DNA of 63,915 nt, the filler included, from Octopus bimaculoides (taxonomy: Eukaryota): assembly GCF_001194135.2 (NCBI RefSeq). It is 5 parts of 5 records of this genome, joined end to end, with 100 filler letters (N's around TTAATTAATTAA, not from the genome) between each part and the next. Parts side by side here need not be neighbours in the genome. Positions count along the whole stretch, not along the records: positions 26,716 to 39,319 come from NC_069008.1; 4 more parts are not named here. One strand, 5' to 3'. Positions 1 through 63,915 of this stretch are shown piece after piece. A program made the translations under genes and the position numbers. The notes beneath the pieces are model-generated. The model saw only the letters and a program-made list of their open reading frames with translations, was not told the DNA's origin and made no database searches. Each line of letters begins with the position of its first letter. Positions within the stretch are counted from its first letter, which is position 1.

Positions 1-54
<54 letters not shown>

Positions 55-861
55 CTTCGCTTTGTTTTTTCGTCCGAAACAGAAAAATGAATGAATGAAA
101 CAACGATTTTCTTTCCTCTCTAACCTCCTCCTCCTCCTCCTCCTCTTCTTCTTCTTCTTCTTTTCCTTTTGTTAATTCTTTCACTTTTCGTTTGTATTTG
201 TTATATTTACTGTGTTTTTTTTATATATTTCTTCTTTCTTGTTTTGATTATTTGCTTTATTTGTTTGTGCGTATTGTTGATGTTATTGTTGCTGTTGTTG
301 TTGTTATTCTTTGTTCTTTTTTTTATTATTTGATTATTCGAAATCAAACGAAACACTATTGATATGATTGTATTCTAACATGATTTGCTCTAAATTTACT
401 CTCATCTTAATTCTCCGCCGCCACTACCGCCATCACCACCGCCGCCGCCACCACCGCCACCNNNNNNNNNNNNNNNNNNNNNNNNNNNNNNNNNNNNNNN
501 NNNNNNNNNNNNNNNNNNNNNNNNNNNNNNNNNNNNNNNNNNNNNNNNNNNNNNNNNNNNNNNNNNNNNNNNNNNNNNNNNNNNNNNNNNNNNNNNNNNN
601 NNNNNNNNNNNNNNNGTGTGTGTGTGTGTGGAATGGTAACCGCTTGAAGAAATGAAACTGTAGTCTGGATTGTTTCTATGTTGGGTAACATGGTTTCCGG
701 TTTCCTTTCTATTTGACTACATCCTGTCGCTACATCCTTTCACCATTCCATGTCACAGCTCAGTGTCACAACACCATGTCGTTGTCACAAAACCCATGTC
801 ACGGCCAGAGCCATCATAACAGCATTGTAGCACCACCCACCCACCCACCTCACCATTCCCG

Positions 862-1240
862 GGCAAATCACTGCACTGAGTCCTATAGCATATATTTATT
901 GACAGTAAGCTACTAAGTATATAGACCGGAACTGGACCCGCACACCCCTGACGCCGCCAGGCAAATCAATGCATTAACCCCTATTATATATAAATTCATA
1001 GTCAACAATCTACATGATGCATTGATCAGAAGTAGACTCCTAGACCCGTCATGACCTCTGGCAAATCAATACACTAAGATCTCTAGTATTATTCTCAGCA
1101 AGCTAAAGCATACATATGGAATCCTCTTGAGACCTTCGACTAAATCAGCGCACTGAGCCTTACGGTATATATTTACTGGCATTAAATTACTGCATATATA
1201 GATCACAATTTGGTCCCTAGACCCGTGAGGCCGCTAGTAC
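862..1240. repeat. Degenerate ~100-bp tandem array (about 4 units)
   Basis: GGCAAATCA(A/C)T.CA.T recurs at ~862, 960, 1060 and 1140; CCTAGACCCGT recurs at ~1040 and ~1217. Confidence 0.6.
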
Positions 1241-1244
1241 TTGA

Positions 1245-1628
1245 ATTGTACTTTATTTTATAAGCCACGAAAGGATGAAAGCCAAAACTGACCTCGGCAG
1301 GATTTAAGTTTAGCATGTAAAGAGTCGAAAGAAATGTCGCAAAGCATTTTGCCCGACGATCAAAAGTTTCTGCCAGCTCGCTGTCTGAAATATATATTTA
1401 ATTATTCTTTCTAGATTCAGCACAAGGCCTAGAATTAAATGGGTAGAGCTTGATCGATTACCTCGACCCCAGTACTCAGCTAGTACTTTATTTCATCAAC
1501 CCTGAAAGGATGAAAGCTCGACTTTGCAGTCGACCTCGGTGGAATTTAAACTCGGAACGTAAAGACGGAGGAAATGAGCTAAACATTTTGTCCGGCGTGT
1601 TAACGATTCTGCCATCTCGCTGCCTTTA
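1245..1628 (-). mobile_element. Two adjacent copies of tRNA-derived SINE family A
   Basis: Reverse complement of AAGGCGGCGAGCTGGCAGAATCGTTAGCAC...GAGTTCAAATTCCGCCGAGGTCGACTTTGCCTTTCATCC (B-box-like GAGTTCAAATTCC). Confidence 0.85.
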
Positions 1629-1939
1629 GTATATCTTCAATAATATCATCCTGCATGCTACTAAAAGACAGGACAGGCGATGTTGTAACATATTAACATT
1701 TTATCATAGGTCATTTCGATTAGTGTTGAACGAGACTAAACGACGACCACAACAACAATAGCAAGAACAATCACATATAATGTTAATTACTAGTCTTACC
1801 TTGATAAAGCTGATTACAAAATTACAAATAATTCACATACGAAGTTACGCTTTAGATAACAAAAGATTGTTCTGTGATAACGCTATGATGGCTGGAATAT
1901 TAGGATGACATTTATGTCTCAGGGCAAGCGATTGGGTTG

Positions 1940-2240
1940 TCATTAGATAATGGAGCTGACTGTATATAGGGCTGACTAAAGATTGTGATGACAAAGGATT
2001 GATGACAAAACACTGATGATAAAGAATTGTGATGAAAAAAAATGTAAGGACAAAATATTATGATGCAAAAGAACAACGAAGTCAATGATTGCGATGACAC
2101 AGCTTTGCAGTGACAAAAGATTGGGTTGACGAAATATTTGACTGAAGTTACAAACGATTGTGATGACAAGATATTCTGATGACAATAGACTATAACTACT
2201 GACTGCAAAAAGATTGTGATGACAGACAAATATAATAACA
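1940..2240. repeat. Degenerate minisatellite based on GATTGTGATGACAAAA
   Basis: Repeated TGATGAC/AAAAGATTG motifs. Confidence 0.65.
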
Positions 2241-4775
2241 AAAACTATTGCAAAAGGTATTTCGAAAACGACTTTTTAAGAATATATTTTAAGATATTTG
2301 ACCATCCGTATTTAAGGCTGAATCCTTTTGATGAATCTGCTATTTATGATTACCTTATCCACATCAAATGACTGGTAGGTTAGCAGTGTCTCGTCTCATT
2401 GTTATAGCGCCCTATATAAATATGGATGGATGGATGGATGGATGGATGGATGGATGGATGGATGGATGGATGGATGGATCATCAGAAGTTTTTTTTACCA
2501 TAGACGTTAATAATTATTCTTCATCAGATTATTTTATCAGCCTCCCTAAATAGCACTTATAGCACATATAATCATCAATGTTACCCTAAGTTTCTATTGT
2601 ACAATTCTTCAAATAATAGAATATATATAGATGCACCATTTTCTGTCTTAGATAGAATGAATGAATCACTCTTATACGTACCAGGAGACCGACAATCGTA
2701 CAGACACAATTGTTTGCAAGTCCTCCTGGGGTAGAAACTGTAGAGTTGGTGATTTATGAAACGGATATTGCTTGTGAAGTGTCATGGCTCCTGTTTCAAT
2801 CAATCACCGATAAAAAATTCTATAAGAAACGGTAATGATTATTTTCTAAAAGGACACTTTCTAAAAATAACGTAGTGTGATGATAATGAGGTGTGATGGA
2901 GAGAATGATAAGTATGACGGAAAGGTGTAGAAGGTGAAGTGTGAGTAACGTCCAAATATTTTGAATTCGGAATATTTCAGGTGATAAGAAAACATCTAAT
3001 ACCTAATATTTCGTGCTCTACTGACCCTTGATCAGAGAATGAGAAATAGTGAACAGTGTTGTTATTGTTCTTTAGCACCACGTCAAACTTGATCAAGCAA
3101 ATTTATCATCAAATACGTTCCAGTCGTGACCATTACGTATTTTAAAGTGTATCTGCGATTACATTACCCAACATGTCCTTCAGTTTTATGGTAGAGGGGA
3201 AGACATTTCGGAGTGTTTTGGCTTTTGTTTCAAGCAGCATTACTGGTCTAGCGGCTACATCGTTTTGATTTGAAATAGGGGATGTTTAGGCTTGTGTTCA
3301 GAGGTCAAAGGTCAGGAATCTGGTATCGGAGCCCCTTCATTAGACAGTATTCTGGAACAAAAAAAAATTATACATATTCTCTATCCTCATATTGCTCTGA
3401 TCTATTTCATGGCTTTCATTTGTAACAGCTGTATCGGTCCCTGCTTTTCCCTAGGAAATCATCCATGGCGCGGGCAGGGGATGGAACAATTTCTGGTATT
3501 CCATAAACAACACCTTGCCTACAATTTCGCCATGGAATGGACCTTAACAGGTGCAAATCCATTGTTTCACAAAACATACATGCACACCCGAAATATTTAA
3601 TTGAGAAATGAGACTACCCATCCATCCATGTCCATTCACTTCCATTAGTCTTGCCATATACCCTTATGTGAGCTCCCGTTCACCCTTATAAGGCTGCTCA
3701 TTCTAATATTTTCAATTCACTCATATCAAGCTGCTTATTCATTTTTACAAGAATACCCATCTGCAATAAAACTTTAAATCCACCCTTTACGGTTACTCTT
3801 CCAATCGTATACGAGTTCCCATCCACGCATATAAGAATACCCATCCATTTCTATATGACACACCATCCACCCCTACAAATCTGTCCGTCTACCCCTTTCC
3901 AACACCATAATTCTTCGGTTAAGCAGTATTTGCAGTATGATTGGTAAAACGTGCTACGCTATTAGGTTTCAGACGCTTAAGTTCGAGGTTCAAATCCCGC
4001 TTTTTACAAGGGTCAATAAAAGAAAAGAACCAGTCAAAGCACCCGTGCCACAGACTTATAATTATATATATATATTTATTGTATATCATTTATTTATTGG
4101 TTTGTCTATTTATTTGCTGCAAACGTTTTTCTTTTCTTTATTCTTTGTTATATTTCGGTGGTGGGTTATTCAGCTTTGTTTTGAGTTGGGGGTTATTATT
4201 ATTATTATTTTGTTTCTTTTTTTTTGTGCTTTTGTTTTTTTGTTCTTTTCGTTTAGGTTTTTTATTATGTTAGTCTAAGTGCTCATAGCTCATTAATTCT
4301 TAGAATGTCATTCTCGGTGCCTCACCATCAACCCTCACCCCTACCCACTCACATACACACACACCACCCTCGTCACCGCTCCCTGTCATACCCCTTTCTC
4401 CGTCACCGCCTCCACCTCTTCCCAGACTCAGTAGGCTGAGTGATAAGGATGACTATGTGAATTTGTCTTTATCTTAATAGTATCTCAGCATCATTTGTCT
4501 CCTCCTCCTCCTCTTCCTCCGCCTTCTCTTCCGTTTCTTTCTTTCTCTCTCTCTCCCTCTCTACCAATATTTTTATCACTTTCTCTCTGTAAATCATGAT
4601 CGTATCTTATCAACATCATCTTCAGTTGAAGTAAAGACAGTGTGGGTGGATGGGTGGGTGCGTGTCTGTGTGAGAGTGAATGAGGGAGGGATAGAGAGAG
4701 GTGTGTAGGTAAGCGAGTTAATCGTAGTCTGACACACACACATATGCACGCAAACATACACATATTACTATATGC

Positions 4776-4806
<31 letters not shown>

Positions 4807-5644
4807 TGTTTGTCTGCAGGCTAATATATACACACATATACATAAATACACCCATACACAATGCACATAGACTAAACACACACATGCACGGGCACACACA
4901 CACACATACACACACACACACGCGCATCTGGTAATACATAATAATATGTGAACTCAATCATTCTTGTAAATATACTGAAATACAAATACACACATATATA
5001 CACACATACATACACATACAAATATACATATACAGACATACGTGTGCATATATGAATGCATCCCAATACAGATTCATAAAACTGAATCAATCATTGCACA
5101 CGCATACAATCACACACACACACATAATCATACACAAACAATCTCTCACACACACACACACATAATCACACACATGTGTCACACAATCCCACGCACATAT
5201 ATACCTACATGCACACGCGTATATATACATAAATGCCTAATATAGACAAACGTTCACACATATATAATCAGAAGGACACACACACACACACATACATACA
5301 TACATACATACATACATACATACATACACACATAGGTACGGAAGCACACGCATACAGACACGAACATACCCGACTATATATCAACATATACATAAACCTA
5401 TTCAAATTCAGGTTTGCACACTTGCACACCAAGTCACAGATATGCATTAATGTATTCATACATATACATATATACACAGTATATATACATATATACACAG
5501 TAAGACATATAGAAAACCAAGAGATACATGCGTGCATACACACATACACAAAGTACCCTCTACACGTAAAGTGACAAACATAAATACATTTATATATGAT
5601 TATAAAGTCCAATCGATGTCTCTCTATATATATATATATATGTA

Positions 5645-5679
<35 letters not shown>

Positions 5680-8111
5680 NNNNNNNNNNNNNNNNNNNNN
5701 NNNNNNNNNNNNNNNNNNNNNNNNNNNNNNNNNNNNNNNNNNNNNNNNNNNNNNNNNNNNNNNNNNNNNNNNNNNNNNNNNNNNNNNNNNNNNNNNNNNN
5801 NNNNNNNNNNNNNNNNNNNNNNNNNNNNNNNNNNNNNNNNNNNNNNNNNNNNNNNNNNNNNNNNNNNNNNNNNNNNNNNNNNNNNNNNNNNNNNNNNNNN
5901 NNNNNNNNNNNNNNNNNNNNNNNNNNNNNNNNNNNNNNNNNNNNNNNNNNNNNNNNNNNNNNNNNNNNNNNNNNNNNNNNNNNNNNNNNNNNNNNNNNNN
6001 NNNNNNNNNNNNNNNNNNNNNNNNNNNNNNNNNNNNNNNNNNNNNNNNNNNNNNNNNNNNNNNNNNNNNNNNNNNNNNNNNNNNNNNNNCAGAGAGAGCA
6101 GGAGAGGCAATATATGATGTTGGTAGACGTGCAGGTGAAGGAGTCGGTGATGCGATAGGGTCGGTGATGGGTGCTGGTGAGGAGGGTGGTGTTGGAGAGG
6201 TAAGGGCAGGTGCGGCAGCGTGGGCGGGAGCAGGGGAACGAGCCAATATATATATATATATACATGCATACGTACATAGACACACATACATAAAGATAGA
6301 CAAACTGACAGACAGACTGATATATTGACAGTCAGACAGATCGGTATACGTACCAAATATATATGCAAGTGTAGTATATTGAATTACAAAACCATACACA
6401 GACAAGCGTCCGTGGATAGACAAAAACGCACACGCACGCACACACACATACACACACACATACACACACACAAACACACACACACACACAAACACACACA
6501 CAAAGACATACGCACGCGGAAACAAAGAGACACTCGCAAACGAGGTTACAGGAATACAAGAGTAGCAAAAACAAATCAATAAGATTAAAATGTATTAAAC
6601 TGAAACAATATATATGTAATTAGTTGTACTGAATAAACTCTCTCTTGAGTGGAACGCGGGCGCGGATGCGCGTGTGTGTATGTGTGTGTGTGTGTGTAGT
6701 TTTTCACCTGTTTCCCGTGCGTGTGCTTTTGAGCGCCAGTGTGTGCGTTTCAATGAATATATGATTTATACGTATTTTTGTATGTGTCTGTCTGTGTTTC
6801 TGTACGTACAATTATATATCTTTTCATCTGTGTATGTGTGTATGCGTGGGGGAGGTTTATTGTATATTATTGTATACTCACGTTCATATTGTATTTGTGC
6901 GCGTGTATGTTTATATATAGAGTTTTATATACATATGTATATGAAAGAATATAAGTAAATATGTGTGTGTGTTTATGTTAACTTATGACTACACACGCAT
7001 AAGTTATATACATATATATACTTATATATATNNNNNNNNNNNNNNNNNNNNNNNNNNNNNNNNNNNNNNNNNNNNNNNNNNNNNNNNNNNNNNNNNNNNN
7101 NNNNNNNNNNNNNNNNNNNNNNNNNNNNNNNNNNNNNNNNNNNNNNNNNNNNNNNNNNNNNNNNNNNNNNNNNNNNNNNNNNNNNNNNNNNNNNNNNNNN
7201 NNNNNNNNNNNNNNNNNNNNNNNNNNNNNNNNNNNNNNNNNNNNNNNNNNNNNNNNNNNNNNNNNNNNNNNNNNNNNNNNNNNNNNNNNNNNNNNNNNNN
7301 NNNNNNNNNNNNNNNNNNNNNNNNNNNNNNNNNNNNNNNNNNNNNNNNNNNNNNNNNNNNNNNNNNNNNNNNNNNNNNNNNNNNNNNNNNNNNNNNNNNN
7401 NNNNNNNNNNNNNNNNNNNNNNNNNNNNNNNNNNNNNNNNNNNNNNNNNNNNNNNNNNNNNNNNNNNNNNNNNNNNNNNNNNNNNNNNNNNNNNNNNNNN
7501 NNNNNNNNNNNNNNNNNNNNNNNNNNNNNNNNNNNNNNNNNNNNNNNNNNNNNNNNNNNNNNNNNNNNNNNNNNNNNNNNNNNNNNNNNNNNNNNNNNNN
7601 NNNNNNNNNNNNNNNNNNNNNNNNNNNNNNNNNNNNNNNNNNNNNNNNNNNNNNNNNNNNNNNTATAATACGTGTATGTATGTTCATCTCTGAGTACATG
7701 CACCGACTCCTGCTACTGCTGCTGCTGCTGCTGCTGCTACCGCCGTTGTTATTTAGTACTTTATCAAAATAAGAATAGAAAAATATTATTCACAAGAGGA
7801 TTTTTACCGAACTTGTCATCAGATATAACAGGTGTTATAATATCGATATTCATTGATAATATTTTTCTATTTGCAATACACACTGGTCCTCATTCTTCAA
7901 CCAGCACCTGTCTACATACAACACCCACCGCTAATATACACACCGCTGCACGTGCGCGTACACGTTTGGTTGTATATTCGTAATTCTAGCAAGACTTGAA
8001 GTGATATTCGTTGTTTGAGTTTTCCTGTTACTTACACGTCCTTCACAACGAATTAGCAATCCGAACGAATGAATAAACTTTACTGTCTACTTTACGTTTT
8101 TTTTTTCCTTT

Positions 8112-8300
8112 CATTTGTTTCAGTCATTGAACTGCGGCCATGCTGGAGCACTGCTTTGAACTATGTGTATAAGTTTTCAGTCAACCCTGAATGTACAGAC
8201 AAATTCAAGCAACTTGTCTTAACGCAGAATATCTTATTGGGCAGAAAGAGATGGATAAATTGATCGAGTTTCATTCCTATATTGGGATTTCATCAGCGGC
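8112..8300 (-). mobile_element. Decayed SINE family C
   Basis: TTGTTTCAGTCATTGAACTGCGGCCATGCTGGAGCAC. Confidence 0.7.
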
Positions 8301-8553
8301 CGTGTTTCTTCCTGTTTAAGTGCTTCACCATCCCCACCCCAGAGACACCGCTTTTAAAGCCACTATTACAAAGGGCTTAATTAATTTAGATAGACTAATT
8401 TGCCAATAGAACTCATTCTCGATAGCTAACTCGATAGATTACTTCTACGTTACGATTATTATGCTACAATTTTACAGACTTACACACATACATACACACA
8501 TACATACATATTCATGCGCATGTACATACATGTGCGTATGTATGTATATGTAA

Positions 8554-8601
<48 letters not shown>

Positions 8602-9598
8602 ACAAACATACATACAACCATTGTATATACATCTATCTTTCTCTCTTTCTCCCTCTCTCTCTCTATATATATAAATATATCAATCTATTTATCTATCTCT
8701 ATCTCTCTTCATATATATATATATATATNNNNNNNNNNNNNNNNNNNNNNNNNNNNNNNNNNNNNNNNNNNNNNNNNNNNNNNNNNNNNNNNNNNNNNNN
8801 NNNNNNNNNNNNNNNNNNNNNNNNNNNNNNNNNNNNNNNNNNNNNNNNNNNNNNNNNNNNNNNNNNNNNNNNNNNNNNNNNNNNNNNNNNNNNNNNNNNN
8901 NNNNNNNNNNNNNNNNNNNNNNNNNNNNNNNNNNNNNNNNNNNNNNNNNNNNNNNNNNNNNNNNNNNNNNNNNNNNNNNNNNNNNNNNNNNNNNNNNNNN
9001 NNNNNNNNNNNNNNNNNNNNNNNNNNNNNNNNNNNNNNNNNNNNNNNNNNNNNNNNNNNNNNNNNNNNNNNNNNNNNNNNNNNNNNNNNNNNNNNNNNNN
9101 NNNNNNNNNNNNNNNNNNNNNNNNNNNNNNNNNNNNNNNNNNNNNNNNNNNNNNNNNNNNNNNNNNNNNNNNNNNNNNNNNNNNNNNNNNNNNNNNNNNN
9201 NNNNNNNNNNNNNNNNNNNNNNNNNNNNNNNNNNNNNNNNNNNNNNNNNNNNNNNNNNNNNNNNNNNNNNNNNNNNNNNNNNNNNNNNNNNNNNNNNNNN
9301 NNNNNNNNNNNNNNNNNNNNNNNNNNNNNNNNNNNNNNNNNNNNNNNNNNNNNNNNNNNNNNNNNNNNNNNNNNNNNNNNNNNNNNNNNNNNNNNNNNNN
9401 NNNNNNNNNNNNNNNNNNNNNNNNNNNNNNNNNNNNNNNNNNNNNNNNNNTATATAGGGCACACAACTGTTCACATCTTCATGGTGTAATATATGGGATA
9501 ACTAAACACAACAGTCACATCACGTGACTTTGGCCGTCATATTGTCCTTTAGCTTCTCTTCATATTTTTTTTTGCAATGTAATAAGGGCAAATTGTAG

Positions 9599-9685
9599 GT
9601 ACCGAAGTGACTAAAACCGTAGTGTGGTCGCTTGAGGACGGCGCGGATCTGCATATCCTGAAGTCTTCCAAAAACCACAGAGCTG
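9599..9685 (+). CDS. Candidate isolated exon, weakly WD40-like
   Basis: TAG|GT ACC...AGA GCT G|GTATGT, 87 nt, phase 1-1, reads TEVTKTVVWSLEDGADLHILKSSKNHRA. No partner exons identified. Confidence 0.25.
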
Positions 9686-9729
9686 GTATGTCGATGTAAT
9701 CGATTTATCTTTTTCTCTAATTTCCAACC

Positions 9730-9734
9730 ACCAC

Positions 9735-9790
<56 letters not shown>

Positions 9791-9921
9791 CCACTATCAT
9801 CGGTCATAATCATCATAGGTCATCATCATCATTAACATCATCGGTTATCATCATCACTATCATCATCACCATCATCGGTCATCATCACCACCATCCTCAC
9901 CACCACCATCATCGGTCGTCG

Positions 9922-9957
<36 letters not shown>

Positions 9958-10062
9958 CTATCATCATCATCATCACTATCATCATCATCATCAACATCAT
10001 CATCACCACCATCATCACCATCACCACCATCGGCCATCATCATCATCATCATCATCATTATC
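9730..10062. repeat. (CAT)n and (CAC)n trinucleotide array
   Basis: Directly visible; explains the poly-Asp and poly-Met ORFs. Confidence 0.95.
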
Positions 10063-10067
10063 GTCTT

Positions 10068-10770
10068 AAGGACTGTCCGAAATGCGAGCAAAGTGATGAA
10101 ATGCAAGCTCATGTGTCGTGTCCCAGTATTGCTGAGTTGTGCAGTTATGTGGGACAGCTGCTGCCGCGAGTACGACAAATGTCACTGGCGACCGAATCCA
10201 TCGTGAGCATCGACCTTCCGGTTTACTTTAACAAGACAAGGAGGCGGTGTTCCTCTGTCTAGTGGCTACGGCGAAAGAGGCTGTGTGTTGGACGAGGCTG
10301 ACCGAAAGGATTAAGAACAGACACTCTCCTCTTCACTCAATCCCTCCTGACTATTTGGAGAACGGAAAGTGAAAGTAACGAGGGAAGAGTTACCCACCAC
10401 CACCACTTTCTCCTCCACCAGTCAAAATTGCGAAAAGGTAGGTGACTACGGCAAAACATGATTAGGATGAACGGGCTTGCTCTATGCATGAATCTGTAGA
10501 TTGTAGGGCAACAGTTGGGCGACAACTTGTGCCTTTGGTGATCAGGATAATCTTGAATCTATAGAGTTCCTTGATTGGCCCTACTTTGAGGTGCTCCTGT
10601 CTCAGGACGATAGTATCATAGATATGCAGTTATATTTTTGTATGCTATATATACTTTTAACTCATTCAATATTCGTTTCCTTTTCTTTCATCTTCTAAGT
10701 AAGCCCGCATGCAACTTGTAAACTATCCTTGTGATATCCCCCAACTCTAATGTCCCTACGTCAAATAAAG
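10068..10770 (+). mobile_element. L1/Tx1-like LINE 3' fragment (ORF2 C-terminal Cys region and 3' UTR)
   Basis: DCPKCEQSDE..AHV.CPSIAELCSYVGQLL...ESIVSI, frameshift, then AVFLCLVATAKEAVCWTRL. AATAAA near 10765. Confidence 0.65.
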
Positions 10771-10789
10771 AAATCAACTTTATTACAAT

Positions 10790-10828
10790 TATAGTTATCA
10801 TCATTATTATTAGTATTATTGTTGCTAC

Positions 10829-10918
<90 letters not shown>

Positions 10919-10930
10919 CATTGTTGTTAT
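10790..10930. repeat. (ATT)n array
   Basis: Directly visible. Confidence 0.95.
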
Positions 10931-11462
10931 TGAACAGTGTCCAAGCGAAGTGTTAGCGCGAGTCCTATTATTGTCAATTTTGGCTGCCTTTGTTTTTAAA
11001 TGAATAATTAAGCCAACTAAATTAGATTTTGATTATGNNNNNNNNNNNNNNNNNNNNNNNNNNNNNNNNNNNNNNNNNNNNNNNNNNNNNNNNNNNNNNN
11101 NNNNNNNNNNNNNNNNNNNNNNNNNNNNNNNNNNNNNNNNNNNNNNNNNNNNNNNNNNNNNNNNNNNNNNNNNNNNNNNNNNNNNNNNNNNNNNNNNNNN
11201 NNNNNNNNNNNNNNNNNNNNNNNNNNNNNNNNNNNNNNNNNNNNNNNNNNNNNNNNNNNNNNNNNNNNNNNNNNNNNNNNNNNNNNNNNNNNNNNNNNNN
11301 NNNNNNNNNNNNNNNNNNTGTATGTATGCACACACACTCTAATATACACGCTTATATACACACACACATACATATATGTGAATATACTTATATATATAAT
11401 ATATGTTTTGTATATGTTTGCATGTGTGCATATATAGATAGAAAGATAGATAGATAGATAGC

Positions 11463-11495
<33 letters not shown>

Positions 11496-11614
11496 GCGTA
11501 CGTATATAGATAAATGCAAATTTATTTGTATGTATATATATATATGTGTATATATATATACAAATACTTATATACATATATGCATATAGGTCTACACACG
11601 TAAGTGCGTCAGAT

Positions 11615-11657
<43 letters not shown>

Positions 11658-11688
11658 TGTCTGTCTGTGTGTATGTGCATGTATGCAT

Positions 11689-11806
11689 GTACGAGGCTCA
11701 CTGCCTCATGAAGGTCGCTGCTAGCTCTCACTGCGCACGCAACCGTGTGCTGCCATCTGTTGGCACACTAGAAAACTAGTCAGCGAACTTTTTGATACCA
11801 CCTCGT
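11689..11806. mobile_element. Mariner-derived MITE fragment
   Basis: Ends TACGAGG... and ...GAACTTTTTGATACCACCTCGTA, with an internal GCCATCTGTTGG motif. Confidence 0.55.
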
Positions 11807-11869
11807 ATACTCGATTCCAAAGCTCAACAATTTCTCGTTGCCTAATCATGCATTTGCAAAAAGGGATCA

Positions 11870-12135
11870 TTGGCACTCCGTCGGTTACGACGACCAGGGT
11901 TCCAGCTGATCCGATCAAGGGAACGCCTGCTCGCGAAATTAATATGCAAATAGCTGAGCACTCTACAGCCAAGCGTACCTTTAACGTAGTTCACAGGGAG
12001 AAAATGGGACATGGTTGGCCCTTTGCATACTCCTGGCAGCTGAGTGGATTGGAGCAACGTTCTTTCTCAAGAACACAATGCGCTGCCGGGAATCAAACTC
12101 AGCACCTTGCAATCGTGAGCCAGATATTCTAACGA
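11870..12135 (-). mobile_element. Older CORE-like SINE with the family B tail
   Basis: GGCACTCCGTCGGTTACGACG...CAGCTGAGTGGATTGGAGCAACG...CTCAAGAACACAATGCG. Confidence 0.8.
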
Positions 12136-12139
12136 CGAA

Positions 12140-12450
12140 ACAACGCGCCTTCACTGCTAATACTACAACCCTATGTAGAATACCACAAAGATACATAAGA
12201 CGATAAACTCTGGAGAATGTATTCCTTGCCAAATTGCAATCCAAAACTGACAAACACGTACAACACGTGTTATAAAGAATGAGAGTAAATAAAGATAAGA
12301 ATTTAACATTTTACAACTGGCGATGTCGATTGTATTAGTTACGACATTATGCCCCTAATCCTTGTTGCCTACAACAAACGCAAGAAAATATAAGAACCTA
12401 TATGGTCACTTCATCCAGAAGATGAAACCGTGAGGTTCTGGACCCGATGG
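12140..12450 (+). mobile_element. Probable Penelope-like GIY-YIG C-terminal fragment and 3' flank
   Basis: LCRIPQRYIRR*TLENVFLAKLQSKTDKHVQHVL* resembles the R..LE..FI....P.LN.Q end of PLE endonucleases. Followed by a very decayed CAGAAGA-GAAACC gtga GGTTC hairpin. Confidence 0.4.
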
Positions 12451-12521
12451 TAGACATACAGATCTTTTTATTTCAGTTTGAATATACAGAACACATTAGA
12501 AAATATAAACATCACGCACAC

Positions 12522-12562
<41 letters not shown>

Positions 12563-13007
12563 TGTGTATGTGTGTGTGTATGTGTGTGTACATGCGTGCG
12601 TTCGTATGTGTGTGTGTGTGTTTTTGTGTATTAATGTATCTACTTTCTGTCTCATTATGTCGATATATATTTATATCTATCTATCGAGATATATAAATGT
12701 ATGCGTGTGTGTGTGTCTAAGTATATTCAGAGAGAGACAAACAGAGAGAGACAAACAGAGAGAGAGTGACAGAGAGAGAGAGAGAGAGAGAGAGATGGGT
12801 GCACATGAGATATATATAAAACACTGACATACGTTTCACGTGACACATTTTCACTCGTCCAGAAAAAATACGCGAGGCATTTAACACAAAAGTGCTTAAT
12901 AAATAATTCAAATAAATTTAATTATTTTAAAGCAATGACACAGTTATGTGAAAAGTGGAACGGAAATTGATGAATATCTCATATAACTTGTGTGTGTGAG
13001 TGCGTGA

Positions 13008-13076
<69 letters not shown>

Positions 13077-13499
13077 CGTGAGTGCAAAGACAAAAGCACA
13101 CGTATATTTGTATTGCATACTATGTCTATTATACAAGCGTGCACATTCACATATATTGGTGTGTTTATGTGTATGTCTGTGCATATCATATTCGCATATA
13201 TTTCTTTACAAAAGTGAGGAATGACAGATTTATTAGCGAAACGAGACAAGCTAATCAGTCAAGACAATGACAGTTCAAATCCTGTTGTGTCACTGTGCCA
13301 AAACCATCGATTTCAACAGAAACTGCAATATCAGCAAAATCGAAATTACTGAGATCGTTCTACTGTAGGTACGGCTTGAACGAAGAATCAACTCCATATA
13401 TTTCATATGTCTTATATTCACTCTCCGAGGATAAAATGAATAGGTATGATTTACGAACCCATAATTTAAGCTACTTAGACTTATTATATATATATATAT

Positions 13500-14237
13500 A
13501 ATTCAATAATAGGATGAATTCTTTTATAAGAATTTATCAAGTAGCTAGCGTGAAAAAAACCTCATAAGGGAAAAATCCATCATTTATTCCCTAAAATATA
13601 TTTATTTATATAAGGGCATTACTATACATGGGACTCTAAGGTCAAACTACTATAATAAACACATTTTTACCGAACGCGAAGAAATGCAACTCTCAAAGCT
13701 AGCCACTTAAAAACAGACTAAATTATAGATCATGATTTCGTAGTTATTGCAGTATTATGCAACTTCTACTGGTCAGTATAATATGGTCAGAAAATCAACA
13801 TACCAAACGAACACCTCGTGTATCCAGCACAGTACATAGAAGATTGTTTATCCCTATATATATATCTATGTAAGTGGCGGGCTTTTCGAATTGCATCTCG
13901 GTATATGTGTTTGTTTCAGAATAAATTCAGCACTGAATATATTCTGGTTATTTATTTAATTAATTCAATAATAGGATGAATTCTTTTATAAGAATTTATC
14001 AAGTAGCTAGCGTGAAAAAAAACCTCTTAAGAGAAAAGATCCATCATTTATTCCCCAAAATATATTTATTTATATAAGGGCATTACTATACATGAACGCC
14101 TCACACTAAGAGGGACTCTAAGGTTAAACTACTATAATAAACACATTTTTACTGAACGCGAGGAAATGCAACTCTCAAAGCTAGCCCCTTAAAAACAGAC
14201 TAAATTATAGATCATGGTTTCGTAGTTATTGCAGTAT
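13500..14237 (-). mobile_element. Direct repeat pair (13500-13775 and 13961-14237) carrying hammerhead motifs; Penelope pseudo-LTR or retrozyme-like
   Basis: About 275-bp blocks, near-identical, starts 461 bp apart. The second copy is truncated within the hammerhead stem II. Confidence 0.6.
13722..13782 (-). ncRNA. Hammerhead ribozyme-like motif (type I, Penelope/retrozyme style), core G8>C
   Basis: ATTATA-CTGACCA-GTAG AA GTTGCA taatac TGCAAT AA CTAC-GAAA-TCATGA-TC-TATAAT. Perfect 6-bp stem I, bulged stem II, palindromic stem III (ATCATGAT), AUC triplet. Confidence 0.7.
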
Positions 14238-14298
14238 GATGCAACTTACAGAGCAGGGAGAAAGGAAATGTGTTAAGCAGTGGACTATTGGTGTAGAT

Positions 14299-14555
14299 AA
14301 GTGGTTCTCAACCGGGGTCAGTATGGCTCTTAAGTGTCCCTATAAGATTTCGTTGCTGTATACTTCTACAAAACACAAAATATTTAAATCTTTTTATACA
14401 ATTCCTAATAATATTCAATTATTAAAATGGGAGGATTTTTGTTTTATATACATCGAATGTCGTCTATAGGGCTCCAGGAGAGTAAAACAGGAATCAAAAA
14501 TGGTGGTCGGTGGGGGGGGGGGCGTCAATACTTAAAAAATGGTTGAGAAGCACTT
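14299..14555. mobile_element. hAT-type MITE
   Basis: TIRs AAGTGGTTCTCAACC and GGTTGAGAAGCACTT. 8-bp target duplication GTGTAGAT/ATGTAGAT (7/8 match). Confidence 0.85.
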
Positions 14556-15304
14556 ATGTAGATGATGACGCTCGTGATAATTGTACAGGTGATGGTGATG
14601 ACGGATGTAGTAGAGAAAGTAGAAATGGTTGTACTAGTAATCGAAATGATGATGATGATGATCATGATGTTGATCATGATGACGGTGACGACAACGACGA
14701 CAACGACGACGACGACGGTGACAATGACAATGATGATGATAAAAGTGGTCGCTGTGATGATGACGGTGATAACGATGATGCTGATGACGATGACGATGAC
14801 GATGACTGCTGTAGAGTGGATGGTAGCCATGATTATAGTCACTGTGAAGTGGGTAGCTGAACGATGATTATACTTTTAGTGGCGATGTTCGATAATTTCA
14901 TATATTTATTCATAAATAAATTATGTGTTAATGAGAACTGCTTTAGATTAACTCTATGATTAAATTAACAGGTCTCTCTCCTTCAATTAGTGATCTGTTC
15001 CCTCATCATAGTTCCAATTTATTGAGAGTTAAATACAGACCGTAAGAGAACAGCGGTGTGTGTGTATGCGTTTGTACGCGTGTGTGTGTGTATGCGTTTG
15101 TACGCGTGTGTCTGTGTGTACGTGTAGGTGTGTTTATTCATATTCACGCACACCTACATACACGCACACATACATACATACACACAAATATATATTATGT
15201 TTTACTTGTTAGTCATTAGATTGTGGCCATGCTAGAGCACCGCCTTGTAGATATATATACATATACACACATACATATATATATATATATAATATTATAT
15301 TATA

Positions 15305-15710
15305 TTATCAGGTCATCCCATAAGTTCTGTCTGATTTTTGAATAAAGAAAACAAGTGAATAAATGATATATTTAATTGAAATTTAATCCTCAATGTACTT
15401 TCCCTGATTATCTATGACTTCCTTCCATCTATTTACAAGCTTTTTAATCCCATAAATATAAAACTCTTTTGGTTTCAAAGCGAAGAACTCTGAAATGTCA
15501 GTTTCGACCTCCTCCTGCCTTGCGAAAGTTGTGTCCTCCAAATGATTCTGTAAACTACGAAACAAATGGGAGTCTGAAGGAGCAAGGTCGGGAGAATAAG
15601 CTGGATGAGGAATTTTTTTCCAACCAAGCTCTTCGATCTTCTGTGATGTGATCTTTTTAGTGTGGGGTCGCGCATGGTCCTGATGAAACATCACTCCTTG
15701 TCGTGGTGAG
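15305..15710 (-). mobile_element. Mariner (DD34D) transposase 3' half plus terminal inverted repeat
   Basis: GVMFHQDHARPH...HPAYSPDLAPSD with 34 residues between the two Asp. Ends LVNRWKEVIDNQGKYIED*. TA-flanked terminus TCAGGTCATCCCATAAGTTCTGTC. Confidence 0.9.
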
Positions 15711-16400
15711 AGAGTTTACACCTTTGAGGGAAATTATCAGCTTCTTTCGAGAAATCCGGCCGAACAGTTCAAATTCTTTTAAGCGGTTTCTGGTGTAAAG
15801 CTGAAGTCAGTTTCATCAGATAATTGCTTGCAAATGTCCACTGCTGTTAGCATGCGGTTACCTTCAGAGAGCTTATGAATTCGCCGATCCGTCTATACTG
15901 TTGTTTTTCTCAGAGCGCCCGTTCTTTACCGTTCTTTGTATTGGCCAGTGACTTGGTAAAACTGCCATGCTTGAACACAAGCTATCTTGCTGCATGCTAA
16001 TTGCTTCCTACTGTTCATGAAGGACACGTTTTGCTGATGAAGCAACAAGGTCTTTGCTCTAGTAACTGGGCTGATACTACGACGCTTTCCCATTGTGAAT
16101 TGATGTGTAACAATGCCCGACTATTAAATAAAACAGTGCAGTACGACCAGCCATATGACCAGCCATTTAGCTTATTGATTTGCATAAACTTATTTTGTCA
16201 ACAATTTCTAATCATTTGAATTAATTAGGCATTAAAATTATTCGAATTGTAGAAAGATATATGATGCCTATATCATTCGAAAGAGAAAAAAATTCTACAT
16301 AAACTGTAAAAAGTAAAATAATTTTGTACAGTTTTGTTAAAAATATATTAATGAAGGAATAGAACTGTCATCATTGGTCTTAAAGTTATTTTGGCCAGTG
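15710..16400 (-). mobile_element. Tc1-like element 5' end and N-terminal HTH region, joined to the mariner half
   Basis: TA|CACTGGCCAAAATAACTTTAAGACC terminus at 16400. ATG at 16093 gives MGKRRSISPVTRAK...RTGALRKTTV*TDRRIHKLSEGNRMLTA...RNRLKEFELFGRISRKK. Confidence 0.75.
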
Positions 16401-16566
16401 TATATAATACTATATACTGCATTTATGCACACATACGTACGTACTTATGTGCATATATACATATGTGCATACATACATATGTGCATACATACATGTGTGC
16501 ATACATACATACAAACATAGACAGACAAACAGACAGGCAGACAGACAGACAGACAGACCGATAAAC

Positions 16567-16614
<48 letters not shown>

Positions 16615-17009
16615 CATGTGTAACTTGCTAACCAGTTTACTTGTCTTTGATCTAATTTTTAAAATACTTTTTTAATATTAATCTTTTTGTTTTTGATTAC
16701 TATTTTATTATAGCGGNNNNNNNNNNNNNNNNNNNNNNNNNNNNNNNNNNNNNNNNNNNNNNNNNNNNNNNNNNNNNNNNNNNNNNNNNNNNNNNNNNNN
16801 NNNNNNNNNNNNNNNNNNNNNNNNNNNNNNNNNNNNNNNNNNNNNCCCATAGCCATTCAATGTTTAAAATTAAGTCTTATTAAAACTTCTTTCAAAATTC
16901 CTATTTTCTTTACCACACATTAACTTCTATAGGTTGAACCATGTAAAATGTTAGAGAAAGAAGCCTAACTGTTTCTTGCAATACATACTAATACATGCGT
17001 CTAAAGCAA

Positions 17010-17110
17010 ATTTTTTCAGGAGTCCTTAAAATATTATTGCGGATCTCCAGTAATGATTTTGTTGTTTGGACCCCAAAAATCTTATATGGACCCCGCTTGA
17101 GAACCACTGC
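17010..17110. mobile_element. One end of a related hAT MITE
   Basis: GGACCCC...TTGAGAACCACTG terminus. No partner end found. Confidence 0.5.
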
Positions 17111-18300
17111 GTTATGCCAATCTGCATTGTATTGCTTGGCATTTTATGTGTACATTACTGTGTTGAATTTTAGTAAAGAGTCGTCTTCAAAGTTTCCCCC
17201 TAACTTCCTGGTGTATCAATTTCTGTAGATAATCAACATAGCAATATATATGGTGCATGTCTCGTTTATGTTTTCCTACCACGTTGTTCGCAAATAATGA
17301 TCTCATAGAACGCCGCGAACGTGGAACCTAGCGTAAACCCCATAACTGCTCCGTTTTTGTTATTTTTGTAATTTGCTCTGTGAGCAGCGAATGGGAATTT
17401 TGTTGTTAACTACACTAGTGATTTCATCAGTATTTTAGCTGCCATCATGAATGGGTTTATCATTGGGGTTGTTTTTATACACTATTTAATTCTGTTTCTG
17501 TTTTTTCTGCCAGTGGATCTTTATTAACCAACATGGAGTTCTAACTTCCTCCGTTGGTTTCTTTTAAGCTCTCTAGGAATTCTTCAAATGACCGCATGTG
17601 GCATCACTCCGAAATGACCGGATACTATAACTCATTACGATGTATAGTTTAATAACGTTGTCTATTTGTTTAGCAATCATGTATGTTGGTGCATTAATTA
17701 GAGATATTATGAGCCGTAGCGGGAAGGAATTGTTTTGTTTGTGTATCTTTACTGTTCTATAGATATGTGCTGGGTTAAATTCTCCTTCAATACGGAGAAG
17801 ATAAGAAGTTTTAATTTGTGCATTTATCACAGTGATTAATTAGTTTATTCAGCTTAACATTTAATCGGATGTTATTACTGTTCAGAATACTTATAAATCT
17901 ATTTTTGCCGTTGAGTAAATTGTCATTTTTTGTAATAAATGCGTTTTTATGCATCATTCTAAATACATTAGTTCATGCCACGTTAAAATCTTGTGAACTT
18001 GCCGATAATTTTAAAATCATGCAATGTGCTTAAATTTCGTTTTGAATATTTGGTTAATGTTCTGTTAGTATCTATTTTTATTGCAGCTGCCTCTTATTTA
18101 GTGTTTAATTTAATATTCTATACTTCTAATGGTTTTATCAGTAATATTTTCTGGGATTTGATTTCAACTGTTTGAGCTTAATTTCAACTATTATCGTTTT
18201 GATCCTATTTCAATTCTAAGTGGAAGCTACGGCCAGCCCCCATCTTACAGTATGGTTAGATTCTGTCTTTAGGGGCTCCTATGACAATCCATATATGCTG
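17110..18300 (-). mobile_element. Decayed Penelope-like element, reverse transcriptase region
   Basis: PAHIYRTVKIHKQNNSFPLRLIISLINAPTYMIAK, then NGAVMG..LGSTFAAFY and YCYVDY (the YVDD position), with stops and frameshifts. Confidence 0.75.
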
Positions 18301-21300
18301 TTGTTCTGAATTTAAGGGTTCCTTGTGTTCGGAGGCCGATGAAGCTATTAGACAGCCCTAGTTTTGACCGAAGTTTAGGGATGTAATTTGATCTGGGATT
18401 AGTGCATCTTGTGTAATGCTGAGGAATTGATCTTCCAGTGCTGGTAGAGCTCTCTTGCCGACTCACTACAAAACAACTAGGAACAATTGCAATATACAAC
18501 ACGACACAACACATCAAAAATAGCCATGAAAACATTCACAACACATCTATAACCTCTAGAATTTTTCATAAAATTAGACAATGATGGAAGCAATCCTCAT
18601 TTTACAGTACGATGTTAAAACAAACACACAAACACACATCAGTCATTAAATAAGTACAACAGTCTCACCATTCATTTACACCAAGGAGAATCACCAAAGC
18701 ACTAAATTCCACACCACAAAAAAATAAAACATGGTTGTAAAATGTTTGTAAACAACATCGCTAAACAATACAATTAATAATGTATGGTGTGCTAGCAGAA
18801 CAATAAGAATCCAAACAATAATGTATCTAGTCTTAACACGTTCTGGTAGATTAGAACGTGAATGAAGTATTCACATTTCAATCTATCAAAACTTATTAAG
18901 AATGTATAATTCTTTGGAGTTTCACTGTTCTACTAGTACTTCATGTATCATTGTCTGTTTGGTAGACATAGCAAACTGCTGATTTCTATAAACAAAGCCT
19001 CGTGCTCTTGTTAGATTCATCGGGCCGACATGGTAACACACAATAAGGGCGAAACAGCGCGGTGACTCAAAATCCTTTTACACCGGTGAATCCCGTGTGT
19101 TATGATGACGTGTCATCTAAAGAGAAGCGGTGTTCTCCGATGGCTAACAACAGCGATCGGATATTCTCGTTCGAATCTGCCAGAATGTATTAAGAAGGAA
19201 TAAATACGTTATTACGTACAATAAAGAACTCTTTACTAAAATCCACCATTAATGATAAAAGCAATATTCATAATACAGGAAAATGCTAAATTAACACGGT
19301 GGCAATACATATCAGTCATTAATAAAAATTAACACCTGACTGATGACGCATAAATCTAATAATCAAACTTTTCCAACAGAAAGGTCTACATCAGTCACAC
19401 TGGCTCTGCTTACTCTAAAAAGGCAGCAACAAACGACAACTTAACTCCATCCTGAAGATGTGACTGTGACGGTCTAGAAATAATAATTATGGTTTTAGTA
19501 ATTTTTACCTTTCTAAACGATCTGCAAGGAGCTCATATCAACACTACACCAAAGCAAACTTCCACCGCTTCACCACACTAACCCACTGCTATACTAACTT
19601 AACAGTACATTAACGCAAAAACTAAACCAACACGCCACCACATAACTACACTAAAACACTACCACACCGATCCTCCACACTAACTCCAACCTACACCACC
19701 ATACCAACCCACCACCTGACTAATCTACTACCACACTAACACACAACCTTACTAAAACACCACCACAATAATACCCCTACACACATACACATCACTGCAC
19801 CGCCGTACCAACCAACTAACCACCCACCCCATCCCCACGAACGCCCAATCTCCCCTATCAACCCACTTACACTCCAACACACNNNNNNNNNNNNNNNNNN
19901 NNNNNNNNNNNNNNNNNNNNNNNNNNNNNNNNNNNNNNNNNNNNNNNNNNNNNNNNNNNNNNNNNNNNNNNNNNNNNNNNNNNNNNNNNNNNNNNNNNNN
20001 NNNNNNNNNNNNNNNNNNNNNNNNNNNNNNNNNNNNNNNNNNNNNNNNNNNNNNNNNNNNNNNNNNNNNNNNNNNNNNNNNNNNNNNNNNNNNNNNNNNN
20101 NNNNNNNNNNNNNNNNNNNNNNNNNNNNNNNNNNNNNNNNNNNNNNNNNNNNNNNNNNNNNNNNNNNNNNNNNNNNNNNNNNNNNNNNNNNNNNNNNNNN
20201 NNNNNNNNNNNNNNNNNNNNNNNNNNNNNNNNNNNNNNNNNNNNNNTCCATATCAGATGAAAAATTTTTCGAGAATTTCCTTAACTTTATTGAAGAGAAG
20301 AATTATTGACGATATCAATCTAAGATTAGACCAATAATTCCTTGTGATGGCAGCACCATTTTTAACACACACACACGCGCGAACACACACACACACAAAC
20401 ACATACAAACACACACACACACAAATACACAAACACACACAAACACTCACACACAGACACACACACACCACATATACACATTTTCTCCTGTCTCTTTCTA
20501 TCTTTCTATCTCTGTCTTTCAAACACTTACCTGCTACCTCATCCACCCACTCTCTGCTGCTTTTTCCCATACGTACATAATTTATTACACTTTCCCCTAT
20601 TTCCCTTCTCTCTTTCCTCTTCTTTGACTGTTTCTTACTCACACATGCACAGTAGTCTGTATCTCTCATTTCTCTCTTCCTCCTCTCCCCCCTCTCTCTC
20701 TCTCTCTCTCTCTCTCGCACTCTCACGCACGCACACATACACACACACAAATCTATCTCTTTGTCAACCTATCTTTCTGCTTTACAACTTCAATATCAAT
20801 CAAACTCTCTATTTCTCTCTCTCCTTCTTTGGATTTCTCCGTAAGTATGCACATNNNNNNNNNNNNNNNNNNNNNNNNNNNNNNNNNNNNNNNNNNNNNN
20901 NNNNNNNNNNNNNNNNNNNNNNNNNNNNNNNNNNNNNNNNNNNNNNNNNNNNNNNNNNNNNNNNNNNNNNNNNNNNNNNNNNNNNNNNNNNNNNNNNNNN
21001 NNNNNNNNNNNNNNNNNNNNNNNNNNNNNNNNNNNNNNNNNNNNNNNNNNNNNNNNNNNNNNNNNNNNNNNNNNNNNNNNNNNNNNNNNNNNNNNNNNNN
21101 NNNNNNNNNNNNNNNNNNNNNNNNNNNNNNNNNNNNNNNNNNNNNNNNNNNNNNNNNNNNNNNNNNNNNNNNNNNNNNNNNNNNNNNNNNNNNNNNNNNN
21201 NNNNNNNNNNNNNNNNNNNNNNNNNNNNNNNNNNNNNNNNNNNNNNNNNNNNNNNNNNNNNNNNNNNNNNNNNNNNNNNNNNNNNNNNNNNNNNNNNNNN

Positions 21301-21625
21301 NNNNNNNNNNNNNNNNNNNNNNNNNNNNNNNNNNNNNNNNNNNNNNNNNNNNNNNNNNNNNNNNNNNNNNNNNNNNNNNNNNNNNNNNNNNNNNNNNNNN
21401 NNNNNNNNNNNNNNNNNNNNNNNNNNNNNNNNNNNNNNNNNNNNNNNNNNNNNNNNNNNNNNNNNNNNNNNNNNNNNNNNNNNNNNNNNNNNNNNNNNNN
21501 NNNNNNNNNNNNNNNNNNNNNNNNNNNNNNNNNNNNNNNNNNNNNNNNNNNNNNNNNNNNNNNNNNAGTGTAGTGAACAGCTGACACCGTAGTACATCTC
21601 CAGCGTTATAAGCTGTGCAAAAGCG

Positions 21626-21687
<62 letters not shown>

Positions 21688-21688
21688 C

Positions 21689-22445
21689 CTTTCTCCTATA
21701 GGCACAAGGTCTGGAATTTGGGGAAAGAGATAGTCGATTGCATCGACACGAGTACACACTTGGTATGCATTTTATCAACCCTCAAAGGATGAAAGGTAAA
21801 GTCAGCACCGGCGGAATTTCAACTCAGACCGTATAGACGGACGAGATGCCGCCAAGCATTTTGTCCGGCGCGGTAACGATTCTACCAACTCACCGCCTCA
21901 ACAACTATAATAATAATAATCCCATTTACTATAAGCACAAGGCCTGCAGTTTTGAGGGGAGGGGCATGTCGATTACATGAGCCTCAATGCTCAACTGGTA
22001 CTTATTTTGCCGATCCCAGACGCTAAGCATTTTGTCCGGCACGCTAACGATTTTATCAGCTCGCCACCTTCAATAGTTTCAAATCTTGACATTAGGTTAG
22101 CAGTCTATGAGAGGAGGAAGTAGTCGGTGTAGTAGTAGGCCCCAAAAGGATGAAAAGCAAAGTCGCCCTCAGCAGAATTTGAAATGAAATCGCGAAAGAT
22201 GGATGCAATACCTATTTCTTTACTGCCCACAAGAGGCTACACACAGAGGGGACAAACAAGGACAGACAAACGGATTAAGTCGATTATATCGACCCCAGAG
22301 CGTAACTGGTACTTATTTAATCGACACAGAAAGGATGAAAGGCAAAGTCGACCCCGGCGGAATTTGAACTCAGAACGTAGCGGCAGACGAAATACCACTA
22401 AGCATTTCGCCCGGCGTGCTAACGTTTCTGCCAGCTCGCTGCCTT
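21689..22445 (-). mobile_element. Cluster of four same-orientation SINE family A copies
   Basis: Repeated AAGGATGAAAGG..AAAGTCG / TAAGCATTT.G.CCGGCG.G.TAACG blocks, separated by (AAT)n remnants. Confidence 0.85.
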
Positions 22446-23280
22446 ATCGAAAGTAATATTGATAATAACAACAATAATAACCACACCAACAACTGAAATA
22501 ATAGCAATTATAACAGCAACAACAATAAATGCAACGAGAATAATATTACAGACATCTACCACNNNNNNNNNNNNNNNNNNNNNNNNNNNNNNNNNNNNNN
22601 NNNNNNNNNNNNNNNNNNNNNNNNNNNNNNNNNNNNNNNNNNNNNNNNNNNNNNNNNNNNNNNNNNNNNNNNNNNNNNNNNNNNNNNNNNNNNNNNNNNN
22701 NNNNNNNNNNNNNNNNNNNNNNNNNNNNNNNNNNNNNNNNNNNNNNNNNNNNNNNNNNNNNNNNNNNNNNNNNNNNNNNNNNNNNNNNNNNNNNNNNNNN
22801 NNNNNNNNNNNNNNNNNNNNNNNNNNNNNNNNNNNNNNNNNNNNNNNNNNNNNNNNNNNNNNNNNNNNNNNNNNNNNNNNNNNNNNNNNNNNNNNNNNNN
22901 NNNNNNNNNNNNNNNNNNNNNNNNNNNNNNNNNNNNNNNNNNNNNNNNNNNNNNNNNNNNNNNNNNNNNNNNNNNNNNNNNNNNNNNNNNNNNNNNNNNN
23001 NNNNNNNNNNNNNNNNNNNNNNNNNNNNNNNNNNNNNNNNNNNNNNNNNNNNNNNNNNNNNNNNNNNNNNNNNNNNNNNNNNNNNNNNNNNNNNNNNNNN
23101 NNNNNNNNNNNNNNNNNNNNNNNNNNNNNNNNNNNNNNNNNNNNNNNNNNNNNNNNNNNNNNNNNNNNNNNNNNNNNNNNNNNNNNNNNNNNNNNNNNNN
23201 NNNNNNNNNNNNNNNNNNNNNNNNNNNNNNNNATATATACATATATATATATACATATATATATATACATGCATACATAC

Positions 23281-23325
<45 letters not shown>

Positions 23326-23553
23326 TCCATATACCTATACGAAATTCTCTTACGGTGCACATAAACACACAGACAAAAAGATTCGCAGACATATATAGGC
23401 ACGTACGAACGTGCTGGTTTAATATACGACACATATAAAGAAATATATACGCACTCAGAGAGAGAGAGTGCATGCTCACATGCACATACGTACATAGAAA
23501 AATCACGTGCATATATAGAGACATAAACACACGCAAACATACATGAAAGACGC

Positions 23554-23600
<47 letters not shown>

Positions 23601-24587
23601 TACATAATTTTTAATCGATGAAGTCACAAAGTGACTCAAAGAACAAGGACTGTGTGATTAGTTTGATTATTTCCATAATCGAAACTCTCGTCCCTTGAGT
23701 CACCTTCCAAGTCCTGCCGATGAAAGCTTATAAATTATGTACGTGTGTACATATACATGCATACGTAAATACATCCATACATATNNNNNNNNNNNNNNNN
23801 NNNNNNNNNNNNNNNNNNNNNNNNNNNNNNNNNNNNNNNNNNNNNNNNNNNNNNNNNNNNNNNNNNNNNNNNNNNNNNNNNNNNNNNNNNNNNNNNNNNN
23901 NNNNNNNNNNNNNNNNNNNNNNNNNNNNNNNNNNNNNNNNNNNNNNNNNNNNNNNNNNNNNNNNNNNNNNNNNNNNNNNNNNNNNNNNNNNNNNNNNNNN
24001 NNNNNNNNNNNNNNNNNNNNNNNNNNNNNNNNNNNNNNNNNNNNNNNNNNNNNNNNNNNNNNNNNNNNNNNNNNNNNNNNNNNNNNNNNNNNNNNNNNNN
24101 NNNNNNNNNNNNNNNNNNNNNNNNNNNNNNNNNNNNNNNNNNNNNNNNNNNNNNNNNNNNNNNNNNNNNNNNNNNNNNNNNNNNNNNNNNNNNNNNNNNN
24201 NNNNNNNNNNNNNNNNNNNNNNNNNNNNNNNNNNNNNNNNNNNNNNNNNNNNNNNNNNNNNNNNNNNNNNNNNNNNNNNNNNNNNNNNNNNNNNNNNNNN
24301 NNNNNNNNNNNNNNNNNNNNNNNNNNNNNNNNNNNNNNNNNNNNNNNNNNNNNNNNNNNNNNNNNNNNNNNNNNNNNNNNNNNNNNNNNNNNNNNNNNNN
24401 NNNNNNNNNNNNNNNNNNNNNNNNNNNNNNNNNNNNNNNNNNNNNNNNNNNNNNNNNNNNNNNNNNNNNNNNNNNNNNNNNNNNNNNNNNNNNNNNNNNN
24501 NNNNNNNNNNNNNNNNNNNNNNNNNNNNNNNNNNNNNNNNNNNNNNNNNNNNNNNNNNNNNNNNNNNNNNNNNNNNNNNNNNNNNNN

Positions 24588-24628
<41 letters not shown>

Positions 24629-24639
24629 TATAGAGACAA

Positions 24640-24693
<54 letters not shown>

Positions 24694-24699
24694 ATGTAT

Positions 24700-25170
24700 A
24701 ATACCACGCAAAGATGTTGAGTCGAGTTGAATCTATAGCTCTTGACAGACAAATGAAAAAAAAAGATCTGGTCTGGGGTAAAAGATTTTGAAGAAGTGAA
24801 AGACAAGTATGCAGAAATGATGAGAACCACGTAAAAATAGAATCTGGCTAAACACAGAAATGGTGTCATCGTTCAGTTGTTCAACGTGGGAAAGACTTGC
24901 CTTTCTAAAGTTGGTTTAACTTCGCATCTCATATCACATCTGTATGCAGTCGATCCAAGTGACAGCGATCATTGCAGCCTATGCGTTCATGTGCCATATT
25001 TGTCATAAGGCATGTAAGTCCCGAGTTGGTCTAAAAAGGTATTTAAATATCCATAAATCAGGCAAGACAAACAACACTATTACCAATTAAGGTGAGGCAT
25101 ATTTGCAATGTTCGAAATGCAACTTTCAAACAGCCCTTGGGATTCGATGTCAAACGACTAAATTTACCTT
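24700..25170 (+). mobile_element. RTE-like LINE 3' fragment with decayed tandem C2H2 zinc fingers
   Basis: ESIALDR...IWSGVKDFEE, then FSCST(C)GKTCLSKVGLTSHLISH and FMCHICHKACKSRVGLKRYLNIH. Confidence 0.7.
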
Positions 25171-25602
25171 TTTTTTCGTAAATGAGCGAAACTGCACGTA
25201 CAGTTCGACATTCGTATAACCAAACACACAGCGCTGGATTAAGCATTAAGTAAAATAAGCACGTGTTTAGGGCATCAAGGGAGATGTGGGTGTAGTACCA
25301 CAGAAATGGTAAATGGTTTACAGTACAAAAGAAATCACTTGTTAAAATAATTTTGGAGATGCCTTATCTTTACTAAGTAGATGTGTTACGGAAGACTAAT
25401 TTTGAGAATCTGGTCAAAGACTTTGCAATTAAAAAAAGCAGAAGAAAATTTTTCCAATATAAATAACGTGGAAGTATACAAAAATAGACATTATTTTCCA
25501 TCTTAGTTTTTTATTTCATTTTGAAAAGCATAATTCTATTTTATGATTTATTATTGTTTATATTTTGAATTATATATATATGGCGGGCACCAAAATCTTT
25601 TA

Positions 25603-25828
25603 CGAGGACGCACTGTAAAGTTCTTGATTTTAAAGGTACCTAAAAAGGATCAAGGTGGAGACCTAACCTTCCGAGTTTTTTTTTTTTTTTTAAGGGCTTA
25701 GAAAAACTGAAGGACTGCTGCAAAAAGTGTGCGAATCTGAGAGGGGAATATGATGAATAAAATCATAATTAACTGATTCTCCCGTATTTTCTTTTACCCA
25801 AAGCCAGGAACTTTTCAGCACCCCCTCG
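25603..25828 (+). mobile_element. Mariner-derived MITE retaining the transposase C-terminus
   Basis: TIRs CGAGG...AAAGTTC and GAACTTTTCAGCACCCCCTCG. Internal GLEKLKDCCKKCANLRGEYDE*. Confidence 0.8.
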
Positions 25829-26174
25829 AAAGTGCTTAGGGCCCCTATAGGTCTTTATCCCGCTCTGCATACACATAACGCTCTCTGTCCTTCCCTCTCT
25901 GCAGATATACTCCCGGTGGCCATGTATATAATGTTTAATATTCCCCAAAAGACCAGCCTATAACTCCATCACCATCCCAAGCGCTGCTAACTATTGTCCT
26001 ATTGCATTGCCAGTATTTCAAAGGTAATTAGGGACAATCCTTATCAAAAACTGGGGACAATCATTATCAAAAACAACCTTCAACCATTTTGAATCTTATT
26101 CTCTCCTCAATGAGCACCAATACGACCTCCGTAAAAATCAAATCCACTGAAGGCATTCTACTCTTCTTTGCCAC

Positions 26175-26371
26175 TGACCAACTACTACGGCAGCTACTAC
26201 TACTACAACTACTACTACTGCTGCTGCTGCTGCTACAACTACTACTTATTACTTCTACTATTACTACTACTACTACTACTATTACTACTACTTACAACTA
26301 CTATTACTACTACTGCTACTAAAACTACTGCTTATTACTACTACAACTACTACTACTACTACTACTACTAC

Positions 26372-26432
<61 letters not shown>

Positions 26433-26615
26433 GTTGCTACTACTGCTATTGCTACTACTATCACCAGCACAAGCATAATCAGACCACCGTAGCCATCACA
26501 ACCAGCAGCATCACCACTTTTCGCATTACTACCATTACTACTACCACCAGCGCAAATATCACCATACTGCCACAACCTCCACCAACACCGCCGCCGCCAT
26601 CATTAATAATACTAA
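26175..26615. repeat. Compound (CTA)n, (TAA)n and (CCA)n array
   Basis: Directly visible. Confidence 0.95.
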
Positions 26616-26715
26616 NNNNNNNNNNNNNNNNNNNNNNNNNNNNNNNNNNNNNNNNNNNNTTAATTAATTAANNNNNNNNNNNNNNNNNNNNNNNNNNNNN
26701 NNNNNNNNNNNNNNN
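26616..26715. other. Assembly linker: 44 N + TTAATTAATTAA + 44 N
   Basis: Exactly 100 bp. The same construct occurs at 39320-39419, 53247-53346 and 62338-62437. The 12-mer has stops in all six frames. Confidence 0.95.
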
Positions 26716-26995
26716 TATTCACACGTATATTTATCTACATTCATATTTTTATACATATTTATATTTATATTTCGTATATTTATATTTTAAATTTTAAATT
26801 TATTATATTACCATGTCATATTGGATATATTATCTTTCGAAATATTAAATATTGATTTCCTGAGTATATTATTGATAAGTTTATGAATTTATTAATAATA
26901 TAAAAACACATATATACACATTTATTTGCTCAAAATAATTGAGCACTCAATATAAGTTCAGTTATATATTCTTTTAGAATATTACTTATAAAAGT

Positions 26996-27050
<55 letters not shown>

Positions 27051-28585
27051 ATATATATGTATGTATATACATATGTATATGTATATATGTATGTATATAT
27101 ATATATGTATATCTATATACACACACACATACACACACACACACATATGCACACACGCACACAAAAACGGGCATCTCCATAGTTTCCGAAGGCCTTTTGA
27201 AGGTTCAGAAGGCATTGATCGAGCGAGATCTAGAGTGAAATACATTTTGCCCAAGATACCGCGCTCTCGAACTGAACCTGCAACCACTTGCTTATAGAGC
27301 GAACTTCTTAAACAGTTTTATGGCATAACAGAGACGCAATGTACACAAGACTGCCTTGTTAAGGTTCGATCTGATAGACATGCACTACATAACATCTCTC
27401 TCAAACCTTATATTGATCGCCCAGCGTTCCTCTACTGTGAAATAGAATATATTAAGACGCATTTATATACCAGCATATATAAATATATTCATTAATTGAC
27501 AAGACAATACGGAATTTGTTTGTACATGAATCTGTGAAATATTGGAGATGTTTAATAATAATCATTTCTCGTAAATAAGTAATATACTCTCAAATGCCTC
27601 CTGACACAAACACATTCACTTCATTGAACATATAAACGTAAGGAAGAAAACATGTGTGTTTGTATGTATGTAAGTATATATATAAAAATACATATATAAA
27701 TATATATANNNNNNNNNNNNNNNNNNNNNNNNNNNNNNNNNNNNNNNNNNNNNNNNNNNNNNNNNNNNNNNNNNNNNNNNNNNNNNNNNNNNNNNNNNNN
27801 NNNNNNNNNNNNNNNNNNNNNNNNNNNNNNNNNNNNNNNNNNNNNNNNNNNNNNNNNNNNNNNNNNNNNNNNNNNNNNNNNNNNNNNNNNNNNNNNNNNN
27901 NNNNNNNNNNNNNNNNNNNNNNNNNNNNNNNNNNNNNNNNNNNNNNNNNNNNNNNNNNNNNNNNNNNNNNNNNNNNNNNNNNNNNNNNNNNNNNNNNNNN
28001 NNNNNNNNNNNNNNNNNNNNNNNNNNNNNNNNNNNNNNNNNNNNNNNNNNNNNNNNNNNNNNNNNNNNNNNNNNNNNNNNNNNNNNNNNNNNNNNNNNNN
28101 NNNNNNNNNNNNNNNNNNNNNNNNNNNNNNNNNNNNNNNNNNNNNNNNNNNNNNNNNNNNNNNNNNNNNNNNNNNNNNNNNNNNNNNNNNNNNNNNNNNN
28201 NNNNNNNNNNNNNNNNNNNNNNNNNNNNNNNNNNNNNNNNNNNNNNNNNNNNNNNNNNNNNNNNNNNNNNNNNNNNNNNNNNNNNNNNNNNNNNNNNNNN
28301 NNNNNNNNNNNNNNNNNNNNNNNNNNNNNNNNNNNNNNNNNNNNNNNNNNNNNNNNNNNNNNNNNNNNNNNNNNNNNNNNNNNNNNNNNNNNNNNNNNNN
28401 NNNNNNNNNNNNNNNNNNNNNNNNNNNNNNNNNNNNNNNNNNNNNNNNNNNNNNNNNNNNNNNNNNNNNNNNNNNNNNNNNNNNNNNNNNNNNNNNNNNN
28501 NNNNNNNNNNNNNNNNNNNNNNNNNNNNNNNNNNNNNNNNNNNNNNNNNNNNNNNNNNNNNNNNNNNNNNNNNNNNNNNNNNNNN

Positions 28586-28653
<68 letters not shown>

Positions 28654-29079
28654 TGTTGTTGTAGTAGTAGTAGTGGTGGTGGTGGTGGTGCAAGCAACAA
28701 CTGCAGCAATTAAACCAACAATCACAATATTCTTTTTTTCCTTAATGATGGGATCGATGTTGAAGACATAATCCATTAAAAGCACAACAATTAAATTATG
28801 ATAATCACCATTTTGAATTTTACAACGTTTTTTCTTTTTTATATTTCGGGTTGGGGAAAGACAGAAAAAAATCGCCGTAGGGTGATATTTACTTCTATAT
28901 AATGCTGAATTAAAATTAGTGTGGAGAAGGTTGATTGTATGATAATACAGGTATGGACTCCATATTTTTTGGAAAAATCATGAGAAGTGTTCCATGGCTA
29001 AACTTATTTTAGTTAATGCTGCTTTGATCAAGACAGAAAGACAGGGTTATATGCAGTCTGAGAATGACGAAATACTTAC

Positions 29080-29240
29080 CATTGTGCCATTTGGTTTTCA
29101 AATTCGTTTCAGAGTAGAGGATTGTAGGGAAATGGTCTGATTTCTCCCAATCACATGCTAGGAAACCTTCGTTGATAGTCAACCAACCGAGGTCTTCCGG
29201 GCAACCATCATACTTGTGTGATATATAGAAACGACGTTTG
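29080..29240 (-). CDS. Exon 4b: distal copy of duplicated exon 4 with intact donor
   Basis: TCTTTTCTTTCGCCCCAAACAACAG acceptor, phase 2 compatible with exon 3. Reads KRRFYISHKYDGCPEDLGWLTINEGFLACDWEKSDHFPTILYSETNLKTKWHN. G|GTAAGT donor at 29079-29074. 161 nt, same length as 4a. Confidence 0.8.
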
Positions 29241-29574
29241 CTGTTGTTTGGGGCGAAAGAAAAGACGGACCACTTTCAGCTATTGTTGTTGCTATTCTAC
29301 ATTGTTACAGTTACAAAGCAGTTAAGCATAAGAACCGATTTGAAATAAACTTACAAAACTTTTCTAATAACTTTAATCTATCATTCAACAGCTTCATGTC
29401 TCGAAATTGGAGCAAAATACAGCCTTATAGTTTATACATACATATACACAAATCTCAGGCATACACATTTAATTATTAGACATTAACCATGAAAAGATGA
29501 CAACAGAGGAGGGAGAAATTCTAACAAATTTATCCCTCCACTGTTGTCATCTTGCAATTAAATGATGAGGATAG

Positions 29575-29610
29575 TTTCAACGTTTCGGATACCAGTCCTT
29601 CATCAGAAGA
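29575..29610 (-). ncRNA. Minimal hammerhead-like motif with intact CUGAUGA/GAAAC core, in the intron upstream of exon 4b
   Basis: TCTT-CTGATGA-A-GGA ctggta TCC-GAAA-CG-TT-GAAA. Palindromic AACGTT stem III. Stem I pairs poorly. Confidence 0.55.
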
Positions 29611-31323
29611 GAGACAAAAAGAAGCAATAAAAGAAAGAGGAAAGGTGGATGTAAAAGAAAATACGTTTACACATACATGCATAGAAGCATATTTGCATAC
29701 ATACATATATACATGCACGCAGACATACTAACAGAGAGACAGACAAACAGATGAAAGATACAAAGATAGTAGCTATTCATCCAAATATTAGATTTCAAAG
29801 CATCACATAAAATGTACCCAAAGAATCCAATCTAGACTTATCAAAGACAAATATAAGGTAATTATATTGATTTCTAACGAAGGCACAATGTCAGGAATTT
29901 AACAGAGAGAGCGCATGGAATTTCGCGGGTTAATTTCTTTTAATCGATCCTGACATGTTGAAGAACAAAACTGATGCCCAGTGATATGAAAACTGTCCAC
30001 AAATATCAGTAATGATCACTGTGATAAATACCATTCACACCTGTGGTTGTCCACTTATATTATTTCTCTCCTGGAGACAAAAGTACATTTGGTTAGTTAT
30101 AATAAATATATTATAAGCGGACCCACTTCACTGAACATACTGATGAGATAAATATCTCTGTATTCAATAAGGCGTGAACAGCGTTGTTATAGGTATTGAT
30201 GTGGGTGGTGGTGGTGGTGGTGGTGGTGGTGGTGGTGGTAGAAGTGAGAGACCGAACAAGAATCTGAAATCGATTCATATTCACGAGGACTATGTGTGAC
30301 CCACCCACGGATCTTTGGCAACAAATCAGGTAATCGGCAAACTTGGTTGCTCTGTAGTTCACCCACCAAACATATGATCCAGATTTGACTCCCACCTCCG
30401 ATTTTCACTTCTTCAGTCCAATAAAAAAAAAACTGTCTTTAAGGACAGTGGTTTGATGGACACAGATGAGGTTAAAATAGCTGCGAAGAAATGGGTAGAA
30501 TAGTTGCATATCTGAGGTGTGTTTTAAGGGAGATCTGAGATTAGGGCCCAACGACGGTGTAAATGCTGGAACATCCGATATTGTTCCTTTATTTGATAAG
30601 GTTGAAACAAAAAAAAATGAAAAAGAAAAAAGATAGGAAGGAGTGAATATTATTTTCTTAGATACCATTTATCTGAAGAATTGACCAGATGGGTACGCCT
30701 GGAGTGTGTTCGATCCTAAGCCATCTTAAAAATTCTAAAAGCAAATATAAGCGTTTGTTAGTTATTAGATACAGTATACCCGAATAGAAAACAGAATAGC
30801 TATGGATGGAAGCCTCGGGATCATAGGCTCAGCTGAATTACAGCTCCCCTAAATAGCTCGGAAGTCGCCATCTGATGAACAGGCGCTGGGTTTAAATGTA
30901 CAAAACAATAGCAGAGAAGTCGTGTAGCCCAGAGCAGCCTTCATTTATGACATCTATTAATTCAGATCATTGCATTTCTAGATTGTATTATTCAATCCAT
31001 CATACTTCTTTATCTTATTATTATTTTTTTGTTTTTGATTTTTGGTTTTTTGTTGACAGCTGTAACTGCTATTTTTAGCATCTAAAAGGACGACACGATC
31101 CACTCAATAAATTCTTGAATTTATAGAGTTGTTTCCCTTGAAAATAAATTATCTCCGTTAGAATCAGCAAATTACCTCCCTTTGGCATATTAGGTGACAG
31201 AAAAATACGTTATCAACAATACTAGACGTATCGCTATAGATGTCAAAACAGATATTGAGTTGTCAGGTGGATTCGTTAGATTTTTTTCCAATGTTATTGG
31301 AGTTAACGCACAAAAATATTTTT

Positions 31324-31324
<1 letters not shown>

Positions 31325-31390
<66 letters not shown>

Positions 31391-31532
31391 CAGACAGAGA
31401 AGACAGACAGACGAACAGACAGACAGATAGATAGATACCTACCTACTTATCTGCCTACGTACCTACCTAACACACATACATACGTACATACATACATACG
31501 TACACACATACATACATACATACATACATACA

Positions 31533-31562
<30 letters not shown>
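31325..31562. repeat. (GATA)n, (GACA)n and (CATA)n tetranucleotide arrays
   Basis: Directly visible. Many further (CA)n, (TA)n, (CT)n, (CATA)n and (GATA)n tracts occur throughout, usually flanking N gaps. Confidence 0.95.
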
Positions 31563-31563
<1 letters not shown>

Positions 31564-33515
31564 GTAGCAAACTCATAAGAAGCGGAGAGAGAACGTAAGT
31601 TCGTTTGCCCGAACATGAGAAATTATTGATTTCTCATTGGTTAAAAATTACTGGCCATATACGAATTATGAACTTCGTTGAAGAAATCTTTCACGGGGTT
31701 ACGGTTCTATGATTCGTGTATGAGTAGTTATAAAACCCTGATTTTCGGCAAAATCTCCAGTGTTCGTTGGATGGCCACTCAAATCCACGACACCTACCCT
31801 TTTGAGTATAGGCTAATATATATGCCATGTTCAATACTCAAATCCGACAATATTGAATTGTCGTGAAACCTTATAGTTAGAATGAGAAATTAGTTAATAT
31901 AAAATTTAAGTCGTAATTCTCTACGACGAAATGATTTGGTTTCTAAATTTCTATAAATGTAAAAAAGATGTATATAACAAATTAATGTAGAAACTTAATT
32001 CCTTTTACTTCTCGTTTCTTTCAACTTGTTGAATTTATTTCTGTATATTAATTAAACTGTATTTTTTTATGTGTAACGGTCAAAAAAATATAATCCATAT
32101 CTTCAACATGCATGTACGTAATGAACGCACGTTCAGCGTCTTGGTTTGATACATCATAACATTTACGCAGCCTAAACTAGGAGTTATGCTTAGTGATAAA
32201 TACTTATAATTAAGTTATAAGTAACGAGATTATCATTATAGCTTTTAATTAATAAACAATGATATTTGTTATAACTTACGAATGAAAACATTGTAAATAA
32301 GATATAGTATATCTCACACTTCAACGACCTGTTGTGATAACCAACCACATAAAACATACATATATATATATGCATACATAGCTACCCACCTACCTACATG
32401 CATACATACATACATACATACACATACATACATACATACATACATACATACATGCACACATACATACATACATACATACATACATACATACATACATACA
32501 TGCGTAAAACTCAGCCTGTCACCAAAATGATAGAGAATGAATCACAAACGAAATTTGGGATGGAATGGTAATTGTGTTAATTTTATTTAGAAGCAATAGA
32601 TGACTTATGCTAAATGGNNNNNNNNNNNNNNNNNNNNNNNNNNNNNNNNNNNNNNNNNNNNNNNNNNNNNNNNNNNNNNNNNNNNNNNNNNNNNNNNNNN
32701 NNNNNNNNNNNNNNNNNNNNNNNNNNNNNNNNNNNNNNNNNNNNNNNNNNNNNNNNNNNNNNNNNNNNNNNNNNNNNNNNNNNNNNNNNNNNNNNNNNNN
32801 NNNNNNNNNNNNNNNNNNNNNNNNNNNNNNNNNNNNNNNNNNNNNNNNNNNNNNNNNNNNNNNNNNNNNNNNNNNNNNNNNNNNNNNNNNNNNNNNNNNN
32901 NNNNNNNNNNNNNNNNNNNNNNNNNNNNNNNNNNNNNNNNNNNNNNNNNNNNNNNNNNNNNNNNNNNNNNNNNNNNNNNNNNNNNNNNNNNNNNNNNNNN
33001 NNNNNNNNNNNNNNNNNNNNNNNNNNNNNNNNNNNNNNNNNNNNNNNNNNNNNNNNNNNNNNNNNNNNNNNNNNNNNNNNNNNNNNNNNNNNNNNNNNNN
33101 NNNNNNNNNNNNNNNNNNNNNNNNNNNNNNNNNNNNNNNNNNNNNNNNNNNNNNNNNNNNNNNNNNNNNNNNNNNNNNNNNNNNNNNNNNNNNNNNNNNN
33201 NNNNNNNNNNNNNNNNNNNNNNNNNNNNNNNNNNNNNNNNNNNNNNNNNNNNNNNNNNNNNNNNNNNNNNNNNNNNNNNNNNNNNNNNNNNNNNNNNNNN
33301 NNNNNNNNNNNNNNNNNNNNNNNNNNNNNNNNNNNNNNNNNNNNNNNNNNNNNNNNNNNNNNNNNNNNNNNNNNNNNNNNNNNNNNNNNNNNNNNNNNNN
33401 NNNNNNNNNNNNNNNNNNNNNNNNNNNNNNNNNNNNNNNNNNNNNNNNNNNNNNNNNNNNNNNNNNNNNNNNNNNNNNNNNNNNNNNNNNNNNNNNNNNN
33501 NNNNNNNNNNNNNNN

Positions 33516-33895
33516 CAAGCACTCTGTCGGTTACGACGCCGAGAGTTCCAGTTGATCCGATCAACGGAACAGCTTGCTCGTGAAATTAACGTGCAAGTGG
33601 CTGAGCACTCCACAGACACGTGTACCCTTAACGTAGTTCTCGGGGAGATTCAGCATGACACAGAGTGTGACAAGGCTGGCCCTTTGAAATACGGGTACAA
33701 CCGAAACAGGAAGAAAGACCGAGAGAAAGTTGTGGTGAAAGAGTACAGCAGGGTTCGCCATTACCCCGCTGCCAGAGCCTCGTGGAGCTTTAGTTGGTTT
33801 CACTCAATAAACATTCACAACTCCGGTCTGGGAATCGAAACCGCGATCGCATGACCGCGAGTCCGCTGCCTTAACCACTGGACCATTGCGCCTCC
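33516..33895 (-). mobile_element. SINE family B, reverse orientation
   Basis: Reverse complement of the 48061-48445 element. Confidence 0.9.
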
Positions 33896-34071
33896 ACTAC
33901 GGGCGAAATACGGCTAAGCATTTCGTCCAGCGTGCTAACGGTTCTGCCAGCTCACCGTTTTAATTGCTTGTATAGTAATATAAGCATGGAGTCCATAAAA
34001 AGTGTTCCGTGGCTAAATATATTTTGGGTAACGCTGTTCTGATTAGGACAATAAAAAAAGCTTATAAACTG

Positions 34072-34255
34072 TCATATGACGACGAAATACTTATCAAGTT
34101 GCCATCTGGTTTTCCTAACTGTTTGAGAGTAGAGAATTGTAGGGAAATGGTTTGATTTCTCCCAATCACATACAAGAAAATTTTCATTGATAATCAACCA
34201 ACCGAAGTCTTTCGGGCAACCATCATGTATGTGTGACACATAGAAACGACGTTTG
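34072..34255 (-). CDS. Exon 4a: proximal copy of duplicated exon 4, donor lost, reads through to a stop (alternative terminal exon or pseudo-exon)
   Basis: CAGCAG acceptor, phase 2. Reads KRRFYVSHIHDGCPKDFGWLIINENFLVCDWEKSNHFPTILYSQTVRKTRWQL. The position of the donor reads G|ATAAGT (34094-34089). The frame continues DKYFVVI to TGA at 34074-34072. Confidence 0.7.
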
Positions 34256-34569
34256 CTGCTGTTTGGGGGTGAAGGAAAATACGAAGCACTTTCAGTTATT
34301 GTTGTTTATTAATCTACACTGTTAGAATTACAAAGCAGTTAAGACTAAGTACTGAATTTCAATAAACTTACAAGACTTTCCCGACAACTTTAATCTATCG
34401 TTCAACTGCTTCTGGAGCAAAACATAGCCTTATAATTTATACATATGCAGACACAAATACTCATGAATACACATGTATTTATTAGGAATTAACGATATAA
34501 AGGTGAAAACAGGGTGGGGGATAAATTTTAACAATTATTGTATTAATCTTACGATGAAATTATTGGGAG

Positions 34570-34605
34570 GTCTAACGTTTCGGATGCTAGTCCTTCATCG
34601 GAAGA
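34570..34605 (-). ncRNA. Paralogous hammerhead-like motif (core CCGAUGA), in the intron upstream of exon 4a
   Basis: TCTT-CCGATGA-A-GGA ctagca TCC-GAAA-CG-TT-AGAC. Confidence 0.5.
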
Positions 34606-34671
34606 AAGAGAGGTAAAAATGAAAGAAGAAACTACGCTCATACAAAGAGGCATACCAGAGTATATGCATAC

Positions 34672-34704
<33 letters not shown>

Positions 34705-34944
34705 TATGTGTATGTATACATGCATGAATGCATACATACATACATGCATACATACATACATACAGAGAAAGAAGCATGCATACTTACACACAAACAGATC
34801 GACAGAGAAACAGACAGATAAAAGATACATACTTGGTAGCTATTTATTCAAATATTGAATTCCAAAGTATGACATAAAATATACCCAAATAATTCAATCT
34901 ATACTATGGTAATAATATTGATTTGTAACGAAGGCACAATGTCA

Positions 34945-35155
34945 GAAATTTAACATAGAGGTTACATAGAGGTTACATAGAAGTTAATAGAGGTTAAATT
35001 TAACATAGAGGTTAAATTTAACATAGAGGTTACATAGAGGTTAATAGAGGTTAAATTTAACATAAATGTTACATAGAGGTTAATAGAGGTTAAATTTAAC
35101 AGAAATGTTACATAGAGATTAATAGTGGTTAAATTTAACAGAAATTTAACATCGA
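34945..35155. repeat. Minisatellite of ACATAGAGGTT and AAATTTA units
   Basis: Interleaved units containing the palindrome GTTAAATTTAAC. Confidence 0.85.
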
Positions 35156-35268
35156 GGAATTTTACTTGTTTATTTTTTCATCGATCCCAACATGATGAGC
35201 AACAAAGAAGGATTCAAATTTAGCATACACCGGTAATTATGTTATATAAATTGATGATAACAACTTAC

Positions 35269-35432
35269 AAAGCTCCATTGATTGAGAAAACATTGGTTTT
35301 GCCTGGTGTTAAATCGTTCCATGGAGAACTTTTCAGGTTTTTGACTGAGAACCAGTTTTCAAGGGTTGTATTTCGTCTATCAAAGACCATAGTTACCACA
35401 GCTGTTTCGTTTTTGTATAGCACAAGTTTTAC
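35269..35432 (-). CDS. Coding exon 3 of the same gene
   Basis: CTTGTCTTTTATTCAG acceptor, phase 0. Reads VKLVLYKNETAVVTMVFDRRNTTLENWFSVKNLKSSPWNDLTPGKTNVFSINGA. Ends TT|GTAAGT, phase 2. 164 nt. Confidence 0.88.
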
Positions 35433-35967
35433 CTGAATAAAAGACAAGTTACATATACACACATACATACATACATACATACATACATACATACATACAT
35501 ACATACACACACACACACGCACACATACATACACACATGTTGTTTCTGGAGAGAGTCATTCTTTTTTAATGCCTTATTCATTAACACACGCACCGGTTCA
35601 ATTTCCACTCATTTACGATTTCTCTTTCCTAATATTTTCGTTGCTTCTTGCAACCTCTTCATTAGTTGTTGACCCTGTCCGTTAATGCAGCTCCGATAAG
35701 GGACAGATTCAACAACTATTGAAAAGGTTGCAAGAAGCAACGAAAATTTTAGGAAAGAAAAATAATGAGTGGAAATTGAACCGGTGAGTGTGTTAATGAA
35801 TAAGGCATTAAAAACAGAATGACTCTCCCCAGACACAACAAAATATATTTCAACACGCAAATTCATATAAAGAATCTTGCAAACCAAATACAAAAACGAA
35901 ATTTGTATGTATATATATTTGTATATATATATGTATATATATTTGTATGTATATATATATATTTCTA

Positions 35968-36272
35968 GTAGTTAGGGCATTCGGCTCACGAACGTAAGGT
36001 CGTGAGTTCGATTCCCGGCGACGCGTTGTGTCCTTGAGCAAGACACTTTATTTCACGTTGCTCCAGTCCACTCAGCTGGCAAAAATTAGTTATACCTGCA
36101 TTTCAGACGGCCAGCCTTGTCACACTTTGTGTCATGCTGAATCTCCCCGAGAACTACGTTAAGGGTACACGTATCTGTGGAGTGTTCAGCCACTTTCACG
36201 TTAATTTCACGAGAAAGCTGTTTCGTTGATTGGATCAGCTAGGACCCTCGTCGTCGTAACCGACGGAGTGCT
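35968..36272 (+). mobile_element. CORE-like SINE sharing the family B 3' tail
   Basis: tRNA-like head GTAGTTAGGG...GAGTTCGATTCCC, then GTGTCCTTGAGCAAGACACTT (CORE-like), then the same ~170-bp tail as family B. Confidence 0.85.
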
Positions 36273-36276
36273 CCTA

Positions 36277-36325
<49 letters not shown>

Positions 36326-36558
36326 CTAAAGCTCTCTCACTTTCTTATTTCTCTCTCTCTCTCTCTCTCTCTGTATATNNNNNNNNNNNNNNNNNNNNNN
36401 NNNNNNNNNNNNNNNNNNNNNNNNNNNNNNNNNNNNNNNNNNNNNNNNNNNNNNNNNNNNNNNNNNNNNNNNNNNNNNNNNNNNNNNNNNNNNNNNNNNN
36501 NNNNNNNNNNNNNNNNNNNNNNNNNNNNNNNNNNNNNNNNNNNNNNNNNNNNNNNNNN

Positions 36559-36800
36559 CCACTGTATTGTACTAAAGGTACCATCCACTTCATCTGAATT
36601 CACGACCAGGTACTGCAATAGCCTGGGGTGCAGCTCTTCATTGCCCTACCACCAAAATTAAGAAATCTACATTAGGTAGAAGTAGATGTCTTCAAAAAGG
36701 AACTAAACATTCTCCTGTCCACAATAGGGGATGAACCAACGGCCCGACATGAAGTACAGACGAGGGTAACGAAATTAAACTCCCTTATACACCAAATGGG
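36559..36800 (+). mobile_element. CR1/L2-group LINE ORF2 C-terminal fragment
   Basis: KVPSTSSEFTTRYCNSLG...LRNLH*VEVDVFKKELNILLSTIGDEPT....QTR...NSLIHQ. Confidence 0.65.
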
Positions 36801-37036
36801 CCAACAGCTGCAACAAAGGCACACACATGAGAAAAATAAACAAAAACCACGGTGGTGCTCCAGCATGACCGCAGCCGCATGGCTGAAACGAATAAAAGAA
36901 TATATTGTGCCCGCGCGTGTGTGTGAGTATCTGTGTGTGTGTGTATCTGTGTGTCTGTGTGAGTGTGTCCCCCATTTATGTATCATATTAATGTGAGCGT
37001 ATCCTCATACCTAATTTCTCTTCTGCATTTGTCCAG

Positions 37037-37308
37037 AGATAATATCTGTTATGGACGTGCTGGGTGTGAAAACAGAATGCATACGGCAAGGAGACGAAAT
37101 TCGTCCCAACTGTGGCGTGTTAGAATGCTTCATGCATTTCTTCGGCGTTGGGCATCATGTTAATGACGTATACTTACAACTAGCCTTGCTTAGAGAAGAT
37201 ATGTCGCCACAGATGTATAAGAAATCAATGGATCAACAATACTTGTTACGAATAGCCGCCCGGTTGAATAAAGATCTGTTCTACGCAAAGGAAGCAGCAT
37301 TAGATTAA
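37037..37308 (+). CDS. Candidate terminal exon of an unidentified gene, antisense within intron 2 of the PAN-domain gene
   Basis: CTAAT branch-like motif, TTCTCTTCTGCATTTGTCCAG acceptor, ~90 open codons (IISVMDVLGVKTECIRQGDEIRPNCGVLECFMHFFGVGHHVNDVYLQLALLREDM...AALD), TAA, then AATAAA immediately after. No family recognised. Confidence 0.35.
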
Positions 37309-37417
37309 AATAAATATTTCTGTATCATGTTAAAGATAAATACATATATAAATACTTAGATTTACTGCGGTACACTTCAAGAGTACATGCAGCGTGAGTG
37401 TTTGTGTGTATACATAC

Positions 37418-37596
37418 CTGCTCAATTGGTAGATGGTTCCAGATATCAAGTATTGGGTGTCGGAAGAAATTTGGACAATATGTGCCATTGCATTTGTCCA
37501 CATTCCAAGTTGAAGGACTTCCTATATTGAGGAAGGAATTATAGATCAACGAATTTGCTCCCATTGATATGGCATAGGTTTTAATCCATTCACTTT
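37418..37596 (-). CDS. Coding exon 2 of the same gene
   Basis: TTTCAG acceptor. Phase 1 completes AAA (K) with exon 1. Reads SEWIKTYAISMGANSLIYNSFLNIGSPSTWNVDKCNGTYCPNFFRHPILDIWNHLPIEQ. CAG|GTATGT donor, phase 0. 179 nt. Confidence 0.88.
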
Positions 37597-37600
37597 CTGA

Positions 37601-37636
<36 letters not shown>

Positions 37637-37638
<2 letters not shown>

Positions 37639-38035
37639 TAAAACGAGAAAGCAACCATACTCTGGGATATGCCAATACACACAGATAGAGAAATTAAGGC
37701 AAATAGACCAGATATAGTTGTCAAAGATCATGAAGGAAAAAAATGCCTTCTAATTGATGTTTCAATACCAGCAGATGACAACGNNNNNNNNNNTAGTAGG
37801 TGCCTTAGGTATAATAAAAAAAATATTCAGACAAATACATAACAAAAACACCAGGACTTACAAATATATATAACATACAGAAAATTGCACTACTGGGTAC
37901 TGCACACATTCTACGCAAAACACTTTCAATACAGTAAACATAAGAGCACCACAGCAAACCACAGCACATACCCAAGGCGCACAGAGCTGCGCTCGGTAGT
38001 GAAGTGAAAGCACGTTATGAAAATATAACTACTGA
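37637..38035 (+). mobile_element. 5'-truncated Dong/R4-like non-LTR retrotransposon (RLE endonuclease) in (TAA)n, within intron 1 of the PAN gene
   Basis: ATILWDMPIHTDREIKANRPDIVVKDHEGKKCLLIDVSIP ... VGALG ... IQKIALLGTAHILRKTL. (AAT)n on both sides. Confidence 0.85.
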
Positions 38036-38148
38036 ATAATAATAATAATAATAATAATGATTTCATATTTTGGCAGGCATCTCTGGAGAGGTGTTAAGTC
38101 CATTGTATCGACCCCAGTATTCAGCTGGCATGCACTGCTCTCTCACTC

Positions 38149-38201
<53 letters not shown>

Positions 38202-38222
38202 TGATGATGGTGGCTCACTTAC

Positions 38223-38523
38223 TTCTGTAGAAGGACATCTCGTTGCTGTCATTCGCGCTGACGACTGTCATGATATCTTTCGATGAGTAATTCTTACAAA
38301 CATGGCTGACATTGTTGTAAGTGAAAAATTCCGATTGGCTGTTTAGAGAAATGGCGGCACATTTCAGTAGATTTCGTGTTGAGATGAATTGTTCTGTTGG
38401 AGATGCCTGAAGGTAACCATAGGAATAGCCAGGAGGCAAACGCTTGTAGTGGGCTTCATTAATTTCCTGATTCGAGGTGGCGGCCAGAATTGTTGTAAGG
38501 GTTAATATCAGCATTGTAGTCAT
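38223..38523 (-). CDS. Coding exon 1 of a secreted PAN/apple-like domain protein (signal peptide + PAN-like module)
   Basis: GCC-ATG at 38523, then MTTMLILTLTTILAATSNQ (hydrophobic leader) ... LLKCAAISLNSQSEFFTYNNVSHVCKNYS ... EMSFYR. Ends in phase 1 at a GTAAGT donor (38222-38217). 301 nt, no stops. Confidence 0.85.
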
Positions 38524-38577
38524 GGCTGGACTGACAGAAGGAAACCGGTAAATCGTGAATCTAGTATCAGCAGAGGG

Positions 38578-38623
<46 letters not shown>

Positions 38624-38657
38624 GAACATGCATACATATACACATACATATATATGC

Positions 38658-38688
<31 letters not shown>

Positions 38689-38772
38689 CATACATATACA
38701 TGTATTAAATAAAATGAGACAACAAAACCAAGGCTGTGTGGAATTTATAGGGCATTTATAAAGAGAAAGGTA

Positions 38773-38822
38773 GTCTTACAGCTGTTTCTGAGATATTAGG
38801 GGGATATCCCTTCATAGGAGAC
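38773..38822 (-). ncRNA. Hammerhead-like motif with decayed core, ~250 nt upstream of the PAN-gene ATG
   Basis: GTCT-CCTATGA-A-GGGATAT cccccta ATATCTC-A-GAAA-CAGCTG-TA-AGAC. 4-bp stem I, 7-bp stem II, palindromic ACAGCTGT stem III, GUA triplet. Confidence 0.6.
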
Positions 38823-39235
38823 GATATCAGAGAGTCCAACAGAGAGAAATAGTAGCGTTCAATATAAGGAGTTATTTTTGAAAAAGACGGACACAGGTAG
38901 TATAAAGGGAAATTAGGGAATAAAAATAAAAATATATTTTGGATGTTACAGTTGCGGTTCCATTATCTAAGGAAAGTGGTGTGTAGAATGGTTAGAAATG
39001 CTTCTTGTCCATGGTATGTAAATTCCGATAGGAGTTCATATTTTGTCATTACAAGTGGATAGTGTGGAGACATAAACTCCCTGGGACGTTCATTCAAAGG
39101 GGTCTTGTGGTCATTCAAAGGGGTCTTCTTTCACACCACAAGACCCCGTCGAGTGAACATCACATGGAACTTATGCCTCCACACTATCTGCGTGTAATAG
39201 CAAAATATGAACGCCTATCTATATACGATATACAT

Positions 39236-39315
<80 letters not shown>

Positions 39316-39319
39316 TTAT

Positions 39320-39419
39320 NNNNNNNNNNNNNNNNNNNNNNNNNNNNNNNNNNNNNNNNNNNNTTAATTAATTAANNNNNNNNNNNNNNNNNNNNNNNNN
39401 NNNNNNNNNNNNNNNNNNN
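39320..39419. other. Assembly linker (100 bp, six-frame stop)
   Basis: Same construct as 26616-26715. Confidence 0.95.
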
Positions 39420-39845
39420 CACAAGGGGCTACAGACAGAGGGGACAGACAAAGGGATTAAGTCGATTACATCGACCCCAGTGTGTAACTGGTACTTATTT
39501 AATCGACCCCGAAAGGATGAAAGCCAAAGTCGAGCTCGGCGGAATTTGAACTCAGAACGTAACGGCAGACGAAATACCGCTAAGCATTTCGCCCGGCGTG
39601 CTAACGTTTCTTATTTCGTTATTGCCCACAAGGGGCTAAACATAGAGGGGACAAACAAGGACAGACAAGGAGATTAAGTCGATTACATCGACCCAGTGCA
39701 CAACTGGTACTTAATTTATCGAACCCCGTAAGGATGAAAGGCAAAGTCGACCTCAGCGGAAATTGAACTCAGAACGTAACGGCAGACGAAATACCGCTAA
39801 GCATTTCGCCCGGCGTGCTAACGTTTCTGCCAGCTCGCCGCCTTT
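39420..39845 (-). mobile_element. Head-to-tail dimer of SINE family A (217-bp period)
   Basis: TAAGCATTTCGCCCGGCGTGCTAACGTTTC occurs at 39581 and 39798. Confidence 0.9.
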
Positions 39846-39891
39846 ATCGGTACTCTTATTAAAGCACATACACACGCATATACACACATAC

Positions 39892-40242
39892 AGGCACAAA
39901 AGATCCTTCATATTTAATATATCCTGAGAGGAATGCCTGAATGGCGTAAAGGCTAGAGGTACAGTTTAGTTTGGCATGTGGTGAACAACAACATATTAAA
40001 TTTACTATAATATCATATTGATTTATATAAGATTGGCCGAAGGCCAGAAACGGTTGTGGGCCGGCGGGGAGGAGGAAAGATAGTCGATCAGATCGATTGC
40101 ACTGCTTGCTACATTGGTGCATATTCCATCGATCACAGCGGGATGAAATATGAAAGTGCCCGAGGCCGGATCTGAACTCTGAATGTGAAGGGCAGAGCGT
40201 GGCGTATTGTTCGGAAGTTCTCCTGATGTTCCCATCGTCGTT
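39892..40242 (-). CDS. Candidate exon or ORF in a unique GC-richer segment
   Basis: CTTACAG acceptor-like site at 40243. Two overlapping minus frames are open (117 codons to a weak GTATGT donor, and an 81-aa track ORF that ends in a stop). No family recognised. Confidence 0.2.
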
Positions 40243-40536
40243 CTGTAAGTCCACCCTGATGTATTCAACTACTTTATATTTTATTCGTTTGTATGTGTAG
40301 GTATATATGTATATACATATGATTCTCTCACCCTCTCTCTCTCCCTCTTCCTCTCTCTCTCTATATATATGCACATACACACACACACACATACACATAT
40401 ATATATATGTGTATGTATGTACACATGTGTGTGTATCTATCTATCTATCTATCTATCTATATAAATGCAAATATATATTTATATTTATTTATTTATTTAT
40501 CTATCTATGCATATTTGTATATATATGTGTATATCC

Positions 40537-40578
<42 letters not shown>

Positions 40579-40597
40579 ATGCATGTAGGTCTGCTGT

Positions 40598-40770
40598 TAC
40601 GTACTGAGTTCAAATTCCGCCGAGGTCGACTTTGCCTTTCATCCTTTCGGGGGTCAATAAATTAAGTACCAGTTACGCACTGAGGTCGATCTAATCGACT
40701 TAATCCCTTTGTGTGTCCTTATTTGTCCCCTCTGTGTGTAGCCCCTTGTGAGCAATAAAGAAATAAGAAA
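40598..40770 (+). mobile_element. SINE family A, sense orientation
   Basis: GAGTTCAAATTCCGCCGAGGTCGACTTTGCCTTTCATCCTTTCGGGG...GCAATAAAGAAATAAG. Confidence 0.9.
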
Positions 40771-42307
40771 NNNNNNNNNNNNNNNNNNNNNNNNNNNNNN
40801 NNNNNNNNNNNNNNNNNNNNNNNNNNNNNNNNNNNNNNNNNNNNNNNNNNNNNNNNNNNNNNNNNNNNNNTATATATATATATATAATCCGAAGTCGCTA
40901 TATTTCACTCCATATCATCTACCTCTGATGAGTGCAGGATTACATAATAGGATTGTTACCTAACACTCCGTTGAATCCTTAACGCGAAACCGATTGACAA
41001 GATATGCCGTTATGGATATATAATACTGAACACTTTAGATAATATAATCACTCTATTGACAGATATACGAGTGCATCTTTGTGTCGTTGTGCCTAAATTC
41101 TCTAAACTAACAACACTGCTGCTGGTTATTCGACGGCTACAATCACTCCTAGAAGTCTTGACCACTATTTAATTTACAAAAACAGATAGTAGTAATCTAC
41201 TATCACAGCGAGTTGGAATTACCATGCCTTCAGATCGGAACGAAAGGACTACGTGCGCATGCAAGAAATAACAGTAAACTATGAATGTCATTCTTAATTT
41301 TAATTTCAATTTTATTTTATTAATAGCCCNNNNNNNNNNNNNNNNNNNNNNNNNNNNNNNNNNNNNNNNNNNNNNNNNNNNNNNNNNNNNNNNNNNNNNN
41401 NNNNNNNNNNNNNNNNNNNNNNNNNNNNNNNNNNNNNNNNNNNNNNNNNNNNNNNNNNNNNNNNNNNNNNNNNNNNNNNNNNNNNNNNNNNNNNNNNNNN
41501 NNNNNNNNNNNNNNNNNNNNNNNNNNNNNNNNNNNNNNNNNNNNNNNNNNNNNNNNNNNNNNNNNNNNNNNNNNNNNNNNNNNNNNNNNNNNNNNNNNNN
41601 NNNNNNNNNNNNNNNNNNNNNNNNNNNNNNNNNNNNNNNNNNNNNNNNNNNNNNNNNNNNNNNNNNNNNNNNNNNNNNNNNNNNNNNNNNNNNNNNNNNN
41701 NNNNNNNNNNNNNNNNNNNNNNNNNNNNNNNNNNNNNNNNNNNNNNNNNNNNNNNNNNNNNNNNNNNNNNNNNNNNNNNNNNNNNNNNNNNNNNNNNNNN
41801 NNNNNNNNNNNNNNNNNNNNNNNNNNNNNNNNNNNNNNNNNNNNNNNNNNNNNNNNNNNNNNNNNNNNNNNNNNNNNNNNNNNNNNNNNNNNNNNNNNNN
41901 NNNNNNNNNNNNNNNNNNNNNNNNNNNNNNNNNNNNNNNNNNNNNNNNNNNNNNNNNNNNNNNNNNNNNNNNNNNNNNNNNNNNNNNNNNNNNNNNNNNN
42001 NNNNNNNNNNNNNNNNNNNNNNNNNNNNNNNNNNNNNNNNNNNNNNNNNNNNNNNNNNNNNNNNNNNNNNNNNNNNNNNNNNNNNNNNNNNNNNNNNNNN
42101 NNNNNNNNNNNNNNNNNNNNNNNNNNNNNNNNNNNNNNNNNNNNNNNNNNNNNNNNNNNNNNNNNNNNNNNNNNNNNNNNNNNNNNNNNNNNNNNNNNNN
42201 NNNNNNNNNNNNNNNNNNNNNNNNNNNNNNNNNNNNNNNNNNNNNNNNNNNNNNNNNNNNNNNNNNNNNNNNNNNNNNNNNNNNNNNNNNNNNNNNNNNN
42301 NNNNNNN

Positions 42308-42344
<37 letters not shown>

Positions 42345-42598
42345 ATCTCCTCGATCCATATCTACAAACATTACTCGTAGTTCACCTCTGTAGATGTGTC
42401 TGTGCATGTATGCGTGTTTCAGTAAATGTTTGAGTGTGTGTGTGTGTGTGTGTGTGTGAGTGTGTCTGCATATATCTGCATGTACGTATGTCTGACTGTA
42501 TATGTGTATGCTTGTTTATGTGTGTATGTGTGACTGTATATCAGTATGATTGTCTATGTGTGACTGCATGTATCAGTGCGTATGTGTGTTTGTGTGAG

Positions 42599-42685
<87 letters not shown>

Positions 42686-42825
42686 TTGTTAATATACAAT
42701 TAAATACATATCATGATTTCACACTTACATGACACCAAGATATGGATTTATTGGTACACAGCACATACGTACACTTATTCAGACATATATACATATGCGC
42801 ACACATATGAAATATAATATATAGG

Positions 42826-42897
<72 letters not shown>

Positions 42898-43020
42898 CAC
42901 GCACGCTAGCGCACGCACACACTATACAGACATACTTGCATGCATACATACAAATATAACCTCGTGGGCATCGGTACCATTTTCCTCTTTCTCCGTTCTT
43001 CCATTCTCCGAACTTTCCAT

Positions 43021-43054
43021 CTTTCCGACGAAGGGCTACGCCCGAAACGTCATG
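43021..43054 (+). ncRNA. Minimal hammerhead-like relic in a Penelope-type terminal repeat (~42960-43130)
   Basis: CTTT-CCGACGA-A-GGGC tac GCCC-GAAA-CG-TC. Stem I partner decayed. Confidence 0.55.
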
Positions 43055-44064
43055 CACTCTCTCTTTCCTTTCCTGAGCGTCCAATAATACTATCCATATC
43101 ACGTCCTCACTTTGTTGTTTTTTTGTTTTTTTGTTATTNNNNNNNNNNNNNNNNNNNNNNNNNNNNNNNNNNNNNNNNNNNNNNNNNNNNNNNNNNNNNN
43201 NNNNNNNNNNNNNNNNNNNNNNNNNNNNNNNNNNNNNNNNNNNNNNNNNNNNNNNNNNNNNNNNNNNNNNNNNNNNNNNNNNNNNNNNNNNNNNNNNNNN
43301 NNNNNNNNNNNNNNNNNNNNNNNNNNNNNNNNNNNNNNNNNNNNNNNNNNNNNNNNNNNNNNNNNNNNNNNNNNNNNNNNNNNNNNNNNNNNNNNNNNNN
43401 NNNNNNNNNNNNNNNNNNNNNNNNNNNNNNNNNNNNNNNNNNNNNNNNNNNNNNNNNNNNNNNNNNNNNNNNNNNNNNNNNNNNNNNNNNNNNNNNNNNN
43501 NNNNNNNNNNNNNNNNNNNNNNNNNNNNNNNNNNNNNNNNNNNNNNNNNNNNNNNNNNNNNNNNNNNNNNNNNNNNNNNNNNNNNNNNNNNNNNNNNNNN
43601 NNNNNNNNNNNNNNNNNNNNNNNNNNNNNNNNNNNNNNNNNNNNNNNNNNNNNNNNNNNNNNNNNNNNNNNNNNNNNNNNNNNNNNNNNNNNNNNNNNNN
43701 NNNNNNNNNNNNNNNNNNNNNNNNNNNNNNNNNNNNNNNNNNNNNNNNNNNNNNNNNNNNNNNNNNNNNNNNNNNNNNNNNNNNNNNNNNNNNNNNNNNN
43801 NNNNNNNNNNNNNNNNNNNNNNNNGAAATCTCCCCCCTCTCCCCGTCTCTTTCTTTCTTTCTCTCCCAGCGTCAATCAATGATCGCAAACACTTCGAATC
43901 TGACCCTAATCATCTTGACGAAAACATAAGATTTCCAGACAGGACAAGTTCTTTCGAAAATGTCTCTCGCTAATTATAAGAAATCTTTAAGCCAAACAAT
44001 GACGATTCAAAAAGAATATTGAACCAGACACTATTATGGGCGCTTACTTTCTGAAAACTATTGG

Positions 44065-44468
44065 TTTCAAATTTTGGCACAAGGCCTGCAAGTTCTGTGG
44101 AGGGAATAAGTCATTACATCGACCCCAGTGCTCAACTGGTACTTATTTTAGGGGCCCTGAAACGATGAAAGGTAAAGTCGACACCAGCGCAGTTTGAACT
44201 CAGAACTTAAAAACGGACGACATGTCGCTAAGTATTTCGCTCGGCGTGGTAACGATTCTGCCAGCCCACCGCAATAAATGATTTCAAATTTTAGCAAAAA
44301 GCCAGCAATTTCAAGGAATAGGGTAAGACGATTACATTGGCCCCAGCGATCAACTGTTACTTATTTTATCGACCCCGAAACGATGAAAGGTAAAGTCGAG
44401 CTCAGCACAATTTGAACTCAGAACTTAAAGACGGACGAAATGCCGCTATGCATTTTGCCCCATGTGCT
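44065..44468 (-). mobile_element. Two adjacent SINE family A copies
   Basis: Same consensus blocks as the other family A copies. Confidence 0.85.
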
Positions 44469-44579
44469 TACTAATCACTGCTACGACCTACTCGACGAAC
44501 CCTTTACCCGTTGACTGCGTTCGTAACACACGGACACACACTCGGGGTTGGTATCGCGGCTGAGACGACGGCCTTTCGA

Positions 44580-44735
44580 TCGCAGTGGCGGTTCTTCGCC
44601 ATGAAGGGAAAACCATTGGGCCGGCGGATTTCCAAGATATAGCCCCTCAGATCATCACAGATGCTCCTCCATGTTTAACAGTTGGAAGAAGGCAGTCTGG
44701 GTCAAACGTGTTGTTAGACGCTTTCTTTACAACCA
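44580..44735 (-). mobile_element. Tc1 transposase catalytic-region fragment
   Basis: Minus strand reads DPDCLLPTVKHGGASVMI*GAISWKSAGPMV (Tc1 PTVKHGGG.VM.WG motif). Confidence 0.8.
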
Positions 44736-44865
44736 TATGGTTCCATCCAGTCCTACTGTGCTACTGTGTGCTTCCTTGGGCAAGTGTATTCTACTATAAT
44801 TCTGAGCTGGTCAAAGCCTTGTGAGTAGATTTGGTAGACAGAAACTGACGGAAGCCCGTTATGTA
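44735..44865 (+). mobile_element. SINE family D (CORE-like)
   Basis: CCTTGGGCAAGTGTATTCTACTAT...AAAGCCTTGTGAGTAGATTTGGTAGACAGAAACTGA. Confidence 0.8.
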
Positions 44866-45263
44866 TATGTGCGTGCTTATGTCTAGCGACAACAACAGTA
44901 GCAACAACAACAACAACAACAACAACAGCAGTAATAACAACAACAACAACAGCAGCAGCAGTAACAGCAGCATAGAAGGTTCTACGACTATGTTTTCTAG
45001 GTCATTCAATGGATTATTGGTTGAATGTCTTCACTGCAATTATGTCGGTGTACATTGCACGATGCAATCATTTTCGTCTATAACGCTGCACCGATCGATC
45101 TGCATCTGCCGTTCCGTACACCTAGAGATATTCATCACGAACTCCAGCAGTGTGCGGCGTATACTGCGCAACAGTACGTCTGTGTGTGTGGTGTGGTATT
45201 TGCGTGTTTAGTGCTTGCGCATGTACGTACGTACGTACGTACGTATGTATGTATGTATGTATG

Positions 45264-45294
<31 letters not shown>

Positions 45295-46377
45295 GCATGT
45301 ATGTATGTATGTATGTATGCATGTATGTATGTATGTATGTAAGCATGTATGTATGTATGTATGTATGTATGTATGTATGTATGTANNNNNNNNNNNNNNN
45401 NNNNNNNNNNNNNNNNNNNNNNNNNNNNNNNNNNNNNNNNNNNNNNNNNNNNNNNNNNNNNNNNNNNNNNNNNNNNNNNNNNNNNNNNNNNNNNNNNNNN
45501 NNNNNNNNNNNNNNNNNNNNNNNNNNNNNNNNNNNNNNNNNNNNNNNNNNNNNNNNNNNNNNNNNNNNNNNNNNNNNNNNNNNNNNNNNNNNNNNNNNNN
45601 NNNNNNNNNNNNNNNNNNNNNNNNNNNNNNNNNNNNNNNNNNNNNNNNNNNNNNNNNNNNNNNNNNNNNNNNNNNNNNNNNNNNNNNNNNNNNNNNNNNN
45701 NNNNNNNNNNNNNNNNNNNNNNNNNNNNNNNNNNNNNNNNNNNNNNNNNNNNNNNNNNNNNNNNNNNNNNNNNNNNNNNNNNNNNNNNNNNNNNNNNNNN
45801 NNNNNNNNNNNNNNNNNNNNNNNNNNNNNNNNNNNNNNNNNNNNNNNNNNNNNNNNNNNNNNNNNNNNNNNNNNNNNNNNNNNNNNNNNNNNNNNNNNNN
45901 NNNNNNNNNNNNNNNNNNNNNNNNNNNNNNNNNNNNNNNNNNNNNNNNNNNNNNNNNNNNNNNNNNNNNNNNNNNNNNNNNNNNNNNNNNNNNNNNNNNN
46001 NNNNNNNNNNNNNNNNNNNNNNNNNNNNNNNNNNNNNNNNNNNNNNNNNNNNNNNNNNNNNNNNNNNNNNNNNNNNNNNNNNNNNNNNNNNNNNNNNNNN
46101 NNNNNNNNNNNNNNNNNNNNNNNNNNNNNNNNNNNNNNNNNNNNNNNNNNNNNNNNNNNNNNNNNNNNNNNNNNNNNNNNNNNNNNNNNNNNNNNNNNNN
46201 NNNNNNNNNNNNNNNNNNNNNNNNNNNNNNNNNNNNNNNNNNNNNNNNNNNNNNNNNNNNNNNNNNNNNNNNNNNNNNNNNNNNNNNNNNNNNNNNNNNN
46301 NNNNNNNNNNNNNNNNNNNNNNNNNNNNNNNNNNNNNNNNNNNNNNNNNNNNNNNNNNNNNNNNNNNNNNNNNNNAT

Positions 46378-46540
46378 ATATACAAGGTTGGCCAAAAGTC
46401 ACCCAAAGTAAATCAAAATTCCATAAATACTATCTGTAATTCTGTATTGGCGCGAATGAAAAAATGTGTCGCTCAAGAAGGACTTCAGTTTGAACAAATT
46501 TCTTCATGCTTCATATTTAGATGTTCTTAATAAATTCATT
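46378..46540 (+). mobile_element. Tc1/mariner-superfamily non-autonomous fragment
   Basis: TA|CAAGGTTGGCCAAAAGTCACCC terminus, then ICNSVLARMKKCVAQEGLQFEQI, resembling a transposase C-terminus. Confidence 0.5.
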
Positions 46541-46589
46541 CAGTTGTTAAACATAAATATATCTTGGGATTAAATTATATATATATATG

Positions 46590-46897
46590 CTGAGACCCCC
46601 TTCGGTCATGACTGACCATGGGATGGGATTGCACCAAGAAAGTTACCCTCCCAGGCACAAGTCCAGGCAAGGTTGTTTATGGAAGACCAGCAGTCATCCA
46701 TGCATACCGGTCTCCCCTCTCTACGCCACCAGTGTTATCCTTTGATGTCGCAACTCATTTCTACGGCTGAGTGAACTGGAGTAACGTGAAATAAAGTGTC
46801 CTGCTCAAGAACACAATGCGCAGCCCGGTCCGAGATTCGAACTCACAACCTCGCGATCGTAAGTTCGACGCTCTAGCCACTGAGCCATGCGTCTTCA
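46590..46897 (-). mobile_element. CORE-like SINE with a different 3' tail
   Basis: The head at 46765-46897 matches the reverse complement of the 35968 head. The tail GAGACCCCCTTCGGTCATGA... is unrelated to the family B tail. Confidence 0.75.
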
Positions 46898-46901
46898 CAC
46901 A

Positions 46902-46974
<73 letters not shown>

Positions 46975-46979
<5 letters not shown>

Positions 46980-47820
46980 TGTGTGTGTGTGTGTTTGTGT
47001 TTGTCCTCCACTACCGTCTGAGAACCGGATAGTAGCAGTTCGGCGTAGAGAGACCGATAGAGTAAGTATCAAGCTTAGAAAGAATATAAGTACTGGTGTC
47101 GAATTGTTCGGCTAAACCCCCTATTTCTCAAAAAGGGTCCATATGACCCTTAGAGTTCTACATAAGAATTGGTTGTTAAAAATATTCTTTTATTCTTTCA
47201 CTTGTTTCAGGCATTTGACTGCGGTCATGTTGGAGCACCACCTTGAAGGGTGTTAGTCGAAGAATTCGACCCCAGGACTTATTCTTTGTAAGCCTAGTAC
47301 TTATTCTATCGGTCGTTTATGCCGGACCGCTAAATTACAGGGACATAAACACACCAGCATCGGTTGTCAAGCGATGGCGGAAGGACAAACACATATACAC
47401 AAAAAATATACATATATACGACTGGCTTCTTCCAGTTTCCGTCTACCAAATTCACTCACAAGGCTTTGGTCGGCCCGAGGCTATAGTAGAAGACACTTGT
47501 CCGAGGTACCACGCAGTGGGACTGAAACCGGAATCATGTGGTTGGGAAGCAAGCATCTTACCACACAGCCACGCCTGTGCAATAAATTAGTTATACTTTT
47601 ACAGCGCACGAAATATTTTAGCCTTTTTTTGATATCCATTTCTAAATAATATTAAATCATAAAAACTGGATTTTTGAAACCTCGAATGGTTGTTGAAGTC
47701 CAATAGAGTAGAATAGGAATCAAAGGAGCCCATAGGCAAAAAGTGGTTGGGGACAGCTAGCCTGAACCCTTTATGGTGGTACCCCAGCATGGCCGCAGTC
47801 CAGTCAAAAAATAAAAGGGA
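46975..47820. mobile_element. Cluster of SINE family C and D copies (C+ 46975-47115, C- 47195-47400, D- 47420-47580, C+ tail 47740-47820)
   Basis: C block: CCCCAGCATGGCCGCAGTC or its complement. D block: CAGTTTCCGTCTACCAAA...GACACTTGTCCGAGG. Confidence 0.8.
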
Positions 47821-48060
47821 TATATATATGCTTGTGAATACATAAAAGTTGCGTGTAGTGTGGTTTATATCAGTGAACAAGTGTGTATAAAATTTGTGAG
47901 CTGTAGGTATGTAATGTGTACGCGTGTGTAGTATACATGCAATGTGTCTGTATATATTATATTCATACAAAGTGTGTATGCGTGTAAAGTTTTCTGTGTA
48001 GCATACAGGAAACGTGTGCTGACATATATATATACGCAAGAGCGCTATTAGTATATTTGT

Positions 48061-48445
48061 GTGGAGGCGCAATGGCCCAGTGGTTAGGGCAGCGAACTCG
48101 CGGCCATAGGATCGCGGTTTCGATTCCCATACCGGGCGTTGTGAGTGTTTATTGAGCGAAAACTCCTAAAGCTCCACGAGGCTCCGGCAGGGGATGGTGG
48201 CGAACCCTGCTGTACTCTTCCACCACAACTTTCTCTCACTCTTACTTCTTGTTTCTGTTGTGCCTGTAATTCAAAGGGTCAGCCTTGTCACACTCTGTGT
48301 CACGCTGAATATCCCCAAGAACTACATAAAGAGTACACGTGTCTGTGGAGTGCTCAGCCACTTGCACGTTAATTTCACGAGTAGGTTGTTCTGTTGATCG
48401 GATTAACTGGAACCCTCGACGTCGTAAGCGACGGAGTGCCAACAA
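48061..48445 (+). mobile_element. Full-length tRNA-derived SINE family B
   Basis: A-box/B-box-like head GGCCCAGTGGTTAGGG...GGTTTCGATTCCC. 3' tail ...TTAATTTCACGAG...GTCGTAAGCGACGGAGTGCCAACAACAA. Confidence 0.9.
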
Positions 48446-48491
48446 CAATATACGTTGCGCTGCTTGCATACGATATACATACGGAGGTGGA

Positions 48492-48709
48492 GAGGGATAC
48501 TAAAAAGTTCCTGGCTTTAAGGGGATCGCGAAAACCCTGGCTTCAAGTAAGCTTAACCTTCCGAGTTCTTTTACAGGGCTTAGAAAAACCGAAGGACCAC
48601 TACAATAAGTGTGAGAACCTGAGAGGGGAATATGTTGAATAAAATCATAATTAACTGATCCTCCTGTATTTTTTTTTACCCGAAGCCAGGAACTTTCCAG
48701 CACCCACTC
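48492..48709 (+). mobile_element. Second copy of the mariner MITE
   Basis: GAGGGATACTAAAAAGTTCCTGGCTTT ... AAGCCAGGAACTTTCCAGCACCCACTC. Internal GLEKPKDHYNKCENLRGEYVE*. Confidence 0.8.
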
Positions 48710-48849
48710 AAACACATGTATATGTGTATAGTTTATGCGTAGAGTCGTTGTGTATATATAATATATATGTAGTACATGTATTACGGCTATGTATGCCTGT
48801 GCGTCAATCAGTGCTACGTATATGTATGTTTATAATGTTTATACATAAT

Positions 48850-48965
48850 CTGATCTTTGTAGTGTTGTGAAAATAGCGTATAGAATCTGTAATTTTGTGT
48901 ATAGAATTTTGTGTATAGAATTGTGTATAAATTAGCGTATAGAATCTGTAATTTTGTGTATAGAT
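48850..48965. repeat. Short minisatellite (GTATAGAAT[CTGTAA]TTTGT)
   Basis: The unit and its subunits are repeated about five times. Confidence 0.7.
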
Positions 48966-49129
48966 TATATACGATACTATAGGAAGTAACGTAGTGTTGG
49001 GTGGTGATGTGTTCTATAGAGCACCGTAGTATAATTTCTACGGGTGTGTGTGTGTATGTGTGTGTATATGGCTGTAGTGCAGTATGCGCGTGGAAATTGT
49101 TTACATAGCGTAGTGTGTAATATGCGTGT

Positions 49130-49350
49130 GTGCGTAGTAAGTTTCAGTAATATTCGTGTGTGTGAAATGTGTGTGTGAAATGTGTGTGTGAAATGTGTGC
49201 GGGTAGTGTTGCGTGAGCGTGCGCACGTGTGCGTTCGTGTGTGTGTGTATATGTATATTGTGGACGTATGAATGGTGTATAGGTGGTGTGTAACACGTGT
49301 TCATTGAGTGTAAGCGAGGTATATGTGTGTATGTGTGTATGTGTGTGTGT

Positions 49351-49383
<33 letters not shown>

Positions 49384-49610
49384 TGTGCATGTGCTGCACA
49401 TGTTTGTGCGTGTGTAGCGCTTGTGTGAGTGAGCAGCGCACGTGTGCGTGTGTGCGAGTGTTGCGCATGTGTGTACGGGTGTGCGTTTGTGCGTGTCGGT
49501 GCATGTGTGCGTGCCCAAGTGTGTATATGCGCGTGAGTGTGTGTGTATGTGTGTGTGTGTGTGTGTGTTTGCGCGCGTGCGCACGCGTGTGTGTGTGTGT
49601 GTGTAGCTTA
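49130..49610. repeat. Long degenerate (TG)/(CG) alternating purine-pyrimidine tract
   Basis: About 480 bp of near-alternating sequence with CG-rich cores. Confidence 0.9.
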
Positions 49611-49813
49611 ATCACTGTGAGTGTAGAGTGTACGTAGAATGTGACGAGTAAATCATTGAATGAGTGAGAGAATTAGGGAATGGAAAAAATAAAATAAAAT
49701 AAAAGTACATATATACAGACATACATATATATGCGTTCATACGCACATACACATCTATATACATAAATATATACACGCATATAGATGAATGAAAACTGTC
49801 ATGTATGTATGTG

Positions 49814-49854
<41 letters not shown>

Positions 49855-50236
49855 NNNNNNNNNNNNNNNNNNNNNNNNNNNNNNNNNNNNNNNNNNNNNN
49901 NNNNNNNNNNNNNNNNNNNNNNNNNNNNNNNNNNNNNNNNNNNNNNNNNNNNNNNNNNNNNNNNNNNNNNNNNNNNNNNNNNNNNNNNNNNNNNNNNNNN
50001 NNNNNNNNNNNNNNNNNNNNNNNNNNNNNNNNNNNNNNNNNNNNNNNNNNNNNNNNNNNNNNNNNNNNNNNNNNNNNNNNNNNNNNNNNNNNNNNNNNNN
50101 NNNNNNNNNNNNNNNNNNNNNNNNNNNNNNNNNNNNNNNNNNNNNNNNNNNNNNNNNNNNNNNNNNNNNNNNNNNNNNNNNNNNNNNNNNNNNNNNNNNN
50201 NNNNNNNNNNNNNNNNNNNNNNNTATATATATAATC

Positions 50237-50279
<43 letters not shown>

Positions 50280-50362
50280 CGTACATGCATAACTGCATAC
50301 ATACATACACCCATATACATGAATTTAAGTATTCATATATATGTGTATATATATGTGTGTGC

Positions 50363-50413
<51 letters not shown>

Positions 50414-50614
50414 CACATAGATGAATGCAAACATACATACATATATGCAAGCATGCATACATATTTCCATACAAGCATACACACATACATACATACATAC
50501 ATAATACAGTTATGCTTGCATCTATATATACATAAAGATTACCAAAGAGCTTAACAGGTGTATATATGTATATACATATACACACACACACGTATATACA
50601 TGCATATAACTATG

Positions 50615-50735
<121 letters not shown>

Positions 50736-51345
50736 GTATATGTATATATATATATATGCACTCGCTCACACATGCAAACACGCTCTCTCACACACACACA
50801 CACAAACACACACACACGGACACGGAGGCAGACATATTACATATCCTTAATACCCACAGAAATTCCTTTCACCCCCCCACTCCCAACACACATTAGAAAC
50901 CCCGGAAGTTATTGTGATTTCCGTTCTGATGATGCGTCAAAGGTGACCTATATCAGCGTTTGCCAGTTGTGAACGTTTTTTCTCAGACATTCGCTATGGT
51001 GTGAGCAGATTCGATCTTGGCTTTGGAAAAAACACGTCGATATTATTCTTCTTCAACCATCAAATCTTAATTTCTCATTCTGTCTGTCTTCTTACCCTTT
51101 CTCTCTCTACTTCGTCTCTCTCGTTCTGTCTGTCTGTCTGTCTCTCTTTCTACTCGTCTTTCATATGTATATGATTTTTGTGTGTGTGTATGTATGTATG
51201 TTATGTATGTATGTATGTACGTATGTATGTATGTGTGTATGTATATGTGTGTGCGTATGTGTGACATGTGTGTCTGTGCATGCGTGTGTGTGCACTCGCT
51301 CTTTTACACACGCTCATGCATAGAATGTGTGTGTGTGCATATATA

Positions 51346-51393
<48 letters not shown>

Positions 51394-52117
51394 CATATAT
51401 ANNNNNNNNNNNNNNNNNNNNNNNNNNNNNNNNNNNNNNNNNNNNNNNNNNNNNNNNNNNNNNNNNNNNNNNNNNNNNNNNNNNNNNNNNNNNNNNNNNN
51501 NNNNNNNNNNNNNNNNNNNNNNNNNNNNNNNNNNNNNNNNNNNNNNNNNNNNNNNNNNNNNNNNNNNNNNNNNNNNNNNNNNNNNNNNNNNNNNNNNNNN
51601 NNNNNNNNNNNNNNNNNNNNNNNNNNNNNNNNNNNNNNNNNNNNNNNNNNNNNNNNNNNNNNNNNNNNNNNNNNNNNNNNNNNNNNNNNNNNNNNNNNNN
51701 NNNNNNNNNNNNNNNNNNNNNNNNNNNNNNNNNNNNNNNNNNNNNNNNNNNNNNNNNNNNNNNNNNNNNNNNNNNNNNNNNNNNNNNNNNNNNNNNNNNN
51801 NNNNNNNNNNNNNNNNNNNNNNNNNNNNNNNNNNNNNNNNNNNNNNNNNNNNNNNNNNNNNNNNNNNNNNNNNNNNNNNNNNNNNNNNNNNNNNNNNNNN
51901 NNNNNNNNNNNNNNNNNNNNNNNNNNNNNNNNNNNNNNNNNNNNNNNNNNNNNNNNNNNNNNNNNNNNNNNNNNNNNNNNNNNNNNNNNNNNNNNNNNNN
52001 NNNNNNNNNNNNNNNNNNNNNNNNNNNNNNNNNNNNNNNNNNNNNNNNNNNNNNNNNNNNNNNNNNNNNNNNNNNNNNNNNNNNNNNNNNNNNNNNNNNN
52101 NNNNNNNNNNNNNNNNA

Positions 52118-52240
52118 TGAAGGACTGCTGCAATAAGTTTGTGAATCTGAGGAAGGAAATATATTGAATAAAATCATAATTAACTGATCCTCTTGTATTT
52201 TCTTTCACCCAAAGCCAGGAACTTTTTAACTCTCCTTCGT
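52118..52240 (+). mobile_element. Third (partial) copy of the mariner MITE, next to a gap
   Basis: KDCCNKFVNLRKEIY, then AATAAAATCATAATTAACTGATC...AAAGCCAGGAACTTTT. Confidence 0.75.
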
Positions 52241-52250
52241 GTGAGCGTTA

Positions 52251-52281
<31 letters not shown>

Positions 52282-52379
52282 GGGAGAAATCACACACACA
52301 AAAAAGAAACAAAAGACGAAGACAGGTGGTATAGACAACAAACAATTGTATTAGTATACCGCTCGGGAAGTGAAAAAGT

Positions 52380-52415
52380 CTTTAACGTTTCGAGCCTACG
52401 CTCTTCCACAGAAAG
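52380..52415 (-). ncRNA. Minimal hammerhead-like motif (core CUGUGGA) in a Penelope-type terminal repeat (~52290-52440)
   Basis: CTTT-CTGTGGA-A-GAGC gtag GCTC-GAAA-CG-TT-AAAG. All helices intact, one core change. Confidence 0.6.
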
Positions 52416-53094
52416 CAACACAGAAAGAAACAAAGAGAAATTTTGCAACCTTGAAGTCTTTGGAATTAAACTTAAATGAAAAGTCCAGAGAAAAGGAGTA
52501 ATGTTGCCTCAAAATTTTGACCGGTTTCGGTTTAATTCCATTTTGGGTCTCGTTCCAACTACACAAGCTAAGAATTTTCCGATTCTTCAGTATTTTCAAG
52601 AGGTGTACATTAAATAAATTATACATAGAAATCGCATTTCAGGTGCAACTTTTTAAGTGCAAAAAATAGTGGTTTTACGAGCAAATTTAGTGCAAGCAGT
52701 ATAATCTTCATTAACATTTAATAAAAATGCGAAATTTCTTTCAGAATACCATTATTATTGCTATTAGATTAAACGCACAAGTATGCCAATTTAAGCTAAT
52801 TAAATAGTACATTTCACTTGTTTTCAAAATAAGATTTATTTCTTAGTTATTAGACCAAGAATTGTTTTCTAAGTTTATTTTCGTACCAATTGGTAAAAAT
52901 TAATCTATACAAGTAATTAATAATTTAAATTATGAATACGACTGCTTAGCACCAAATTTAGGACTGAATTATATCAGGAAAAATTATTCAAATATATTAA
53001 ATTTTTATGAATTAATGAAATTCGGTATTAAAAAATTATCATTATTAAAATTTTTAAAGGAAAAAATATTTCCTATTTTCCTATTTTATTTTGG

Positions 53095-53205
53095 TAAAGG
53101 ATGAAAAGGATGAAAAGCAAAATCGACCTCGGCGGAATTTGAACTCAGATCGTAAAACTGAATGAAATACTGCTAAACACTTAGCGCGGCATGCTAACAA
53201 TTCTT
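53095..53205 (-). mobile_element. SINE family A fragment
   Basis: AAGGATGAAAAGCAAAATCGACCTCGGCGGAATTTGAACTCAG. Confidence 0.8.
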
Positions 53206-53246
53206 TTTTAAGCCTTGTGCTTGGAGGAAAAAAGAATTGTTAGCAT

Positions 53247-53346
53247 NNNNNNNNNNNNNNNNNNNNNNNNNNNNNNNNNNNNNNNNNNNNTTAATTAATT
53301 AANNNNNNNNNNNNNNNNNNNNNNNNNNNNNNNNNNNNNNNNNNNN
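53247..53346. other. Assembly linker (100 bp, six-frame stop)
   Basis: Same construct as 26616-26715. Confidence 0.95.
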
Positions 53347-53512
53347 TCTTATGGTTTCTTAAACATTCACTTGAACAAAACTGTACAAATCCAAATATAT
53401 GGTACCCTAGGCATAACACCTACATGAACTTCTAACTTGTTGTCTCTTGAGGTCTCTGGGTGAGACTTGGATCCAACTTGTACAAATGCAAAACAAAAGT
53501 CAAACATAAAAT
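53347..53512 (+). mobile_element. 3' UTR of another copy of the same Dong/R4-like family
   Basis: Matches 54428-54584 (CTTCTAACTTGTTGTCTCTTGAGGTCTCTGGG...CCAACTTGTACAAATGCAAA). Followed by (TAA)n. Confidence 0.85.
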
Positions 53513-53615
53513 AATAATAATAATAATAACAACAACAACAATAATAATAATAATAATGATACTACTACTACTACTGCTACTACTACTACTACTACTAATA
53601 ATAATAATAATAATG

Positions 53616-53649
<34 letters not shown>

Positions 53650-53677
53650 TAATAATAATAATAATGATAATAATAAC

Positions 53678-54584
53678 TAAGAAAAACCTCTCAATGGCAA
53701 ATATTCAAAGAGAGCTAATAATGCCGATGTTGACAAAGCCCTTACCCATCAACGGTTAATGGCTTCTGGCTTAAAATCAGAAACAGAAGGGTTTATCATA
53801 ACAGCCTAGCCTACCTACAAGAAGCTACCAGGCCAACATTAAAAAGAACGGAGGCTTCCCAACATGTCGTGTATGTCAACAACAAAATGAAACCATTGAT
53901 CATGTTGTCTCCATGTGCAGTCTACAGAGTATCTCAACAGGCACGATAGAGCTGCACAATATATTCATTGGGTAACTTGCAAAAACTTGGACCTGCCCCA
54001 TGATAAAAAGTGGTGGGAACACAAATCACCTCCAGTGCTTGAAAATGATCGCATCTCACTCCTCTGGGACTTTACCATTCAAACTGACTGAAAGATAGAT
54101 GGAAATAGGCCAGACATTATATTGAAAGACTTCAGACAAAAATCATGTCTCCTCATAGATATAACTGTCCCAATCGATATAAACGTATCTGTCAAGACCT
54201 ACCAAAAACTGAGCAAGTATAAAGATCTTGAAATAGAAATTGGCAAAATGTTGAACCTGAAGACTAAAACAATACCTGTTGTCATAGGTGCCCAAGGAAT
54301 GATAGCAAACGGGGCTGATTGCTACCAGCGCAGATACCAGGAAACCCCAAAATGGCAGAAATTCAAAAGATAGTGCTCACGTAAAATACTGTCTATGTAA
54401 TCTCAAGTTTTAAAACAAACTCATAATTTTCTTATGTTTTCTTAAATATTCTCTAGAACAATACTATGTACAAAGCCAAATATATGAAACCCATGGTATA
54501 GCACCAACATGACCTTCTAACTTGTTGTCTCTTGAGGTCTCTGGGAGAGGCTTGGAGCCAACTTGTACAAATGCAAAGTAAAAG
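53678..54584 (+). mobile_element. 5'-truncated Dong/R4-like element (CCHC motif, RLE domain, 3' UTR)
   Basis: LKSETEGFII, CRVCQQQNETIDHVVSMC, RHDRAAQYIHW, LLWDFTIQTD..ID.NRPDIILKD..QKSCLLIDITVP.D.NV..K...KLSKYKDLEIEI. Follows a (TAA)n array. Confidence 0.9.
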
Positions 54585-54740
54585 NNNNNNNNNNNNNNNN
54601 NNNNNNNNNNNNNNNNNNNNNNNNNNNNNNNNNNNNNNNNNNNNNNNNNNNNNNNNNNNNNNNNNNNNNNNNNNNNNNNNNNNNNNNNNNNNNNNNNNNN
54701 NNNNNNNNNNNNNNNNNNNNNNNNNNNNNNNNNNNNNNNN

Positions 54741-54818
<78 letters not shown>

Positions 54819-55017
54819 CCTTTCTACTATAGGTACAAGGCCCGAAGTTTGGGGGAGAGGTTAAGTCAATTACATTGACCCCAGTACTCAACTGGTACTT
54901 ATTTTATCGACCCCGAAAGGATGAAAGGCAAAGTAGACCTCCGCGGAATTTGAACTCAGTCCGTAAAGACGGACGAATACTGCTAAGCATTTTGCCTGGT
55001 ACTGCCAGCTCACTGCC

Positions 55018-55018
<1 letters not shown>
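54819..55018 (-). mobile_element. SINE family A embedded in a (TAA)n array
   Basis: Near full-length copy with long (AAT)n on both sides. Confidence 0.9.
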
Positions 55019-55100
<82 letters not shown>

Positions 55101-55104
<4 letters not shown>

Positions 55105-55390
55105 GATAAAAACAGCTCCAAACCATCACTGGAACTGCACAAATCTGTAAAACATTCCAGAAGTTTATTATTTAAGCATATATGAGCATGTCTAGACATG
55201 CAACTATATGCATAAGAATACATACATGAAACAAAACACACAAATCTGCACATGCACTGACTCCAAATACTGCACATATACACACATGCATGCAAAAATA
55301 CCTTGTTGATCTTGAAATTCCAATGAAGGAGCCTCGGATCTAGGTTAGAAACCGGCTCTTTATTGGCAAGAAAACTTGAAATAAAACTGA
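55101..55390 (+). mobile_element. Probable extreme 3' end of a further RLE-type element after (TAA)n
   Basis: LQTITGTAQICKTF resembles IQKIALLGTAHILRKTL of the 37637 copy. Confidence 0.4.
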
Positions 55391-56274
55391 ATAGTAAACA
55401 TACACATAGGGTATATCATGTTCTCCAGTAATGTTAAAAGATGTAAATCTATTTATTGGTAAAGTCAAACGATTTATGAAGCGTATAGAAGAATATGATC
55501 ACCTAAATAAGCTGTTGATTAAAACTTTTAATTGTTGCTTGGGGGATGATGATAATATATTAAAAAATCAATTGCTTGCAATTTCAATTTTGTAACTTAT
55601 GTAGTTTATGTTTTGGCTCCTCTTGATCTGTTGCTATGCGAGAGATTTCTTCAACATTTATGTGGGAAGCTGTGTTATGTAAATAGAAGTTATTGTTGTT
55701 ATATTTTCTGTATTTGATTCGTAAGTTTAGTAACTTCGGTTTGGTGCCTTTAGTGCGTTCTTAATTATGTTATATATATANNNNNNNNNNNNNNNNNNNN
55801 NNNNNNNNNNNNNNNNNNNNNNNNNNNNNNNNNNNNNNNNNNNNNNNNNNNNNNNNNNNNNNNNNNNNNNNNNNNNNNNNNNNNNNNNNNNNNNNNNNNN
55901 NNNNNNNNNNNNNNNNNNNNNNNNNNNNNNNNNNNNNNNNNNNNNNNNNNNNNNNNNNNNNNNNNNNNNNNNNNNNNNNNNNNNNNNNNNNNNNNNNNNN
56001 NNNNNNNNNNNNNNNNNNNNNNNNNNNNNNNNNNNNNNNNNNNNNNNNNNNNNNNNNNNNNNNNNNNNNNNNNNNNNNNNNNNNNNNNNNNNNNNNNNNN
56101 NNNNNNNNNNNNNNNNNNNNNNNNNNNNNNNNNNNNNNNNNNNNNNNNNNNNNNNNNNNNNNNNNNNNNNNNNNNNNNNNNNNNNNNNNNNNNNNNNNNN
56201 NNNNNNNNNNNNNNNNNNNNNNNNNNNNNNNNNNNNNNNNNNNNNNNNNNNNNNNNNNNNNNNNNNNNNNNNNN

Positions 56275-56433
56275 ATTTTGTGGTAAGAAATTTGTTTCCC
56301 AACCACATGGTCCCGAGTTCACTCCTGCTGCGTAGTACCTTGAGCAAGTGTCTTCTGTTATAGCCTCGAGCCGACCAAAGCCTTCTTATGGGTTTAGTAG
56401 ACGGAAACTGAAAGCCCGCCGTATGTATGTATG

Positions 56434-56467
<34 letters not shown>

Positions 56468-56695
56468 TGTATGTATGTACGTATGTATGTGTGTGCGTGT
56501 GTATTTGTGTTTGTCCCCAGTAGCGCTTGAGAACCGGTGTTGGTGTGTTTATGCCCCCATAAAACAGCTGTTCGACAAAAGATACCGATAAAATTTTAAA
56601 AAGTACTGGGGTCAATTCATTCGACTAGAATTCTTCAAGCTGGTGCCCCAGCATGGCTGCAGTCTAATGACTGAAACAAGTAAAAGAATAAAAGA
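56275..56695 (+). mobile_element. SINE family D followed by family C, joined by (ATGT)n
   Basis: CCTTGAGCAAGTGTCTTCTG...GACGGAAACTGAAAG; later GGGGTCAATTCATTCGACT...CCCCAGCATGGCTGCAGTC...AAGTAAAAGA. Confidence 0.8.
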
Positions 56696-57537
56696 ATATA
56701 TATTTAATAGCTGCAGTTCTGTGACGGTTTATTCGATTTTACATTTTACGGAAGCAGTTTTGTCGTTCATGTGCCAAGTAATTTATGTTTAAATGGAGAT
56801 ATTTTATCCTTTTAGTTATTTTTCCACATTTAATTGATTTATATATTTAGTAATTTCAGTTTGTTACGTTTAGTTTCTTTTTATGTTTTATAGTTCTTTA
56901 GGTGAAAATGTCCGTTTTGGTTTATTTTTTTATTTGATCTGATTTATATATTTGATAGCTACTGTTCTGAAACAACTTATTTCTTTTGATTCTGTTATAG
57001 TTTATGAACTGGCAATGTCCCTCTGTTTTGTTCATTTTTATTTGCGCTTAGTAACTTTAATCAAGTGTCAAATGAACATATTGAAAGCCTTCCTCGGGTC
57101 TATTATTCCTAAATAGCGTTCCTATATTTGACGCTGTTGACACCGTCAGATTGAATAGTACTGCCCAGGTGTCGAAACGATAAGGATTTTCGATACACAG
57201 CAGAAGATGGGATGCGTACATTTGTTGCGTTTGTTTATTTGAGTATATCTTTGTTGTGAGCTTTTTCGTACTCTATGTTTTCAATTTCATTCTCTATTGT
57301 GCTGTCGGTTCTTGTCGAATTCTCCTGTTGTTAGGACTGATCTGATTGGAGTTTTTAGCTTGCCTTGAAAATTAATTGATTTTCGAGTTTGTATAATAAG
57401 CATTTGGTGCCGAGTAGACTTTGTTTCTAATGTTTTAATGTAGGATTTCATAAATTGGCTTTTACGGTTAGTGTTAACCATATTTGTTGTAGTGGTTTCT
57501 CCTCATTCTTTTTCTCATTCTTCTTCTTATTATTATA

Positions 57538-57760
57538 ACGAGGCGGCGAGCTGGCACGTTAGCACGCTGAACGAATTGCTTAACAGTATTTCGCCCGTCG
57601 CTACGTTTTGAGTTCAAATTCCGCCAAATCGACTTTACCTTTCATCCATTCGCGGTCGACTAATTAAGTACAATCGAAACACTGGAGTCGATGTAATCGA
57701 CTTGTCCCCTCCCCCCACAATTTCAGGCTTTGTGCCTTTAGTAAAAAGGATTATAATTAT
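57538..57760 (+). mobile_element. SINE family A
   Basis: GAGGCGGCGAGCTGGCAC...GAGTTCAAATTCCGCC...TGTGCCTTTAGTAAAAAGGATTAT. Confidence 0.85.
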
Positions 57761-57859
57761 CATAACGATAATTGGTGTATATGAATTTATATTCGGGATA
57801 GAAGGACTGAAAATTTAGAAGCAGGGCAACAAGTTTCTATGACTATATATAATTTACCT

Positions 57860-57990
57860 TGTAACCCCAATAGCTATATCAGGCTTGTGTTTGCAATTGG
57901 TAGAAGTTTTGATGGTAATGCTCCGCCAATATTCATTGTGTTGGTTGATATGTTTGTAGGTATTCAATTCATATATTCATGCGTTTCGAT
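57860..57990 (-). mobile_element. Decayed RLE-type non-LTR fragment
   Basis: NEYWRSITIKTSTNCKHKPDIAI resembles the W...I.T......KPDI endonuclease motif. Confidence 0.4.
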
Positions 57991-58104
57991 CACCACAGCT
58001 AAAAGGTTATCTGCAGTATACATGCTTCAGACATTTTGAATTGCGTTCTATGTTAATGCATATTACTTTATTTACTTCACGATCATGACAAACAACACAC
58101 ACAC

Positions 58105-58184
<80 letters not shown>

Positions 58185-59019
58185 CCATTTATATTCAAAT
58201 TGTATTGGGTCGCCGAAGAATTGTGTGGTAAATCGCTGACGAGGGACAATTATCCCGAAGGAGTTCCGTATGAAGAGAACAATAGGACATTTTCACATAA
58301 TTTCAAACTTCAAGGCTTTCAAATACATAATCACATAGTTATGTAAATTATTCCATGCAACCTGAGTTAGTGTTCTCTGAGTCTAACTCACTCACGCATT
58401 CAATCACTCCCTCCCCCTATCTCTCTCACTGCGTGTATGTGTATGTGTGTGTGTGTATTTAATATTTCTCATGCGTACGGTCTTACGCACAATATTGTTA
58501 CTAGTGAGTTTCAAGCTTCACGTAAAGTGATGCCAATAACCACAATGGTGAAACGTAAGTAGGGTACAAATGATATAAACTGCATCTTACGTTTATCATA
58601 TATGTGTGTGAGTGTGTGTGTGTCTGTAAGTATGCATATGTATGTGTGTGTATGTGCGTGTGTATGTGCTTGCGTACGTGCATACGTGTGTGAGGGCGAG
58701 TTGTACCTAGTGTTTAGGGTGTTGTACTTATGATGGCGAAATGGGTTCCAATTCCTGGACCGGGTAGCTCATTGTGTTCTTGAGCGAAACAGTTCATCCC
58801 GCGTTATTCTGTGATTACTTTGGCAACGTTTATTTGATGGAGGAGTGAGTTTAATGTACACCACAAAATTTGATCACTACAGAAAAATCAATTGTGTAGG
58901 TCGTCCAGCAAAACGTAGTGTTCGACAAGACATTCCGTCATGTATATATATATATATCTTTCATACAAAGTAAACCCCAAATTCTTTTCTACTCTAGGCA
59001 CAATTCCCGAAATTTGAGA

Positions 59020-59100
59020 ATTTCGCCCGGCGTACTAACGTTTCTTATTTCTTTATCGCATTTCGCCCGGCGTACTAACGTTTCTGCCGGATCCCCGCCT
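59020..59100 (-). mobile_element. SINE family A head with internally duplicated junction
   Basis: TTTCGCCCGGCGTACTAACGTTTC occurs twice. Confidence 0.75.
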
Positions 59101-59805
59101 TAAGCAAACCAAAAATTAAGCTATATAGCAACCTCTTTATTGTAAATTCCATTTCTAAATTCAAATGTTTGCTTTCAAGTCTGCATTCTTAATTTCGACA
59201 CAAATTCAAATCCGTTTCTGTCAGATACGCCAAACCCAGAATTGTCATTCTATAGAAATTCGAAAATACTTCCTCCCACCACCATATATTGTTACTTACT
59301 CACCCGTGTAAGCAGTAAAGCTCACCTCCTCAGGTACAACTGATGAGTATTTTAGAAAACTTCAAGCACTGTAACGTCTGTCGCCTAAAGGTCACGAAGA
59401 AATACCGAATTGTGTTCGTTAGAAAGTAGGAAAATTTATCATCGAATAAATGAGTAAAGTACTGAATGTACTGAGGTCTAATTTCTCTTCTTTAAATAAC
59501 CAATCTGTCTGCCCCCCCCCCCACGTATATACAATTTATATATTGAATACATAGACAAAATAGATAAATAGTTACATCCATGTATACATACATACATACA
59601 TACATACATACATACATACATACATACATACATAGGGGCTTCTCTACCAAAATAAACCGAAGGCCGAAAGAGATTATATTAAGAGCAATCGATGACATAG
59701 GAAGATATTATCTACAACTATGTAATGAACCCTCCTTCTGGCAGATTAACGCTTGTATATATGAATTGGCTGTTGCTACGAAACAATATATGAACGACAC
59801 ATACA

Positions 59806-59836
<31 letters not shown>

Positions 59837-59995
59837 TCGAAATTCATGCAAACATTTGAGAGTTCAGCCAATTTGAAATTATGAAATCTTCGTATAAAAT
59901 GTAATAAACCAGTGAACCAGACACTCACAGATATGCATTAATAACTCTCCTTCCGTCTCTCTTCCCTCCATCCTCTTTCCTTCTTTCTTCCTTTC

Positions 59996-60044
<49 letters not shown>

Positions 60045-60528
60045 ATCTGTCTGTTTGTCTGTCTATCTATCTGTCTATTTATCTATCTGACTCTTTTTCT
60101 TCCTCCCCTCATTCTCACTCCACCTCTCTCGTTCACGTACATACACACACATACACACACACACATAAGCTTTCTCCCTCACGCTCACACACCGACACAA
60201 GAGGACACACAGGAAAGATACTTGTGTGCAAGTTACAAAAACTACAACGACTGGTTGATCACCAAGGGACACTCACGTGACCTTTGTGTCACCGAGGCAA
60301 AACAATCGTGGGATACCGTCCCAAAAGAAATCACACGAGCCTGGTTGTTTATTTTCAGCGCTCAGCCATGTCAACAGCATCCCGGTGTGCCCCAGCCTCT
60401 ATTGTACCGCCTTGGGTCTTTTATTTTCTTTTTTTCTTTCTTTCTTTCTCTTTTATGCTTTAACGCTATTGTTGGATATTATGTTTCAAAAGCATGGATT
60501 TATACTCCATATATATGTATATATATGA

Positions 60529-60559
<31 letters not shown>

Positions 60560-61734
60560 CGTGTGTATGTGTGTACATATATATGATGTATATATATATG
60601 TACATACATACGTATATATATATATATATGTACATACGTATATATATATATANNNNNNNNNNNNNNNNNNNNNNNNNNNNNNNNNNNNNNNNNNNNNNNN
60701 NNNNNNNNNNNNNNNNNNNNNNNNNNNNNNNNNNNNNNNNNNNNNNNNNNNNNNNNNNNNNNNNNNNNNNNNNNNNNNNNNNNNNNNNNNNNNNNNNNNN
60801 NNNNNNNNNNNNNNNNNNNNNNNNNNNNNNNNNNNNNNNNNNNNNNNNNNNNNNNNNNNNNNNNNNNNNNNNNNNNNNNNNNNNNNNNNNNNNNNNNNNN
60901 NNNNNNNNNNNNNNNNNNNNNNNNNNNNNNNNNNNNNNNNNNNNNNNNNNNNNNNNNNNNNNNNNNNNNNNNNNNNNNNNNNNNNNNNNNNNNNNNNNNN
61001 NNNNNNNNNNNNNNNNNNNNNNNNNNNNNNNNNNNNNNNNNNNNNNNNNNNNNNNNNNNNNNNNNNNNNNNNNNNNNNNNNNNNNNNNNNNNNNNNNNNN
61101 NNNNNNNNNNNNNNNNNNNNNNNNNNNNNNNNNNNNNNNNNNNNNNNNNNNNNNNNNNNNNNNNNNNNNNNNNNNNNNNNNNNNNNNNNNNNNNNNNNNN
61201 NNNNNNNNNNNNNNNNNNNNNNNNNNNNNNNNNNNNNNNNNNNNNNNNNNNNNNNNNNNNNNNNNNNNNNNNNNNNNNNNNNNNNNNNNNNNNNNNNNNN
61301 NNNNNNGTGTGTGTGTGTAACTTATTTTCTCCTTTTCTGTTTATATTTATGAAAGAACTCACGACTGGCAGAATGCGAGAATGCAAGAATGCAAGAATGA
61401 ATCCCCGCCACTTCACCCCAAAGCAACTACATTTTCAATAGATCTTGACTGTAGTTAGAATGCCAGTGTTGACACCGTAGTTTAGCTCTAAGTCAGTCTC
61501 TGATCTAACAAAACTTGACTAACGGCGTTAAATCCATGAACCCCCATGTTTTTTTCTACACAAAACACTACGTTACAACAATGTCCAGGGACTCGGATTG
61601 GATCTGAGGTTTTAGATATTTCAAAAATTCTTAGAGTTTACAGGCGGAATCGTTAGAGCGTTGGACAAAAAGTGAACATGAAATTTACCGACGTAAAAAC
61701 GTGAAAGTAAATTATGATAAAAAGTATGAAAGTG

Positions 61735-62106
61735 ACTATCGATTGAAACCGGAAGGGACGAGTGACATACCAGCTGATATCTGTTCTAACATTTACGTTC
61801 TTAATTCAAATTCCACCGAAGTCAATTTTAACTTCCATCCTTTCAGGAATGATAACCATAAAATACATATCAAATACTGAGGTTGACTGTTCATCTCTGC
61901 CAAATTTCATGCCTTATGTCTATGTAAGACTGGTCACATTGGGAATAATTTTTATCAAGGATCTACCTAAGGTAAGATGACACGGAGCTAAACAACAACT
62001 ACTACTACTCCTACTATTGCTGCTGAATTCGAACTCAGAACGTAAAGACGGACGAAAGGCCGTTAAGCATTTTGTCCGGCGTGCTAACCGTTCTGCCAGC
62101 TTGCCG

Positions 62107-62108
<2 letters not shown>
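61735..62108. mobile_element. Decayed SINE family A (+, 61735-61925) and a minus-strand head fragment (62025-62108)
   Basis: TTCAAATTCCACCGAAGTCAATTTTAACTTCCATCC on the plus strand, and GAACTCAGAACGTAAAGACGGACGAAA...GCCAGCTTGCCGCCT. Confidence 0.75.
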
Positions 62109-62187
<79 letters not shown>

Positions 62188-62337
62188 GCAAGCAGTAAAG
62201 GATAAAATGAATGAAACTGCAGCTAAAGAAGATACTACAGAGGAAATAATTATAAACCAGCCCAAGGCTGATGAAAATACAGTAATAATTGAAAGAGTTA
62301 AGGTAACTGATAGGCAAAATAAAATATTCTCTGAACC

Positions 62338-62437
62338 NNNNNNNNNNNNNNNNNNNNNNNNNNNNNNNNNNNNNNNNNNNNTTAATTAATTAANNNNNNN
62401 NNNNNNNNNNNNNNNNNNNNNNNNNNNNNNNNNNNNN
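62338..62437. other. Assembly linker (100 bp, six-frame stop)
   Basis: Same construct as 26616-26715. Confidence 0.95.
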
Positions 62438-63307
62438 TTATATCAATATTTTTGTCTTTTTATTTTAATTTTTATTTTTATCATTACCATTACTATCACC
62501 ATTACTACCATTATTACCACTACTAATACTATTATTTTTGTTCTTATTCCTATTTTTATATAGTTTTAGGAAGGTGGAGGAAAATTTATGATTGCAAAAA
62601 GGGATTACCTCGATAAACTTATTCAAGGTTTTCGGCCCAAAAGACCTAAGAATGGAAAGGGATTCCCTAATGCATAAGCACTTGCTAATATATATATATA
62701 TATATATATATATACAAACGACGGGCTTCTTTCAGTTTCCATCTACCAAATCCATTCACAAGCACCTATCTGGAGCTTGTCAATTACCCTTCAGATGTTT
62801 GTTACATGCTGAAACGGATATCTTTGCTTCCACATTAAAAGTAAACCGAAAAAAAAAAATCAGTAACTAATAGATTAACTGGTGTTCCGAAAAGATTGTC
62901 AGGCTGTAAAAGATCAGGGAGCGTAAATGAAACAACGATTAAACTGCATTAGACCAAGTGACAAACATGAGCACGGTACTGACAACAATAAAAAGGTGAC
63001 TGGCATCTCTCCTATTCATGAATTGCTGATGTGACAGGATTTGCACGGACACATACCGATACACATACAAATATATATACATACATACACATACATATAT
63101 GCATATTCATATACATGCATTCATACATACATACACACAAACAAACACGCATATATATATAAACACACACATACACATATATGCATCTTGTTTAACGTAT
63201 GCACGCTGTCGATAATCTAATTACTGAGGCAGCTATCTTCTGAAGAAAACTGTTGATGGATGTTGCATGTGAGAGCATGCGAGTGTGTCTCTTTCGATAC
63301 ACATACA

Positions 63308-63343
<36 letters not shown>

Positions 63344-63696
63344 CTGAAAAAAAAAAATTAACACCAAATATACAGTGCGTGTGTTTTTATTGGCTAAACT
63401 GGCAATATGACCATCCCCAAGTACAACAATATATATATATATATATACAGAAAGAGAGAGACAGAGACAAAGAGACAGACACACTGACACACAGATAGAT
63501 ACATATATAAACATGTATAAGAATATAAAGCATCGTTTATTATTGAATATTTATCAGTTTCTATACATAGTAAACAGGTAATTTAATTGCGTCTATTTAA
63601 GTATTAATGTATTTAGTTTGCTGGAATATTAAAATATGTCAAACGGTTTAGAATGTAGGTTACGGAATAACAAAACATACACTCACATACACGCGT

Positions 63697-63744
<48 letters not shown>

Positions 63745-63748
<4 letters not shown>

Positions 63749-63915
63749 AGGGGTTGGACAAAATAATGGAAACACCTAGCATCATAATATTGAAATATCT
63801 ATAAAACCGTCAAAAGCTTGTTTATTTTTATGTTTTTTTTATTTATTAGTGTTATTTAATATGTTTTGCTAAAATTGCTATTTATTTTCAGGTATCATCA
63901 GAAAAAGGTATTTAA
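63745..63915 (+). mobile_element. 5' terminus of a Tc1-like element running off the window
   Basis: TA|CAGGGGTTGGACAAAATAATGGAAACACC directly after a (TG)n array. Confidence 0.65.

What the first reader, a model, noticed from the sequence alone, without database searches (positions are those of the whole stretch)
29575..34605. Each duplicated intron carries a sense-strand minimal hammerhead ~330 nt before its exon; the two could pair as a dimer in one pre-mRNA
Seen: CTGATGA-A-GGA-6nt-TCC-GAAACGTT before 4b and CCGATGA-A-GGA-6nt-TCC-GAAACGTT before 4a, both on the gene's strand and both keeping the AACGTT palindrome. Established: minimal type I hammerheads of Penelope-like elements have palindromic stem III and cleave as dimers. 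Inference: the duplication placed two halves in cis. The intact-core copy lies between 4a and 4b, so cleavage there could cut off 4b and favour the donor-less terminal exon 4a, acting as a ribozyme-linked isoform switch. Caveat: stem I pairing is poor in both copies.
Basis: partly seen in the sequence, partly recalled or inferred. Interest (0 to 1): 0.7.

Follow-up and report, generated by a model that had tools for sequence, protein, structure and literature searches.

The report
Decayed transposon hammerhead motifs in octopus intron
The two hammerhead-like motifs are real, but they are worn-down copies of a short repeat scattered through octopus genomes that carries a Penelope-type minimal hammerhead, and nothing supports the idea that they act as a ribozyme switch between two exons.

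Summary
Both 28-nt motifs exist on the minus strand (29606-29579 and 34601-34574). That is the strand of Octopus bimaculoides gene LOC106871660. They fit the published metazoan Penelope-type "min-HHR" layout: CUGAUGA, one extra nucleotide before a G10.1-C11.1 pair, GAAA, and a loop-less palindromic ACGU helix III followed by U17.

They are two old copies of one insertion of a short dispersed repeat flanked by (TA)n/(TATG)n. A covariance model built from them finds 12 copies at about 9 independent loci in ~300 kb of octopus DNA, with compensatory changes in helices I and II.

The finding's copies are decayed:
- Helix I has 2 bp and helix II has 3 bp.
- Copy A carries U4->C.
- The predicted double-hammerhead free energy is positive.

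Conservation across four copies in two species is only marginally above the intron background.

"4a" and "4b" are the 3' parts of two tandem gene copies. O. vulgaris keeps both copies whole. O. bimaculoides has lost exons 1-3 of the second, and its annotated model ends at exon 3.

The isoform switch is not supported. This is an ordinary transposon relic, and the repeat family itself is of modest interest.

The parts
29579..29606 (-). Copy B of the hammerhead-like motif: CUGAUGA-A-GGA-CUGGUA-UCC-GAAA-CGU-U. The core is canonical, helix II has 3 bp and helix I has 2 bp.
   Evidence: CM R1, 71.2 bits
34574..34601 (-). Copy A of the motif, with core CCGAUGA (U4->C). O. vulgaris copy A still has CUGAUGA.
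   Evidence: 65.4 bits
29454..29664 (-). Repeat relic B: a ~210-bp block (pyrimidine-rich arm, hammerhead motif, 3' arm) lying between (TATG)n-like and (TG/TA)n-like simple sequence.
34460..34639 (-). Repeat relic A: the same block with internal deletions. It is preceded by the (TG)13/(ATAC)12 arrays at 34673-34764.
28979..29909 (-). Duplicated unit B (most of intron 3 plus exon 4b). Its orthologue is O. vulgaris L004 31711-32625 (90.6% identity).
33994..34960 (-). Duplicated unit A (most of intron 3 plus exon 4a). Its orthologue is O. vulgaris L004 15534-16916 (80-86% identity).
35269..35432 (-). Exon 3 of LOC106871660. The annotated protein P0025 reads through the donor to a TAA at 35267-35265 and ends there.
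34095..34255 (-). Exon 4a. The donor GT is changed to AT (34094-34093) and the frame runs on to a TGA at 34074-34072. O. vulgaris 4a keeps the GT.
29080..29240 (-). Exon 4b, with donor GT at 29079-29078. It is the orphan 3' part of a second tandem gene copy whose exons 1-3 are missing in O. bimaculoides.
29969..29970 (.). Junction where about 6.1 kb present in O. vulgaris (L004 25613-31711, holding exons 1-3 of gene copy 2) is absent. The window sequence is contiguous here.
32618..33515 (.). Assembly gap between the two copies. It is also present in the public record, and its flanks are colinear with O. vulgaris.

Best explanation
The two motifs are decayed copies of a Penelope-type minimal (loop-less helix III) type I hammerhead. 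The hammerhead is carried by a short (~210-280 bp) dispersed repeat of Octopus genomes that sits in (TA)n/(TATG)n simple sequence.

One such element inserted into a microsatellite in intron 3 of an ancestral gene of this octopus-expanded secreted-protein family. The whole gene then duplicated in tandem, before O. bimaculoides and O. vulgaris split, which carried the element into both copies. O. bimaculoides later lost exons 1-3 of the downstream copy. That left exon 4b, with its intron remnant and motif, about 5 kb behind exon 4a.

The hammerhead most likely served the repeat's own RNA processing when the repeat was active (inferred from the literature on Penelope-like elements). In this locus it is a passive relic with no role in choosing between 4a and 4b.
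For: Shown by tool results:
- The motif matches the min-HHR descriptor, including the extra nucleotide and G10.1-C11.1. These features are listed in PMC4209133.
- Independent copies at other loci share the core, the pyrimidine-rich 5' flank, GAAACGUU and the 3' flank: L004:31286(-), L007:20316(+), L006:77604(-).
- CM R1 finds 12 copies in 308,780 bases, with E-values from 4e-17 to 2e-5.
- Copies are bounded by (TA)n/(TATG)n.
- Helices covary. Pair 25/34 is G-C or A-U, pair 26/33 is A-U or G-C, and pair 11/48 is G-C, C-G or U-A. 79% of cells are paired, against 19-47% when partners are slid.
- The element is absent from intron 3 of paralogues. L001(-) has only (TG)n at that place, and the CM finds no hit in L001 or inside the L002 gene.
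- O. vulgaris has the motif in both orthologous units, so the insertion predates the duplication and the species split.
- O. vulgaris has two full tandem gene copies. O. bimaculoides lacks 6.1 kb holding exons 1-3 of copy 2.
- The local copies are weak: helix I 2 bp, helix II 3 bp, U4->C in A, and double-hammerhead free energy above zero. A better family member gives -7.3 kcal/mol.

From the literature:
- Penelope-like elements are present in octopus and expanded about 56 Mya, while the two species split 13-33 Mya (PMC13282606).
- Penelope-like elements show an insertion bias for microsatellites, (TA)n included (PMC8557442).
Against: - No Penelope-like ORF (RT plus GIY-YIG) was found next to any copy. 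The only RTs in the fetched loci are LINE-type, so the link to Penelope-like elements rests on motif architecture and target preference alone.
- Rfam hammerhead models do not score any copy.
- One subfamily (5 copies) shares CUGUNGA (A6->U), and 3 of 12 copies have CCGA. This shows that the repeat spread or persists without a canonical core.
- The motif window is somewhat better conserved than the average intron window: 24/28 invariant against a mean of 19.1, in the top 2%. A weak constraint is not excluded.
Confidence: 0.8

Rival explanations
1. The two motifs pair through their palindromes in one pre-mRNA to form an active double hammerhead. Cleavage then decides whether the transcript ends with exon 4a or 4b.
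For: - Both motifs are in the sense orientation in one scaffold, about 5 kb apart.
- Spacing of about 3 kb between hammerheads is normal for the terminal repeats of Penelope-like elements.
- The motif block is in the top 2% of intron windows for conservation.
- O. vulgaris keeps canonical cores in both copies, and copy B there has GUC.
Against: - Helix I has 2 bp, helix II has 3 bp and helix III has 4 bp. The modelled dimer free energy is +2.9 to +4.8 kcal/mol, against local alternatives of -7.4 kcal/mol per monomer.
- Copy A has U4->C in the species concerned.
- By junction topology, the intact B core would cut at A's site, upstream of both exons.
- Even good min-HHRs of Penelope-like elements cleave poorly in vitro as dimers.
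- 4a and 4b come from two genes.
- The gene model ends at exon 3, and no gene is called over 4a or 4b.
- The conservation excess is not significant after allowing for about 20 independent windows.
Confidence: 0.03
2. A chance look-alike. The motif has no hammerhead ancestry and merely resembles the consensus.
For: - About 2,000 chance hits to the relaxed descriptor are expected per 2.7-Gb genome.
- Rfam does not call it.
- Helices I and II are minimal.
Against: - The expected count is 0.01 per piece, and 0 in 20 Mb when the extra nucleotide and G10.1-C11.1 are required.
- Homologous copies at unrelated loci have better helices and compensatory changes.
Confidence: 0.04
3. The conserved centre of the repeat is not a ribozyme. 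It is some other functional element, such as a protein or RT recognition site or a promoter. The canonical CUGAUGA in some copies would then be partly a product of CpG decay (CCGACGA -> CUGAYGA).
For: - 3 of 12 copies, from different subfamilies, have CCGA at a CpG. L007 has CCGACGA, L004:31286 has CUGACGA and the finding has CUGAUGA, which reads as a CpG-decay series.
- Five copies share CUGUNGA.
Against: - Covariation in both helices.
- G10.1-C11.1 is invariant in 12 of 12 copies, and GAAAC is kept in 10 of 12.
- ACGU+H is kept in most copies.
- The architecture equals the published min-HHR consensus feature by feature.
- Within the finding's own locus, parsimony makes CUGA ancestral.
Confidence: 0.1

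Closest known systems
Minimal hammerheads (min-HHR) of metazoan Penelope-like elements (Cervera & de la Pena 2014, PMC4209133; Lunse, Weinberg & Breaker 2017, cited through PMC6765202)
   Same: - Type I topology with the CUGANGA...GAAA core.
- An unpaired nucleotide between A9 and G10.1, and a G10.1-C11.1 pair.
- No loop III and a palindromic 15.2-16.2 (ACGU), so activity is expected only as a double hammerhead.
- Short helix I.
- Mostly solitary, highly variable copies dispersed in the genome.
- Association with microsatellite targets.
   Different: - Helix II is 3-4 bp here, against 6-8 bp reported for most metazoan families.
- No Penelope-like ORF or terminal repeat was found beside any copy in about 300 kb.
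- One subfamily has A6->U.
- The finding's own copies fail on helix I, and in copy A on U4.
Sm-alpha / Sj-alpha SINE-like retroposons of Schistosoma bearing a hammerhead (Ferbeyre 1998; Laha 2000; cited in PMC6765202)
   Same: A short non-autonomous dispersed repeat of a few hundred bp whose best-conserved part is a type I hammerhead.
   Different: - The schistosome elements have a canonical hammerhead, with a helix III loop and loop-loop contacts, and a pol III promoter.
- The octopus repeat has a loop-less minimal motif and (TA)n-flanked ends.
- No promoter was examined here.
Metazoan non-LTR retrozymes (Cervera & de la Pena 2020, PMC7229834; bioRxiv 10.64898/2026.07.22.740005)
   Same: Small non-autonomous elements with type I hammerheads, proposed to derive from the terminal repeats of Penelope-like elements.
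   Different: - Retrozymes are tandem arrays of 170-400-nt units that give circular RNAs. The octopus copies seen here are single units.
- The preprint reports retrozymes as depleted from introns in vertebrates.
Conserved intronic self-cleaving ribozymes of vertebrates (amniote intronic hammerheads HH9/HH10; the CPEB3 HDV-like ribozyme)
   Same: A sense-strand ribozyme inside an intron that could cut the pre-mRNA.
   Different: - Those are single, complete, monomer-active ribozymes under strong purifying selection.
- Here there is no Rfam hit, the helices are incomplete, the core is mutated in one copy and the conservation is marginal.

Membership tests
Penelope-type minimal hammerhead (min-HHR) | Catalytic boxes C3-U4-G5-A6-N7-G8-A9 and G12-A13-A14 | tested here: met
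   Copy B has CUGAUGA...GAAA. Copy A fails at U4 (CCGAUGA), while O. vulgaris copies A and B are both canonical.
Penelope-type minimal hammerhead (min-HHR) | An unpaired nucleotide between A9 and G10.1, and a G10.1-C11.1 pair | tested here: met
   There is an extra A followed by G...C in all 12 family copies. The feature is listed in PMC4209133.
Penelope-type minimal hammerhead (min-HHR) | Loop-less or tiny palindromic helix III (15.2-16.2 palindromic) followed by H17 | tested here: met
   The sequence is GAAA-C-G-U-U. ACGU is self-complementary, and position 17 is U (C in O. vulgaris copy B).
Penelope-type minimal hammerhead (min-HHR) | Helix II (4 bp canonical; 6-8 bp typical of metazoan Penelope-like families) | tested here: not met
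   The finding's copies have only GGA/UCC (3 bp), with C.A as the fourth pair. Relatives have GAGC/GCUC, 4 bp.
Penelope-type minimal hammerhead (min-HHR) | Helix I of about 4-5 bp between the 5' flank and the sequence 3' of the cleavage site | tested here: not met
   The finding's copies have 2 bp (1-2 bp in the O. vulgaris heterodimer). Relatives have 4-5 bp, with a G-C/C-G exchange.
Penelope-type minimal hammerhead (min-HHR) | Occurs as genome-wide consensus families with covariation | tested here: met
   There are 12 copies at about 9 loci in 308,780 bases. Four pairs change on both sides, and 79% of cells are paired against 19-47% when slid.
Penelope-type minimal hammerhead (min-HHR) | Located in the terminal repeat of an element encoding RT plus GIY-YIG endonuclease | tested here: inconclusive
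   The long ORFs in the fetched loci are LINE-type (RVT_1 + zf-RVT) and none has GIY-YIG. Most published min-HHRs are also solitary. The octopus genome could not be searched as a whole.
Penelope-type minimal hammerhead (min-HHR) | Self-cleavage as a dimer | not testable with these tools
   Only thermodynamic modelling was possible. It gives +2.9 to +4.8 kcal/mol for the local copies.
Rfam hammerhead families (Hammerhead_1/3/II, HH9, HH10) | A match to the covariance model | tested here: not met
   There is no hammerhead hit at E<=10 in 12.6 kb or in 111-nt searches. The better family member L004:31286 is also missed, so the models appear blind to loop-less motifs.
Metazoan non-LTR retrozyme | Head-to-tail tandem units, each with a type I hammerhead | tested here: not met
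   All copies are single units between simple repeats. The A/B pair comes from a gene duplication that includes an exon.
C/D box snoRNA (considered because of UGAUGA) | C box plus a conserved D box (CUGA) and a terminal stem within about 70-120 nt | tested here: not met
   The only Rfam hit is an 11-bit snoU83D match at E=9.4. The downstream CUGA in copy B (gcCTGAg) reads CATGAG in copy A.

The most novel reading that the evidence does not exclude
The transposon-derived pair keeps a low level of chaperone-assisted double-hammerhead activity in read-through transcripts of the tandem gene pair. In O. vulgaris both cores are canonical and copy B has the favoured GUC site. The pair would then have been retained as a way to sever or terminate transcripts that run from one paralogue into the next.
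Probability: 0.03. Interest if true: 0.65.

Novelty: new member of a known kind. Interest (0 to 1): 0.2.

Why it matters
As proposed, this would have been a rare case of a ribozyme choosing between alternative 3' exons. The evidence points instead to a common situation: a relic of a hammerhead-bearing retroelement sitting in an intron and copied along with a gene duplication.

Three things are useful:
- Octopus genomes hold a frequent repeat family, roughly one copy per 30-70 kb in the sample. It is (TA)n-associated, carries a Penelope-type minimal hammerhead, and shows covariation.
- The Rfam hammerhead models miss this family.
- Apparent "alternative exons" in the fragmented O. bimaculoides assembly can be the remains of a tandem paralogue.

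Tried and rejected
- Rfam scans of the piece and of 111-nt sub-windows gave no hammerhead hit. A control on a better family member also failed, so the negative says little.
- ARAGORN found no tRNA.
- I searched the 5.8-billion-protein collection with a six-frame translation of the repeat block, hoping to catch spurious ORFs from other copies. Nothing scored at E<=10.
- Pfam scans of window ORFs and of long ORFs in the loci found no Penelope RT/GIY-YIG, only LINE RTs.
- I considered a C/D box snoRNA and rejected it (the D box is not conserved).
- I considered the A/B duplication being a haplotype or assembly artefact across the gap and rejected it. The copies differ by 20-29%, and each has its own orthologue in gapless O. 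vulgaris.
- The last exon (GYG.ADSMAIFI) was not found in the piece. In O. vulgaris it lies 430 bp after 4b, which would fall at the (CTA)n/gap 27709-28585.
- The paper by Lunse et al. 2017 and the supplements of PMC4209133 are not held.
- A look-up of P0050 found no record.
- The metagenome, viral and bacterial DNA collections were not scanned, because they cannot answer a question about octopus repeats.


Full report
**Where the window comes from**

The piece 26716-39319 is identical to GCA_001194135.2 CM046628.1 (Octopus bimaculoides), read in reverse. It is bounded by N runs in the record itself. It carries gene LOC106871660 on the minus strand. The annotated 215-aa product (P0025) maps to three exons:
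- exon 1, 38523-38224
- exon 2, about 37597-37415
- exon 3, 35432-35269

The annotated protein ends by reading through the exon 3 donor into a TAA at 35267-35265. No gene is called over the region of the finding. The protein has no Pfam domain. It belongs to a family expanded in Octopus, with relatives in amphioxus and a chiton.

**The observation**

One search finds the two motifs exactly as described, both on the minus strand. Copy B is 29606-29579 and copy A is 34601-34574. Exon 4b starts at 29240 and exon 4a at 34255, so the motifs lie 338 and 318 nt upstream. Exon 4a has AT where 4b has the GT donor.

The two copies are not independent. They lie in a ~0.95-kb duplication (28979-29909 against 33994-34960) that is 71.5% identical by BLAST; the MAFFT alignment gives a mean column identity of 83%.

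In 20 Mb of Markov-simulated octopus-like sequence, the relaxed descriptor is expected 0.01 times per piece. That descriptor is the core, a helix II of at least 3 bp, a loop-less palindromic helix III, and UH. It was never seen together with the extra nucleotide and a G10.1-C11.1 pair. The motif is therefore not a local chance event.

**The gap**

The N run 32618-33515 is in the public record too. Its flanks match the gapless O. vulgaris orthologous locus in the same order and orientation. Window 34832-33940 matches L004 15998-16916, and window 32617-32354 matches L004 19553-19820. In O. vulgaris that interval holds long (TATG)n arrays. No frame crosses the gap. The real spacing of the two motifs is unknown.

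**What the motif is**

Read with standard hammerhead numbering, copy B has these parts in order:
- the 5' flank (2.x)
- C3-U4-G5-A6-U7-G8-A9
- an extra A
- G10.1-G-A, then loop CUGGUA, then U-C-C11.1
- G12-A13-A14
- A15.1-C15.2-G16.2-U16.1
- U17, followed by the cleavage site
- the 3' flank (1.x)

Cervera & de la Pena 2014 list features that emerged beyond their search descriptor for metazoan minimal hammerheads of Penelope-like elements. Three of them are:
- a conserved G10.1-C11.1 pair
- palindromic 15.2-16.2 with little or no loop III

The same paper also describes a short helix I. The motif here has the three listed features, but its helix I, at 2 bp, is shorter than the 4-5 bp the paper describes. 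Only ACGU is the helix III palindrome.

**It belongs to a dispersed repeat**

I scanned about 109 kb and then about 300 kb of octopus DNA fetched through family proteins. The descriptor and simple patterns found further copies at unrelated places:
- L004:31286(-), CUGACGA-A-GAGC-UCU-GCUC-GAAACGUU, with a 4-bp helix I
- L007:20316(+)
- L006:77604(-)

They share the pyrimidine-rich 5' flank and the AARCCYUCC 3' flank with the finding's copies. They are units of about 210-280 bp bounded by (TA)n or (TATG)n.

A covariance model built from seven sequences then found five more copies, with E-values from 7e-10 to 2e-5. That makes 12 copies at about nine independent loci in 308,780 bases.

The helices covary:
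- pair 25/34 is G-C in the finding's subfamily and A-U in the others
- pair 26/33 is A-U against G-C
- helix I pair 11/48 is G-C, C-G or U-A
- 79% of cells are paired, against 19-47% when partners are slid by 1-3 columns

**Link to Penelope-like elements**

Penelope-like elements are present in octopus genomes and expanded about 56 Mya (PMC13282606). They show a bias for microsatellite targets, including (TA)n (PMC8557442). The link of this repeat to those elements is an inference from architecture and target. No RT/GIY-YIG ORF lies near any copy, and the RT ORFs in the loci are LINE-type.

**History of this locus**

- The O. vulgaris orthologous locus (L004) has the motif in both units. Copy A is at 16229-16256 (CUGAUGA...GUU) and copy B at 32064-32091 (CUGAUGA...GUC).
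- The same intron in three paralogues lacks the block. L001(-) has only (TG)n at that position, and the model finds nothing in L001 or inside the L002 gene.
- So one element entered a microsatellite in intron 3, and the gene was then duplicated before the species split.
- In O. vulgaris the duplication is of the whole gene. Copy 1 has exon 1 at 10001-10300, exon 2 at 12685-12855, exon 3 at 14951-15099 and exon 4 (4a) at 16576-16737. Copy 2 has them at 28925-29215, 29683-29862, 31482-31643 and 32426-32590 (4b). A last exon at 33020-33064 follows only copy 2.
- In O. bimaculoides, window 30224-29969 matches L004 25359-25613 and abuts window 29970-29043, which matches L004 31711-32625. About 6.1 kb holding exons 1-3 of copy 2 is therefore missing.
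- "4a" and "4b" are thus the tails of two paralogous genes. The loss of the donor in 4a is specific to O. bimaculoides.

**Is the pair likely to work?**

- The finding's copies are poor members of the family. Helix I has 2 bp, and helix II has 3 bp with C.A as the fourth pair.
- Copy A has U4->C, which is derived within this locus by parsimony.
- I wrote out the double-hammerhead structure explicitly and evaluated it with ViennaRNA. The results are:

| Pair | Double-hammerhead free energy (kcal/mol) |
|---|---|
| A+B | +3.6 |
| B+B | +2.9 |
| O. vulgaris pair | +4.8 |
| L004:31286 homodimer | -7.3 |

- Each local monomer has alternative folds of about -7.4 kcal/mol. In copy B, a longer 81-nt stretch folds to -11.9 kcal/mol with GAUGAAGGA paired to a downstream UCCUCAUC.
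- The literature reports very low in vitro activity even for intact min-HHR dimers of Penelope-like elements (PMC6765202).
- In a loop-less double hammerhead, 15.x of one copy pairs with 16.x of the other. The strand carrying H17 and 1.x then belongs to the other copy. The core of one copy therefore cuts the site of the other (my inference from the junction topology). The intact B core would cut at A's site, upstream of both exons. The B site would depend on A's mutated core.

**Conservation**

In a four-way alignment (A and B in two species), the 28-nt motif has 24 invariant columns. Intron windows average 19.1 with sd 2.8. The motif is in the top 2% and ties with one other intron block. The binomial p is 0.026 before correcting for about 20 independent windows. 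Exon 4 is no better conserved than the intron (68% against 67% invariant). The excess is marginal.

**Rfam**

There is no hammerhead hit at E<=10 in the piece or in 111-nt searches. There is also none for the better family member, so the models do not see loop-less motifs and the negative is uninformative.

**Verdict**

The thing itself is a decayed, duplicated relic of a hammerhead-bearing short repeat. The proposed dimer-based isoform switch has no support and several points against it.

Novelty lies only in the octopus repeat family, which is a new member of a known kind. The whole genome could not be searched with these tools, and no expression data were available.

Noticed in passing
window 29494-29553 (-); L004 about 32117-32176 (+): Copy B has a near-perfect ~26-bp hairpin directly 3' of the hammerhead motif (-38.7 kcal/mol, z = -8.8). 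It is kept in O. vulgaris copy B (-32.4 kcal/mol, z = -6.4) but absent from both A copies, where the 5' arm is deleted. It gives weak miRNA-like Rfam hits only. Its origin and function are unknown.
   Followed up: partly
L006 77566-77618(-), 102532-102584(-), 105762-105814(+), 115633-115689(+); L004 40005-40061(+): One subfamily of the repeat shares the core CUGUNGA (A6->U), with helix II GAGC/GCUC and loop GUAG. The repeat therefore spread, or at least persists, with a non-canonical hammerhead core.
   Followed up: partly
window 34600 (copy A); L007 20317; L002 about 15276: Three of 12 copies, from different subfamilies, read CCGA instead of CUGA at a CpG. CCGACGA (L007), CUGACGA (L004:31286) and CUGAUGA (the finding) look like a CpG-decay series. 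The ancestral state of the family cannot be decided from this sample.
   Followed up: partly
window 35538-35840, with motifs at 35719-35749 (+) and 35632-35662 (-): There is a 300-bp inverted repeat (88% self-complementary) in intron 2. Its arms carry UUGAAAA-G-GUUGC-AAGAA-GCAAC-GAAAAUUU, which fits the U3-A8 variant min-HHR descriptor. It is also present at the orthologous O. vulgaris site (L004 15300-15270). In AT-rich DNA this relaxed pattern may well arise by chance.
   Followed up: partly
window 29969/29970 against L004 25613-31711: O. bimaculoides lacks 6.1 kb that in O. vulgaris holds exons 1-3 of a second tandem gene copy. The O. vulgaris annotation (P0031, 250 aa) fuses parts of the two copies into one model.
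   Followed up: yes
window 29080-29240 and 34095-34255 against L004 32426-32590 and 16576-16737: Exon 4 is no better conserved than its intron (68% against 67% invariant columns). Between orthologues the exon is less alike than the intron (B: 87.5% against 93.2%). This fits relaxed or diversifying selection, or pseudogenes.
   Followed up: partly
window 33518-33960 and 36089-36272: A dispersed repeat that looks tRNA-like by eye (ARAGORN calls no tRNA) lies just after exon 4a. A 90%-identical partial copy sits in inverted orientation at 36089-36272, and further copies occur in L001, L002 and L004.
   Followed up: no
window 34953-35157: A minisatellite with a 39-bp period (about 4 copies, 92% matches) fills the start of intron 3 in unit A. 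It is absent from unit B.
   Followed up: no
L001 12522-14486 (+), 15736-17760 (-); L007 23018-26473 (-): There are long intact LINE-type ORFs (RVT_1 + zf-RVT) within or beside family genes in O. vulgaris.
   Followed up: partly
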